Origin: Trichosphaerium sp. ATCC 40318 | Lineage: Eukaryota; Protista; Tubulinea | Direction of reading: 5' to 3' | Assembly: GCA_038496445.1 (NCBI GenBank) | Contig: JALMLS010000307.1 | Span: 48,922 to 112,921 of the forward strand | DNA length: 64,000 bases | Shown: one piece after another, positions 1 through 64,000 of the stretch | Position numbering within the stretch: the stretch's first letter is position 1 | How the letters are laid out: every line of letters starts with the position of its first letter | The notes under the pieces: generated by a model | What the model saw: only the letters and a program-made list of their open reading frames with translations | Told to the model about the DNA's origin: nothing | Database searches by the model: none | Made by a program: the position numbers and the translations under genes

Positions 1-1367
1 AACTTGTATTAACTTGGTATGGTAGCTCCATGTATTTGGATCTGTAACAACTGGCCTGTATCTTCCTACAAGGTGACATTTTGACTTGTTCGGTTGTACT
101 TGTGATTAACTTATTTCTAGTGACGTTGACGTTACTATTTTATGCCCTGCGAGGACACCAGGTTGTTTATATATGATGTCAAGACGTATACAGGAGAGCG
201 GGCTTTCTAGTGTTGTAGAGGTTATCTCAGGTGCTAAAGTAAGCTCTACCTTCACTTCTCACTCGCTTTCTTACACTTTATTTCAAAAAAAAAGGTTCCA
301 ATCATAAAACTTAGAGACTCAAAGACTGGGTGCAAGGTTGACGTTAGTTTTAATATAATTAATGGCAGAGAAAATACAGAAATAATCAGAGGTTTAATGA
401 AGAAGTTTCGAGCTTTGGCACCCTTGACATACGTCTTAAAGCAATTTCTAGCGCAAAGAGGGTTGAATGAGCCTTTTAGCGGCGGTATGGGGTCATACTG
501 CGTTGTTTTGCTTTTGACCAGTTTTTTACAAGTACGCGCTACTGGAAAGCCTCTATAGCCCTCTTGCATAACGTATATTGTAGAAAAAACGTCGTGAACT
601 TGGCAAGGATGAAAAGAATTTAGGCTATCTACTCACAGAGTTTTTTCGGCTTTACGGTCGTTCTTTCAATTATTTCACTACAGGTGTTAACGTAGAGAAC
701 GAAGGAGAGTATTTTAGAAAGGTACCAAAGCCAGCGTAAAAATGTTGATTTTGTAGATTAACTTTTTTCTCTCCTCCAGATCGATAAAAACATGACTAGA
801 CCAAAGCAACCTTATATGCTGTGCCTCCAAGATCCTCATGACCCTTGTACGGATTAATAGTACATTCTTGATGGAACTTACTGTCTACGCGTAGCCAATG
901 ATGTAGCGAGACCGTCTTTCAAAATTCGAGAACTTAGAAGAGTCTTTGATTATGCATACACGTAAGCAACTACCTGTTTAAACAGTAATTCTCCGGAGGG
1001 TTTAACGAACAATTTTTTTTAAAGGAGGTTGACAGTGCCTGTTGATTCACGATATGAAACAACGTCTACACTGCTCAGAAGGATTCTGAGGGTGGATTTA
1101 TATGAAATGAAACATCGGTCGTGCGTATTTTTGAATCTTCACCGCAATTGTCGCCAAAGCTCGATTCTAATGCGTTATAATACTAGAGAGATTGAGGAAA
1201 TGTATAAACAAGCAACAACAGCAACACCTCAACCGAAATCGAAGCCAAAACAGAAGAAGTCGAAGAGGAAAAAGAGCAAGAAGAAAAAACATAAACTAGC
1301 AAAGAAACTGAAGCGTCAGCGTGAATTAGAATATGCTCAAGAGACAAACGTAGTAGACCTCACTTAA
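1..1367 (+). CDS. TRF4: Non-canonical poly(A) polymerase TRF4/PAPD5 family (5'-partial, multi-exon)
   Basis: Spliced exons give VFGSVTTGLYLPTS-DVDVT (GS...DxD nucleotidyltransferase motif), VPIIKLRDSKTGCKVDVSFN, LKQFLAQRGLNEPFSGGMGSY and LCLQDPHDP (PAP-associated), followed by a Lys-rich tail ending at TAA 1367. Confidence 0.9.
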
Positions 1368-1718
1368 CTGTGTGTCACTTATTACTTTTTTGGCTTATTC
1401 TTCTACCCCTAACTTAAACAAACTTTTCTTTTGTTTATTTGTAACACTCCTTCTTGTAGATTTAAAAATTTCGTACCCCCTACACACAAACTGATAACCA
1501 CCTTTTCTCTATCACTAGCTTTTTTTTTTTTCTTTTTCTTTTCAGCTTTCCTTTTTTTTTCTTGGTTTTTTTTTTTTTTCGTTTTTTGATTAGAAGTTCT
1601 TTACTGCTAATGTCTGACTTGTAGTATATAGTTGGGAACACCATTATATTATACTAATACTCTTTTTTATTGAGAGTTTCTGATAGCTTGTTTTGGAGAA
1701 GTCCTTTGGGTGTTGGGT

Positions 1719-2810
1719 CTATCGCAGGAACATCTGCTTTGGACAAAAAACAAACCCAGCAAAAAAAAAATTATTGCGAGTATCCACCTCAAAAGTGGTC
1801 TTTCGCGCCTTGGTATTATTGACCTGTTGCATATCGTACCATTTGTACAGGTCAATAACATCAAGATCGCTTAGAGATAATGCACATGCTTTGAACGTTA
1901 CTGTGTGGAGTGGACTTAACAAACGACAGCAAACGACAAAAATATCTACATCACAAACCTATCAGATTTGTTGGAGCTCAGAAACAATAAGTTGCCACCC
2001 ACTAAACTACTGAAAGTTGAAAGAAGGTAATAAACAGCAACTCTTACATATCTTAACCATAGGTTTCAAAGCAGGGCGCATGTGAACAAAGGCGTGAGAG
2101 CAATAAGAAAGCATATATAAACAATAGTAAAAGTTAGAAATACTTCTTACTTATTCATACACGTGACTTTTTGATCCGTTTATAGCAGGTGTGTCTATTG
2201 AGCAATTGTTTGTTCTATAGTACAACTTGTTGAATATATTTCCTTACGATGTGCTCTAACATTTTATTGGTTACATCTCATATATCTTTTTGTCCTCTAT
2301 CTTCACATTTTTATAAGTTGTCCGTTCTCATCCCAATCTTTGAATTACAGAGTTAATCAACAGTATCTTATACTAACAAGTATCATTAAATATTTCATAT
2401 GTGCCTTAAGTGTACATCCTAACTACATCCTACTCCCTTGCCGCACATAGAAGACTCGACAGTATTTGAACCTTGGAATTAGCCTACTTAACGTTGTTTA
2501 AAGGAATAGAATACCAAATCTTTCACCAAAAGTAAAAACCTGACGGTTTTTTACATTTCTGTCGGTCACTTTTAACTCTTTAGCTGATGTAAAAATAGCC
2601 CGAGTTTGAAGTACAACCATTTTATCACAATTTTGTAATTTGATGATCGTTCAGTTGCTGAGACGCTGTAGCGGTACCACAATCCACATCTATTAGGAAT
2701 GGATAAAGTATGAGGCTTTCAATATCAAAGTGACACAGATAAAGCTCCATCGCTTGACACTTTTTTTCAAATACAATTGTTAAAATGAACGTAGTAGCTT
2801 GGAACATGGT
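1719..2810 (-). pseudogene. Possible decayed LRR-type gene remnant
   Basis: Short broken fragments (ELYLCHFDIESL; LHTVTFKACALSLSDL) loosely resemble the LRR units of the nearby F-box/LRR genes. There are many stops and no coherent splice pattern. Confidence 0.25.
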
Positions 2811-3470
2811 TAAAGCCTACTTTGTGCTCTCAGATCTTTATAAGAAAAAAACAAGTATCACATGGTTTTTCAGTCAAAAACCGGCGAAAAAAAAATGTAT
2901 CCGATGCTCGCAATTCAAAAATACGAGCGTAAGTTGGGTTTCAAATACGGTTTCTTCAAAATCTAAACGTACCGCTTAGGGAACAATCTCTCAAAACCTT
3001 GCAAAGCTCTACAACATTCAACCAAGCCCAACAATACGTAGAAAAATAGCGCTAAAGCCAAATAACCTTTGAAAAAAAAGTGAGTTTACAAAACGTGATG
3101 TCAACGTACAAACGTGTAGTGATAATTTTATATAGTCTTGGCCTTGTTTCCACTTGATGTATGCTGTCGGTTAGCGTCAGTGCCTTAAGGGTAAAGAACT
3201 CTTTGGATTGTACATAACACAATGAAGGCTTGTACAGGTTAGGAAATCGCTACCAGGGTGGTCACTTGTATCTATGTAGCAATCTACACAAGCTCAAGAA
3301 AGCTCATCGGACATATTCTAAATACGTTAATGGTATTGGCAAGAGAAGAGTCTTTCCTCGTAATATATTTGTGAACTCGATCTGTAGTAGCAAAAAATAA
3401 ACGAAAAAAGGGGAATAAATGTTTATTGGTTCTACATTTACAAGTAGCGTAAACAAGGGTAGGTAGGCAC

Positions 3471-4929
<1,459 letters not shown>

Positions 4930-5409
4930 GATTGTTGCTATTTTGTGTTGTTACTGAGGTTTGATCCTTGTAATAATGAAGTGTAAACGTAACACAGTGA
5001 GCGGAATTTTTCAATTTTCTGAAAAATACTCTGCTCTCATTGATTTTCAGCGTACAGTGTGAATGATTGCGAGACGCCAAAAAGGACTCGCTGTATGAAA
5101 ACCTATGGATCAGGCTTTTACGTTATTTATATGACAACTGTAAAAGGTTAAAGGAGAAGCGAGAAAAAAGAAAACCTTCAATAGCCACAACACATCTAAA
5201 CAACCCACTGCTGTAAGAAAATAAACAATAAACTATCTCTTTTGTTAAGCTTTGCTACATAGTTCAATATCTTGTAGGTACAATATCACGTATTGTAGGT
5301 ACTTCAGATGACACTTTACTACCTATCTCTAGGACCACGGATTATATAGCTTGTAATTCTGAAACGGTAGGTCTGCTAGAAAAATGGAAAACAATTTCAT
5401 TCAACTAAA

Positions 5410-5640
5410 CTATTTATGTTTTTCCCATTGCTGATACACCAGTCTAATGTTTGCATCTCCAAGACACTTAACACCTTCTTCGTAACTTGTGTACCTGTAA
5501 CATCAATAAATTTCACGCCACAAGTGCTTTAATACCATCATCAGTGATATTATGACAAAAGTTGAGATAAATCTTTGAGACGCCATCAAGCTCGCAGCCA
5601 AATCAAAAATCAGATGGTCAATGTTTGCTTGTTCAGTAAG
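5410..5640 (-). pseudogene. Frameshifted LRR remnant continuing past the stop of the upstream F-box/LRR gene
   Basis: Reads LDGVSKIYLNFCHNITDDGIKAL / GVKFIDVTGTQVT / EEGVKCLGD across frameshifts, the same repeat type as 5644-6942. Confidence 0.6.
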
Positions 5641-5643
5641 TCG

Positions 5644-6942
5644 TTAATCAAATGGGTTTTTGAGACTGAGACGAGAAATTCGATTCACAGTTATACCCAA
5701 GGCTTCAGCGCACTCTGTTGTAATACCACATGTGCTTGAGAAGCTAAAGTTTTTCAGAGATGTCAAGTGTTTCATGCTTTCATCTGTTATCTTAGCCACA
5801 CAATAAAGGAGAATGAGGTATTCTAAGTTAATCAAATGCTCCAATCCTGATTTTGTAATTTTATTAAAACCTTTGATGAAGAGTTGTTTGAGGTTAACCA
5901 ATTTTTTGATTCCTTTATCAGTTATATTTTTGCATCGTACAAGAACAAGACTTTCGAGATTTACCAAACACTTCAATTGACCATCTTGTATATTCTTCAT
6001 ATAACCCTCCTTTATAGTGAGATATTTGAGGTTTACCAAGTTATGTAGGAATGAGTAATTGATACCATCACATCTTCTAATATCAAGACGATCAAGATTG
6101 ACCAATCCTTTTAATCCATTGTCTGTTATTTTCTCACAATTAACAAGACGTAACTGTTTAAGGTTTACCAAGGCTTGCAATCCTTTATCTGTTATTTGAA
6201 TACAACCACCAGGACGTAGCTGTGTGACATTGGTCAATGATATGAGCCCTTCATCTGTAAGCGAACTTCCTTTGTAAATGTTAACTATATGCACTTTGGT
6301 AAGGTATTTGATCCACGACTCACGTGGATTACTTAATACTATTTTTTTGACGTTTTTAAGTGCTTTGATGCCTTCATCACTTATATTCTCGCATTTGGCA
6401 ATGTTAATTGTGTGTATCTCACTGAGTGCCTTTAATGAAACATCAGTGATGTTTGTACATGCTAAGTTGATTGCATGAATGCTGTGTTGTCCATGTTGTA
6501 ATAAAGAAAGGATATCTGAGTCGTTAACATTTGAAAGATGTAGGCCAACCGTGTGAACACCGCAAAGACAAGCCAAGTCACTTGATGTAAATTCGAGACG
6601 CATACATGTTATTCTAGTGTTTTTAAGCAACGGACTGCCTTTTAACACGTGACAATCCGAAGATTCTTTCAATTTGATCTCATTAAACCCAATATTTTGG
6701 CGGATAATGTCATTAAACAAGTGAGACACTGTAGAAGCCATAATACGATTGTGTCTGTTTAAATAAAATAGAATACACGTTAATATCTCTGGTGGAAGCT
6801 GTTCAAGTAGAATAACTTGGTTTATTGCCATTGTGTTTGGATACAGAGATTTACGACAACTACTATTGGTAAGCACGTGATGTTTTGGACCAAACTCTAT
6901 TCTATTACTCACGTTAGATTTGCTAGCTCCATTATTGTACAT
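5644..6942 (-). CDS. Intronless F-box/LRR (cysteine-containing, FBXL-like) protein
   Basis: F-box LEQLPPEILTCILFYL...VSHLFNDII followed by about 11 repeats of LxxLxLxxCxxITDxGLxxLxN. Alternative ATG at 6831. Confidence 0.85.
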   Translation of the reverse strand: MYNNGASKSNVSNRIEFGPKHHVLTNSSCRKSLYPNTMAINQVILLEQLPPEILTCILFYLNRHNRIMASTVSHLFNDIIRQNIGFNEIKLKESSDCHVLKGSPLLKNTRITCMRLEFTSSDLACLCGVHTVGLHLSNVNDSDILSLLQHGQHSIHAINLACTNITDVSLKALSEIHTINIAKCENISDEGIKALKNVKKIVLSNPRESWIKYLTKVHIVNIYKGSSLTDEGLISLTNVTQLRPGGCIQITDKGLQALVNLKQLRLVNCEKITDNGLKGLVNLDRLDIRRCDGINYSFLHNLVNLKYLTIKEGYMKNIQDGQLKCLVNLESLVLVRCKNITDKGIKKLVNLKQLFIKGFNKITKSGLEHLINLEYLILLYCVAKITDESMKHLTSLKNFSFSSTCGITTECAEALGITVNRISRLSLKNPFD

Positions 6943-7098
6943 TCAAGCTCTCTCTACTCTTTTATTGTTGAACTATTTAGAATCAGGCTCCTGATGCCTC
7001 TTCAAGTGTACGAGGTTAAGTTAAAATCAGTATTGGCTGGTGGTCTGTTTAAGTCAGTCAACGCTTATTGTAGTTTCAATTCAACACTTGCTAAACAA

Positions 7099-7923
7099 AT
7101 GTCTACATTGTACAATGCTAAACAAAGCTTGCTTCAAGCAAAAACCCCAAAAACAGTAGAAGAGTTGCCACCGGAGATGTTAACACATATTCTAAGTTAT
7201 CTAGAAAGAAAACAACGTATTATATCATCTGCAGTTTCTCACGTGTTTAATAACATCATTCGCTGTAATATTGGCTTTCATACAATTAATTTAGACAATT
7301 CATCAGATACTGCTGCCCTCAAAGGCAGTCCGCTTCTGAAAAACACACACATCAAATATCGTGGTTTGGTTCTTACGCCTACCGATTTGTGCTGCCTTTC
7401 TGGTGTTAAATCAATAGATGTGGGAACAACCACTATTACAGACGAAGGTGTCCTTGCCTTACTACAAGGAGGAGATCACACCATTCATACCATTGATTTG
7501 TCACTGACAAAGATAACAGATGCTTCATTGATAGCTCTCAGGGGTGTGCACACAATTAATCTTACTTTTTGCAGTATTAGCATTGAAGGAATAAAGGCAC
7601 TCAAAGATGTACATGATATTACAATCGCTAATCCAACAGACTCATGGCTCAAACATCTTGGAAATGTACACACTGTTCGTATTGGTGGTGGTATATCATT
7701 GACAGATTATGGACTCAAATCATTGATAAATGTTAAGAGCTTACATTTATCTTGGTGTTCAAAAATAACAGACTCAGGTTTTAAGAATATGAGTAATCTT
7801 CAACATTTAGAACTTTCTTTGTGCGATTTACTCACAAATGGTTGTTTGAAACACTTGACTTCTCTCAAAACTATAACAAACTGTAAAACAGTCATAAAAT
7901 ATGTTGCTGATGATTGGGTATAA
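7099..7923 (+). CDS. Intronless F-box/LRR protein, divergent paralogue of 5644-6942
   Basis: VEELPPEMLTHILSYL...VSHVFNNIIRCNIGF...LKGSPLLKNT is nearly colinear with the minus-strand copy, with a shorter LRR array. ATG 7099 is inside the listed ORF. Confidence 0.85.
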   Translation: MSTLYNAKQSLLQAKTPKTVEELPPEMLTHILSYLERKQRIISSAVSHVFNNIIRCNIGFHTINLDNSSDTAALKGSPLLKNTHIKYRGLVLTPTDLCCLSGVKSIDVGTTTITDEGVLALLQGGDHTIHTIDLSLTKITDASLIALRGVHTINLTFCSISIEGIKALKDVHDITIANPTDSWLKHLGNVHTVRIGGGISLTDYGLKSLINVKSLHLSWCSKITDSGFKNMSNLQHLELSLCDLLTNGCLKHLTSLKTITNCKTVIKYVADDWV

Positions 7924-8996
7924 CTTGGCTCCTATACAACACCTCTTAGATGAAGTCATAAAACAGAAATGACGATATATCTTGATGTCATACTTTTTTA
8001 GTTGTAGTAGCACATCTTCTGGAGCAAACTTATTGCATCAAGCGTTTTAAGATGGCTTATGCTACCATTCTTACTTTCAGGAAATAAATTATCTGTTAGT
8101 AGAAAAGCAGTGTGAAACGTTTTTGTGCCAGTGTTCATGAACCTATCAAAGTGCATACCAAATTTTTTTCCTGATTAGATTGGTCATTTGTTAGTGTCTC
8201 AGCACACTCTTGACACTGATCTGTGTTACAGACGCCTGCGGGAACGATTGAACAAATCACCATGTTGGTTATACTGTCAACTAGCGTTAGTCATGGGACA
8301 AGTAGAGTAACATGGCTTCAAGTACTTGAAGTATGGTTTTGCTGTTTCTTTTTGACGTCAAGCCACTTTTAAGCTAAAAAGAATTCCTGCCCGACAAAGA
8401 ACTAAAGTCAGTGTAGAAATAAACACAAAGGCTGATTATCTAGTACTTATTGTCATGATGTCATTTCTTGGTGGCATTGTCCTACTAACTGTTCTCTTTG
8501 CGTGTTATATCTTTGTACATAAACAATACAAGCAAGATTACACAAAACCCTACCCATATAGCTACTGTTGGACCTGCAATACAGCGTAGCAAATGTATTA
8601 ATAAAATGAGTATGATTGCTTAATTGTATTATGATCTGTGGCTACTTAAGCAAACTCATCAACAAGCCAACAGCCACATGTTGAGTAGTTTACAAATATG
8701 TAAACCCCAGGTAACAACCAACAGGCTAAGAAGACTTTTTCACCTTATATAACGCCAAAATCCGCTCTGAGTGTTTTTGTGTACCACTACTGTTTTTTCG
8801 GCCAAGTACCATTTTATTCCGGTGCACGTGTACTCCAACGAGTGCAGAACCTTTGTCTGTCACGTGATAAATCTTAAATCTACCGTGTCCTTTGTAGTTT
8901 TCTTCACCAAGCACTTTGAACTCAAGCTGAGGTTTCAATTAGACACTTGATTATAATACATGTGGCGTTTGTTTTATTTAAAGGGGAGGAGGGTTG

Positions 8997-10540
8997 CTAT
9001 TTAAAGTACATATCAAAGTAGTCATCCAAGAATTCAAGTTTTCCCATCTTATAAAGTACAGCAAGTGTAAGCAGCAAAACAACAATACCTATGAACGTAT
9101 CAATGCAAGCAGTCGACTGCCTTTTCGAAGTAGTAGCCCCAGTAGTAGGAGGTGCAATAACCTGACCAGGTTCAAGAGCTACAGTTTGACTTGCATTAAG
9201 AGGTGCATCAAACGACGGCTGTGGGACCTATACACTAGTTAATGACCTTTCTAAAAATAGCATAACATTTGGGGTTTTTTTTGTGAAAAAGTCTGTACCG
9301 GTTCACTATCACGTGCTCTACGAGAAGCACGTGGAATTATTGGTGTTTCAACATTAGGATCGAGATCAGCTGATCTAAGTAGAGATCCTGTAGAAGTACG
9401 TAATACAGGACGTTGTGGAGTTGTTTGCCTAAACCTCAGTAAAAAAAAACTTCGTGTTAATATGAGGTACGAACGGAGTAATGGGTGTGGTTGTCGCTGT
9501 TTGTGTTTTTTCTTCTTCTTTTTTATTATCCGAATCGGCACCATTTGTTTTTTCTTCTTTGTTATCTTCTTGCTTATCACCATCATCGCCTTTCTTTATT
9601 TTTTTCTCCTTGACAAGCTGTTCTTTTGTTGTAACACGCATCTCCTTTGTGATATCTTTTAGTTCGTCGGATTCAAGCACTTTAGAAGCTTCATTTGGGT
9701 CCTCTGGTGGTAGTGCCTATAACACGTGATTAAGTTAAAGTATAAGTAAGCCATTAACTTACGATCAGATTTGCAGAACCGCAGGCAGTGCATTTCCATG
9801 ATAGAGACTTTCTCGCAGCTTCTTTACGGTTAGCTTCGCTCCAGTTGAGTGCGCCTATTGCTCCATCTCCTGGAGTTGGCATGAACGACATCAGAGCCAA
9901 AATTACTGTGCGCACTAGACGAAAAACATGAGACGAAAACCAAGGCAACAGCCAAAGTACAAAAATGAGTGTCCAAAAAATAATCACAAAGAAAAATAAA
10001 AAAAAATTGTGAGGAATGATGATGCCTTACCGCTCCATGAAGGACGCCACGTTTCCTTATGATGTGAAGAAATTGTTAGACATATCTTTTGTCCACACTT
10101 AAATCTTCCATTCGGCTTGAAGAAGACGAGTAAGTCATGATTCTTGTGCAACGGAATTCGAAAAAAAAAAGTCTTTTTTTTTTTTTATGAAAGCTCGGAA
10201 TTATTGTGGCATACCGTTAGGAATACTATGTCAGGTGGTTCTAGTGGGTATTCAGGCGGTAGAATGATTCTACCGTGGTAAACGCCACCTTCGTATGGTG
10301 TGTCCCTAGGACCGCGTAGAGTGAAATGCCATTCGAATATATTGTCCTTTGAGGGTGTTAGAGCCGTGTTTACAAATAGTGACGTGTAATTTGAAACAAA
10401 CACATAAATACGCTCTATATTACCTCTAATGGCTCTGCACAGTACAATGTGCTACTCTCTTTTTGCATTTCTTTAATCTCGCGCATAATTCTGCGTACAG
10501 CAGCGCTATTCATATTAAGCTTTGAATTAGAGCTACGCAT
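8997..10540 (-). CDS. UBE2J1: Ubiquitin-conjugating enzyme E2 J1 (Ubc6-like, tail-anchored)
   Basis: SAAVRRIMREIKEM; DNIFEWHFTLRGPRDTPYEGGVYHGRIILPPEYPLEPPDI; PNGRFKCGQKICLTISSHHKETWRPSW with the catalytic Cys; C-terminal TM IGIVVLLLTLAVLYK. Confidence 0.92.
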
Positions 10541-10714
10541 GATGTAAGCGAAGCGTCTCACAGACTAAGAATACAGAAATTTGAAGTTTAAGTGAATGAT
10601 TGGCTTAAACGCCTTCTGTCTTTGTTTGTTTGTTTGTTTTTTTTTTTTTGAACAAAAAAAATGTCTATAATTACATTATGCCAAGCTACGTCTTTTCTTT
10701 TCCTTTTTGTTATT

Positions 10715-13700
10715 CTACTTTGGATCACGAGGTCCAATTGGATTGTGTTGGCTAGTGAATGCATGGGAGGCAGTATTTCTTTGACCTGTATGGCCCACGT
10801 GTTGCGACTGGATGTCTGGGTGATATGATTCGACCGTTCTTGGTCTAGGTTTGATTGCAGTCATCGCAGGGTATACCTTCTTGTAACCAACATACCCAGC
10901 TGCAGCTACGACGGCAGCAATGACTTACATACGAGTTAGAAACGAAATACATCAGAGGTTGTGAAAGAACGTACCCAAGACAGCAATAGTGATACCTACA
11001 GCTGCGCCAGCGCTAATACCTGCAGCAGCTCCAGATGCTGTTCCAGCTGTCACAGTACCTGAAAGCACTCCTCCATTTGCTGGGACAGAAGTTAACGTCA
11101 ATGGTTTTATTAGAGTTATACGCACCTTGAGTAGAACAAGAAACCATCGTAGCACCAATGCTGCCTTGTAACACACCTTGTTGAAATTAAGTTAGTTTCG
11201 AATGGGGAAAAAAAAAATAGATTCTGGAAGACTAAGACTAGTTATTTAGGATGGTACGTACCATTAACTCCATCGGTTAGTTCTGGTGTTCCACAACCTA
11301 TGCCCCTTCCCGCTGTTGCTAATGATCCAGGACCTAGGAATAGATGAAAAACGATTCGATTTAAAATTCTTGGTCTTTTTTTTTTTTTTTTCTTACCAAT
11401 TGATGTCAGTTCTACATAAAGTGGGGTTGTTGGTTCAATTTGTCTCTTTTTAGATATTCTTATCGTTATTTTAATAGTTATAGTTATTTTAATACCAGCC
11501 CTTTTTAAATAGGATGGTTAGTGCACAATTTCAAATATTTGAAAAAAAAAAAAAACAGAAAAAAAACAGAAAAAAGAAAAAAAACTACATTGCCATCGTA
11601 CCTGTCTTGTAAGTAGGTTGTCAGAGCGTCTTTCCACGAATTATTATTTCCGTCGAATATAAACAGTTTGAATCTCAATATCAATGTAATTGTGGCCAAG
11701 CATTTAACGTTGGGAGCTGGTTTGTAAATAACAAACTTCAAGCTGAAAGTGCCAAGGTTCCAGTAACAGTGGTCCCTGAATCCTTTCTTATATTTTATAG
11801 TAAACGCTGCTTGAGGGTAAAATGATGATCTTCCTTTTGGATATGTAGATAATGACTGCAGATATACCAAGTTAGCTCAGGGTCTAAGAAATATAATAAT
11901 TTCAAAAAAAAAACAGCATTACGTTTCCTGAAACAACTTGGTCTGTAGGTCCAACTGCGTTTGTATTAGGAGTAGTCGGTTCAGAACAGTTGTATCCAAA
12001 GTGCGCTAGCACATCACCGCCTACAAGTTCTTCAAGGCACTCCAAAATAGGTGTACAGGTTGAGTCTGGTTGTGTAGGTGGGGCTGTAGGCAGCGGTGTA
12101 GGTGAATCTGTTGGTGCAAGTGTAGGAGGGGGTGTAGGAGGGGGTGTAGGTTCAGGTCTTTGAGGTTTCTATTAGTAAAAGGTAACCCAATGTATCGACC
12201 GTACGTGGGTGGTTCAGTTGGTGGCGGAGATGTAGGTGGTGGGGCGGTAGATGTCGCTAGAAATTTTTAATAGAAGCGAATAATGAGTACTTACAGAAAT
12301 CAATCGCTAGCACATCGGCGCTAAAATCTGGTACCCCCTGTGGACAGCCCATACATACTACATCAACGTTCGTTCCCGAGAACGTTCCTGGGGCCGTTGC
12401 CGTAGCAAATTCGATCCGTGTTGAAGGTGGTTCACCATCGACTAAGTCAATCACGACTTTTGTGTCAGAACCTACCGTCCAAGTCTGAAAAATATTAGTG
12501 TTGTGCCGGTCAGTCTTGGTTTAGTTTTTTGATGTTAGCTCACTTACACCTCTAGTAACCTCAATCACACCTGTTGGCATTCCGCCTTCGAACTTTAGAA
12601 CTATAGTAGAAAAAGAACTGTAGTAGGTAAGAAGTGGATAAAAAAAAATCATTATCAAAAATATTGTTGGCACGTACTCTAATGTAAGATCTCCCATTAA
12701 GATAACATCACTTTCAACTACTAGGTTCAATAGCGTAGATGAAACACCATCCTCTATTATCACTGTCCCTGACTCCATACCCGTACTGGTAATCTGAATA
12801 TTGCTTTCGAGTATTGCGTTTGTAATGGTCACACTTCCAGCTTCAATTATTATCTTTGCACCAGCGTCCAGAGCTGTAACTGAGTGGCCTCCTTTTCTAA
12901 ATAGTACAGTGCCTTCTCCAACTACGCTTACACTAAACTACTATTAACCCAATGCTTGGCAAGGCCTACACAAGAAACAAAAAAATAGGGAACATACCCA
13001 GCAGCACCATAAACTTGAGGCTCATCTGTGTTGATTATAAGCTGGCTTGCATCCGAACTAAAGGTCACCATGTTTAAATTTTCGCTTCGGTCTTCAATAG
13101 TCAACTAAAAAAAAAAATTAAAAGAGTGAACAAAAAAACACGTGAATAAAGGTTTGTAATTCATAAAAAAAAACCTACCTCTGAAGAGCCCTCCAGTATA
13201 AAATTGTCACCATCAGCAATTTGTGTAGTAACCATTGAGTTGTCAATGATAAGATCACCAGGTTCAGGTCCTTTCAAGGATGTCTATATTCGAGTTTAGT
13301 GGTTAGGTGTTTGGTTGGTCGAAAACGCACAATTTCAAGGAGGCCCGAAGATAATATCCGAGTTGGACTCCTGGCTGTTATTGCCACACCGTTTATCAGA
13401 GTACCTTGAAATTCAAGATGAGTTGCGTTTTCCGCAGGTCTGGCATGTTCAACAACGACTATCATTGTTATTTAGCTATACATTACGCATAAGATGAGTA
13501 CCCTCCATTCCCTGTATTTCAGCTGTAGAGGTGAATGTCACTTGTGGTGCGGCAAATAAAAGTTGTGATCCTATGCCAGCTGGAGGATTATCGATTCTTT
13601 TAAACGTACCACCTAGCTCACAACTCTGGTAAAGTAGGTTAGAACAAAAGTGAAAACGATACAAAACTTTACGTACTCCTTCACCAACAAGGAAGAGGTC

Positions 13701-15191
13701 TCCACCATTTTGAAAAGTCCAGTCGCCGTTAATCACAGATGGTCTACTCTGCCTGACATTAAATTGACTATTACCATCCACAGAAGCCGTAAGGGTATCT
13801 GCTGCGACAAAAGAAAGAAGATTGAGCACTGGATCTGAGAAAACTTCTGTAGGAAGATCTCCAGTTTTGGTAAAAGTGTCTTGTAATGTGAAGGTGAAAA
13901 AGTCTGATTCTATGTTTGGTGGAGCATCAAATATGATTTCTCGTTTTCCAAAACCACCAGGAACATCCTGACTGTCGTCAATAATAGTATTCCTTAAAAA
14001 AAGAGCATCAGTAAGTGTAAAGATTTGTTAGGTTTTTTGGTTCGCCAAAGTCGTACAAGAAAGTATAATCTGGTAGGAGGTCAGGTTGATCAGTATCTCG
14101 AACAAAACTAAACTGAGCACCCACAGTGATAGGTCCAGCCACAAAATCTTGAATGAATGCTCCTGTAGAACGAAGAGAGAAGACTCCTCTAGTACCTTTA
14201 TTTCGAAGTCAGAGGCCGTGTTTTTTTTTTTCTTGAGATGTTCGAGAAAACGTTGAGTTTCGGTTTTTTGCGTACCCTGTTCTAGCGAATATCTTATCGC
14301 AGTGAATATAGTTCCACCAAACAAAAGACTACTCGAAGATGCACCAGAGTAAAAAAAAGAATAGCCAGCAAGAAAAGTTTGAAAAGAAGTAAAACTGACC
14401 TAAAGACACGTTACATAACGTCAAAGAATTTTTTTTTCTGTTTCTGAAAAGTTTTTTTCTTTTTTTTTTTTGGTAATTGAAACGTACTGTAGCCCCGTTT
14501 TGTATCACAAGATTTACTTGACCTAAAAGAGAACAGCATGAGAACCAAATAAATATATCTATTGGTTACCTGACTGAGGAGCGCGGAACAGAGGTGGAGG
14601 GGAGATAGGTGATGATATGGTTATATTATAAGGCATATCCACCGGAGCGTTAAATTCTACAACCTTAAAAAATGTTTTAGTGGCACGTGGTAAAAAAAAA
14701 ATATTGTGAAAAAAAAATGATAATTACGGAAATAGTCACGTGACAACAAAAAACAAAGACGTCGGTGTCGTGCTTTATAGCTTCCAGAACGGAAAAAAAA
14801 AAACTAAGGTAGAAACGTACAGCGTCGAATACTGGGTTTGTAGGAGGTACATTGATTTCACAAGTGCCAACAGGTCCACAGTCCCTGTTAGCAAAGTATT
14901 AAAAAAAACTTTAGGTCTTATACAAAATAGCATCGCTATTTAAACCACATACCAGTTGTTAGGATTTTCCCACTCACCAGGAGCCGTCTATTTAAAACAA
15001 CGCTATTAGCAACTAGCGACAACACGTTATAAATAACCGTACAGCTATCCAAGTGAACTGTGATGATTGTCCATAGGTTATTACCGCGTGGAGAGCGACT
15101 GTGGAGTGTTAGCATAGTATTTGATATATTATATAAGAGTTATTAATGTACCTAAGCATAGCCAAGTGCGAATTATAGCAAGAGACTTCAT
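10715..15191 (-). CDS. Large type-I membrane / cell-surface adhesin-like protein (many exons)
   Basis: Signal peptide MKSLAIIRTWLCL..., FTWIATAPGEWENPNNW motif, a long beta-rich region, a Pro/Thr stalk (~12060-12250), the TPILECLEE..AHFGYN domain, TM AAVGITIAVL..AAVVAAAGYVGYKK and a short cytoplasmic tail. Internal exon boundaries are approximate. Confidence 0.75.
12060..12255 (-). repeat. Pro/Thr-rich coding low-complexity repeat (PTPPPT)
   Basis: Plus-strand gtaggagggggt units encode PEPTPPPTPPPTLAPTDSPTPLPTAPPTQP on the minus strand. Confidence 0.8.
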
Positions 15192-15841
15192 GCTTGCGAA
15201 ATTAAAACCAAATTGTTTCTAAAATGTGTGCACCAACAAACCTTCACAAGGGAAACGAATAGGTCTCTTCAAAACAACCGAAAATGGATTGATTTTGGAG
15301 TCCACAATGCTAAACCGGAGGTTTATGGATCATTTCACTTCTTGCTATTAGTGCGTCTATTTAAAATGTGTGTTAAATAATATATAACCGAAAAGGTTAG
15401 TTAGGAAGCAGTGCAGTTAACGTACATACGCAGGAAAAAGCAGCTCAAGTTGCTTTTTTTTTTTAATCACGTGTTTTTGTATCTCATTATGTAGGGGTTG
15501 TCTACTATAATCAGGTCGAAATTTGGTGCCTTTAGATAAAGTTAATACAATACGAGCGAGATTTGGAGTTGTTTAGTATTGAGGCTCCTACCATTTTAGG
15601 CAAACGCCGAGATTTCCTTTCATTATTTCGCTGGATTTTAAAGCTTAGCCTAGTCCTCCTTCTCTACTGCTACTTTCATGGATTACTAAAGAGATAATGA
15701 CTCTTCTTTAATTAACTAATTACTACACACACCTAAGGCCATATGAGTGCGTCATCCACAGCGTCAGAAAGTTCACCAGCACGTTTTCTTTGGCCATAAA
15801 AAACTTGACAATCAAGGTAATTTTAACAGCCGAAACAACGC

Positions 15842-17908
15842 TCAAGGAGCACTAAAATAATGGCGATTCTTCCCGTGGCATCATTGCAGAAGTATTGTAA
15901 CCTGAATACATTAGAAATAGAGCGTCAATCACAAAGATATACCCCTTGGTTGAAGGCCATCATGGCGATCACTTAGAGTTCTTGCAAGACTGAGAATATT
16001 TTTAGGTGAACTTCTGAAATCCTTTGATATCATCGAGGCTAGACTCTGCAAGTCACCACGCCACCTTATTAAAATAGCTATTAGAACTGAAATGTCATAA
16101 AGTAACCGCTAGTTACCAGTAAGGCACCGTGACTAGTGTAATCCCTATCTGTGCGCATAGGTCCGCTTTCTCGACGTCACGTGCAGTCCTTGCAGTAGCT
16201 GGTAACCCTTCGACAAAAACGTTGTCATTAAAATGCTGTTCTCCTAGGTGAAAGCATTATTACAACAGAGTTCAGACAATAAACTCTAGAGTAAAGACAA
16301 GCGAACCTTGGTATTCAAGGGCAAGATTATATGCTCCAACAAATACATCAACGACCATTACAGATCCTGTAGAGTGTAATGTACCAAGATAATGCTCTTC
16401 TTCGACATGACAACCTTCGAATAAACGGCGCACTTGAGACAACAAGATATTCTGCATCGCCTTCTTCCCTGACATTCCAAACCTTGACCACTGCCAATTA
16501 AACTGAGGATCAATCAGCTGTAGAGCTAACGGATAGTATCTCATAATTGATCTACCACCGACACCCAGAAGCTGCTTTGTTGACACCCGATACCTAAACA
16601 TCAAATAAATAACAAGACGTTAGAGAGAGGGAGTAAGAAGAACTAGTGACGTGCCATGATTCCATTGAGTTTAGACCAAGATCCAAAGAAGCTTTTTTCA
16701 AAAAATTGCTTTGATTTACAGGATGCTGCCAGTACCCACGTGTAATAAATTTCCAGTTATACTCAGGGTATGCAAAGGTAATTGCTTTGTATATTGATCC
16801 TTTGAAACTTCGACATGATTAACATCAATGACTACCTTCAAGAGCTTTTGGACGTACACCTTTAGAACATTTTCACCTCCAAAATTTTTGATATCTGCCT
16901 TTGACATTCTGTACCAATCCTCAGCTTGCTTGATTGAAGCTCTCTTACTAATATTATCCATAATTATACGAACTTGCTTCCATTCAGTATCATCACATTG
17001 TAATACTGGTTTCATTCTAGGAACCAACTGAGTTGACAATCTTGAAACGTATAATTTTGTTCTGAACCCAAAAATTGGTGTAAAACTCTTTTATTTCTTC
17101 ACAATAGGGATAGAAAGCCAATAAAAAGTATACTTAATAGATAGTAAACTTGTCCGTACTTTTACCTTTTGATATCAAAAAGGCCTTGAGGGCTAAAGCT
17201 GAAGAGAACAAAAAAAACAAACAGAAAAGAAATACGAAAAAAAAAAGAAAAAAACTTACTTGACAAAACGAGATTGAACCCAATCATAGTCAGGATACGC
17301 AGCACTGACTAACCCATACACTCTGTAATCATGTCTATAAGATAACAACAGTTAAATAAAGGTCAACAACCCAAAGATAACGATAAATATGTTAGTACTT
17401 CTTAAGGAGAGATGCACCACCGACACGCTTGATATCAGCTGTTGTGACATTGTACCAATCTGATAATGTCTTGACACTTAATTTTAATCCAATAATCATG
17501 TTTGAAAACCTTGTAGTGTACTTTGATGTACGTTTTAGAGCTATTGGCGAGTTTCTTCGTTTGAATATTAACCAGATGCTTTTAGAGTGGCTATAACGTT
17601 ACCTAAAGCGCCATTGGTCCCATACTGCTTCTGGAAATACGTCTACGAGCATTGCGTGCATGGAATTTGAATACCTGGCGTTAAACTTGCTAACAATACG
17701 AGGCGTACTGGTTAATTACATTACCACCTCCATGGCGATGTATTTGTCTGTGTGTACAACCATACCAATCATCTCGTGTTTTTATTCCTTGTTTTCGCGC
17801 TTTGACGCCTATTAGCACAACCTCATAGAACCTTAGTTGCGTACCAACACTCTCAAAGAAAAGGCGTTTTGCAGTAAAACCATTTAACAAACCGGGTGGG
17901 ATTGCCAT
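15842..17908 (-). CDS. Tandem ~75-aa Trp-rich repeat protein (4 repeats) with C-terminal Vsr/DUF559-like PD-(D/E)XK nuclease domain (gene A)
   Basis: Spliced: FFESVARKQGIKTRDDWY...VFPEAVWDQWRF; LSVKTLSDWYNV..GGASLL..AYPDYDW; IKQAEDWYRM..AYPEYNW; GYWQHPVNQ..SMESWYRV. Nuclease: VMVVDVFVGAYNLALEYQGEQHF...RDVEKADLCAQIGITLVTVPYWW. Includes a GC-AG intron at 16594-16654. The 3' end is tentative. Confidence 0.8.
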
Positions 17909-18051
17909 TTACGTCTTTTCCTCACGAACAAGCGTTTACCTGGTTGCCAAATGAGACAGCACAAGAATTGAGTCAAAGTTAGTTCAACAACGCTAAAATC
18001 GTATACACTGCTTCTTTTACAACGTTCCGCAATTAATGTAAACCTTGTACA
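17909..18051. promoter_or_regulatory. Putative bidirectional promoter of the repeat-nuclease pair
   Basis: 143 bp separate the divergent ATGs at 17908 and 18052. Confidence 0.55.
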
Positions 18052-20418
18052 ATGTCAACGATGACAGCTGCAAGAACAACGCTCAACTACTATAATAATC
18101 CATTAAAACGGATCAAAAAAGCACCTGTAGATGCATGGGATAAGCATAGGGACAATATGGACGCTTTGGGTGAAAAACTAAATGTCACGCATTTAGACGG
18201 TTGGTATACATGCAAATGGGCAGAATTAGCGTCAGAAGGGCTTCCTGGTTTATCTACACTACAACCGTTAGTAATACCAACGTCAAACTACCTCTAACTT
18301 GCTTTATAGGCACAGTAAATCAAAATTAGCGCTATTAAATAGCGCATACCCTCAACACAATTGGAAACCCTTAAAACTCAAGTAAAAACGCTGTATTACT
18401 AACAACGACGCTAATAAAAGCTCTAGTGAACGACCAAAGGGGTATTGGAACCAAAAAACTCATCACCTACAGAAACTAGACGAGATTGCTGAATCAATGA
18501 ATGTGAAGCATCTTGACGACTGGTACAAAGTCACTCTCACAAAGATTCGTGCTCTTGGAGGGTCAAATGTCACTGACAGGTAATCTACAACCTCACCTCA
18601 TATCTACAGACCTTAACAATTTGTTAGATATGGTGATAGATTGGTTGACACCTTAGAGGGCTTGTATCCAAGTCATACTTGGATTCCTTGGAAGTTTGAG
18701 TACGGTTTTTTTTTATTGAAACGAAGTCTCATGTGTTTGTATTACTAGAGTGGCTCCTCCTGGTTATTGGGATAGAGTCAAGCATCAAAGGAAAAGGATG
18801 GAAGATATAGGTGAGCTATTGAAGTTCAAGACGATGGATATGTGGTACACTATGGCTTTTGACGATATTGTAAGCCTTGCTGGTACTTTCTTTAGCAAGT
18901 AAGTATTTTACTTAACGTCTCACATGTGTCGTGACATGCCTTTTTGAACTTTTTTGGTCTCATTTTTGTAAACAAGAGTGTATGGTGGATCGATGTATAC
19001 CACGATGGTCAATGTGTATCCAGAGATAGATTGGCAACCATGGAGGTTCTAGTAAGCATAGTAATCATTGAAACCAAGAAAACACTCCTTTTTTTTTTTG
19101 TCTTCAAGAGTTCGTTGAACTGATGAGAACTTTCCTTAGTCAGGTTCCAAAAGGTTATTGGGATATTATCGAAAATCAATTATATCGTTTTGACAGCTTA
19201 GCTGAAAGTCTTAACGTGAAAGAACTTGATGATTGGTACAAAGTAAAACATGAACAAATACTACAATCAGGCGCATATGGAATGCTCCAAAACAAGCACA
19301 ATTCATCGCTCTCAAGAGCTTTGACATCCCTATACCCAAAGCATAATTGGTCCTTCAAGTACGTATTATACTTTGGAAATAAAAAAATTACGCACGTGAC
19401 ATACAAAAGTCATCAAAAACTGCACTTTCACAGCTTCATTCTTGTTGGTCACTTTTCTTGTTTACTTTTTTGAAACTCATGTTCCATTAGGACTCGATTA
19501 GCTCTATACTACTGGCAAGATACAGAAAATCAACTCAATTTTCTGACAAGAGCCAAAGACAAGCTCAAAATCAACAAACTCGAAGACTGGTACAGCCACT
19601 ACTTTCAACAAAAACCAAAATCTGACGGGTTTTTTTGCATAACAGGTACCGCGTGGGTGCCTCACATTTGAAGCAGATTGGCGGTGCTGGTGTTGTGCAT
19701 TACTTTCCGCGTATGCTACAGATACTAGATCCTACATTCAATTGGGACTGGTCCTTGTTTTCTATAAGCAGTGCCAAGAAGGCAACACAGAGGTATCAAA
19801 CAAACATAACAATATTTTAAAAAAGATTTCTGAAACTCTAACTTCTCTTTTTCCAAATAGGCTACTGATTGCTTGTATCAAAGATATGTTCAGAGACCAT
19901 ATTGTTCTTGAAGAACATAGTGTTGGTATTAAACATACATCGGGCCTACAATTGGTCGTAGATGCTTTCTTGCCAAGTCTAAACTTAGCAATTGAATACC
20001 AAGGTAATTACGAACCCAAAAAAAAAGGAAAATTCTACATTGCTCAAACGCATCAAACTCAGGAGTCCTTATCCATTCATAGGTGAGCAACACTATCGTG
20101 ATCTAGTATATCATACTACTCCAACGGTTTCTATACAATACAAAGACCAAGAGAAGCTACAAAAGTGTCGTAACCACGGTAACCTCTTTTTCTGGTTTTT
20201 TTGCGTGAAAAAACTAATAAATTTATGTTTTTAAAGGTATCGACTTGATTCAAGTGCCATATTGGTGGAAGGGTGATGTTATTGGTCTTGCATCAATTAT
20301 AAGACATCAACGTCCAGATTTGTTGGAAGAATACAGTCAACATGCAGGACTATCTGAACTTGAGCCTGGTGCCAGCAAGATATTGAATCTAATGGCGCCA
20401 CATCAACTCAACTGCTAA
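18052..20418 (+). CDS. Tandem ~75-aa Trp-rich repeat protein (5 repeats) with C-terminal Vsr/DUF559-like PD-(D/E)XK nuclease domain (gene B, 12 exons)
   Basis: Repeats ERPKGYW..LDDWYKV..LYPSHTWIPWKFE (75 aa), VAPPGYW..MDMWY..VYPEIDWQPWRFY (75 aa) and QVPKGYW..LDDWYKV..LYPKHNWSFK (73 aa). Nuclease LVVDAFLPSLNLAIEYQGEQHY...KDQEKLQKCRNHGIDLIQVPYWW. Stop TAA 20416-20418. Confidence 0.85.
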
Positions 20419-20933
20419 AAGTCAACAGGCACGTGAAAACGTTTGATTTTCTTGCGTTTTTTGACAATTATCATAGACAGATAATGATACAATCAAGCAG
20501 TGTAAAATGAGCTAGGGACTAGCTCCGCGTCTTACGCTCAAGAGATAAGACACGTGGCTCCACCCAAACCTGCCACCCAAGCCTGTCACGCTATAGCCTG
20601 GCTTTTGTTAAAGACTGAGATCAAGGCGCAGAAGGAGCAGAACCTAAAGGGAAACATTTCATTCATTGTGGCTCAAAATGACACATTCGAAGGCGTTGTA
20701 AAAACCGATTGTCGGTTAAAGAAAGAGGAGTGGTCTACGGTTGCATGAATGCAACAGATAAAAACCCTAAACAATAATAATAACAAATTAGTAAAGCCTA
20801 GTGTACATGCCTCCATCTCAATCTGGCATCTTTTGGGTTTTGTTTAAGTGAATACCTTATTTTATAAGTTTTATTTGAAATGTTAAAAACAACTTATTGC
20901 TACGCATAACACCACACTTCCTCATAAGCACCA

Positions 20934-21434
20934 ATGCTAATTTCTTGCGTATCTAACTCATTTGGAACATTTGCTCCAGTAAACGATTTCCAACCTTCTG
21001 GCGCCCATACATATGCTGGCATTATGGACCACTACAAACCAGGCAATCCTAAAGCATTCTTTCGTCAATTCAAAGATATCATCGAAGAAGAATCACGCAA
21101 TAATACGCTAGACAAGTCTATACAGACCTTCATCTACCTTGGCGGTCGGGGCGACACGCCAGACTTACGCGTAACGCCAGACTCTTACGTCCTTGTTTGC
21201 TTTCTAGACGATGTTAAATCATTGGAGAGTATTGCTGTATTCGCAGATGGAGACAAGAGCTCATCTTGTACGTTGTTGGTTGGGCTGTACGCAGAAAAGA
21301 AGGATATTAAAGTAAGCAACGCTGAAATTACAGAGCTGGCTGCACACATGGGTGTGCCTTACTTTGAAACAGGTTCTTTGCGTGAAGCAAAAACTTTCTT
21401 TGAGAAACACTGTGCGAAAACAACAAAAAAGTAA
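20934..21434 (+). CDS. Intronless divergent small-GTPase-like protein (P-loop absent)
   Basis: C-terminal LLVGLYAEKKDIKVSNAEITELAAHMGVPYFETGS resembles the Ras/Rab G4-G5 region (ILVGNKxD..VS..E...LA...G.PYFETSA). No GxxxxGKS, DxxG or NKxD. Confidence 0.55.
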   Translation: MLISCVSNSFGTFAPVNDFQPSGAHTYAGIMDHYKPGNPKAFFRQFKDIIEEESRNNTLDKSIQTFIYLGGRGDTPDLRVTPDSYVLVCFLDDVKSLESIAVFADGDKSSSCTLLVGLYAEKKDIKVSNAEITELAAHMGVPYFETGSLREAKTFFEKHCAKTTKK

Positions 21435-21855
21435 AATAAACGGTTAAAAAAAAAAAAACTGTCACGTGTGTAACGTTCGTTAGATAATAAAAGAAGTTAA
21501 AATTTTTAATTCGAAAAGATTTGTAGGATAAAAAAAAACTTGTTTCAGTCACCATTAATTGAGTTGCGAACGTATGTACGACCAAACATCGCAGTGACAC
21601 TGGTGTCACAATCGCTAAACAGTCAACAAGCAAGACACTAAACGAAAACAATCCGAAAAAAAAAAAAAAAAAAGTGAAATGTGAGTGTCAAAGAAAAATG
21701 GAGCTGTCATAAAAACTCTGAACACCAAGGTGTATTATTTTTGATTCACCTGACATCGGGAGTAAGAATACCGAGTAGTTTTAGGTGATAAACAAGCCGT
21801 TTATTAATGATTTTACAAGCTGCAGTAAAACGCCATGAAAGAGCGTGTAACGCAA

Positions 21856-23328
21856 TTAGTTGCGACCACGGAAACCACCGCGAGTACCACGACCTAAGAG
21901 AAAAAAAAAAATAAGCAAAAAGCAAAAAAAATCGTTAAAACAAACAACAAACAGGCTACAACGCAGTGTAACGCTCAGCGTTCGTAAAAAAAATAAACAA
22001 TAATTGTCCATTGGCTACGTACCACGTCCTCGGCCTCTGCCACGACCACGACCAGCACCTTGACGAGTGAAGGTTCTGCCAGAAGCTGTCTTCTTCTCCT
22101 TTGGCAATTCTTGTTTTGCGCGATTCAAGATCTTCAATAGAGCAGTAACACGGTTTCTCATACGTGTGTGGAGGTGAGACTTGGAGCATTTAATGTGGTA
22201 GTGGAGGTAGTTTCTGAAGGTTTGAAGGATATTCACAGTTTTGAATCTTTTATTACCTTCAAAGTGTCTCTTAAAGAGCACTAAGCTGTTATTTAGCGCC
22301 AAGGAATAAAATTCTCGCGAGAAAAAGCGGTACAACGGAAGGAAAAAATAAAATCACAAATTTTAGCATAAAACGGCTCAAAAACGCACCAAAAGTAACG
22401 AAACCATCAGCAGTTACACCAGCGGAACGCAACTCCATAGGTGCTTCTCTTTGTGAAAAATCAACAGAAGGGGCACCACCAATGGATCGTTTGAACTCCT
22501 AAATCGGTTTAAACACTAGATTAATACTAAGGTAAACCCAACGAGCGGTTTTTAGCGCACAAAAAAATTCTAGCAGCAAGTAATTTTGGGATTTTTGAAA
22601 AAAAAAAAAAAAAAAAAAAGCTTTTAAACGGTAGACGGTCTACGCGTTTTTGTGGCTACGTACATTTAGAAATACTTTACCAATGACAATGTCATCCTTG
22701 TCTTTGAAATTAATAGTGAAAATAACTTGCACGCGGTCATTGCCCGAGGTTTTAATGTAAACTTTTTCGTCGGTCATTGCGCGAAATGGAATGCAAATCG
22801 GTTGGTCGATAGTTCCACCTTTTGTGAGTACATCGAAAGCATGCTCGAAAGGAGCGGAGTACAAGTGAGTCTTCATCATTGCGATGTCCGTGCACACTTT
22901 CTCTATACGCATTATTAGCGTTAAAGCGCGCTGGTAGTGTTTTTAAAGCTTCCTTGATTTGTTTGAGTGATCTTACCTGGGTTTTGTGGTAAACTGTTCA
23001 AGTCGATGCGAACAGTTACGTCGTAGCCTGGTTCAGTATCTACGACAAGTGGGCCATAAATGGACTTGGCTTTAGCGTCAGCGCCGTATTGTTTGAGCTC
23101 TTGAAAGCATTTGATAGAGATCGAGACGTTGAGCTCTGCTTTGTTGCCCTGTGTAGTATAAACGTGGTATTGGACGCCGTCAAAATCAGCACAAGTCATA
23201 TCAATACCAGTTTGCTTGCTTTATAGCGATCGTAAGGTACAATTCAAGAGATCATGTACATACGTTTGTTTGAGCTTCGCTTTGAGCGTCTCTTCCACAA
23301 TCTTGTTAGCTAGCTCGAGGAGGATCAT
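21856..23328 (-). CDS. ARPC2: Arp2/3 complex subunit 2 (p34-Arc) with RG-rich tail
   Basis: MILLELANKIVEETL; ADFDGVQYHV; FKDKDDIVIGKVFL|EF; LQTFRNYLHYHIKCSKSHLHTRMRNRV..LLKILNRAK; KKTASGRTF. Confidence 0.95.
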
Positions 23329-23614
23329 TATGCCTAGTGTGGTAGCAAATTTTTCTATCAGAATAGCTTTGACAACCGTTACCAGTCGGTTAAGCAGTTA
23401 AACCCTTTTTATTCACAAAAAAAAACCCAACTTGACGCGTAGACATAACAACTAAAACAGTGTAAAGCGAGTAGCGCTAAACTATTTTTACTACTTCTGT
23501 TTTTTTTGAAGTTTTTTTTGGTTTTTGAATGAATACCACAAATGCGAGTGTCAGGAGCGAAGCGCTTCTGTTTTTACAAAGGCTTTTCATAGAAAGAGCC
23601 ATGTGGGAGGATGA

Positions 23615-25933
23615 TCAAGCAACAAAACCATCAATGCTGCTACAAACGATGTCCATAACTTGCCCGATGTACTCGACATCCGCCTTTAAAAAAACAGCGT
23701 TAGTATTAATGAAACGTAGTGTAACATTTGTAAGAGGGGACGTACTGCTGTTAGGCACATGACTGGCTTAATACGTAAGACGTTTCCATCCAATCCTCCC
23801 TTGCCAATAAGCAAGTTGTTCTCTTTGAGCATCTCTAAGATCAATGCAGCTGTTTTACCATCTGGTTGTCGTGATTTCTTATCCTTAACAATCTCGACAC
23901 CAAGCATAAGACCTACAGAGTGCTATTAAACGACAAATCCTAAATTTAGCGCAGAGGAAAACATGGTTTTTTTTTCTTTGTTTTTTGTTGTTTTTTTTTA
24001 CTTACCTTTGCCTCTGACGTCACCAATGAAGTCATACTTCTTTTGTAAATCCTCCAACTTCTCTTTCAAGAGTCCTCCAAGCTCTAGAGCACGCCTTTGG
24101 ATATGTTCTTTATCGATCACATCGAGTACAGCTGTAGCAAATGACGTTAACAACAATCCCAAAAAAAAAAAAAAAAAAAAAGTGTTTCGGAAATTATACC
24201 ATTGCCAACAGCTGAAGCTACTGGATTTCCACCGTATGTGTTGAAATGAATTTTTTGAGCTAAACTTTTAGCAATTTCTGGAGTCGTCACGACTGCTGCA
24301 AGTGGTATACCATTACCAATACCTTTGTTATGATAGTAAGTATCAATACATGATCATCATGTTAAAAAAGTCGTAACATACCTTTAGCACAAGTGACAAT
24401 ATCAGGTACGACACCATGATTCTCGAAATCCCAGAAACTAGTACCAGTTCGTCCAAAACCTGTTTGCACTTCATCTGAAATACACACGCCACCATGTTCA
24501 CGTACAATACCGTATACCTCCTCAAGGTAACCTTGAGGCATAACAACTGTACCACCAACACCCTAAGTTAAGCGTTCAGTACAGACGAAGAGTTACTTCC
24601 ATGAGAACGAACATCACAAAAAGAGGCTAAAAAATTGAATTTCTTGGATAGAATCCAGAAAAACTTTCGAGAAGAATGAAAAAAATTTGAAAAAGTAAAA
24701 AAAGTTAAGTACCTGTATTGGTTCAGCAATGAAACCAGCAATACTTCCAGTTGTTGCTGTGCGTATCAAATTCTTGACATCCCATGCGTATTTTGATGCC
24801 ATATCAGGATCATCGTACTTGAACGGTCCTCTGAGGGAGATTTTATTAAAACAACGTCTAGGAATGGTTTACGTACTGGTATCCGTCTGGACAGAGTGCG
24901 TGGTGTACGCTAGTTCCCTTTAAAACAATAAAATCAGACGAGAAAGTAGGCCAAGTTTCAGAAAATGAAAAAAAGTTTCAGGTGAATTACGTACTTGTGT
25001 GACAGGGTATTTCCATGTATGATGTGCTGTTAGACCCATTGTAGATGGGCTCATACCATGGTAGGCATTTCTCAAAGCGATCTTACGAAAAGGGAAATTA
25101 GTGGCTCAGAAATGCGTATATTGAGTTTTAGGTAGTACCATATCAGCGTTGCCTGTATGGAGTCTTGCCATGAGCATAGCGAGGTCATTTGCTTCAGACC
25201 CAGAATTAACGAAATAGCACACTACGCGGAGTCAATAAATCTATCAAAACAGTAGCTGAAGCGAGAATATAGCACTTGTGATTGATTTACGAGGTTTTCC
25301 GTAGCGCTTACCTTTCAAATCACCGGGAAATTTGGAAGCAAAATTTTTAGCGTATTTTGCGATGTTCTCATGCAAATAAATGGTTGTGGAGTGTTGTAAG
25401 CTGAAGAAATAATAAGACAACGTCGAAATAAATAAATATTTATCGTACAGGTCCATCTGCTGTTTTGCCACAGCTGTAACATGAGGGTGACAGTGCCCAA
25501 CGCTTACAGTGACGATACCTGTTGTGTGTTTTTGATTTAAAAAAAGATATCCCGTACAGCTTAGTTTTCGTACCTCCAATAGCGTCCAAATAGCGAGAAC
25601 CCTCTTCATCCCAAACATACTTGAGTAGAGTTAATTTAAAAGTTATTCGTTAACGGAAGTGCAAGTTGAAAGATACTGTACCTGCATTTTACCTTGTGCC
25701 ATCAAGAAAGGCTCTTTGTAGTATTTAAACAACGCAGGATTCAGGTGCTCATCACGGATCTCTAAAATCTCCTCCTTGGACAGCCCTGTGTATGGTGCCG
25801 GTTGGAAATCGAAGGGTGGTAGGCGAGGTGCGCGTTTTGTCGTATATTTGCGAGTAGCGGCGTGTTTGGTTGTTCTAATACTTCTAGTACATACTCTACG
25901 ATTTCTAGAAGCTGCAATTGATTGTCTAAGCAT
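23615..25933 (-). CDS. AGXT2: Alanine-glyoxylate aminotransferase 2 (class III PLP aminotransferase, mitochondrial)
   Basis: Basic presequence; [14 protein letters not shown]; [12 protein letters not shown]; GFIAEPIQ; [11 protein letters not shown]; AK|[11 protein letters not shown]; DVRGKG|[10 protein letters not shown]; GNVLRIKP. Confidence 0.95.
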
Positions 25934-26035
25934 GGTGTATTGTACTAGTAGATAGAACTTTAAAAAAAGAGCGAGTTTTCTGCCTTCAAAGCCACTTTGC
26001 TTAGTTAGACGAGCAAATCTGTTTGCTCACGAAAT

Positions 26036-28788
26036 ATGCAAGGTGACGGGCAAAACCTTCACCAAAACTTGCGTAATGCGCACCTTGCCAATACCAAACA
26101 TGAAGACAACCAACAGCTCGTAGTACACGATTTAAACCCAGTACTTGTGTTACAACAATCTGATGGCAGTGGTTACAGTAATCAGGCACTTTCACCTACT
26201 GTAGACCAGGTGGTACAACTATTGATCGTTGTTTAATTTTTTTTTTACAGTTTTTAGGTCCAATCACAGGCTGGATACGTGCAGACTACACAAATAGCGC
26301 GTACGTGACAGATGTATCCATTTATTCGTTTCTAACGTCTGAATTCGTAGAAGGAGGCATACAACATAGCTCTATGGATCAACAATGCGCAGCATTTGTT
26401 TCAAACGAGGTAAGTTGGTTAACTTGGCAAATACCAATTAAAACACAATAAAGTGTCTCAAAACGGTTGCAAGACGCTTAAAATACTAATTTTAACGCGG
26501 TTGTATTATCAACTAACACTTTCTCGTTGTTTAAAATAGTTTTTGTGGCCGTTAAGGGACTTACGCCTTTAGATACGCGATGGAAGCATGGAGAGTGCGA
26601 ATGAGGTAATAGCGAGTCATACACAACCAAGTGTTGTCGCTGGGCCAATCAGACCTATAGAAGACACTATTGGAGATGATCCACACCCTGAGTCTGCTAA
26701 AAAGCTTAAATTGAGAAAACAAGACAATCAAAAAAAATTAATCATTTGCTTTCTACGCGCTGCAACGCGCGTAACTGAAGAGGTATTTGGTTTTTTATTT
26801 CGTTTTTGGCCACTATTTACTTCAAAAATACGCCCAGCTAATAGTTATACGCTTATATAGGCGTCTCATGGTGTTAGATGTCAAAATCAAAAAAGTCCTC
26901 CACTCGATAAAGCAAAGTGCGTCTACATTTTGTGATTGTTCTTCATAGTGTGCTAATTATAACCGTCTTTCTAGATTGTACAATATTTTTAATGACAACG
27001 TGCGTCACACTGTGGTTTTGCAATGTTGAAATTTTTTTCTTCAAAAAAAAACTTTGTTTTCTTCTTAAGTCCTTGCTGTGGTATAACTTGACTTGATGTT
27101 TCTGGTTTCGAGTTTTTGTTCGCGTGTTTAATTTAGTTTTGTTTTCACATTCTAAAGGCTACAAATAAATTACACTAGTTGACATTTTAACCTAGATTTA
27201 AACTCACAAACTTTTTTTATGAATTTTATTTTTTTGAAGACTTGTGACCTTTTTGCCTTATCTCACTCATTTAATAGTTTCGTACAGACCCTCCTTTATC
27301 AATGTCTGTATTTTGGAAATACACAAAGCGTGAAGTATACACATCGAAAGAAGTTCATAAAAACCGTAAAACTGGCGGATACAAAGGTACGTCTTTTTTC
27401 ACCTTTTTTTTTTTTTGACATGATTTTTTTTTGTTGAAATAATACTCGCTTGTACTTACACGTGTTTGTCTATTTTATTTAGGATTCAGTGGTGTACGTT
27501 TTCGTAATTTCAGAATGCCAGGAGAAAGCAAGATAATGAATGAAGAGCTTGACAAGGTTGAAGCTTTCATAAAGTCATCAAGACAGAAATTACTCACTGA
27601 CCTCGTCATGGCCTCTGAGAATTATACTTTTAAGCAAGACAGTACTTCTAGATATAATCGTAAGAGATCAGCAACAGAAGCTCAGATAACAGGACCACAA
27701 GTAGTACGTACACTTTGTGACTAAGTTATATTTTTTTTTATTTTTTGAAAAAACCCTGTTCCGCAAGAAAGAAAAAGCTCCTTTTAACCAAAATAATCGG
27801 TAAAAAAGTAGTGTAAATATATATACTATCACTACAGGCTTACAATATTTTAATAATTTTTGTTGGTGGGGTAAATTTCGCCTGTGAATGGAAATTTATT
27901 TTCGACTTTTTTTTTGTTTTTTTTTCCTTCAGGAGTTTATTCGTTTTAGACTCTGCTTGAAAGTACTCCTGACATCGGACCACCTATCCTTCCAGGAACA
28001 CAGGTAGACGTTAATCAAGTTTCTAATGACTTTTGTTTAAATACGAGTCAGCAGGATACCCTTGTAGACGTGCAGCAACATAAACGTGCTCGAACAAACC
28101 AACATTTATCACAACAAGAACAATCTTTACTTCAGAATTTATTGACACCAATCGCTATTGAGGGATTAACGTACGACAACCGCCCATTAAGCTTTTTTTT
28201 TTTGCACTCAACATACATAGCCAGTTATTTGAATATCAAATCAAATCGAAGCAACTTTCATTTCGGCTTTATTTTTTTTTCTTATTTTTTTCTGATTATA
28301 TTTTTTCTAGGCTACTGGGAGATCCACGTGTCATAGCACATTTACGTAGTTTAAAAACAACAAATAATAATAATAATGGTCTTTCTGGTCTTGTTGGGAT
28401 ATTACCTGTTTTAGAGTCTGTCAAACAACAAAAAGACAATTCAACAAATAATTTGGGCATGGTACAAATGAACTACAACAGAGACATGTCTGATGTCCCT
28501 GCACTTACAAGATTACAAGATAATAGACAACAAATGCTTCAACAACAACAACATCATCAGCATCACCAACAACATCAACAAATCCAACAGATGGGAGGAC
28601 AAATGGGATTAATACAGAGCAGTTCTTTATCTTTACCAAACATTGATTTACAAAATCAGACTGAGACTAAGATTGAGGCTCATGGTGTTGTTGATGATCA
28701 TGGTCGATCTTTTAATTTAGACTTAAAAATGGATCATGGTATAAGACTTAATCAAGCGTCAACTAGAGGCACTCTACAGAACCAGTAA
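26036..28788 (+). CDS. Gln-rich putative transcription factor with an RFX-like winged-helix segment (multi-exon)
   Basis: Exons read LDKAKLYNIFNDN...PPLSMSVFWKYTKREVY...KTGGYKGFSGVRFR, resembling the RFX DNA-binding domain pattern, with a Q/H-rich C-terminus. One splice junction (~27000-27288) could not be phased. Confidence 0.5.
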
Positions 28789-29429
28789 AGTGTCATCCAA
28801 TCATCCAATATTTTTATGGATTGGTCCCAAAAAAGGTTTTTCTGTACAGTTTTTTTTGCCTCCTTGGCGTATTGGTAGCTGTTGGGATAAGTGTGTTCTC
28901 AAATAGATCTATTGCCAAAATTGAAATGCATGGCTATGTAGTAGTGTAGTGTTTTTTCAAGGCATTTTGTAAATAATAATAAAAAAGTTAGTAGGCTGAA
29001 CTTCTTTATTGATTGTAGCGCTTTGAATGAGTTTGTGTTACAACGTCTTGTGTCACTGACGCTGACTGTCACTGCCAATGCTGTAACAGGCATTGGGTTA
29101 TCATTGATATTAGTATTGCTTTTGTATTGACCCATCATGTAAATAACGCATAAAGTCACATACTTGTGTTTCGTTTCTGTTTTGTGCACTTCTGAAATTC
29201 CAAGTTTTTTGATTTAGAGTTTATAACCGTTAAATAAATTCCACCAAACGTTTGCTAAGTAGAGGTACTGACGCGTGGAGTGTCAATGGTAATATTCGCT
29301 AATAACTACGTCCACTACGAATGGAATAAGACAAGTAGAAAAAAAATTACTCGTTTCGTAGCACGTTTCGCGAACCAAAACCTTGATGCCTCGCTTGTGA
29401 AAGGACCAGTATAATGCTTGAGCTCTATG

Positions 29430-30140
29430 AAATGTGCATTATCCATATTTGAATAGTTTACTTGGATATTTCAGAGAAGCGTATCCCACAATTTGTTTTT
29501 TGGATAATATGCAACGTATAAAAGTATTTTTGGATTACCCATCAAATGATGAAAGAACCTTGTGCTTCTTTCATAAAGAACAACGACTTCATAACCGAGC
29601 ATGATATTATAGAAAGCACATGAGATGGCAATTTCTCCTTCCTACTATCGAAGGGCTTTAGAACTGTGGGCACTAGGGGTTCCTAAAGTCTTCGAGCGAC
29701 TGCGTGACTTGTGTTTCTAGTGCGACCTTGTCATACGGATCCGGTTACTCGACGTATAGTTGGATTAAAAGGTCTAGTGCAGAGTGTGTGTATTTCTATA
29801 GTGTCTGTCTCAATGAGGTTGGCGGCGAGCAAGCTACTCAATGTCTCAACTGCTATCTTCGGTTCTTCTACAGCTGATGATCAAGGTAGTTGCGTTGTTT
29901 TTGCTTGTTTTTGATGATTGTGGTAACAATAGCTTTGGTAGGTAAGATTGCAGAGCTAGCGAAAAGAACAAAAGCTGAGTGTTCTAGAAATAGTGTTATT
30001 AGCTCTTGTCATATTTCTCTTGACTAAAAGCACTGTTGTCAAAAATTGGCTCTTATCTATTGATGATATTCTATTTTATAGATCCGTGTCACATTCTCCT
30101 TATTGAATTGTGGGTACACTTGAATATATCTGATAGTTTA
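29430..30140 (+). pseudogene. Possible decayed F-box/LRR gene
   Basis: Fragments TWIFQRSVSHNLF, KLLNVSTAIFGSSTADDQG and VHLNISDSL loosely echo the F-box and LRR units at 5644-7923. Multiple stops. Confidence 0.3.
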
Positions 30141-30157
30141 CTTTTTTTTTTTTACAT

Positions 30158-32734
30158 CTAATTTACAAAGTGGTCATTTTGTTGAGCACAATCATCAAGC
30201 AGTGGTTGCATCCATCTAGATTGCCAGTCACGTTCGTTTAATTTCACACGAACACATAGTTCCTTTGAACCATCATCATACATTTCAAGTACGAATTGTG
30301 CCTTATTATTAGGATCAAGCAATCTACAATCAGGAACACGTGACTCAAACTGAAACGACTCAAGAAGACCCTCATCCTCTGGATTGAATTCGTCTTGTCC
30401 GTAAGCATAATCATCGTCGTCTACTTCATACTCTAGAGTACGCTTTCTCCTTTTTGCTGGTTGCTTACGCCTCTTTCCATTACTTCGTTTGGTCTGTCTC
30501 GTAGCTAGCCATGCTATTAGCACAAAGAGGAAAGAAAAATAAAAAGAATAAATTGTTACCTCTCTTTCTCTTGCGGCGTGTGTTCGTAGTATACGTTGGT
30601 TGCGTTGGGTAGGGATCATCCAATATCTTCCATGTTTTACTATTGTATGTCTCTAATATATCTTCTTCTTCGTCTGCTTCGTCATCGTAGTTGATCTCAA
30701 ACTGACCGAATGTCTGAAACAAATCAATAAATATAGAACACTTCAAATTATACTTTGTTTGATAGAGCGTACCGCGTTATATCTAGAAACAGTACCAGGC
30801 CACCAACGACCATTCGACCATAAAATCATGACACGTTTTCCAACTAAGTCGGCAGGAGGTTCTTCCTACAAGAAAGGTCAAAAAACACTTTTCCAAAACA
30901 CACTAATTTTTTCTTTTCAAAAAAAAAACCAGTACCGGTGCCTGCTCTTGGGAGATATCTGAGTACTGAGGATACGTGTGGCGACCAGTACTACCTTGAG
31001 CCGCTCCCGTAATGACATTATCGAAATCAACCATTTGAGTATCAGTGGGTTGTGCAGCGGACACTAATAGGACACCACGCTGATACATGATATCGGCCTT
31101 TCCACCTGCAGTCTTATCATCATACAGTACACGTCCTCTAGCGTTTTGAGACAAGAACGCAGTGTCCCTATCATGAACAAAAGTCGGCTTTTTTTGTGAC
31201 TGACCAGAGAGGTAAGTGAAATCCGAGTTTGTGAACCTATACACGTTTTGCATAGCATCTTGTTCATTAAAACCTTCGAATTGGTGTATCACTGGAATCA
31301 CGTGACACTCGAATCTCTTGGATAGCGTTTCGTAGATAACTTTATCAACGCCTTCCAACTGGTCACCGTCAAGCTTAGAAAAAGGGTATCGACCAGTGAG
31401 GAAGATGCCAAGTTGTTCTGAGTTTTTAAGAGAAATTAGAACAACGATAACAATAATCAATATGAAAAATAGTTTAGTCACTTACCAGCTTCTTCGTTTA
31501 GTGCAGATTGCACTTCATTTGTAAAAGAACCGAGCATTTTATTCTCGGTCAAAGGCAAAACACGGACATTGTGACATTGAAGGTCTTGATTGGCGATTGG
31601 CGAACTGGACGACATCACATCATAGTGTAGCGCTATTACACGACCATCTGAAAAACATTGAGCTGTATAATCAGCTCCCTTTCTGTAAGCACACCAATGA
31701 ATAGTAGTTGATTCGTGTTCTCCTATGAGCATGTTACTTTTAGGTGCATTCTTCAAATTTCATTAATATAACCGTACCAAAAGTGAAGCGTTCCTCGACC
31801 CCTTTGTATGTTATGTCAATACTTCGATCCCATTTTGAAGGAAGAAATACTACCACGTGACCAACATGATCTCCCTTTTGAAGAGGTTCTGAATGATGTG
31901 TGAGTGCTGTGGCATAAGGTGCTATTTAAAGAGAAAAAAAAAAGACAAAATTGGATTTTCAACGAAAATGATCTTCTAGAAGTGACTGACCTTTTGGTTC
32001 CTTTTGATCAGTTGCTCCCGTAAGTACTGTAAATCCAGCCTTAGATAGAGTAACTTTATTACCATTACCAAATGCTTTCGATACAGCATCAGCAATGTTA
32101 CTGAGGAAGTATTCGCCTTCTGTCGTATCATACATGCACTGAACACCACTACGACACACTGTTAACTAATAGAATACAAAATACCATTCTAGCGTACTCA
32201 GAAGATTGCATTTCAAGCGACCAGGACATCCTGATAAAGACTTTTCGTTAGTTTTCGATGAAGTTCCCAAAAGGACAAAAAAAATAAATTTTCAATCAAA
32301 ATCATATTTGATTGAATGAAAGCTCACAGGCGTACCCTTTATTGGTTTTATTACCCCCTTTAGATGCGTTAAAAATCACTTGCAAGTTATCAAGGGTTGC
32401 TGATAGTTGGGCCGTGGTGTTTGCTGAAATAAAAAAAATATGTTAAAAACCCATCTCATATGACTAAAACGAACGTTGTGATAATGTCAGGCGAAGATTT
32501 TTCATCTCGTGTTGTGTTAGCGACTCGTTTCCTCCACAACATAAAATTGATCCTGTGTGTACTTCCTTGAGTGCATTGAGTACTCGCGAGAAGGTGCCAT
32601 CGTATGCTGAAGTTGTTTTAGGCGTTTCTACAAAGTAAAACGGGCGTACACGTTTTTACTTGTCCAAGGCAATGGCCCTTCCATCGGCACATGCGTGTGG
32701 CTTTATCAAAGGCATTAGAGTTTTCATCATCCAT
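30158..32734 (-). CDS. Multi-exon protein: degenerate 2OG-Fe(II) oxygenase-like region + Tudor-like domain + acidic/basic tail
   Basis: GHVVVFLPSKWDRSIDITYKG..HWCAYRKGADYTAQCFSDGRVIALHYDV; LGIFLTGRYPFSKLDGDQLEGVD; YQRGVLLV; then DLVGKRVMILWSNGRWWPGTVSRYNA|TFGQFEINYDD. The start codon is uncertain. Confidence 0.55.
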
Positions 32735-33142
32735 CTACAGTTTTTGGTAAGTTTTCGAAAACAAAGTGTAAACGAGAACAATTAGCATGTTATTGCGCCT
32801 CAGATGCAGTGGTACGAAATACGTTGAAGTTCAACGAAGTATTGCCGTGTGCCGTTCGTGAGTGTTTAAAATAGGGTTATATGCATACCTTTTCCTTTTT
32901 AATGCTTTTAACCGTTCGTTCAACAAAAACAGCGACAATAGTTAGCGAGAAGATAAACTGTTCCTCTCCAGTGGTAGAATTGTTATTTTTATGGTTTGTT
33001 ATATGATTGAAAGCGGTTGTTTTGACTCGCAAAGATTTTAGTACGCCGATTTTTGACAAAAGTCACAAAAAGTATGAACGGACTCAAAATTCAATAAAAA
33101 AGAAATGCCTTTGCTTTCTCTTTAACATCAGTCGCATCTTAA

Positions 33143-35096
33143 ATGAGTAAAGACAACAATACAGGCAAAGGTGGCGGCTTCAGTTTTGGGCTGTCTAGCA
33201 CAGCGGCTCCAAAGAAGAGACGTCGAATACAGGTGCAAGAAGAAGAGGACGGACCTGTAGCAGAGCTAATTACAAAGGTAGTAGGTTCGGATATCCAAAC
33301 GTGCGCAATTACGCTAAAAACCCTCACCACTAACTAATTACAGTGCCACAAAGAAGAAAGACTTAATTATCCCTTTAACCGATAGAACAGGAACAACAAT
33401 CGCTCGTCGAGGTACGCAATCACCTCTATGTTGCACACTCTTAACGTGGTGATCAAATGCAACATACTTATCCTCTACCCACAAGATATTAGAACCCAAA
33501 AAGCTGCGTAACGATCCTGAGGCAAATAGACGCGAAAAAGAGCAAAAGAAGAAGAAAAAAGAAACTCTGACGGAAGAATTACAAGGAGAGGTCTACGGTC
33601 TTATTACAGTAAAGAAAAAGGCTCCGGATACAACAGTAGAGTACGACGACGAAGAATTACCAGATTTTCTTCGTGATAGGTTAAATGACCTAAAACAAGC
33701 AGGAGCTGGTAATGAACAGGTGCGTACATTTTAAAAGAACAAAACAAAGCAAAAATAAACCCCAAAAAAACAAATGGTTATTTCAATCAAGGAGAAAAAA
33801 AACTTACTTTTTTGTTGCAACAGGCGATACTTAAAAAGGATCTCGATATACTACCAGACTACGACTCTAAATCATATGGTCGTGTATCAGTAGAAGGATT
33901 TGGAGAAGCGCTAATGCGTGGTATGGGATGGAAACCTGGTAAGGCCATCGGAAGGAATTGTACAGAGTACGTCTTCGTTCTTTCATTTTCCTTTTTTTTA
34001 TTTTGCTTTTTCGGATTTTGGCTTTTTGGTTTTGTCTCCCCTTTTACTCGTGTCAAACACTTCTAATATTTCTTGTAGGGTAGCTAAAATTTATGATCCA
34101 AAACCAAGGCATCATAGACTCGGTTTAGGTGCTAAACCAAAACCACCAGAGCTTCGTGAACGACGTTCATACTCTGAAAAAGAAAAACGCAAAATTTTCA
34201 AACAGCTTGAAAGAAGAGGTCTAGTACCTGGTGTATTGGTTAGTTGTGTTGGAAAATGGGAAGGCCATTATGGTGTTCTACTACAGACAGGATTAGAGCA
34301 GGTAATTATCTAATAGCCGAAAGAATGATTCAAGATTGATTTCTTCCTTTGTTTTAAAAGTATAAATCTTATCCTCGACTCAGGGTCTTTCTAGGTAATT
34401 GTGCGATTAAGTGATAAGCAAGAAGTACTTATAGAACATGGAGAAGTTAGCAAAGTAGTTGTAGACAGCTTTTCTAGAAATCATCCAGCAGTACTCTTCT
34501 GGAGAAAAAACAAGAACAGATTGGCACTTACAAAATACGTACGTTCTCGCATCACGTTTTTTTCACGTTTTTTTTCCCCTTCCTGACTGTTTCATCTATA
34601 GATTGACCAAGATGAAGAACCACATGATTACCAAGAACCAGATCGTGATGGATCCAAACGTAAACGTGAAGTGCAAGCGGATAATTATGATAAACCTGCT
34701 AAAAAAAGAAAGAGCTCTTCAAGGGAGAAAAAACCTCTTTGGCTTATGCCTGATATCCGTGTTCGTGTTCGAACAAAGAAGCCTTACAAAGGAAAGTATT
34801 ACGCACATAAAGGATGTGTTATGGATGTTCTACCGAATAGGACATGCTCAATTCGTCTGGAAACAGGAAATCGGAATGTTATTTACGACATACGACAGAG
34901 GGATTTGGAAACTGTTTTACCTAAAGTCAAGGGTGTCGTTGTTATTGTTAGAGGAGAAAGACGTAATGAGAAGGGTAAATTAGTCAAAGTGAGTTATGAT
35001 AAGGATATTGCTCAGATACAAATGTTTGATGATATGACCATTTTCTCTTGTAAATTGGATGATGCAGCTCAGTATCTTGGCCGTGTAGATTACTAA
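33143..35096 (+). CDS. GPKOW: G-patch and KOW domain splicing factor (GPKOW/Spp2/MOS2)
   Basis: YGRVSVEGFGEALMRGMGWKPGKAIG; PRHHRLGLGAKP; WLMPDIRVRV..GKYYAHKGCVMDV; QRDLETVLPK..VVIVRG. Confidence 0.9.
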
Positions 35097-35519
35097 AAAT
35101 TAATAATTATAAAAACAACCTCCTTCGAAAAATAAGTGAAAATCACACGCAAGAAAAACCAAAAAAAAAATAAATAAAATCACGTGTCAATTGCAAATTT
35201 CTGTTTCCCTTCTCGACGCTACTTGGTTTATTTTTGTGCCTGATTGGGTTTTTCAAAGCTGCACTAACACTGGCAAGATACACTATTTTGGGTTCATATG
35301 AGCATATTACTTTAGAGACCTGTTGTATCGGTGTATAGGACTGGGTTAGAGATATACGACCATGATTGTATCTGACGTCATGTTCCACTATCGGACCGGC
35401 TATGATATCATAGCTATATCTCCGTAGACAGTACTAAAGTGGTAAACTGGTGGCTATTGCCAACAAGGCAGTGCTAAGGAAACATGCAGTTGAATTGTTT
35501 TGACAATAATATTGGTAAA

Positions 35520-38025
35520 ATGGAACCTAATGAGGAGCCGAATAGCTCGTCGTCCTCGGAGGTAGAAGTCGATACAGAAACCAAAGCAAAACCAAAGAAT
35601 AAGTCTAATCGAAAAGAATGCGTAAAACCAAGGCAATCGCAAATACGTACGTGAATAGCTATGCTGTTAGCCATGGAGTACGCATTTAGAATATTCGTAG
35701 TTGAGGGAATTTGGCTGAGCGGTCCAAGAGGAAAGGTTATAAAGGAAATGTACGAACACTTTAACCCCTTGTACCTCTTACAAACGGTGATATTTTTTAC
35801 GTAGAGTTGACACTGAGAAGGTAAAAAAATGGACCCATGCGTATTATCACGTGTTCTTACAAACATATCTAGGCGTATTTGAGAGATCTTTATGTATTTC
35901 TAAGGGTATGTCGACAACAAAAAACAAAAAACTAAAAAATCTTGTTTGGTTAAATTTTGTACATTTACGGGTAGTATCCATCCCTTTATTGTTATTTTTA
36001 GGTATATTACAGACCTTTGGAAATAGCATGTGCAAAAGGGTCCCCAATAATCGCTCCTAAATACGTATGTGTTACAACAAAAACACGTGATTTGTTTTCT
36101 AATATTTTTTGTTTTTTTCTTTTTAGGTTGGTTTTATTTTTAACAATATCAAACATATCTACCAGTTCAACTATGAGTTTTTCAAAGCGTTACAGGATAG
36201 AATAGAAGACTGGGAAGAGAAACCAACTGTTTCAGATGTATTCATTAACTTTGTAAGCCATATACAGTCATCAGAGCAACAACACAAAAATACTAACTTT
36301 GTAAACATTTAGGCACCTTACCTCAAATCGTACATGAGGTAACATACACATACCATTGCGTGCAAGTCCTTTTATTAACAGTCTTTGTTAGTTACATCAA
36401 TAATTTGACAGATATACAAGAAATTGTAAAGACGTTTTCTTCCAGTTCGAAAGTTTCAGCATTCTTGGCGGTACTAAAATAATAATTTTTTTATATGCCA
36501 CTAGAGATTAATTTTTTGACATTTCAGAAATGTTCTAAAGACCATGATGTCGGTGGTCAAGATATGGACTCCTATTTGATAAAACCAGTACAACGCGTTA
36601 CACGATACCCTCTTCTCATACGTGTAAGTCTTTTGAGGCGTTGTTAAAATCAATGAAAAGAGCACTTACAAAATATTATCAGGATCTGATTAAACACACA
36701 AAGAAAGACAGTCCAGACTATGCTGCGTTACAGGAGACTTTTCAGGAAATATCAAAAGTTGCAGAGAAGCTGAATGAAGCAAGAGCACAATCCCAGAAGC
36801 GTCATGAAATGCTTCGTGTACAAAAACTATTAAGTTCTACAGGCATCGTTAAGTCAAAATCTAGCCTTCTAAATATTGACTGGTTTTTTTTCTTTTAGGA
36901 TTTATTAGAGCCTGGAAGGACACTTCATGAATCCGGTCCTTTAGGTTTAGTTAGAGGAGGTAAATTACGGTCTGTCACAGTGTATGTTGTCGTTCTTGTT
37001 CGTTTTCATGTTTCAACGTGTCAGCCAAGTTAAATGGGTTTTTTTCAGGTATATGTTCAATGATGGACTGTTGATTACTGAGGTCAGACGAAAGAAGCCT
37101 AGGATTGTTGCTTTTTTATTTTTAAACAGACTTCAAGTACGTCTTTAATAAAACCTGTCTGTGAAGGATAGCAAGCTAAATATGTACCTAGGGGTTGACA
37201 TTTCTTCCAGGGAAGGATTTTAAGTTCAAAATGTCATTCAGCAATGCAGAGTGCGTGTTTCACGCGAAAGACGACAAGGAACGACAAGAGTATGTCAGTT
37301 GTAACATCATTGTGTATCTACGTAGATCAAAATTGACACTTTTGTTTTAACTAAAAGATGGGTGGCACGCTTCACGCAACACATGTCTGCGTTCTCACAG
37401 AAGAAGAATCACGACACAACAATGAAGAGAAAGTTCGGATTGGTCAACAAAAAACGACCTTATTCGAGGTAAGACCTCACCTCCTTGCTTTTTTCTTACA
37501 CGTTTACCCTTTTAGTCGGGTTAGAGCAAAAACAGTTGTAATCGATGAATGTTCATCATCATCTTCTACTTCATCAGCTAAACAACGTGCAAAGTCAATG
37601 GATGGCGCTAGACTACGTTCTATTATTTCACAAGCGAGTATCGAGAAACCAGAAAGGGAACCAGATCCGCGACCTTCGCTGCGTCGTACTGTCTCCAATG
37701 TGTACGTAGAACTGACTAATAAGCATCTTAATTTTTTTTGCCCAGCTCTACATCGTCCTTGATCTCCGAAGTAGAAGGAGAGCCAGCCGAAGTTACAACG
37801 GATAGAATCCGTCGACACAACTCAATAACGAATGGCATCTCAAAAAGGGTTTTGCGCGATAGCCCTCTTCGTCCAACCAAGAAGGCGCCTAGAATACCAC
37901 GTAATAGGCCTGATCAAGTGTTAGAACGTACTCCATCGTTTCAAAGACGTACACGCGGACTATCGGAGTCCAGGAGGCGGTTTGCAGCCATGCTCGAGTC
38001 TAAAGCAAGAGGAGGTAATTCTTGA
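35520..38025 (+). CDS. RhoGEF (DH-PH) protein
   Basis: RGKVIKEIVDTEKAYLRDL; LFFNNIKHI; MDSYLIKPVQRVTRYPLLI|DLIKHTKKDSPDY; PH-like YMFNDGLLI; Ser-rich tail. Confidence 0.85.
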
Positions 38026-38523
38026 AACTAAAACACTCAAAAACGTTATCTGAGCTAACTGCTATTGAAAAGGTGAGCCACTGGCGCTGCGACCAATTGT
38101 TAAGCAACATAGCCCACGTACACGCTCAAAAAGTATCAGTACCACAAAGCAGAGCAAGCAACCGCCTTCAGAAGCCTGAGACAAGGAGACCTGTGAACCA
38201 TTCTCATGAAATTGTAAAATCCAAAAGGGACACTCCAATCTGTCAAGATGTACAAAGAAAGAACGCCCAATTATCGGCTCATTTTATCAATATGTCACGT
38301 GACCCATTTTTGGTTATTTAAGGGAAAATAGAATGTGTTCCAATCACCCTACAGTGCTTACTGTATACTCCAAAACTATTGTGAGGCAAGAGTACCAAGC
38401 CAATTGTCCTGGGCTAGTGAGGAAAGTGAAATTTGTCAAACAGACAAAAAGTTTCAAGTCGTATTAATTCTTAAAACAGGGTACTGTTAGCAAGTCGCCA
38501 ACAACTCTACAAAACAAACAACC

Positions 38524-40608
38524 ATGGACTTAGAAAAGACATTAGAGCACAGAGTAGTAAAGACAGGCATCGTATGTACGATTGGTCCGGTGACAATGAG
38601 CGTAGACATGTTGTGCAAACTCATGCAAGCTGGCATGAACGTGTGCAGGCTCAATTTCTCTCACGGAACACACGACGTACTAGGCGTAACTTTTTAATTC
38701 AAAATATCTTACGAGGGTCTTGTAGTTCCATCAAAAATTGATCGATAATGTGCGAGAGGCGTCCAAGAAGACTAATATTTCGATAGCGTTAATGCTAGAC
38801 ACGAAAGGTCAAAAAAATAAGAAATCCATTTACTCCGCTTATTAACGCTTCCATTAGGTCCAGAAATTCGTACTTGCTACCTAGAAGACGATCCGGCCAC
38901 GAAAGAACCAAAAAAAGTCATTCTTTTGAAAAAAGGAAACAAATTTGTTTTCAAGACCGACCCTGCCTTCAAGGGTAACGAAAGTGGCGTAGCTGTAACA
39001 TACGACAAATTGCCATCTACAGTGAAAGTCGGTGGCATCATTCTAGTCGATGATGGCCTTATTTCATTCAAAGTTGACAAGGTGCGTCACATACCCGTTT
39101 TATGGCGCTGTGATGGCCACAGCTAAAAAGCCGTTACTGTACCTTTTATTTATTTAAAACTAATTTTGTGCTTCTTTTCCCTTCAGGTCACAGACACTGA
39201 GGTGCACACTACTATCATGAACTCTGGTGAGATTGGAAACCAAAAGGGCGTTAACCTTCCAGGCGTTGCTGTAGAGTTACCAGCTGTCACAGAAAAGGTA
39301 CAAAGCTTTTTCTTTATGTTGTTTGGCCTATTGTCTAACTTTTTTTTTTTTTTTCGTTCAGGACAAGAAAGATATTGCTTTTGGCGTAAAGAATAACGTA
39401 GATATGATTGCTGCTTCATTCATTCGTACTGGTGCCAATGTAGAAGAGATTAGGTGCGTACACTCTCTTTTTATCAAAACAGTTTTTTATGTTTGTCTGA
39501 TGCTACTCGCGGCTTGTATTTTACACTTGAGTACCTCCTAATTGTTAACATCGCTAACCTTGTTTGTTTTAGAAACTTACCTGGAGTACGTGACGCTAGT
39601 ATTCACATTGTCTCAAAAATTGAGAGTCAAGAAGGATTAGACAACTACGACGTACACTCCTTTTTCTTTTTTTGACAAAAACCAAAGTTTACTCACTTTT
39701 TCGTTCAGGAGATTTTGAAGGCTTCTGATGGTATCATGGTAGCCCGTGGCGATCTCGGTGTTGAAATCCCAATTGAGCGTGTCGCAAACGCACAAAAAAT
39801 GATGATTCGCGAGTGCAATCTTGTTGGCAAACCTGTCATCACAGCAACACAAATGTTGGATTCTATGATCGAATTCCCACGTCCTACTCGTGCTGAAGCT
39901 ACTGATGTAGCCAATGCCGTGTTTGATGGTACTGATTGTGTTATGTTGAGTGGTGAAACCGCAAAGGGTAAGTACCCTGTCGAGACTGTAACCATGATGA
40001 GAAAGATCTGCAAAGAAGCTGAGCAAGTAATTCAATACCGTAACTTGTACATGAGCCTCAGAAAGCAAGTCATCTACAAGACAAGTGGTGACATTAGCAT
40101 TTCCGAATCCATTGCTTCCTCTGCCGTTAAAACAAGCTGGGATCTACAAGTACGCATAACTTTGTGGTTCAAGTTTCTGTTTCTCAGTCAACTAACTCAA
40201 CTGTCTTAGGCAAGCCTTATTATTGTTCTCAGTGATTCTGGAAGCACTTGCCGATATGTATCCAAGTACAGGTACGCATGATTACAAACCGAAAAACAAG
40301 AATTCTAGTTCAGACTTTTTTTGCAAATCAACCCCTCTTTGTGCTGATTGTTTCGATTTAGACCTCACTGTCCTGTTCTCTGTATCACATCTACTGCAAA
40401 GACAGCCGCACAAGTTTTGTTGTCTAGGAGCGCTCAACCGTTCCTCGTACCTTCAATGCAGGATACTGAAGCTATCTTGAAGGCTGGTGTAGAATTTGCC
40501 AAAAAACAAGGCGTCGTCAAAGCTGGCGAAAAGATGGTTGTCACATCCGGCGTCATCTCTGGACTATCCGGCGGCACAAACATGATGCGTGTCATCTCGT
40601 GTGAATGA
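38524..40608 (+). CDS. pyk: Pyruvate kinase
   Basis: [10 protein letters not shown]; [12 protein letters not shown]; MLDTKGPEIR; KIESQEG; [15 protein letters not shown]; [16 protein letters not shown]; [10 protein letters not shown]. Confidence 0.98.
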
Positions 40609-40765
40609 TCACTTGTACAACAAAAAAAAAATTAAAAAGATTTCATTCACTGCTGCTGAGTCCAATTAAAAAAAAGTGGTGACCTACAAACAAAGCAACC
40701 ACCCTTGTTGATTTTTCTACAATTACATTATCCCTCCCTTTTGTACATGTAAAATAACGGGGCAA

Positions 40766-41439
40766 CTATGCGTCTTGCTGTGGGTCTGTACAAACTTGCT
40801 GTACTTGCTCTACCTATTGATAACAATCCAGATGAGTTGTCAAGTAACTAACGGACACTTTTTTAACTAACCTGCTCTACAAGTGTCTGTAATGCTTTTT
40901 GTGCTTCCTTGTGTGTCTTGTTTTCGGCAATGAGCCGTTTTTTAAGTTGAGTTTGTTCAGTACGTAACTATTTACGCGTTAGTACATCGCTAAGTGGCCG
41001 TTGCGTGCGTTTTTGAGCATTTCTTTTAGCTTTTGTTTTTCTTCCATCTTTTTAGCGTACTGTTGTGACTGTACTTCAGCTAATGGGTCTAGCGTAACAT
41101 CATCTGTTTGTGGTGACGTTTCGAGCCCTTTGAGCGCAATAAGCTTTTCATGTACTTGAAACGTTGCACATATTCTATCAAACTCTGCCTGACATATGTA
41201 TGAGGTGAAAGGGTGGTCGTATTGTAGAAAATAAAATCCGCGCCAAATGTACATGCCTCTGTGTTGCTAATACATTGTCCAGCAACCTGTTTTAATCCTT
41301 TAATGAACACTGCGCGATCTTTAGGTTTGACATGCTCAAAGAATTGCTTTGCCTCTTCTGGAGATGCCATTGGGTTGAAAATAACCTTTACATACGATAT
41401 TGCAAGTTTTCGTAGATTGGCATAGCGTTCCTCTTGCAT
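40766..41439 (-). CDS. Hypothetical coiled-coil protein (multi-exon)
   Basis: Exons MQEERYANLRK...NTEA|AEFDRICATF...KNA|..LQTLVEQ|VEQVQQVCTDPQQDA* are joined by GT-AG introns. Confidence 0.6.
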
Positions 41440-41536
41440 TGTGGCGTGTTTTTTTGGATCATGTTTTTCAAATTTGGTCAGAAAGTGTATACACTTTTTT
41501 TTTTCGAATTACGTTCTCTAAAATTAACGAAACCAA

Positions 41537-43135
41537 ATGGACGGCGCACTACCTCCTCATTTAAGACCTGTCAAACGGTTTTTATCCTGTGCAAAGTCTG
41601 TAGAGAAGCATGAGCCCATTGTAGCTCACTTTTTACGGTACTACGCCGCTCAGGTTGGTCTACAGTTACGTAAATCAAAAGATGATGAAGGGTTCCTCCT
41701 TGGTATTATAAACGCGTTGGAGGAGGTTGTGGCGCTGTAATTATCCTTCAATTAACTGATTTTAGTCTAAACCGCTCGTAAAAGACGTAAACGGCCAGGA
41801 ACACCTACAAAATTTCGCATTGCGCGTATTTAAAATAGCAGATGATCAAGGTATTGACGAATTTCACATGTTTTTGAGAACATCCTCCGTTGACCCGTTT
41901 CTACCGTTTGTCAACAAACTAACGCCTTGTGCCCTATAGACAGATCTGGTAATGCTACAAGAGACACAGCAAAAAGCTTCTTACATGCGTCATGCTTCTT
42001 GGATGCGCTCAAGCAGTTTGACGGTGAAATATCAGCTGAGGTTCGTCTCAAACATTTGCTTTTTTTTGGTTTTTTTTTCGTCCTTACCGTCTTTAAGATC
42101 ACCACGATGCAAAAATATGCCAAGTATCGTGCTATGGAGATAACACAAGCCATTAAGAGAGGAGAAAAGCCTTCCCCACGTGCGTCTCACGTGAAATTTT
42201 TTTTATTGCAATTGTGGAAATGAAATTGCTTACAGGATTGCTTAGCGCCACAGTCGGATCCACCACCTCAAGATGAGTCACTAACAGGACTTGGTTCAGA
42301 GCCATCTGTAGCTCCTGTATCTAACGGCGTAGACGACATGTTCCCATCTCCACCTAGCGCAAGTGTGCCATCTCCTCAATCCACTCAATCCTCTCAATCC
42401 ACTCAACCACCATCTGGCAACTCCTCTTTACCTGATGTACCAACGATGGATATGCCTAGTCAAGGTTTTGGAGGATCGAACGATACCCCAATGCATGATT
42501 TTAATTTCCCATCGACACCTATGGATATGCCAGCACAACAGCAAGTGAACCAGAATCGTCAATCTAACCAACCGACAATACCAAATCAACAGCAATTCCA
42601 ACAGAATGGCAACAACACCCAACCATCGCCTACAAATCAATTTAACCGACAACCTACCCAACAGCCTCCACCCACACAACAACGGTTTGGGCAACAACAA
42701 AATCAACGACCTCCTCAACAACCAACTCAGCAACAGCAACTCGATGAAATGGATAAACAATTGAAACAACTGAATCAACAACTTGACAAAGTCAATCAAC
42801 AACCACCGCCACAGCAACCCCAGAGACAAAACCAAAACCAAAACCAAATGCAAAATACGAGAAACACGTCGTTTGGAAATACACAACAACCACAACAACA
42901 ACGACAACAGTATCAATCACAGCAACAGCAACCGCCACAACGACAACAACAACAACAATACCAACAAGATGCACAAGTTGGATCGTACAAGCCTGAAGTG
43001 ATGGCCATGTTGGAAGCACAAAAAAAGTCCAAGTACATTACTAGTGCTTTGCAATTTGATGACGTTGAAACAGCCATCAAGATACTCAAAGAATGTCTTA
43101 CTTTGCTTACAAATAAACAAGTGATTTTGAATTAA
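41537..43135 (+). CDS. VTA1: Vacuolar protein sorting-associated VTA1 (ESCRT/Vps4 cofactor)
   Basis: N-terminal MIT region EPIVAHFLRYYAAQ, FKIADDQD, KYAKYRA; P/Q-rich linker; C-terminal VSL domain AQKKSKYITSALQFDDVETAI. Confidence 0.92.
42530..42970 (+). repeat. Gln/Asn/Pro-rich coding microsatellite (CAA-rich) in the VTA1 linker
   Basis: caacaacaa and caaaac runs. Confidence 0.8.
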
Positions 43136-43249
43136 TCAAAATTATCACAAAACAAAGAAAACCATAAACCACATCACGTGATTAACAAATAATTTAATAA
43201 TTTTCGAAATGAGTAAAAATAATACGACTGATATTCTAGAAAAGTATAG

Positions 43250-44738
43250 TTACACTTCCTCCAGTACTACAGATTTGACATTGCCATCATCACTAAAAAA
43301 CGGAGTAAGCAGGCTGACGTTGAAGAAAGTAGTACACAAAAAAGAAAAAAGCGTACTCTTTTTCTGAAGAAAGGACGTTGTAAGTGACTCCAGGAAGGAG
43401 GTACGCTTTAAGTGCAGCAGCCTTAGCTCCAGTTTTGGTAAATGCGGCTGTAGCTACTCTTCTAGGGAGAATAGATACCCTGACAAGAGAGGAGGGAATA
43501 CTCTGTACGGCACGTACTGTGCCTCGCCCTACCAAATCTCCTGTAGAAAACACTGTGGATACAAATTGCTGTCCAGATCCAAATGCAAACTGATTAACTA
43601 TATCATGTGGCATTGTTGTCAGTATCTCAACAGACGGGCCAAAAATATCTACACTTCTTTTATGTAGTGCCTCTGAGGCTACGCGGAGCAAGGATGGAGA
43701 ATCAGGATACGCATAACTTTTCACGATAGACTTTGTGAGTGCCTTGTTCAGCTTTGTCATTGCTTTCATGTCGTTGTCCAACCACATTAAAATAGCAATG
43801 TCATCAGTTGAGTACTTGTCAAAAGCCTTCCATACACGCCATTCCTTGCTACCTCCACGTCTTAATCTTGATTTGTGTTTCGCAATCCTCATGAACTGTT
43901 CTGCGCTCTCATATAGCGCTGTACCTTCTGCCCTACCGCGTGCATTGATTAGAATTGGTTTGGCAACTCTAGCTTGTCCGTAGAATATGCGGTAGAGGTT
44001 AGAATAGATCCGAGCGCCATGTCTTCGCGCACTCTGCACTACTGATGCTTTCATGAGCTTTATTGCGGCGCTGCCAGCACGCTTGCTTGCCAGCGTGAGC
44101 GGAACAACAGCGCGCTGTGTGCCCATGCGCAAAGGAATAGATAGAGCGCCCAACACTGGCTTGAGCAGCTTGGACAAGGTGGCATACGGGACGAACAGCT
44201 CCAAGAAGAATTGACCTACAGCGTCGTGTTTTGTCGTGCCAGTATAGATGCATTTGGATCTACCGTCCGCGAGGGTAACGAAACGCTCGATTAAAGTATT
44301 ACACTGATCCTCGGATGTTGGCCATGCACAGTACTCTCCAACACGCTTTGTACCAGACTTGCACCTAAAGGAGCAAGTGTCTTCAGCTTCAGCCAAGTAT
44401 TCAGCAGTCGTGATGGATATAGCCTTTCCATAGAGCGTTCTACGCAATTCAAGAATGTATTTGTTGCTTCTCCACTTATTCTGGGAGATTTTGTGCAACG
44501 TTACCAAAGATTGCTTTTGGGCGAACCCTGGCGTGCTATCAAATACCCACATTTTAATTGTATCTGCTTTTTCGTGTATTTCCTCCGCTCTGTGCCGAAT
44601 AAAGCGCCCGGTATTCTCCCACGTTGCATCTACCCTAGCAAAGCATTTGTATACCATCTCTCCAGGTGCAGGCTGTCCACTACCGCTACTAAAACACAGA
44701 ACAAAGCTTACAACAGCCACAACGAATGAAAAATTCAT
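43250..44738 (-). CDS. Secreted protein with Cys-rich region and C-terminal degenerate ADP-ribosyltransferase-like domain
   Basis: Signal peptide MNFSFVVAVVSFVLCFSSGSG (ATG 44738), one long exon, then a single intron near the 3' end giving ...AYLLPGVTYNVLSSEKD|DDGNVKSVVLEEV*. The ART-fold resemblance was recognised by eye. Confidence 0.6.
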
Positions 44739-44876
44739 CGTGGGCGTGTTGTGTCGTAACTCGGGATGTTGCGAGAAATAATACAAAAATTTCCTTTTTT
44801 GTAAAATCCTGTTTCATTCATTGATTCATACACGATATTACACATTTTCATAGACGCTGTATGGTTGCAAGGTAGC

Positions 44877-46003
44877 CTAAGCATTTACATTTTTTATGAA
44901 TGATTTTGCTTTCACATTCCATTTTTTATGTTGCACATAAGTGTCAGGCTGCATTTCAATGTCATCAAGTTCCTTTTGTGTCAGTTTAGACTGACTGTGT
45001 ATGGTACATTTAGATAATAAACGATCAGCTTCTACCCTTGTGGTGCTATTCGTTCCAAATAATTGACTACGATAGGGTGAGGATCCACTTTAATAAATCA
45101 TAATAACAAAATCATGCTTGAGTTGCAACGTACTTGGTGTGGTGACCACTTCGCGCTGTGTTGTAAGGTGTCTCTTGAGGTCGTATGTACCAGTTTATTT
45201 CTACAAGGCATTTCTTGCCGTTTGGTTGTTGTAATATGCGTGTTATACGTCCAATTTTAAATAGTTGCCCTGATAATACACAGTGGTTACACAAAGGGAA
45301 GAATTCGTAAAAAAAAGTTTTGACATTTAACGCACCGTCCTCGTCAGGTTTTATATACACGTCATCAAAGACGTAGTATACAACGTTATTCACTGTGACT
45401 GTATCAAGTACAGATGGACCTCTCTTCAGCTTCTTCTTTGGTCTTCCAGATTTGACGACTACAGCATCCGAGCTACTTGACAGTCTTTGGGTCTTCTTCT
45501 CTATGTAATCATTGAGTACACCTATACTACGTTTCACGCCCTTGTTTGGCGTAAACCGAGAAACAGGGCGAGCATCTACATCGGCATCTGCAGCGTCCTC
45601 TAATGATAACAACAATGCGGTTAACACAACCATCACGTAGGCAGTACAAAAGTCTGAAGGTACCTAACCCTGCCGATGCGAACGGATCTTCGATGTGCGT
45701 AGTTTCAAGGGGTTCTTCTTCTTTGGCGAGGTCATCACCGACTGTAATTTGATTGAAAACCATCATGTTAGTTAACGTCAAAATTATGCGTTGGAAAACG
45801 GTTTGAAACTAAAACGTACGTTCTGGACCTAATGGATCACACTCTAGCGACTGGGAGAATGGATCATCTTCATCAGCACTCACTTCTTCCGCTTCTGTAA
45901 CCGTTTCACCTTTAGTTGCATCATCAACAGGCTTTACAGGCGTAGGTGGTGGTTTATTTACTGGTTCGTCTTGGTCTGAACAACTTTGCTTAGAAAAACG
46001 CAT
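44877..46003 (-). CDS. BAH-domain protein (multi-exon)
   Basis: YYVFDDVYIKPD...FKIGRITRI...VEINWYIRPQET..., then LFGTNSTTRVEADRLLSKCTI. The N-terminus is acidic and the start is uncertain. Confidence 0.75.
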
Positions 46004-46376
46004 TTAAACTTGAACTTGCCTTGAACCAGCTTTAACAGCTCCGGACCACTACAAAATGACTTTGTTTTGCTCATTTAACGATCTAAGACTAAACAGTATA
46101 TTACCACCTCTAATAATCTACCTGTGGTTGTAATTACTAGAATTTTAGCGTTTTGTAACGTTTTTAACTAGTTTGAACGGCTTTGAAGGTAGTTTTTTTT
46201 TTGCGCTTTTTTTTTCTGAAATGTGGTGAACACAAGTAACTTCAAGTCGTTTCGTGTCAATCACTTTTACACAAAGTGAACACCCCATTAGCATTGGCGT
46301 CGTTTAAAAACCACGTGGTTTTTCTGGGTTGTTATTGGCTCGCGCAATCGCATCATAAACGCGACCCACGGCACCA

Positions 46377-49300
46377 ATGGCCAAAAGAGACAAGTTATTC
46401 GATTATGTGCTCGTTGTAGCGCTTGATAAAGAGGGAGGTAATGTCAAATGGAAAATCTGTTCAGGTTATCACTCACTATATTGCAATGTTTGTTTAGAGG
46501 CGTATACACCAAAAGTCACATATCAGTTTCCGCCTATAGGTCCTACAAAGAAGGGACGCTCAGTATCAGACGATGTTGTTAAATTTTGCTTTCCTGAGAT
46601 TTCAGACAGGGACACTACAGAGAATCTATTCAAGTACGGTACCATTGGAATTTATTACTACAATTGTAAAACAAAGTGCTTTTTTTTTTTTTTTTTTTGA
46701 AGTTATGGTGGACTAAAAAAATCACGTGCGCTTGCTAACGACACTCGTCGTGTTTGGATTTAATAACTTACTCGCGTATTTATTTTTCTATATTGCCTGG
46801 TTTCCGAAAAAAACTTGTATTGCACAGGCGATGCGGTGTATGACTCGCTACAACCTACTAATGCTATTTTTTTTAAAATGTTAGGCAAAATGGCTGCGAA
46901 ACGTTCTCTTTTACATTAACGGAAAGTGACAGTTCCAAGCGGTTTGGTTACTGCAGGCGCTTCCTAGGGAAAAATTGCGAATGCTTCTGCTTACTTAGTT
47001 TTTTGTGCGTTGCTTGTTTGTACTACCAAGACGACACGTGCTTTTGCCTAACCCTAGTTTTTTTTTCTATTATAGCCCTTCATTTTCACTTTTTTCGGCA
47101 ATACTGGATTGCGTTGAGGAGAGACGGATGGAAGGTAAGGCAGCTGTATTCACCTTCTTGCGAGCGGTGCGTGTGATACATTAATAGTTGAATGGCTAAC
47201 CATGTGACGTAGATACTGGCCCAACCTATTCCAGGTAAGTGATTTTGGATGGATCACAATTATTGTACGGTTCTAACGCATGCATAAAAAGGCCCTGGAG
47301 AGACTGTAGAACTTAAAGTATTTTCCACAACGTACGAAAAAAAAAATATTACCACGCCATGTGCCACAATCCATAAATCATCGTCACAATATATACAAAT
47401 AGAGCTTCAGAAGGCATGGACACATATACATTCAACAGGGCAGATAATGCCTATGAACATCTTGATTATGTACGTTCAACAACATCCACGTTCAACGACA
47501 TCCAAAGGACAACAAATCCGGTTTTATGGCTGTTTTGATTCTTTTGTTAATATTACTACTATCAGGTTTCATTCTACCCGCTGTGCAGGCGGGTGTCTGT
47601 TGAGAAGATATTATTTTTGTTTGAGAGCCTCTTATTTGAACGCCGTATAATCGTCATGGCAAAGGTAAAAAACACACCCTCAGTTCCCATCCTACGTCCT
47701 TACTTACAACTCTCTAAAAGACACTTGCAACACTATCATCGTGTGTACACGCAATCACAGCACTGGTACATCCATTCACATGGCAGGTATGCGCCTCACA
47801 CATATGGTTTTCTCGCTTTTCTTTTTTTTACAAATTTCGTGATATTTATTGTTTTGTTGTTATGTTTGGTTGCATTCATTCAAACAAATTAATAATAACA
47901 CCTTGTGTAGCACATTTTTATACCTATTCTACCAGTGTCTCTGATAAGCTATTGCTGTGCGCCAATGCCGTTTATAGGTATACTACAAAATTTTTATTAT
48001 AGTTGTTATAGCACGTGGAGAGCAAGTTGTTGTTAATATTATTATTTAAATAGTTGGGTTGTTGGCGTCTTCACAGTCAGCGCTTGATGAGCTTCCAATA
48101 GAAGAATGTGTCATTATAAATTTAGATACTGGTAATTTCACGAGCAAACCAGTATTTACTGGATCACTACCTCAGAGCGAGTTTGACACGTTGAAGCAAT
48201 CACTCAAACTTTTCACTGGAGAAAAAAAGAAAAAGATGAATGAAAACTCAAAACAATTCTCACTCCGCATCACACAATGCTTCCTTAGATTTTTCGCCTC
48301 AATCTTTTCAGAATATACAATGTATTTTAAGAGCGGTAAATTTGATCGGGATGCCTTCATCAAATCACGAACTGGACCAGCCGCAAAGGTACACACTCAA
48401 TATTCCTTTTTTTTTTTTTTGGATCAAAATGAAGAGTTGACAGTGTTTTGTTTCATTTCAGTTTCTTGAAGCCTTTGGTGCTGCACAAATGTTCGAAATG
48501 TTTATATATGATAGAGAGAACGTTGTTCAGAGGTAACACAAACACGTGTCCTTTTAATTATTTTGAGGCTAACAAAGATAAACTTTTAGTGGAAGGAATT
48601 TGTCAACATTTTGTACACTAGCAGACCCAGACATTAAATTCATAGAAGAGCGCGTAGAAAAAGCGCTAGAAACGTGCGTCTCAGATCAATTTTGTAACAA
48701 TCTATTAACATACATGGCACGTAGGGAAAGAGTAGAGGTAAAATTGGTGAAAAAACAGAACAAGTTTGGGAAGAATGGGTTTAAGAGCTTGTTCAAAAAA
48801 TCTAAAAAGAGAGGCACAATAGAAAATCTTTCTGCCTCAGCTCCTGATAACGGGAATCACTTTTCTGCAGCACACGATAGACGCCAAACAATAGGCGATC
48901 CGACGTTTTATAATCAAGGTATAGCGAACATCTAGTCACGTGTTTTTCACGTTAGAGTGTGCAAGAAAAACCTTGACAACATTATTATAGGTGATGGTCC
49001 GCCATCTCCATCTGCACCTAGACACAATAGGAGGTCACATAAAAAGCTACCAAATGAAACTGGATCGCTGTCATCAGCATCTTTCAGGAAACGCACAACA
49101 GGCGCTCTTCAAGGGTAACTCTCACCGTTTTGTTTTTTCCCTTCGTTTTCTTTTACATAGTGAGCGTGTGGCATCAACTAATCGTGTATTTGTCAAAAGC
49201 GAACCGACATTCAGACAAAAAGAGAACGGTAAAGAAAAGCAGTATTACAGGCACTCCATTATGGGTGGTCGAGACTTGTTTAAAAAGTATGTACACTCAC

Positions 49301-50142
49301 CCTACTTATTGTGCTCACAGTTCGTGCGTAGCATTCAAGCTGCGAATAAAGCCGCTGAGGAGGCTGAAGAGCAAGCCAAAGCGGATGCAAACAATTATGA
49401 TTTGGCTAAAGAGGAGGATGCACCAACGTTTTCATTGCAAGCCGGATCAGGGCGAGACACAAATCCGAGGACAAGGCACAAGAAGTCTTTCTCATTGGCA
49501 CCCGGCATGCTTGTATCTACACCGTACGACCCCAGTCTTTAGAGCCAGCAATTGCGTTGTCTGTTAACAGATGAGGGATATAGGCCAAAGCGGAATAAGA
49601 AGCAGCGAGGGCAGTTCATCGGTGCAAGCAGGACTAAATCAACAGGAAGCCTGCCAGCAGACAATGGAAGCAATGGTACAGGAAAGAGTCACAAACCTCT
49701 GCCAGTTCCTAAGGGCAGGAAATCTCGGTTTAACATTGTACGTGCGTTACAACTATAATATTTTTGGTTGGCTTGGATTCAAGATTAACCAATTTCGGCT
49801 GTTTTTTTCATTTAACTAAATGCAAACCGTTATTGATCAACTGTAGACAAACAGATCTGCTAATGGCTCAGTAATGTCGAAGAGCGCTCCGGAGACTCTA
49901 GTAAGTATTACTAAAAAGGCTTTTCGGACAAATTGTCAGTTTTTGGGTTGTCCTACATACTGGATCTGGTGTAGGAATTCTTAGAGTTAGCAAACTTTGT
50001 GTAGCGCTCTAACGCTTGATTTTAGGGACCTTCTACATCTTTAAGCAGGTCTACAAGTCCGAGCAAACGTAACAGTCAAAAGCGACCAAAAAAACGCGCG
50101 CCACCAGTGCCTACTAAGAAATCATCGCGAGCCCACCACTAG
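46377..50142 (+). CDS. DENN domain protein (DENND1/2-like Rab GEF)
   Basis: LFDYVLVV; VVKFCFP; ETFSFTLTESDSSKRFGYCRR; LFESLLFERRII; LVYPFTWQHIFIPILP; YCCAPMPFIVG; FLRFF; FLEAFGAAQMFEMFI. Confidence 0.9.
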
Positions 50143-50669
50143 AGAAATAACCGCAGACTTTTTTTGTAACCGGGAAGCGCCCCGCAGTAATACTTTGTAA
50201 AATAAGGCAAAAAGGAGCGCAGGGCCCATTAATAAACCAATACAAACGGAGAAGTAAATCCTCTTGACCTACTGTCGCTACGTTATATTTTTCCTGAGTA
50301 AATTCCAATTAGCGTCTGATTTTAGAACGTGTTCACACCTAAGGTGTACACAAAGGCCAATTAAAGTCAACATAAAAGTATTTGATTGCGCGGACAAAAG
50401 CTTTCATGGTAGTAAAGTTGTTACGCACTGCTCTTTTTTAGTAGTGCGTAGAATTTGTATGAATTATCAACAAAATTGACCTTTCTCCAATTGTGTACAG
50501 CGCAGGCGACAACAAATTACCGCTCTCGATACAATCCCACGCAGTAACACGGTACGCTACCTTTTCAATAGAACACCGCGCTTGCTAAGACCAACCGTAT
50601 CTCTTTTCTACTATCGCAGTGCGTTCATATATATCACGCTGACACTCGCTAGCGATTAAATAACGCATT

Positions 50670-53420
50670 ATGTCGAACAACGGTAGATCGTGCAAAAAGA
50701 ACAAAGGGGCCAAACGACCCGCTCATTTAATTACACAAGCTTGCGACTTTTGCAAACGAAGGCATATGAAGTGCGATGGCTACTTCCCTTGCTTTCAATG
50801 TACAAAGCGAGGTACATTTTCGTTTTAATTACAACAAGAAACGACAGCAGCATTGGCAATTCTCGCAAACTTCAATACCGGCGTTGAAAAAATACAACAA
50901 CTCGTTCTTAACTCTTTGCCAAACGGCCCAAAACTGAGTTTCGTGTAGGAATGGAATGTACGTACAGTAAACGCAAAAAGCGAGGACCGAAACCAAAAAC
51001 AACGAAACAACTGGCCAAGGAGTCCTTTCAGAAGCCTATATTCGCGGTCAAGCGCGCAAGAAACGCGTACGTATTTGTTTGAGGTCGCAAAAACGAACTC
51101 ACGGTCTTCAACCACCGTTTTATTTTTTCGCTAAATTTTAAACGATGGGTTTCCTCAAAAAGCATATCACAGCGTTAGATGCATTGTGTAGTTTTTTTTT
51201 CTCGTTGAAAAAGACAAATTTCGCCAGGCGGCTAACGTTCGCCGTTAAGAAATTTCTCTTATTTTTTTTGCCTTTTCTTCAGTTTTTGCCGTTTTATGTA
51301 TTAATACCTAAAGCAACGGCACACAAGAACGTAGCCGCGGAATAGCGACAGCTGATGGGGCACTACACGCCAACGGCGACTCAAACTTTTTGCCAAAAAC
51401 TCGCAGCCGCAAAAACGAAAAGCACAACGCGCCCATACGTAGCGCCGTAGAACCTAAACCAAAATCAAAAGAACCACAAGGTCCTCAACTCAACGACTTC
51501 GTTATCAACGACAAATTTGTTTTGGCCTTCAAACGCCACGTACAGCCCATGTTTGCGTTCTATCACATCAAATTCAAGACTCACTTCGACTTGGAGTGTT
51601 TACGTGATCTGTCAGCGATAGACGACAAGGCCGGAGACAAGTAAGACATGCCCTTTCATTAGGTCCTTCTAACGTGGAGTTAGGTACGGCTTGGACATTC
51701 TTTGCGCTGCCTTTGAGTACACGGTGGTTTTAGCTCACGGTGCACGCTTATGTAAAGATAAGGAACGCGATAAAACATTCTACAAGATTGCAAAGGCCCT
51801 CATGCAGTTTTTACTCATCAAGCGGGAAGCACAAAAAAATAAGCATTTGGTAATTGTTTTTGTCATAAACTCAAACTGGAAATTTGTTGGAATATCGTAT
51901 TTTATATCTAACGGTTTTTTTTCAAACATAGATCGAACAGCTTTTCCACACTTTGCTCATGTGGGGCTGGTATCTTATTGGTAACGGACAGTTTGAGGAT
52001 GCAGACATTTGCTATGGCATTACGTATAACGCCTTGGTTAAACCTGAACGTAAGTGGATTAAATTCGCTTCAGCTTTTTTTTTTTTGGAAATTTTGTGAC
52101 AAGAGATATTGTCACTGTACAGTTGTGTACACACAAAAATGGAGATTTCTTTTTTTGTGCCTTTGTGACGTCATTGTCGTTAACTTGTGTCGTTAGATAA
52201 TCTAAACCCCTCCGCGATACAGTGCTTACATTGCATGATGGTCCAAACAGCGCACAACAATGGTACCGTAGAAACAGTTTACCCATTTTTGTTGTTGTTT
52301 ATGATTATAAATGCTTCTATTAATACTCTTTAGCGGACAGATGCAATTGGTTCCAACTTGCAGAACGAGAAATTAGTCAAGCGAGCAGTACGTTTTTCCG
52401 CTTTTTATTGCTTTTTTTGGTCCTTAATTCAAAGTTTTTCTGTCAATCCATTTATGTAATTTCTCCGCTTTTCCCAATTTAACTCCGAGCAATAGAGCAC
52501 GTTCCACCTGCAAATTACGTTGTGCTTGTCCTTCACTTTCTATTGAATACACTGGTGAGTGCGTATTTGCCAAAGCACAAGTCGGGATCGGTTGCCCAGA
52601 CAGAACCAGAGGCACACGTCGACACAACCATTTATTGGAAAATTATAAAGTATTTGGAAGTATGTGAAAAGCAATTAGAGCTATACGAGGCAACTGGTAA
52701 CAAGAACGTATTCGCAATTGCACAAAATTCTGTACCAATCTACAACGACGCGTCATTCGCGGAGCCAGACATCTTCAAAGGCATGAAAGTACTCATTCAA
52801 GGCTGTAAAGCAAAGGCATATGGACGCGTAGGCATGGGGCAACAAGCCAGTACGTCACTTTGTCTCCTACCACTTTCCCGCGCAGAAATCTTTAAAAGAT
52901 ACTTTTCAAGCTTTTATGTACTAACATGGTTTTTCGCATAGGCGATTTGGCAATACGCGCTATCAACGCAGTAAAGACACAACAGATAAGGGTTTGCTTG
53001 GGCGTATCGATAGCAATAGGATTCGCTACACAAGTGAGCTACGACCTTGGATTATACGAGTACTACACTGAGGGCAGCAATTTGTTATATGCCTTTGCCC
53101 TGTATTATCCTGTAGTCCTTCAAATACAAGAATCCCACTCACAACGGAACATGCCTCCTGCGATTGGCTTCGCGAAAAGCGATACAGATCGCAGAGAAGA
53201 GCGACAACCAGACACCTCTCCAGCCCGATCGCGGCCAGGAACCGACCATGCTATGGAGGATCCTCTCACGTTCTCCTTGGACTCTGAATACGCTAACGCA
53301 ATCGATGTATACGGCCACCCTGTCAATAAGCGCTCTTCAATGGAAGGACAACCTACAGAAATGGATGCGTCTTACAAGAATAGTGTACCAGACGCTTCCT
53401 ACTATCGTAATTTTATGTGA
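50670..53420 (+). CDS. Zn(II)2Cys6 binuclear cluster transcription factor
   Basis: ACDFCKRRHMKCDGYFPCFQCTKRG|MECTYSKRKKRGPKPK, followed by a multi-exon helical C-terminal region. Confidence 0.88.
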
Positions 53421-53735
53421 AAAAAAAAACTTTTGTTAAATAAACCTCAATGTGCCATATAACTACCGCTTTGTTTTATAACGCTGGGTTGGACCGCTGT
53501 GTTAACGTTTGCGTCAAATTTTTGAAATCGAAACACGCGGACAAACTACTGGTAAACCACGCACAACGCGGGATACACCCTTGTAATCGTGTTCCGGGTG
53601 TTTCCGTACCAAATACGTTAATTAACGCCACTATTATTAGTTACAAATTCTAGTGGTACAACGACAATTAGGTCAAGATTATTCGTCTATTGATTGCTTT
53701 TTGAAACGTTGCAAGTTTCTAATGTATACATCAAC

Positions 53736-55032
53736 ATGTCAAAGTTTGGCACTGACTTTCTAAAGCCACCGAATACGCATTATGGCATACGACAGAAAAG
53801 TACACGCGTCAAACTGACAGCTGTGGTGCTTGTACTTCTTGTTGTAGTTCTTTTAAATATCAGCTTTATCTACGGCGTCCCTAGTATGTTGACAGTAATT
53901 AACGCTTGATTAAAGGCGTTTTTAGGCGTTAATGTGTACTCCTCTCGCCAAACAGCTGTAAATAAGCAATGGTCGTGTAAGAGCGCATTAAAAGCAATAA
54001 GCTAACGATTAACAGCTTTACAGCATTTGGTAATTGTACCAGGTCACGCAGTATTCACTGGCAACGATCTAAGCGTGCGCTATCATCTGTTGCCTCGGTT
54101 GACACGTTAACAGGAATGGGAGTCGACTAGTGGTTGGTTGTTGCTGGATTATCAAAAGGATCAATTAGAAGCCTTCTTGCGCCACATTAAACGTGGGGTT
54201 GACATAGTGAAGGAGGATGACACATCGTTGTTGATATTCTCAGGAGGCAAGACACGCGCGAAGGCAGGTCCTAGAAGGTATGTCCCGCCATGTTCTGTGC
54301 CCTGTCCAATGCAACAAGCGCAACACGTCACATGTTGAAATACAAATAGTGAGGGACAATCCTATTGGTTGGTGGCATCTGCTGCTGGATGGCTTGATGA
54401 TCCATCAACACGAGACCGAACCCAAACTGAAGAGTTTGCCAGTGATTCTTTTGAGAATGTTCTCTTCAGCATGTGTCGCTTTAGGTATGTGTAGCACCCA
54501 ATCGCGCAGTCCACCATAACACAACGTTAACGATATCGAATAATGATGATGTAGAGAGCTGACAGGACACTATCCTAAGCGCATAACAGTAGTTGGATTC
54601 GAGTTTAAGCGCTATAGGTTCACAACGTTGCACAGAGCGACATTGCGCTTTCCAATTGGTACGTGCTAGCACGTGGTTCCATGTGCCGTGAGTGTGCCCG
54701 TTTAATTCACTCCTTTTTTTTTTGGTTTCAGATAGCTTCGAGTACATTGGCATAGACCCCAGGATCTTTGATGCGGACAAAGTAGCACCAGCAGAGATGG
54801 CTAACGCTAGATCTCATTTTGAAAAGTACCACAAATGCGAGAAAACTGAATTTTAACGCACTTGCTCCACAGGCAAAACTTTGGGTGTACAGGTACATTG
54901 CTGTCTAAGCGGCAATCGCGTAACCCGTTCAACACACATCACGGTTACAATGTGGGCTGCCCAGAGATTAGTGCACTATTGACGTACTGCAGCAATAAGC
55001 CGTGGTCAGGTGCGCTGCCATGGCGCCCATAA
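53736..55032 (+). CDS. DUF218-family protein with N-terminal TM anchor
   Basis: HLVIVPGHAVF; SLLIFSGGKTRAKAGPRSEGQSYW; EEFASDSFENVLFSMCRF; ITVVGFEFKRYRF..LH; KRQSRNPF. Confidence 0.82.
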
Positions 55033-55226
55033 AAACGCCATCCCAGTTGTACATACAAGTTTTGTACATAACATTTCCTTTATTTTGCAATGAACGACAT
55101 TTGGCTAAGCATTAACATCACGAGTCGTGTATCCGCCTCAGTACGGCGTAATAGGAGGCAGATGTCAAATAAAAAATAGTTTATCAAGTGGACAGCAGTT
55201 GTAGCCCGCTATGATGTGTTGTTCAG

Positions 55227-55649
55227 TTACATGTGTGCTGTCACTGTTTGAGGGTGTAGGTGGTAATTGTTATCTGTGACTTCAACTTCTCCTTCCTGGA
55301 GTACGTAGTCATCGTCTACTTCCACCAGTACTGTCTGTTCTGCAATATCTTGTATCATGCTGTATTGTTTGTACACTAAACCATTGACGTTAAGAAACAC
55401 TCCAAACCTGAGAATGGCGTACTAAACCCGTAACCGACGATGCCACCAACAACGCACATTGAAAATAATGCTATACCACTCACTTTTGAGTGTACGCCTG
55501 CGTGACAGAGTTAGTGGTGGCTCAGCTTGAATATTACCAGAGTTTGGTGCTAACCTGCCTACTTACAGTTATGAATTCACTATTATTTGCATCACGCGTA
55601 CCAATTTGTAGGGATCAAACATAGCGAGGTTGTGTTTACTGGATGTCAT
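55227..55649 (-). CDS. Small hypothetical membrane protein (multi-exon)
   Basis: MTSSKHNLAMFDPYKL|...VSGIALFSMCVVGGIVGYG|...EQTVLVEVDDDYVLQEGE..., joined by GT-AG introns. Confidence 0.5.
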
Positions 55650-55898
55650 CAAAGTCTCTTTAAAAAGGTTTCTACCCCATTCTCTGACGCAAAGATAAGC
55701 TATTTACGCGTATTGTAGTGTATTAGGCCACCTGGTTGTCATCTTCCTCGCCTTTGGCACCTTTTTACCTATGTGAGACATCAGGCTGCGTAATACTTGT
55801 AACCAACGAAATATTATGAATGTCAGCGGTAAGTCAACATAATTGGATTACAAAAGGTACGAAACAAGTGAGTGTTTCACATAATCACTTTTATTATT

Positions 55899-56874
55899 TT
55901 ACAATTTCAACCCAAGGGATTTAATGCGCTGTGGTTCTAGCGCCATGGAGCACAGATATCGGTATGTTGGTTTGAGACTGTCCGCCTTTGTTTTATAAAA
56001 GTAGGTAATGACGGCCATGGACATGCTGAACATCATCACATCCCAATATGGTACCACCAGAGCACGCCCACGATGGTGAAGGGCTTTGTATATTATTCTG
56101 AATAGGTGCGGGAGGCCAAACGCGAGATATTCTTGCCGCCTGCTCCGACTCTCGGCCAATACTGATGTCCCACATACCAGCCCAGAAAGGAACGTGTTCA
56201 AAGGTCGGTCGTCTCTAGGTGAATACCATGAGTTGTGAAGCAGATCAAATGAGTCAAGTGGACGTACTTGGAAATGTTCCTAAAAAAGCACATGGCAGCG
56301 ACGAACAGTGTGGCAAACAGCGCCATAAACATTGATGTTCGCATTGCTCCTTCTAAGGCTCTACTCAACCACGTTCGTATCACTTTCCTTTTGTGTTATT
56401 GTAAGTGATGACAAGCACGGTAAAACACTATTGGTTTTTTTTGATCAAATATTTCGGGTTTTGTTTTCTGTCCAATTTCAGATGAAATGCATTTTCAACG
56501 CTTGTATACGTACCATGTAAACGACCTACGCGCCAGTATTACCACCAGACCTGGTAGAAAGTGTACAGGTGCCGCCAATTGAAAAAGCTCCACATAGCGC
56601 ATTAAAAAAATCTTTAGTGTGCGTCTGACACACGATATCCTATGTGCTTCGCAACAGGGCACCCAAACGCCTTTGACGAACATTCTGTTAAATACTTCTT
56701 CCCTGGCTTCTTTATCCGCTGCCAAACAATCTGATTCGTCGTAAAACCATTTCTCAAGTTGCTTACGCAGCATGTTGTGGTGTGTTTCTGTGTTATTGCC
56801 GCATTTCCTTAAGGACTGAATTATTTAGACCACAAGTATTCTGTTTCGCTGTACCACGCGTATTGGTGCGTCAT
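55899..56874 (-). CDS. TMEM135-like (Tim17/PMP24 superfamily) membrane protein, C-terminal-half type
   Basis: PCCEAHRISC..; GAMRTSMFMALFATLFVAAMCFFRN; SGLVCGTSVLAESRSRRQEYLAF; MMFSMSMAVITYFY. Start MTHQYAW|KCGN (alternative ATG 56886). Confidence 0.7.
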
Positions 56875-56918
56875 CTTGAATATCATGGCATTGGCACATT
56901 AAATTGGGAACGGCTACA

Positions 56919-61139
<4,221 letters not shown>

Positions 61140-61286
61140 AGATTGGATCTGTTTGACCATGTGATGCCGTTTTGGAGGTTGGAGTGTGTTTTCTTTATTA
61201 TTTTTTTTTCTATTTGTACAAACAGTTCTGCTGCAAAAATCCAAGCCCAAAGGTGAAGAAAAAAACAAACAAACAAAAAAAAAGCC

Positions 61287-61847
61287 TTACGTTGATAAAT
61301 CCATGCCTTGGTTATCCACAGTGAAGAGCGATTGTGCTTGTTTATTTCGAAATTTGGCTTTTTTGATCTTTGCCAATTGCGCTTTTGCCTTTTGTAGCTC
61401 TGATAATGACGTTGGTGGCACATAGTTTTGTGACAGGCGAGAAAAATTGAAAGCTTGATGGGCTTTGTTCTTTTTACGTTTGTCGGTTTCCATCAAGTCT
61501 CCAACGGTTATTGTTTCGTTTTGAAAGGCTTCTTCCTGCTCTTTACGCTCTTTGGCCATTTCTTTCATTTGCTTGTTTTGGCGTCTGGTTATGTTTTTCC
61601 TTGCCCGTTTGGATGGTTTTCGCGTAGGGGCGGTGTATTCTTCCTCTTCCTTGTCTTCAGCCTCAGCTAATTCTCGTTTTCGTTTCTTTTTCGCAAGCGC
61701 TACTAAATCGATCTACACGAGCGTTGGTAACAATTTGTAAAGAAACAAACTGTAAAAAATTACCTGATTATCGCCCAAGTACTTTGAAATGTCCACTGTA
61801 CCAGCGCCACCAGCTCTAGCTTGTCTCCTACGTCTTGCCTTACCCAT
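61287..61847 (-). CDS. Small basic/coiled-coil hypothetical protein (2 exons)
   Basis: MGKARRRRQARAGGAGTVDISKYLGDNQ|IDLVALAKKKRKRE...KKAKFRNKQAQSLFTVDNQGMDLST*. Confidence 0.65.
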
Positions 61848-61960
61848 GATAACCGTTTCGTTTTGTAACTAAACCTGTAAAAATAAGTTACCGAGAAAAC
61901 ACACGACTTGATACTACGCGACTCGGGGACAGCTTACACCCAGCGTAACTTACCACGAAC

Positions 61961-63302
61961 ATGACAGAGGGCACTCCTAGCGATATAGAGCGATTCTGGC
62001 TCGTTAATCCTAATGAGTACGAATTTCTTTACCACGTTTTTGCGGCAATCAACGCAGTATTGACAATCCCGCTAGTTTGATCGTAAAAAAGGACATTGGA
62101 AAAGGTAATTTGTCAACATGCCGGTGCCCGTTCACTAACACGTGACAAGGCGCTTATGGAGTGGTGCAGCTAGCGGATTACCTCGGTCTAAATGTACACC
62201 AAAACTATAACGCTTTTTGTTACTAAATTTCGCCGCAGGTGGCAGTTAAGACCATTGCACCTTCGAACAGCTCCAACAACGCCGATTTAGTAAAGTACAC
62301 ACGAAGAGAAATCGCGATTATGAAGTATGTAAAATACTTTTTATCAAAAAAGTTATATTACCGTCTGCTTTAGGAGCGCTCGTCACCCTAACATCGTTTG
62401 TTTCATTGGTATCGTTACAGCAGGAAGGCAGACTGGTCTTGGTGCGCGTTCTATATCCGTGCATTGCAAAATTAATGTATTTGAACCTAGGGACACAGAT
62501 TGTACTCGAGTATCTGCCAGGAGGTAATAGTGTCTTGCATGTTACTTGTTTCAATCCATAACTTGGAGTAGGTGACCTACGGCAAGTGTTGAAAGGCCCA
62601 AAAGAGATATCATACCATCGTCGAATGATATGGGCACAGGACATTGCTTGTGCCATGGCATACCTACATTCTAGGTGTGTTTGTCTATTTTATCAATGTA
62701 ACATTTTTTACAGGGGCATTGTGTATCGTGACTTGAAGTGTAAAAATTTGTTGTTAGATGAAAACAATCGTGTCAAGCTTTGTGACTTTGGGTACAGCTT
62801 ATCCTACCTTAATTGCTCTGATAGTTTATAGCTTTGCCCGTGTTGTATCCACCAAGGAAAGACCAAATACAATGTGTGGCACTGATGACTTTATGGCTCC
62901 AGAAGTTATATTAGGTTTGGATTACAATGAAAGAGCAGACATTTTTAGTTATGGGTAAGGATTCTTCATATTTTGACATGGTTGTTAAAACAGTTACTGC
63001 TAGGCTTGTTATGCTGGAACTAATCACACGTGCCAAGATTGGGGTGTCATTAAAGAGAACTGTTCAAAATTCATTTGCTTTGGAAGAAAAGGAGGCGCAA
63101 AAGCTTGTTCCCCGCATGTGTCCCCCACATTTTTCCAAATTGGTACATAATTTAATAATGTTGGGTATTAATAGGCTTTAAGGCAATGTTATGTTGTAAA
63201 TATGATCCTAAGGACAGACCTCCCTTTAAAAAGATTATAATGGCCCTAAAGCAAATGAATAGAGTCTTGGAAAAACACAGAGCTAAAAAACCTACTAGAT
63301 AA
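61961..63302 (+). CDS. Tyrosine-kinase-like (LISK/TESK-like) protein kinase
   Basis: IGKGAYG; VAVK; RHPNIVCFIG; IACAMAYLHSR; VYRDLKCKNLL; LCDFGFAR; CGTDDFMAPE; DIFSYG; DPKDRPPF. Confidence 0.92.
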
Positions 63303-64000
63303 TAAATGTTCAATTGTTTTAAAGGATGGTGCCTTCTTTTTACCTGACAAACCTTTTAGTTAAGACCAAAACACTATTTTAGTAGCCAAGGCTGTGTTTA
63401 ATCCATTTTTTTCCATATTTGTTCAAAGGTATGCTAAAGTGTCTGACATTGTCAAACACAACACACCCAAAGCTTCTGAAAATACACTCAAAGTAAGGAA
63501 AAAGCAATTCATATAAGCTCCATTATGCATTGCATATGAAAATGTTGCAATTCATTTATACATGATCAGGAAATTTCCAACACTCACAAGGCAATGTTTT
63601 GGCATCAACAAAACAGTCTTGTAGCCTTGAATATTACCAATTCCCAATGTGAATCATTACCAGACAAAGACAAGTTTATACAAGTTGGCCACTACTGGAA
63701 ATCTGCTAATTGGATGGTTGATTTTAAAGAAACATGGGAGGATTGGGGTGCTGGTTTACCTCCACCTCCTGATCCACCCCCCTTTACCACCTACCAACTC
63801 CAAAAACACTTATATCAACAACCAGTTAAAATTACTAACCCCACCCATATGTAGGTAGTAGGCAAAGACACAACTATTACTTAGATGATGAAAGCTCAGA
63901 CGAGTGGGATGAAGATCTTTATTTTGAACTATGAAAATATAAAATGTAATAAACAGCACACATGGTTATTGTCGTCCACAGCACAATAAACCCATCTTTT

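What the first reader, a model, noticed from the sequence alone, without database searches (positions are those of the whole stretch)
15842..20418. Head-to-head pair of modular ~75-aa repeat-array + PD-(D/E)XK-like nuclease genes: a candidate natural TALEN-like or OPR-RAP-like system
Seen: splicing by hand gives two paralogues transcribed divergently from a 143-bp spacer. Gene A has 4 and gene B has 5 copies of a ~75-aa repeat, consensus (P.GYW)...(F/L)..(L/I)A..L.VK.LDDWY.V....I...GG......Y...L...L...YP.H.W.PW.F. The Trp/Tyr/Pro scaffold is fixed and the intervening residues are highly variable. Both proteins end in the same domain, K..Q..L...V(V)D.F....NLA.EYQGEQH...(K/R)D.EK...C...GI.L..VPYWW, with Asp, Glu and His retained in both. 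Known: D..ExxGxxH is the signature of Vsr/DUF559-type restriction-endonuclease-like nucleases, also seen in giant-virus endonucleases and related to the RAP domain. Repeat-array-plus-nuclease designs (TALEN, PPR-SMR, OPR/FASTK-RAP) recognise nucleic acid modularly. Inference: these could be sequence-specific DNA or RNA nucleases whose target is set by the repeat array, co-expressed and perhaps acting as a heterodimer. Possible roles are anti-viral/anti-mobile-element defence or organellar RNA processing; the N-terminus of B (MSTMTAARTTLNYYNNPLKRIKK) is acid-free and presequence-like. I do not recognise the repeat as a named family.
Basis: partly seen in the sequence, partly recalled or inferred. 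Interest (0 to 1): 0.9.

Follow-up and report, generated by a model that had tools for sequence, protein, structure and literature searches.

The report
Amoeba helical-repeat proteins with Vsr-type nuclease
Two neighbouring, oppositely oriented amoeba genes belong to a large, unnamed protein family that strings together 73-residue five-helix modules and ends in an apparently active DNA-repair-type (Vsr/RAP-like) nuclease. The family is probably sent to mitochondria, so it looks like a new version of the repeat-plus-nuclease proteins that process organelle RNA in other eukaryotes.

Summary
Two intron-rich paralogues are transcribed divergently from a 143-bp spacer: gene A (minus strand, about 451 aa, 4 repeats) and gene B (plus strand, 540 aa, 5 repeats). 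They are 36% identical.

- **Repeats:** all nine ~73-aa repeats match a profile built only from other organisms' proteins (E 1e-13 to 1e-25).
- **C-terminal domain:** both proteins keep every conserved residue of the shared domain.
- **Repeat identity:** the repeat is a five-helix module with no Pfam, PHROG or PDB sequence match.
- **Family:** more than 100 cluster representatives share the architecture (1-11 repeats). Named sources are all Amoebozoa. Members are basic (median pI 9.2). Where an N-terminal leader exists, it looks like a mitochondrial presequence.

Best reading: nuclear-encoded, probably mitochondrial, site-selective endonucleases, analogous to FASTK, HPR-RAP or OPR-RAP proteins but built from a new repeat.

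The heterodimer and antiviral-defence ideas have no support. Substrate (RNA or DNA), activity and localisation are untested. The scan had already met this family elsewhere in the same genome.

The parts
15852..17908 (-). Gene A, about 451 aa. Ten exons: 17908-17709, 17674-17603, 17509-17399, 17334-17260, 17016-16858, 16807-16655, 16593-16307, 16243-16117, 16064-15943, 15901-15852.
   Evidence: Hand-spliced model translated without stops. Intron 16857-16808 is confirmed by a spliced RNA contig. Intron positions are homologous to those of gene B. The 34-nt intron 17708-17675 was seen unspliced in RNA. Intron 16654-16594 is GC-AG.
17909..18051 (.). 143-bp spacer between the two start codons; presumed bidirectional promoter.
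   Evidence: Coordinates of the two ATGs. An RNA contig of gene A reaches 17952, so at most 99 bp separate A's observed 5' end from B's ATG. Promoter function was not tested.
18052..20418 (+). Gene B, 540 aa. Twelve exons: 18052-18266, 18310-18381, 18427-18579, 18628-18699, 18749-18898, 18977-19051, 19140-19358, 19491-19589, 19646-19792, 19861-20003, 20083-20178, 20237-20418.
   Evidence: Hand-spliced model with all introns GT-AG and no stops. There is no RNA coverage in the single run available.
18052..18123 (+). Gene B N-terminal leader (residues 1-24). Acid-free and basic; looks like a mitochondrial presequence.
   Evidence: 0 D/E and 5 R/K in the first 25 residues. The same bias holds in 55 homologues with leaders: D/E 3.9% against 11.8% in the rest of the protein, Arg 10% against 4.6%. 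No targeting predictor was available.
18124..19766 (+). Gene B repeat array: five ~73-aa five-helix modules. Residues 25-97, 99-172, 174-247, 249-321, 324-392; DNA 18124-18430, 18434-18752, 18756-19143, 19147-19497, 19504-19766, introns included.
   Evidence: Independent repeat HMM, i-E 8e-13 to 4e-25. Coordinates.
19767..20328 (+). Gene B Vsr/EDxHD-type nuclease domain (residues about 393-511). Conserved residues: E418, D435, E446, H452, D470, K473.
   Evidence: 127 bits against the family nuclease HMM. Residue mapping. Fold established on a homologue.
16473..17869 (-). Gene A repeat array: four modules. Residues 14-92, 95-153, 163-228, 229-297. Modules 1 and 2 lack the first helix of the module.
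   Evidence: Independent repeat HMM, i-E 1e-17 to 1e-21, with HMM coverage starting at position 19-20 in modules 1 and 2. Coordinates.
16016..16472 (-). Gene A Vsr/EDxHD-type nuclease domain (residues about 298-411). Conserved residues: E322, D339, E350, H356, D375, K378.
   Evidence: 127 bits against the family nuclease HMM. Residue mapping.

Best explanation
Genes A and B are two old paralogues of a large, so far unnamed protein family. Every named source of the family is an amoebozoan.

**Architecture.** Each protein is an array of 73-residue five-helix modules (1 to 11 in the family; 4 and 5 here). The array is followed by a nuclease domain of the Vsr / EDxHD-homing-endonuclease / DUF559 / RAP branch of the PD-(D/E)XK fold. 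That domain keeps the full set of catalytic-type residues.

**Proposed mechanism (inferred).** The protein is made in the cytosol and imported into the mitochondrion by an N-terminal presequence. This is plausible for B and unclear for A. The basic helical array then binds a particular stretch of mitochondrial nucleic acid. RNA is most likely, by analogy with FASTK, HPR-RAP, OPR-RAP and PPR proteins. The C-terminal domain cuts next to the bound site, or holds it.

**Why the genes are adjacent.** Adjacency most likely reflects an old local duplication of an intron-bearing ancestor, not an obligatory A:B pair.

**Shown:** architecture, family, fold, residue conservation, transcription of A.

**Inferred:** mitochondrial location, substrate, cleavage.
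For: **Family and architecture.** 114 cluster representatives match A's exon 7. 105 of the 138 family proteins fetched carry the E[YF]xGxxH motif with enough flanking sequence to cut out the domain. The repeat HMM finds 655 repeats, 1-11 per protein.

**Taxa.** Named sources are Trichosphaerium, Cavostelium and Pyxidicula.

**Fold.**
- The domain model has pLDDT 87.6 and an alpha-beta-beta-beta-alpha-beta order.
- The Foldseek top hits are T. gondii mitoribosome chains, I-Bth0305I, R2 endonuclease, AbaSI/PvuRts1I and Vsr.

**Catalytic set.**
- Invariant D52, E63, G66 and H69, and near-invariant E35, D87 and K90, in 103 sequences.
- All are present in A and B.
- Their order matches the E-D-x-H-D composite motif of Vsr-like nucleases described in PMC3239194.

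**Sequence kinship.** 93-103 of 103 domains hit PHROG homing-endonuclease families, best E 1e-19. DUF2726 is hit by 28 of 103.

**Mitochondrial hint.** 55 leaders are acid-poor and Arg-rich.

**Basic proteins.** Median pI is 9.2.

**Resident host genes.**
- 9 and 11 spliceosomal introns at shared positions.
- One intron verified in RNA.
- Homologues sit among housekeeping genes.

**Precedent.** FASTKD5, which has heptatricopeptide repeats plus an endonuclease-like fold, cleaves mitochondrial pre-mRNAs in vitro (PMC12242768).
Against: - No localisation, binding or cleavage data exist for any member.
- Gene A has no leader at all.
- Many database members start inside a repeat, so their true N-termini are unknown.
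- No targeting predictor could be run.
- By sequence the nuclease is nearer to DNA-cutting phage and giant-virus enzymes than to RAP domains. Pfam RAP matched 0 of 103 at E <= 0.1.
- The retained Asp/His/Asp set is that of Mg-dependent DNA nucleases. That favours DNA at least as much as RNA.
- The catalytic mapping rests on motif order and secondary-structure position, not on a residue-level superposition.
- The fold and the array model were obtained on a homologue (P0015), because spliced window proteins could not be handed to the structure tool.
Confidence: 0.5

Rival explanations
1. The proteins are mitochondrial but act on mitochondrial DNA, not RNA. They would be site-specific DNA endonucleases or nickases, used in recombination, repair, genome resolution or elimination of mtDNA variants. 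The helical array would act as a DNA-binding module.
For: - The closest characterised relatives by sequence and structure all cut DNA: Vsr, I-Bth0305I, AbaSI/PvuRts1I and phage homing endonucleases.
- The full E-D-x-H-D set is kept. In contrast, FASTKD4's RAP site carries Asn in place of the Vsr His69 and behaves as inactive (PMC11879112).
- Viral homologues combine this nuclease with DNA-binding arrays of treble-clef zinc fingers, NUMOD and DUF723.
Against: Every known large family of nuclear-encoded, organelle-targeted helical-repeat proteins (PPR, OPR, HPR, FASTK) acts on RNA (established knowledge). It is hard to see why a mitochondrion would need many different site-specific DNA cutters. 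No data bear directly on substrate.
Confidence: 0.2
2. The proteins are not organellar. They would be domesticated or selfish homing-endonuclease-like DNA nucleases acting in the nucleus or cytoplasm, for example against giant viruses or mobile elements, or propagating themselves.
For: - The nuclease domain is abundant in phages and in amoeba-infecting giant viruses. 179 viral loci were found. BFVD hits include Pithovirus, Marseillevirus, Mimivirus and Klosneuvirus.
- PHROG homing-endonuclease families match at E down to 1e-19.
- One 'viral' contig (L003) has the whole architecture.
- Gene A lacks a presequence.
Against: - Presequence-like leaders occur in 55 homologues.
- The genes carry 9-11 old spliceosomal introns at conserved positions.
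- Homologues sit among housekeeping genes.
- PADLOC matches are weak only: mREase_II in 19 of 103, best E 2.7e-5.
- The repeats are absent from 79 of the 80 viral loci fetched.
- There is no sign of target-site association or mobility.
Confidence: 0.15
3. The nuclease fold is retained, but the proteins work as non-catalytic RNA binders or structural components. They might be mitoribosome or RNA-stabilising factors, like the RAP proteins on the T. gondii mitoribosome or like FASTKD4.
For: - The best full-length Foldseek matches are T. gondii and Tetrahymena mitoribosomal chains and FASTKD4.
- RAP proteins are peripheral mitoribosome components (PMC11652630).
- FASTKD4 binds without cutting (PMC11879112).
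Against: D, E, H, D and K are invariant or near-invariant across 103 divergent sequences. That is unusual for a purely structural domain. The global TM-scores to those chains are only 0.15-0.18, and I did not verify the chain identities.
Confidence: 0.12

Closest known systems
FASTK-family, HPR-RAP and OPR-RAP proteins (helical repeats plus a C-terminal RAP/Vsr-like domain; organellar RNA factors of animals, apicomplexans and green algae)
   Same: - An N-terminal organelle-type leader, then an all-helical repeat array, then a C-terminal Vsr-like PD-(D/E)XK domain.
- Multigene families.
- T. gondii mitoribosome chains are the top Foldseek hits.
- The C-terminal strand motif 'G-I-x-L-x-x-(I/V)-P-Y-W-W' occupies the place of the RAP C-terminal strand. 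This last point is from my own recollection of RAP sequences and was not tested.
   Different: - The repeat is a 73-aa five-helix module, not a 35-38-aa hairpin.
- The Pfam RAP model matches none of 103 domains.
- The catalytic-type residues are all kept, whereas FASTKD4 has Asn at the Vsr His69 position.
- RAP proteins were reported undetectable in Amoebozoa (PMC8190603).
EDxHD (Vsr-like) homing endonucleases such as I-Bth0305I, and related phage and giant-virus nucleases (PHROGs 559, 9084, 7140, 3339; DUF559; DUF2726)
   Same: - They are the closest relatives of the nuclease domain by sequence: 93-103 of 103 members, best E 1e-19.
- They share the composite E-D-x-H-D residue set.
- They share the design principle of a modular binding array plus nuclease.
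   Different: - The viral enzymes use NUMOD, treble-clef zinc-finger or DUF723 modules, not this helical repeat.
- They sit in introns or inteins, or are free-standing in viral genomes. The window genes are intron-rich nuclear genes.
- I-Bth0305I takes most of its specificity from the dimeric nuclease domains, not from its array (PMC3239194).
TALE arrays / TALEN, PPR-SMR, PUF (programmable one-module-per-base binders)
   Same: Tandem helical modules with a fixed scaffold and variable exposed positions, fused (naturally or artificially) to a nuclease.
   Different: No homology was detected. The module is twice as long. No one-module-one-base relation or recognition code is known or shown here. 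The variable columns are simply the non-core positions.
Pfam DUF4046 (PF13255)
   Same: The protein-language-model atlas labels the nearest named clusters DUF4046, with score 0.88 for a single repeat and structural TM 0.54 by target over the array. One family member has a weak match over a repeat (E 0.15).
   Different: PF13255 was not among the 25 best-represented families in a scan of 132 repeats, where no family was matched by more than one repeat. The literature holds nothing on DUF4046. The relationship is unproven.

Membership tests
Vsr / EDxHD / DUF559-type branch of the PD-(D/E)XK nuclease fold | Alpha-beta-beta-beta-alpha-beta restriction-endonuclease-like core that superposes on Vsr-type structures | tested here: met
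Vsr / EDxHD / DUF559-type branch of the PD-(D/E)XK nuclease fold | Composite catalytic motif E...D...x...H...D (Vsr E25, D51, H64, H69, D97; I-Bth0305I E170, D196, N208, H213, D222) | tested here: met
   E35, D52, E63, H69 and D87 (plus K90) are invariant or at least 90% conserved in 103 sequences. All are present in A and B. The correspondence is by order and secondary-structure position, not by residue-level superposition.
Vsr / EDxHD / DUF559-type branch of the PD-(D/E)XK nuclease fold | Metal-dependent endonuclease activity | not testable with these tools
   Needs recombinant protein and active-site mutants.
EDxHD homing endonucleases (I-Bth0305I type) | Gene lies in a self-splicing intron or intein, or is free-standing in a phage genome, and promotes its own spread | tested here: not met
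   These are nuclear genes with 9 and 11 spliceosomal introns. One intron is verified in RNA. Homologues lie among housekeeping genes.
EDxHD homing endonucleases (I-Bth0305I type) | NUMOD/HTH-type DNA-binding modules next to the nuclease | tested here: not met
   There are no NUMOD or other Pfam/PHROG hits in the arrays. Viral homologues do carry NUMOD, DUF4379 or DUF723.
RAP domain (Pfam PF08373) proteins | Match to the RAP profile | tested here: not met
   0 of 103 family domains match PF08373 at E <= 0.1. Exon pieces of A and B also give nothing. An HMM search of PDB sequences, which include FASTKD4 and T. gondii RAP proteins, found no hit.
RAP domain (Pfam PF08373) proteins | Vsr-like fold at the C-terminus of a helical-repeat, organelle-targeted protein | tested here: inconclusive
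DUF2726 (Pfam PF10881) | Match to the profile above the gathering score | tested here: inconclusive
   28 of 103 domains match at E <= 0.1, best 5.4e-6. One full-length member passes the cut-off (P0116, 29.6 against 24.7 bits). The spliced window proteins could not be handed to the tool, and their exon pieces give nothing.
PPR / OPR / HPR / TALE / PUF repeats | 34-38-aa two- or three-helix unit recognised by the family profile | tested here: not met
   The unit is 70-75 aa with five helices. No Pfam family is hit by more than one of 132 repeats.
DUF4046 (Pfam PF13255) | Match to the profile | tested here: inconclusive
   One weak hit over a repeat of P0118 (E 0.15, 13 bits against a cut-off of 22.8). 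There was none in the 132-repeat scan's listed families. The atlas feature and shape similarities are leads only.
Known anti-phage defence systems (PADLOC) | Match to a defence-system protein model | tested here: not met
   Only weak matches to a methyl-directed restriction-enzyme model were found: 19 of 103, best E 2.7e-5.

The most novel reading that the evidence does not exclude
The 73-residue five-helix module is a new class of modular nucleic-acid-recognition repeat. Each module would read a short, fixed number of bases through a few exposed positions. The family would then be a natural set of programmable endonucleases, with the array setting the site and an active Vsr-type domain cutting it. 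It would be a natural counterpart of TALENs or PPR-nuclease fusions, with a decipherable code and biotechnological use.
Probability: 0.2. Interest if true: 0.85.

Novelty: new variant of a known kind. Interest (0 to 1): 0.62.

Why it matters
Helical-repeat proteins with a RAP/Vsr-like end are the main site-specific organellar RNA factors in animals (FASTK), apicomplexans (HPR/RAP) and green algae (OPR-RAP). A survey reported no detectable RAP proteins in Amoebozoa (PMC8190603).

If this family is mitochondrial, it fills that gap with an independently built solution. It uses a different and much longer repeat joined to a nuclease that, unlike many RAP domains, keeps the complete Vsr-type catalytic set.

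That would give a tractable system for two questions:
- whether such domains really cut;
- how a new repeat type reads nucleic acid.

It would also link eukaryotic organellar factors to the homing-endonuclease nucleases of phages and giant viruses.

Neither the repeat nor the family has a Pfam model or, as far as I could search, any literature.

Tried and rejected
**Searches that gave nothing**
- Pfam on ten exon-sized pieces of A and B gave nothing; the pieces are too short and the nuclease domain is split by introns.
- PHROGs on the same pieces and on repeat arrays gave nothing.
- A viral-contig scan with a single exon gave nothing. The scan with the domain alignment worked.
- HMM searches of PDB sequences with the nuclease profile and the repeat profile gave no credible hit.
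- A profile search with a three-repeat alignment (A4) returned no hits at all, although known members lie in its length range. I treat this as a tool blank, not as absence.
- A profile search with the full-length alignment added no named proteins.
- Literature searches: no paper holds 'DUF4046'. 'RAP domain' plus 'Amoebozoa' found only the survey reporting absence.

**Limits of the tools**
In the whole-model searches every strong hit fell on the nuclease domain.
- Spliced proteins A and B could not be given to the remote tools by reference. The fold work was therefore done on homologue P0015, and A and B were tied to it by local HMM scoring.

**Ideas rejected**
- A possible extra mini-exon ('PQGLFDIK') inside A's 243-nt intron, and an in-frame 36-nt intron in A's first exon. 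Neither is needed and neither is supported.
- The idea that 'KHDYW' in another frame marks a frameshifted repeat in A. The spacing does not fit.
- A recent tandem duplication. A and B are as far from each other (36%) as from database homologues (34-36%).

Full report
**1. What is in the sequence**

The window has about 39% G+C and bacterial-style ORFs are short. Three-frame translation shows a eukaryotic gene structure with many short introns.

Gene B (plus strand, 18052-20418):
- 12 exons, 540 aa.
- All eleven introns are GT-AG and 43-132 nt long.

Gene A (minus strand, 17908-15852):
- 10 exons, 451 aa.
- One GC-AG intron (16654-16594).
- One long intron (243 nt).
- One very short intron (34 nt, 17708-17675).

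The start codons are 143 bp apart. A and B align over 390 residues at 36% identity (E 3e-78), and the window holds no other copy.

The single RNA data set that shares words with this stretch comes from a roughly 98%-identical strain and is thin:
- One contig is spliced exactly at my predicted 16857-16808 intron of gene A.
- Another contig runs colinear with the DNA from 17952 to 17617, across the 34-nt intron.
- Gene B is not covered.

So A is transcribed and at least partly spliced as modelled. The 5' part of A is uncertain, and co-expression cannot be judged.

**2. The repeats are real**
- Anchoring on the DWY motif gives four units in A and five in B.
- A profile built only from other organisms' proteins finds all nine at i-E 8e-13 to 4e-25. 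It finds none in 400 shuffled versions.
- Over 655 repeats from the family, the low-entropy columns are W4, N9-Q10-R11, F13, D28-W29, G41-G42, L45-L46, Y49, L56, Y60-P61, W65 and F70.
- The high-entropy columns are the positions between these core residues in each helix. That is what any small helical domain shows, so it is not evidence for a recognition code.
- In an AlphaFold model of a full-length homologue (P0015; pLDDT 87.4, pTM 0.65) each unit forms five short helices.
- Repeats 1 and 2 of gene A lack the first helix.

**3. The introns tell the history**

In both genes introns recur at the same two places of the repeat, always in phase 2: just before Y49 and at the unit boundary. Both genes also share a phase-2 intron inside the DW|Y of the last repeat and a phase-1 intron at EYQ|G in the nuclease domain.

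This has three consequences:
- It supports the model of gene A, because the 34-nt intron sits at the homologous position-49 site.
- It shows that A and B descend from an intron-bearing ancestor.
- It fits repeat growth by duplication of symmetric exons, which agrees with another first-stage note on the same stretch.

A and B are no closer to each other than to database homologues, 34-36% in each case. The duplication is therefore old.

**4. The family**

A search of 1.8 billion cluster representatives with A's largest exon found 114 proteins, and none was above 46% identity.
- Almost all carry E-[YF]-x-G-x-x-H and, about 42 residues later, P-Y-W-W near the C-terminus.
- They carry 1-11 repeats upstream.
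- Named sources are Trichosphaerium (Discosea), Cavostelium (Evosea) and Pyxidicula (Tubulinea), which covers the three large amoebozoan groups.
- The rest are environmental transcripts and contigs.
- On long environmental eukaryotic contigs the genes are single ORFs among housekeeping genes. In two cases they are singletons; in one case they form a same-strand tandem pair.
- Sources call them 'hypothetical protein' at best.
- Earlier notes of this scan place the genome in Trichosphaerium. My own evidence for that is only that the best hits come from that genus, and at paralogue-level identity.

**5. The C-terminal domain**

Conservation:
- An alignment of 103 domains has invariant D52, E63, G66 and H69.
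- E35, D87, K90, P105 and W108 are at least 90% conserved.
- A and B keep all of them.

Fold:
- The AlphaFold model (pLDDT 87.6) has the alpha-beta-beta-beta-alpha-beta core.
- Next come a T. gondii mitoribosomal chain, Bax1, TnsA, Hjc and restriction enzymes.
- Foldseek gives the same picture with modest E-values.

Catalytic residues: the conserved residues follow the order of the composite E-D-x-H-D motif defined for Vsr-like homing endonucleases (PMC3239194).

Sequence kinship:
- The domain is not recognised by Pfam RAP (0 of 103).
- It is weakly recognised by DUF2726 (28 of 103).
- It is strongly recognised by four PHROG families annotated as homing or intron-encoded endonucleases (93-103 of 103, best 1e-19).
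- The same domain is common in phage and giant-virus contigs (179 confirmed loci; BFVD hits). There it is joined to treble-clef zinc fingers, DUF723 or NUMOD modules.
- Only one 'viral' contig (L003) has the helical repeats.
- PADLOC gives only weak hits.

**6. The repeat has no name**
- No Pfam family is hit by more than one of 132 repeats.
- There is no PHROG hit and no PDB sequence hit.
- The atlas tools point to clusters labelled DUF4046, and one member has a sub-threshold DUF4046 hit over a repeat. That is a lead, not a result.
- The full-length model's best Foldseek matches are helical-repeat-plus-RAP proteins: T. gondii and Tetrahymena mitoribosome chains and FASTKD4. Their TM-scores are only 0.15-0.18, so the likeness is in architecture and not in superposable shape.
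- I did not verify which mitoribosomal proteins those chains are. The source paper says RAP and HPR proteins decorate that ribosome (PMC11652630).

**7. Where and on what do they act?**

Location:
- Among members that begin with Met and have at least 16 residues before the first repeat (n = 55), the leaders are acid-poor (3.9% D/E against 11.8% in the rest), Arg-rich (10% against 4.6%) and Ser/Thr-rich. Many read like textbook presequences, for example MLRL..., MLCRTSVFGLRF... and MFRVFWRFG....
- Gene B fits this pattern: 24 residues, no acid, five basic.
- Gene A has no leader.
- The proteins are basic, with median pI 9.2.

Analogy with known families:
- Architecture, leader and multigene family together parallel the FASTK, HPR-RAP, OPR-RAP and PPR families, which all act on organellar RNA.
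- FASTKD5 is now shown to cleave mitochondrial pre-mRNAs in vitro (PMC12242768).
- FASTKD4 binds RNA without cutting and has lost the His (PMC11879112).

Against the RNA reading: the nearest sequence relatives cut DNA, and the family keeps their full catalytic set.

I therefore commit to 'mitochondrial, site-selective endonuclease, RNA more likely than DNA'. My estimates are about 0.65 for mitochondria and, given that, about two to one for RNA.

**8. What is not supported**
- An obligate A:B heterodimer. Pairing is not conserved, and the two genes are old paralogues.
- A TALEN-like one-module-one-base code. Nothing bears on it.
- Antiviral defence. There is no system-level or family-level signal, and the leaders point elsewhere.

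**9. Novelty**

The kind is known: a helical-repeat array plus a Vsr/RAP-like nuclease, probably organellar. The repeat, the retention of a complete catalytic set and the amoebozoan range are new as far as databases and the searchable literature show.

Earlier reports of this scan met the same family at two other places in this genome and reached a similar reading. I did not use them as evidence.

Noticed in passing
L001:8001-10163 and L001:10494-11873: On an 827-kb environmental eukaryotic contig, two family members lie in tandem on the same strand. One has 8 repeats plus the nuclease and the other has 4 repeats plus the nuclease. Both are uninterrupted ORFs. Clustering of paralogues therefore recurs in another organism, but not in head-to-head form.
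   Followed up: partly
L003:65-1273: A 6.9-kb contig filed as viral in IMG/VR (37% G+C) encodes a complete 4-repeat plus nuclease protein. It is the only one of 80 viral loci fetched that has the repeats. It is either a eukaryotic fragment misfiled as viral or a virus that captured a host gene.
   Followed up: no
window 16594-16654 (minus strand): Gene A's intron inside the DW|Y codon pair starts with GC (GCACGT...AG). Gene B has a normal GT-AG intron at the identical position and phase. This is a natural GC-AG variant of a conserved intron. It is not confirmed by RNA.
   Followed up: partly
window 17675-17708 (minus strand): The 34-nt intron needed to keep gene A's first repeat in frame is shorter than any other intron of the pair (41-243 nt). 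It is present, unspliced, in the only RNA contig that covers it. The contig's four coding differences from the window are two synonymous and two conservative changes.
   Followed up: partly
window 17149-17309: The T-rich low-complexity stretch inside gene A's 243-nt intron attracts dozens of unrelated 31-letter RNA contigs, giving a summed depth of about 1480. This is an artefact of low complexity, not expression.
   Followed up: yes
P0050 (1010 aa) and P0116 (696 aa), database homologues: P0050 carries two complete repeat-array-plus-nuclease units in one protein, with motifs at residues 426 and 944. P0116 has the nuclease in mid-protein, followed by another repeat and a second PYWW. These are either natural fusions or merged gene or transcript calls.
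   Followed up: no
window 20934-21434 (+): A 166-aa uninterrupted ORF lies just downstream of gene B and has no Pfam match. It was not examined further.
   Followed up: partly

Follow-up and report, generated by a model that had tools for sequence, protein, structure and literature searches.

The consecutive phase-2 exons of gene B, a repeat-nuclease gene in the window (the whole stretch of 64,000 nucleotides that was analysed), are likely to be an inherited relic of gene structure left by the copying of repeat units, and not a device for mixing repeats. The layout is not special to gene B; it is common to most of the paralogues sampled. It belongs to a known kind, that of repeat genes with symmetric exons of a single phase, and is seen here in the less common 2-2 class with two exons per unit. 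Gene B itself appears, from its sequence, to be a typical and intact member of its family that is probably spliced constitutively. This family, in which helical units of 75 aa precede a predicted nuclease domain of the Vsr/RAP type, is large and unnamed, with hundreds of genes in this genome. An exon layout alone does not demonstrate a mechanism of diversification, and the biological interest lies in the protein family. The layout is a clean and very large case of periodic introns of the same phase (in the 46 paralogues sampled, ~250 introns inferred to be phase 2 occupy three fixed sites, with phase 1 in the adjoining domain of those genes), and it offers a marker for the mode and timing of array formation in this repeat-nuclease family within this lineage.

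Structure of gene B and its neighbour

The region is eukaryotic; its GT-AG introns are short and its G+C content is ~38%. Gene B (Table 1) is composed of five helical units of ~75 aa followed by the Vsr/RAP-type nuclease domain. The unit follows the pattern 'P.GYW..N....L....LDDWY.V....I..GG..LL..Y..S....L...YP...W.PW.F', and the last unit continues into the C-terminal domain, VVDAF...AIEYQGEQHY...KDQEK...VPYWW. Splice junctions in these genes and in their paralogues were assigned from sequence and homology. When the spliced genes are compared with a profile of 32 uninterrupted homologues from other organisms (profile A2), both align end to end, gene B with E 1.5e-134 and gene A with E 2e-99, and no gaps appear at the junctions. 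This gap-free alignment to uninterrupted homologues provides independent support for the splice sites.

The nine consecutive phase-2 introns that the original prediction had described in gene B are reproduced from the spliced 540-aa model. The lengths that it gave for exons 2-7 are also correct, with each of the six exons bounded by an AG acceptor and a GT donor. It had further placed the first seven introns at repeat ends or at one fixed position within the repeat, and an alignment of the units with split codons marked agrees: introns 1, 3 and 5 share a mid-unit codon, introns 2, 4, 6 and 7 are placed at unit ends, in the codon just preceding the next 'VP.GYW', and intron 8 divides W|Y of the last unit (the bar marks the intron). 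All of exons 2-9 are multiples of three nucleotides (3n) and are flanked by the consecutive phase-2 introns 1-9. The arithmetic of the prediction is thus sound, in that the removal or duplication of an array exon between phase-2 introns would stay in frame. The introns of gene B are 43-132 nt long.

The relation of these exons to the folded protein can be read from an AlphaFold model of the exon-7 unit, obtained with an alignment of 22 paralogous units (pLDDT 90.8). The modelled unit has five helices, at residues 10-23, 29-34, 37-43, 46-52 and 57-64. According to this model, the 153- and 150-nt exons encode helices 1-4 (the N-half) and the 72- and 75-nt exons encode helix 5 together with the YP..W.PW.F tail (the C-half), while the 219-nt exon 7 encodes one whole unit. 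The intron at the unit boundary sits in the linker between units. The site of the mid-unit intron is the gap that follows helix 4 and precedes helix 5 in a compact domain, so that a single exon probably does not form a structural module; an exon pair would be needed for a whole unit.

Gene A has introns of phase 2 (seven times), then phase 1, then phase 2. Its junctions INQ|YSN, RFR|NSP, LKK|HDY, FVN|FSP, LKV|FKG and W|YRV, which had been named as equivalent to those of gene B, were all recovered as phase 2. Intron 1 is only 34 nt long, the third unit is degenerate and carries an extra 33-nt exon, and the W|YRV intron has a GC donor (GCACGT), a donor type that was seen six times in the family census described below. 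A pairing of units between genes A and B is clear for the last units alone (0.50), and the inner units of the two genes are too diverged to reveal either a conserved order or shuffling.

Table 1. Features of genes A and B, in positions of the window
Feature	Position	Strand	Remarks
Gene A, head-to-head paralogue of gene B	15929..17908	-	10 exons, 465 aa; four units and nuclease domain
Spacer separating the two divergent start codons	17909..18051	.	143 nt
Gene B	18052..20418	+	12 exons, 540 aa; spliced model, all introns GT-AG, single open frame
Gene B exons 1-6	18052-18266, 18310-18381, 18427-18579, 18628-18699, 18749-18898, 18977-19051	+	
Gene B exons 7-12	19140-19358, 19491-19589, 19646-19792, 19861-20003, 20083-20178, 20237-20418	+	
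Gene B introns 1-5, phase 2	18267-18309, 18382-18426, 18580-18627, 18700-18748, 18899-18976	+	Phase from cumulative exon lengths
Gene B introns 6-9, phase 2	19052-19139, 19359-19490, 19590-19645, 19793-19860	+	Phase from cumulative exon lengths
Gene B introns 10-11, phase 1	20004-20082, 20179-20236	+	Within the nuclease domain
Gene B symmetric (2-2) array exons 2-7	18310..19358	+	72, 153, 72, 150, 75 and 219 nt
Gene B last unit, split W|Y at unit codon 33	19491..19792	+	From the unit alignment; unit type position-specific across the family
Gene B nuclease domain (predicted)	19861..20418	+	VVDAF...AIEYQGEQHY...KDQEK...VPYWW; two phase-1 introns

Introns across the paralogues

Intron positions and phases were collected in a census of 46 non-redundant paralogous loci outside the window. 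Six-frame fragments were searched with a 72-state HMM of the unit, in exon-7 coordinates, and every GT/GC-AG solution at a junction was scored with the HMM and a simple splice score. The procedure recovered the eight array junctions of gene B exactly. Across the 46 loci, 245 of the 261 inferred array introns are phase 2, with nine in phase 1 and seven in phase 0. Three fixed sites are occupied in the array, namely the unit boundary, codon ~52 and, in the last unit only, W|Y. Phase 2 is found for 100 of the 106 introns at unit boundaries and for all but one of the ~100 introns at codons 50-56. A further 27 introns, every one of them phase 2, fall at codon 33, which is the W|Y site in the last units of both genes, A and B. 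All last units scored (41/41) lack the mid-unit intron. When only high-margin junctions are considered, defined as those in which the best solution stands at least 10 score units above any solution of another phase, phase 2 accounts for 177 of 186. Of 213 internal array exons, 189 are 3n, and the modal lengths, 72 nt in 40 exons and 153 nt in 23, are those found in gene B. All introns are phase 2 in 31 of 43 arrays; one locus (L032) has nine phase-2 array introns with the same alternation of mid-unit and boundary positions as gene B. The census introns range from 37 to 383 nt (median 58).

The procedure was also run, as a control, with a profile of the nuclease domain, and 62 of 63 introns were found in phase 1, with EYQG|EQH and G|I as their two fixed sites. 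Both the method and the genome thus allow introns of a phase other than 2. Introns have also been lost or are absent in many units: 96 are continuous across codons 45-60 and 40 boundaries are uninterrupted, counts in which introns that are 3n long and free of in-frame stops are included as uninterrupted. Some paralogues have four to five units in a single uninterrupted ORF; one array intron is present in L021 and none in L022. Stitched arrays contain three to eight units, mostly four (23 arrays), five (18) or six (4).

Origin of the phase-2 layout

These observations would be accounted for by the copying of a unit that already carried its introns. In this lineage, an ancestral unit of ~225 nt would have carried two phase-2 introns, the first within the linker that precedes 'VP.GYW' and the second at codon ~52. 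Tandem duplication of this unit would have produced the inner part of the array, and gene duplication would then have carried the layout into hundreds of paralogues, with individual introns later lost and the sequences strongly diverged. Because a unit must be 3n long and copies made in register keep the positions and phases of their introns, the exons between homologous introns are automatically 3n and symmetric. Nine successive phase-2 introns would lie far outside chance were they separate events. With positions that are copied, the nine phases of gene B amount to about three independent facts (boundary, mid-unit codon and W|Y), or to four should the intron that follows the last unit be something other than a displaced boundary intron. 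Were the positions independent, the chance that three or four array positions share phase 2 while both nuclease positions are phase 1 would be roughly 0.01-0.1, an estimate that depends on the background. The shared phase of the array positions is mildly unusual and far weaker than a count of nine in a row; some selection for symmetric exons may be compatible with this degree of agreement.

The units themselves are strongly diverged. Among 146 inner units from 48 genes, the highest identity between any two is 56%, the median identity to the nearest neighbour is 43%, and no recently duplicated or exchanged units were seen. For nine of the 146 (2.4 expected), the nearest neighbour is another unit of the same gene, and eight of these nine pairs are adjacent, which on sequence grounds appears to be an old signal of tandem duplication. 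Last units cluster on the unit tree, with five label changes as compared to 37 in shuffles. Inner units, on the other hand, have no positional orthology between paralogues (34 label changes observed and 33.7 in shuffles; 54 and 52.6), a result that fits either near-identical founder units followed by star-like divergence or a later turnover of units. The nearest partners of N-halves and C-halves are concordant in 1/32 as compared to 5/48, a comparison that is powerless at identities of 38-51%.

Relatives in other lineages add a further perspective. A scan of metagenomes with the family alignment gave 80 loci, in a search biased against copies carrying the EYQG|EQH intron since its pattern spans that site. 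Most of the metagenomic arrays are intronless and form one ORF, and these intronless relatives also have 4-6 units. Two loci have introns elsewhere. In L081, periodic introns are found at 'LG|I' (~codon 24, phase 1 or 0) and at 'AL.|.YPE' (~codon 63, phase 0), and in L078 introns lie at ~codon 46/47 in phase 1. That relatives are intronless or have other periodic positions suggests an independent rebuilding or homogenisation of arrays in different protists. In a tree that combines the units of both sources, the inner units of this genome stand apart from metagenomic ones (17 label changes as compared to 64 in shuffles) and the last units group across all sources (17 as compared to 52), a signal that may be partly technical, as the HMM was made from this genome's units and base composition varies by source. 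Taken together, the tree, metagenome and exon-flank results fit a gain of introns in a founder unit specific to the lineage, followed by amplification of the unit and then of the gene.

An alternative possibility, albeit an unlikely one, is that the arrays are shaped by recurrent intronic recombination, in which unequal crossing-over or ectopic exchange within phase-2 introns adds, deletes or swaps units or half-units, both inside one paralogue and among several. The layout of exons would, on this view, be what array diversification works on over evolutionary time. The variation in unit number among stitched arrays can be read in this way, as can the restriction of positional orthology to the last unit and the excess of nearest neighbours within the same gene, mostly in adjacent units; in addition, the periodic positions peculiar to L081 and L078 imply that arrays were rebuilt or homogenised after introns were gained. 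However, the low identity of inner units leaves no recent event visible in the 48 genes, and duplication in register is possible without introns, the intronless relatives having as many as 4-6 units. It is decidedly improbable that introns were gained in parallel, by independent insertion into each unit at sites defined by sequence, whether through a proto-splice site or an introner-like element. Such a gain would agree with the mostly intronless state of relatives outside this genome and with periodic positions that differ between lineages, but the AG|G proto-splice motif was not found at the exon flanks, where only 16-19% of mid-unit and boundary sites have an exon ending in AG, and the same position and phase in ~100 units each would need hundreds of parallel insertions.

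Regulated alternative splicing, in which symmetric exons or exon pairs are skipped or chosen so that isoforms with different sets of units diversify target specificity at the RNA level, is very hard to credit. Every array exon of gene B is 3n between phase-2 introns, so any skip would be in frame, and if a C-half were dropped along with the N-half that follows it, the resulting unit would be complete, though chimeric. Nevertheless, the short introns of gene B and of the family favour intron definition, a setting in which little skipping is expected. Among 65 surveyed eukaryotes, amoebozoans included, exon skipping was less frequent than intron retention in every species but one, and it was mostly tied to long introns (PMC6142364). 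Moreover, a single exon is probably not a structural module here, intron-free paralogues exist, and diversity is already supplied by hundreds of paralogues. The original prediction held that skipping, duplication or swapping of whole or half repeats would diversify the specificity of the array. Its in-frame arithmetic stands, and past duplication of an intron-bearing unit best accounts for the layout. Diversification of specificity in the present day by skipping or swapping is unsupported, and it is spoken against by an inherited layout common to most sampled members, the lack of any inner units more than 56% identical, paralogues free of introns, a mid-unit cut between helices 4 and 5, and short introns. 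There is only a slight chance that the 2-2 layout is in use, with exon pairs or whole units skipped or recombined in frame to give several arrays per gene or gene pair. If true, the use of exon pairs in frame would amount to a combinatorial re-aiming of a nuclease in a protist.

Known systems and the protein family

Patthy's exon-shuffling rules form the background for modules encoded by symmetric exons. Repeats bounded by a single intron phase are found in the class 1-1 extracellular modules of animals, in ankyrin and LRR genes with one repeat per exon, and in collagen exons, and the present array resembles all of these. As in other repeat genes with symmetric exons, its exons are 3n, modules can be duplicated or deleted with the frame kept, and tandem exon duplication provides the explanation. 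Repeat and module genes with symmetric exons of the same phase are covered by the literature on exon-phase symmetry (PMC3632108). In contrast to animal modules, in which the 1-1 class dominates, the phase here is 2-2. The array also differs from symmetric-exon module genes in that each unit is made of two exons and split inside a folded domain, and in that its host is a protist genome with short introns, where the layout is common to most of those sampled from hundreds of paralogues.

The size of the family is evident from searches at several levels. With one unit as query, 1209 first-look candidates were obtained from the 70-Mb genome, of which 150 were scored and every one matches; with the last unit and the start of the C-terminal domain as query, there were 529 genome candidates and 167 matches at E <= 0.001. 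An uninterrupted paralogue ORF searched against a library of 1.84 billion proteins matched 5597 cluster representatives at E <= 1e-3, including 716 at E <= 1e-30. The motif 'EYQGxQH' or a close variant occurs in 74 of the best 150 library matches, nearly always ~100 residues or less from the C-terminus. Of ten cluster members that were looked up, one is named, as 'hypothetical protein'.

Comparisons of the unit with known domains gave little. Exon pieces, uninterrupted paralogue ORFs and database homologues served as the basis for assigning family and fold. The single-unit model has no clear fold neighbour in the PDB by Foldseek and VIA-align, the best hits being a SAM domain (E=3) and Z 4.0. 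Nothing useful was returned by Pfam for nine exon translations of gene B, and for the uninterrupted paralogue ORFs L021 and L022 and 13 homologues it gave only partial, sub-threshold matches to Myb_Rap1 or CH. A Myb_Rap1 identity was rejected: the summed score in one protein (P0004) is 44 bits, yet no single stretch is above threshold. A search of the ESM Atlas gave only unnamed amoebozoan clusters at <= 0.87 plus a weak DUF4046 row, and profile A2 found no credible match among PDB sequences.

The C-terminal domain is predicted to be a PD-(D/E)xK nuclease of the Vsr/RAP type. The fold match was made on a homologue (P0064), and gene B aligns to profile A2 through the same domain. In the full-length model of this homologue (pLDDT 88) the C-terminal domain is alpha/beta. 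It matches mitoribosomal RAP proteins of T. gondii with Z 10.7 (9i05_Xr; rmsd 3.6, 107 aligned) and 9.8, Vsr with Z 9.6 (1cw0_A; rmsd 2.9, 104 aligned), the Vsr-like homing endonuclease I-Bth0305I with Z 9.3 (3r3p_B), and the RAP module of FASTKD4 with Z 9.0 (9gek). A metagenomic relative (P0003) ends in the motif 'FEYHGDFWHGNP', which we take to be Vsr-like. The Pfam RAP, Vsr and DUF559 models have no match in the exon pieces, the paralogue ORFs or the full-length homologues.

In overall plan, the family resembles OPR-RAP and HPR-RAP proteins and FASTKD1-5, in which helical repeats precede a Vsr-type PD-(D/E)xK domain at the C-terminus. RAP- and FASTK-type proteins, however, are built from a helical hairpin of 35-40 aa, whereas the repeat here is a five-helix unit of ~75 aa without a clear PDB neighbour. 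RAP proteins were not detected in Amoebozoa in a published HMM screen (PMC8190603). While the C-terminal domain of the P0064 model superposes on Vsr and I-Bth0305I, the family differs from both in having no sequence-level match to any PDB chain and in the fusion of the predicted domain to a eukaryotic, intron-rich repeat array. It differs from RAP proteins, in addition to the lack of a Pfam RAP match, in a conserved D...E-x-x-G-x-x-H...D-x-x-K. In 32 homologues D380, E391, Y392, G394, H397 and D414 are invariant and K417 is nearly so, and the corresponding family residues (D, E-Y-x-G-x-x-H and D-x-x-K) are present in both gene A and gene B.

Intron layouts in the repeat arrays

A metagenome relative (L081) has introns that recur with the unit, near codons 24 and 63, in phases 0 or 1. 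Both their positions and their phases differ from those in the Trichosphaerium arrays, which means that different lineages of the family came by such periodic layouts independently. Within Trichosphaerium, two paralogues (L021 and L022) each hold 4-5 units within one unbroken ORF, and may be retro-copies or the result of wholesale intron loss.

Features discussed, with locus or window coordinates
Feature	Coordinates	Strand	Remark
W|YRV intron, gene A	window 16594-16654	-	GC donor, GCACGT
A/B spacer	window 17909-18051		143 nt between start codons
L021 array	L021:2345-3472	-	single uninterrupted ORF, one array intron
L022 array	L022:2010-3203	-	single uninterrupted ORF, no array introns
Stretch with stop-free 3n intron	L046:1108-1827	-	
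Stretch with stop-free 3n intron	L053:1663-2046	+	
L081, relative in another organism	L081:596-1956	+	metagenome contig Ga0154020_10011605

Splice donors and stop-free introns

The GC donor of the W|YRV intron is of a type that seems to be regularly used in this genome, given that GC-AG introns make up 11 of the 261 in the census and that GCACGT itself was seen 6 times. Some loci have introns of 3n length without an in-frame stop, to which stop-based exon detection is blind; ORF finders run straight across them (e.g., EYQG[...]GEQHY), and their retention would lead to in-frame insertions.

Putative nuclease heads and promoter region

Among the database homologues, P0002 and P0003 are JGI metagenome proteins. 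P0002, which is AT-rich, carries the family's repeat units behind an N-terminal motif that we take to resemble the GIY-YIG type, while P0003 has a terminal 'FEYHGDFWHGNP' motif, presumably Vsr-like. Judging from these motifs, the array would thus be joined to different nuclease heads, and giant viruses are possible hosts of such combinations. The family is otherwise eukaryote-looking, apart from one bacterium-labelled member, P0010 (NCBI MCP4659821.1, 586 aa), deposited as 'MAG: hypothetical protein [bacterium]'. Its source is probably a mis-binned contig of eukaryotic or viral origin.

Divergent genes A and B, paralogues with an overall identity of ~28%, probably have a bidirectional promoter region in common, since their start codons lie so close together.
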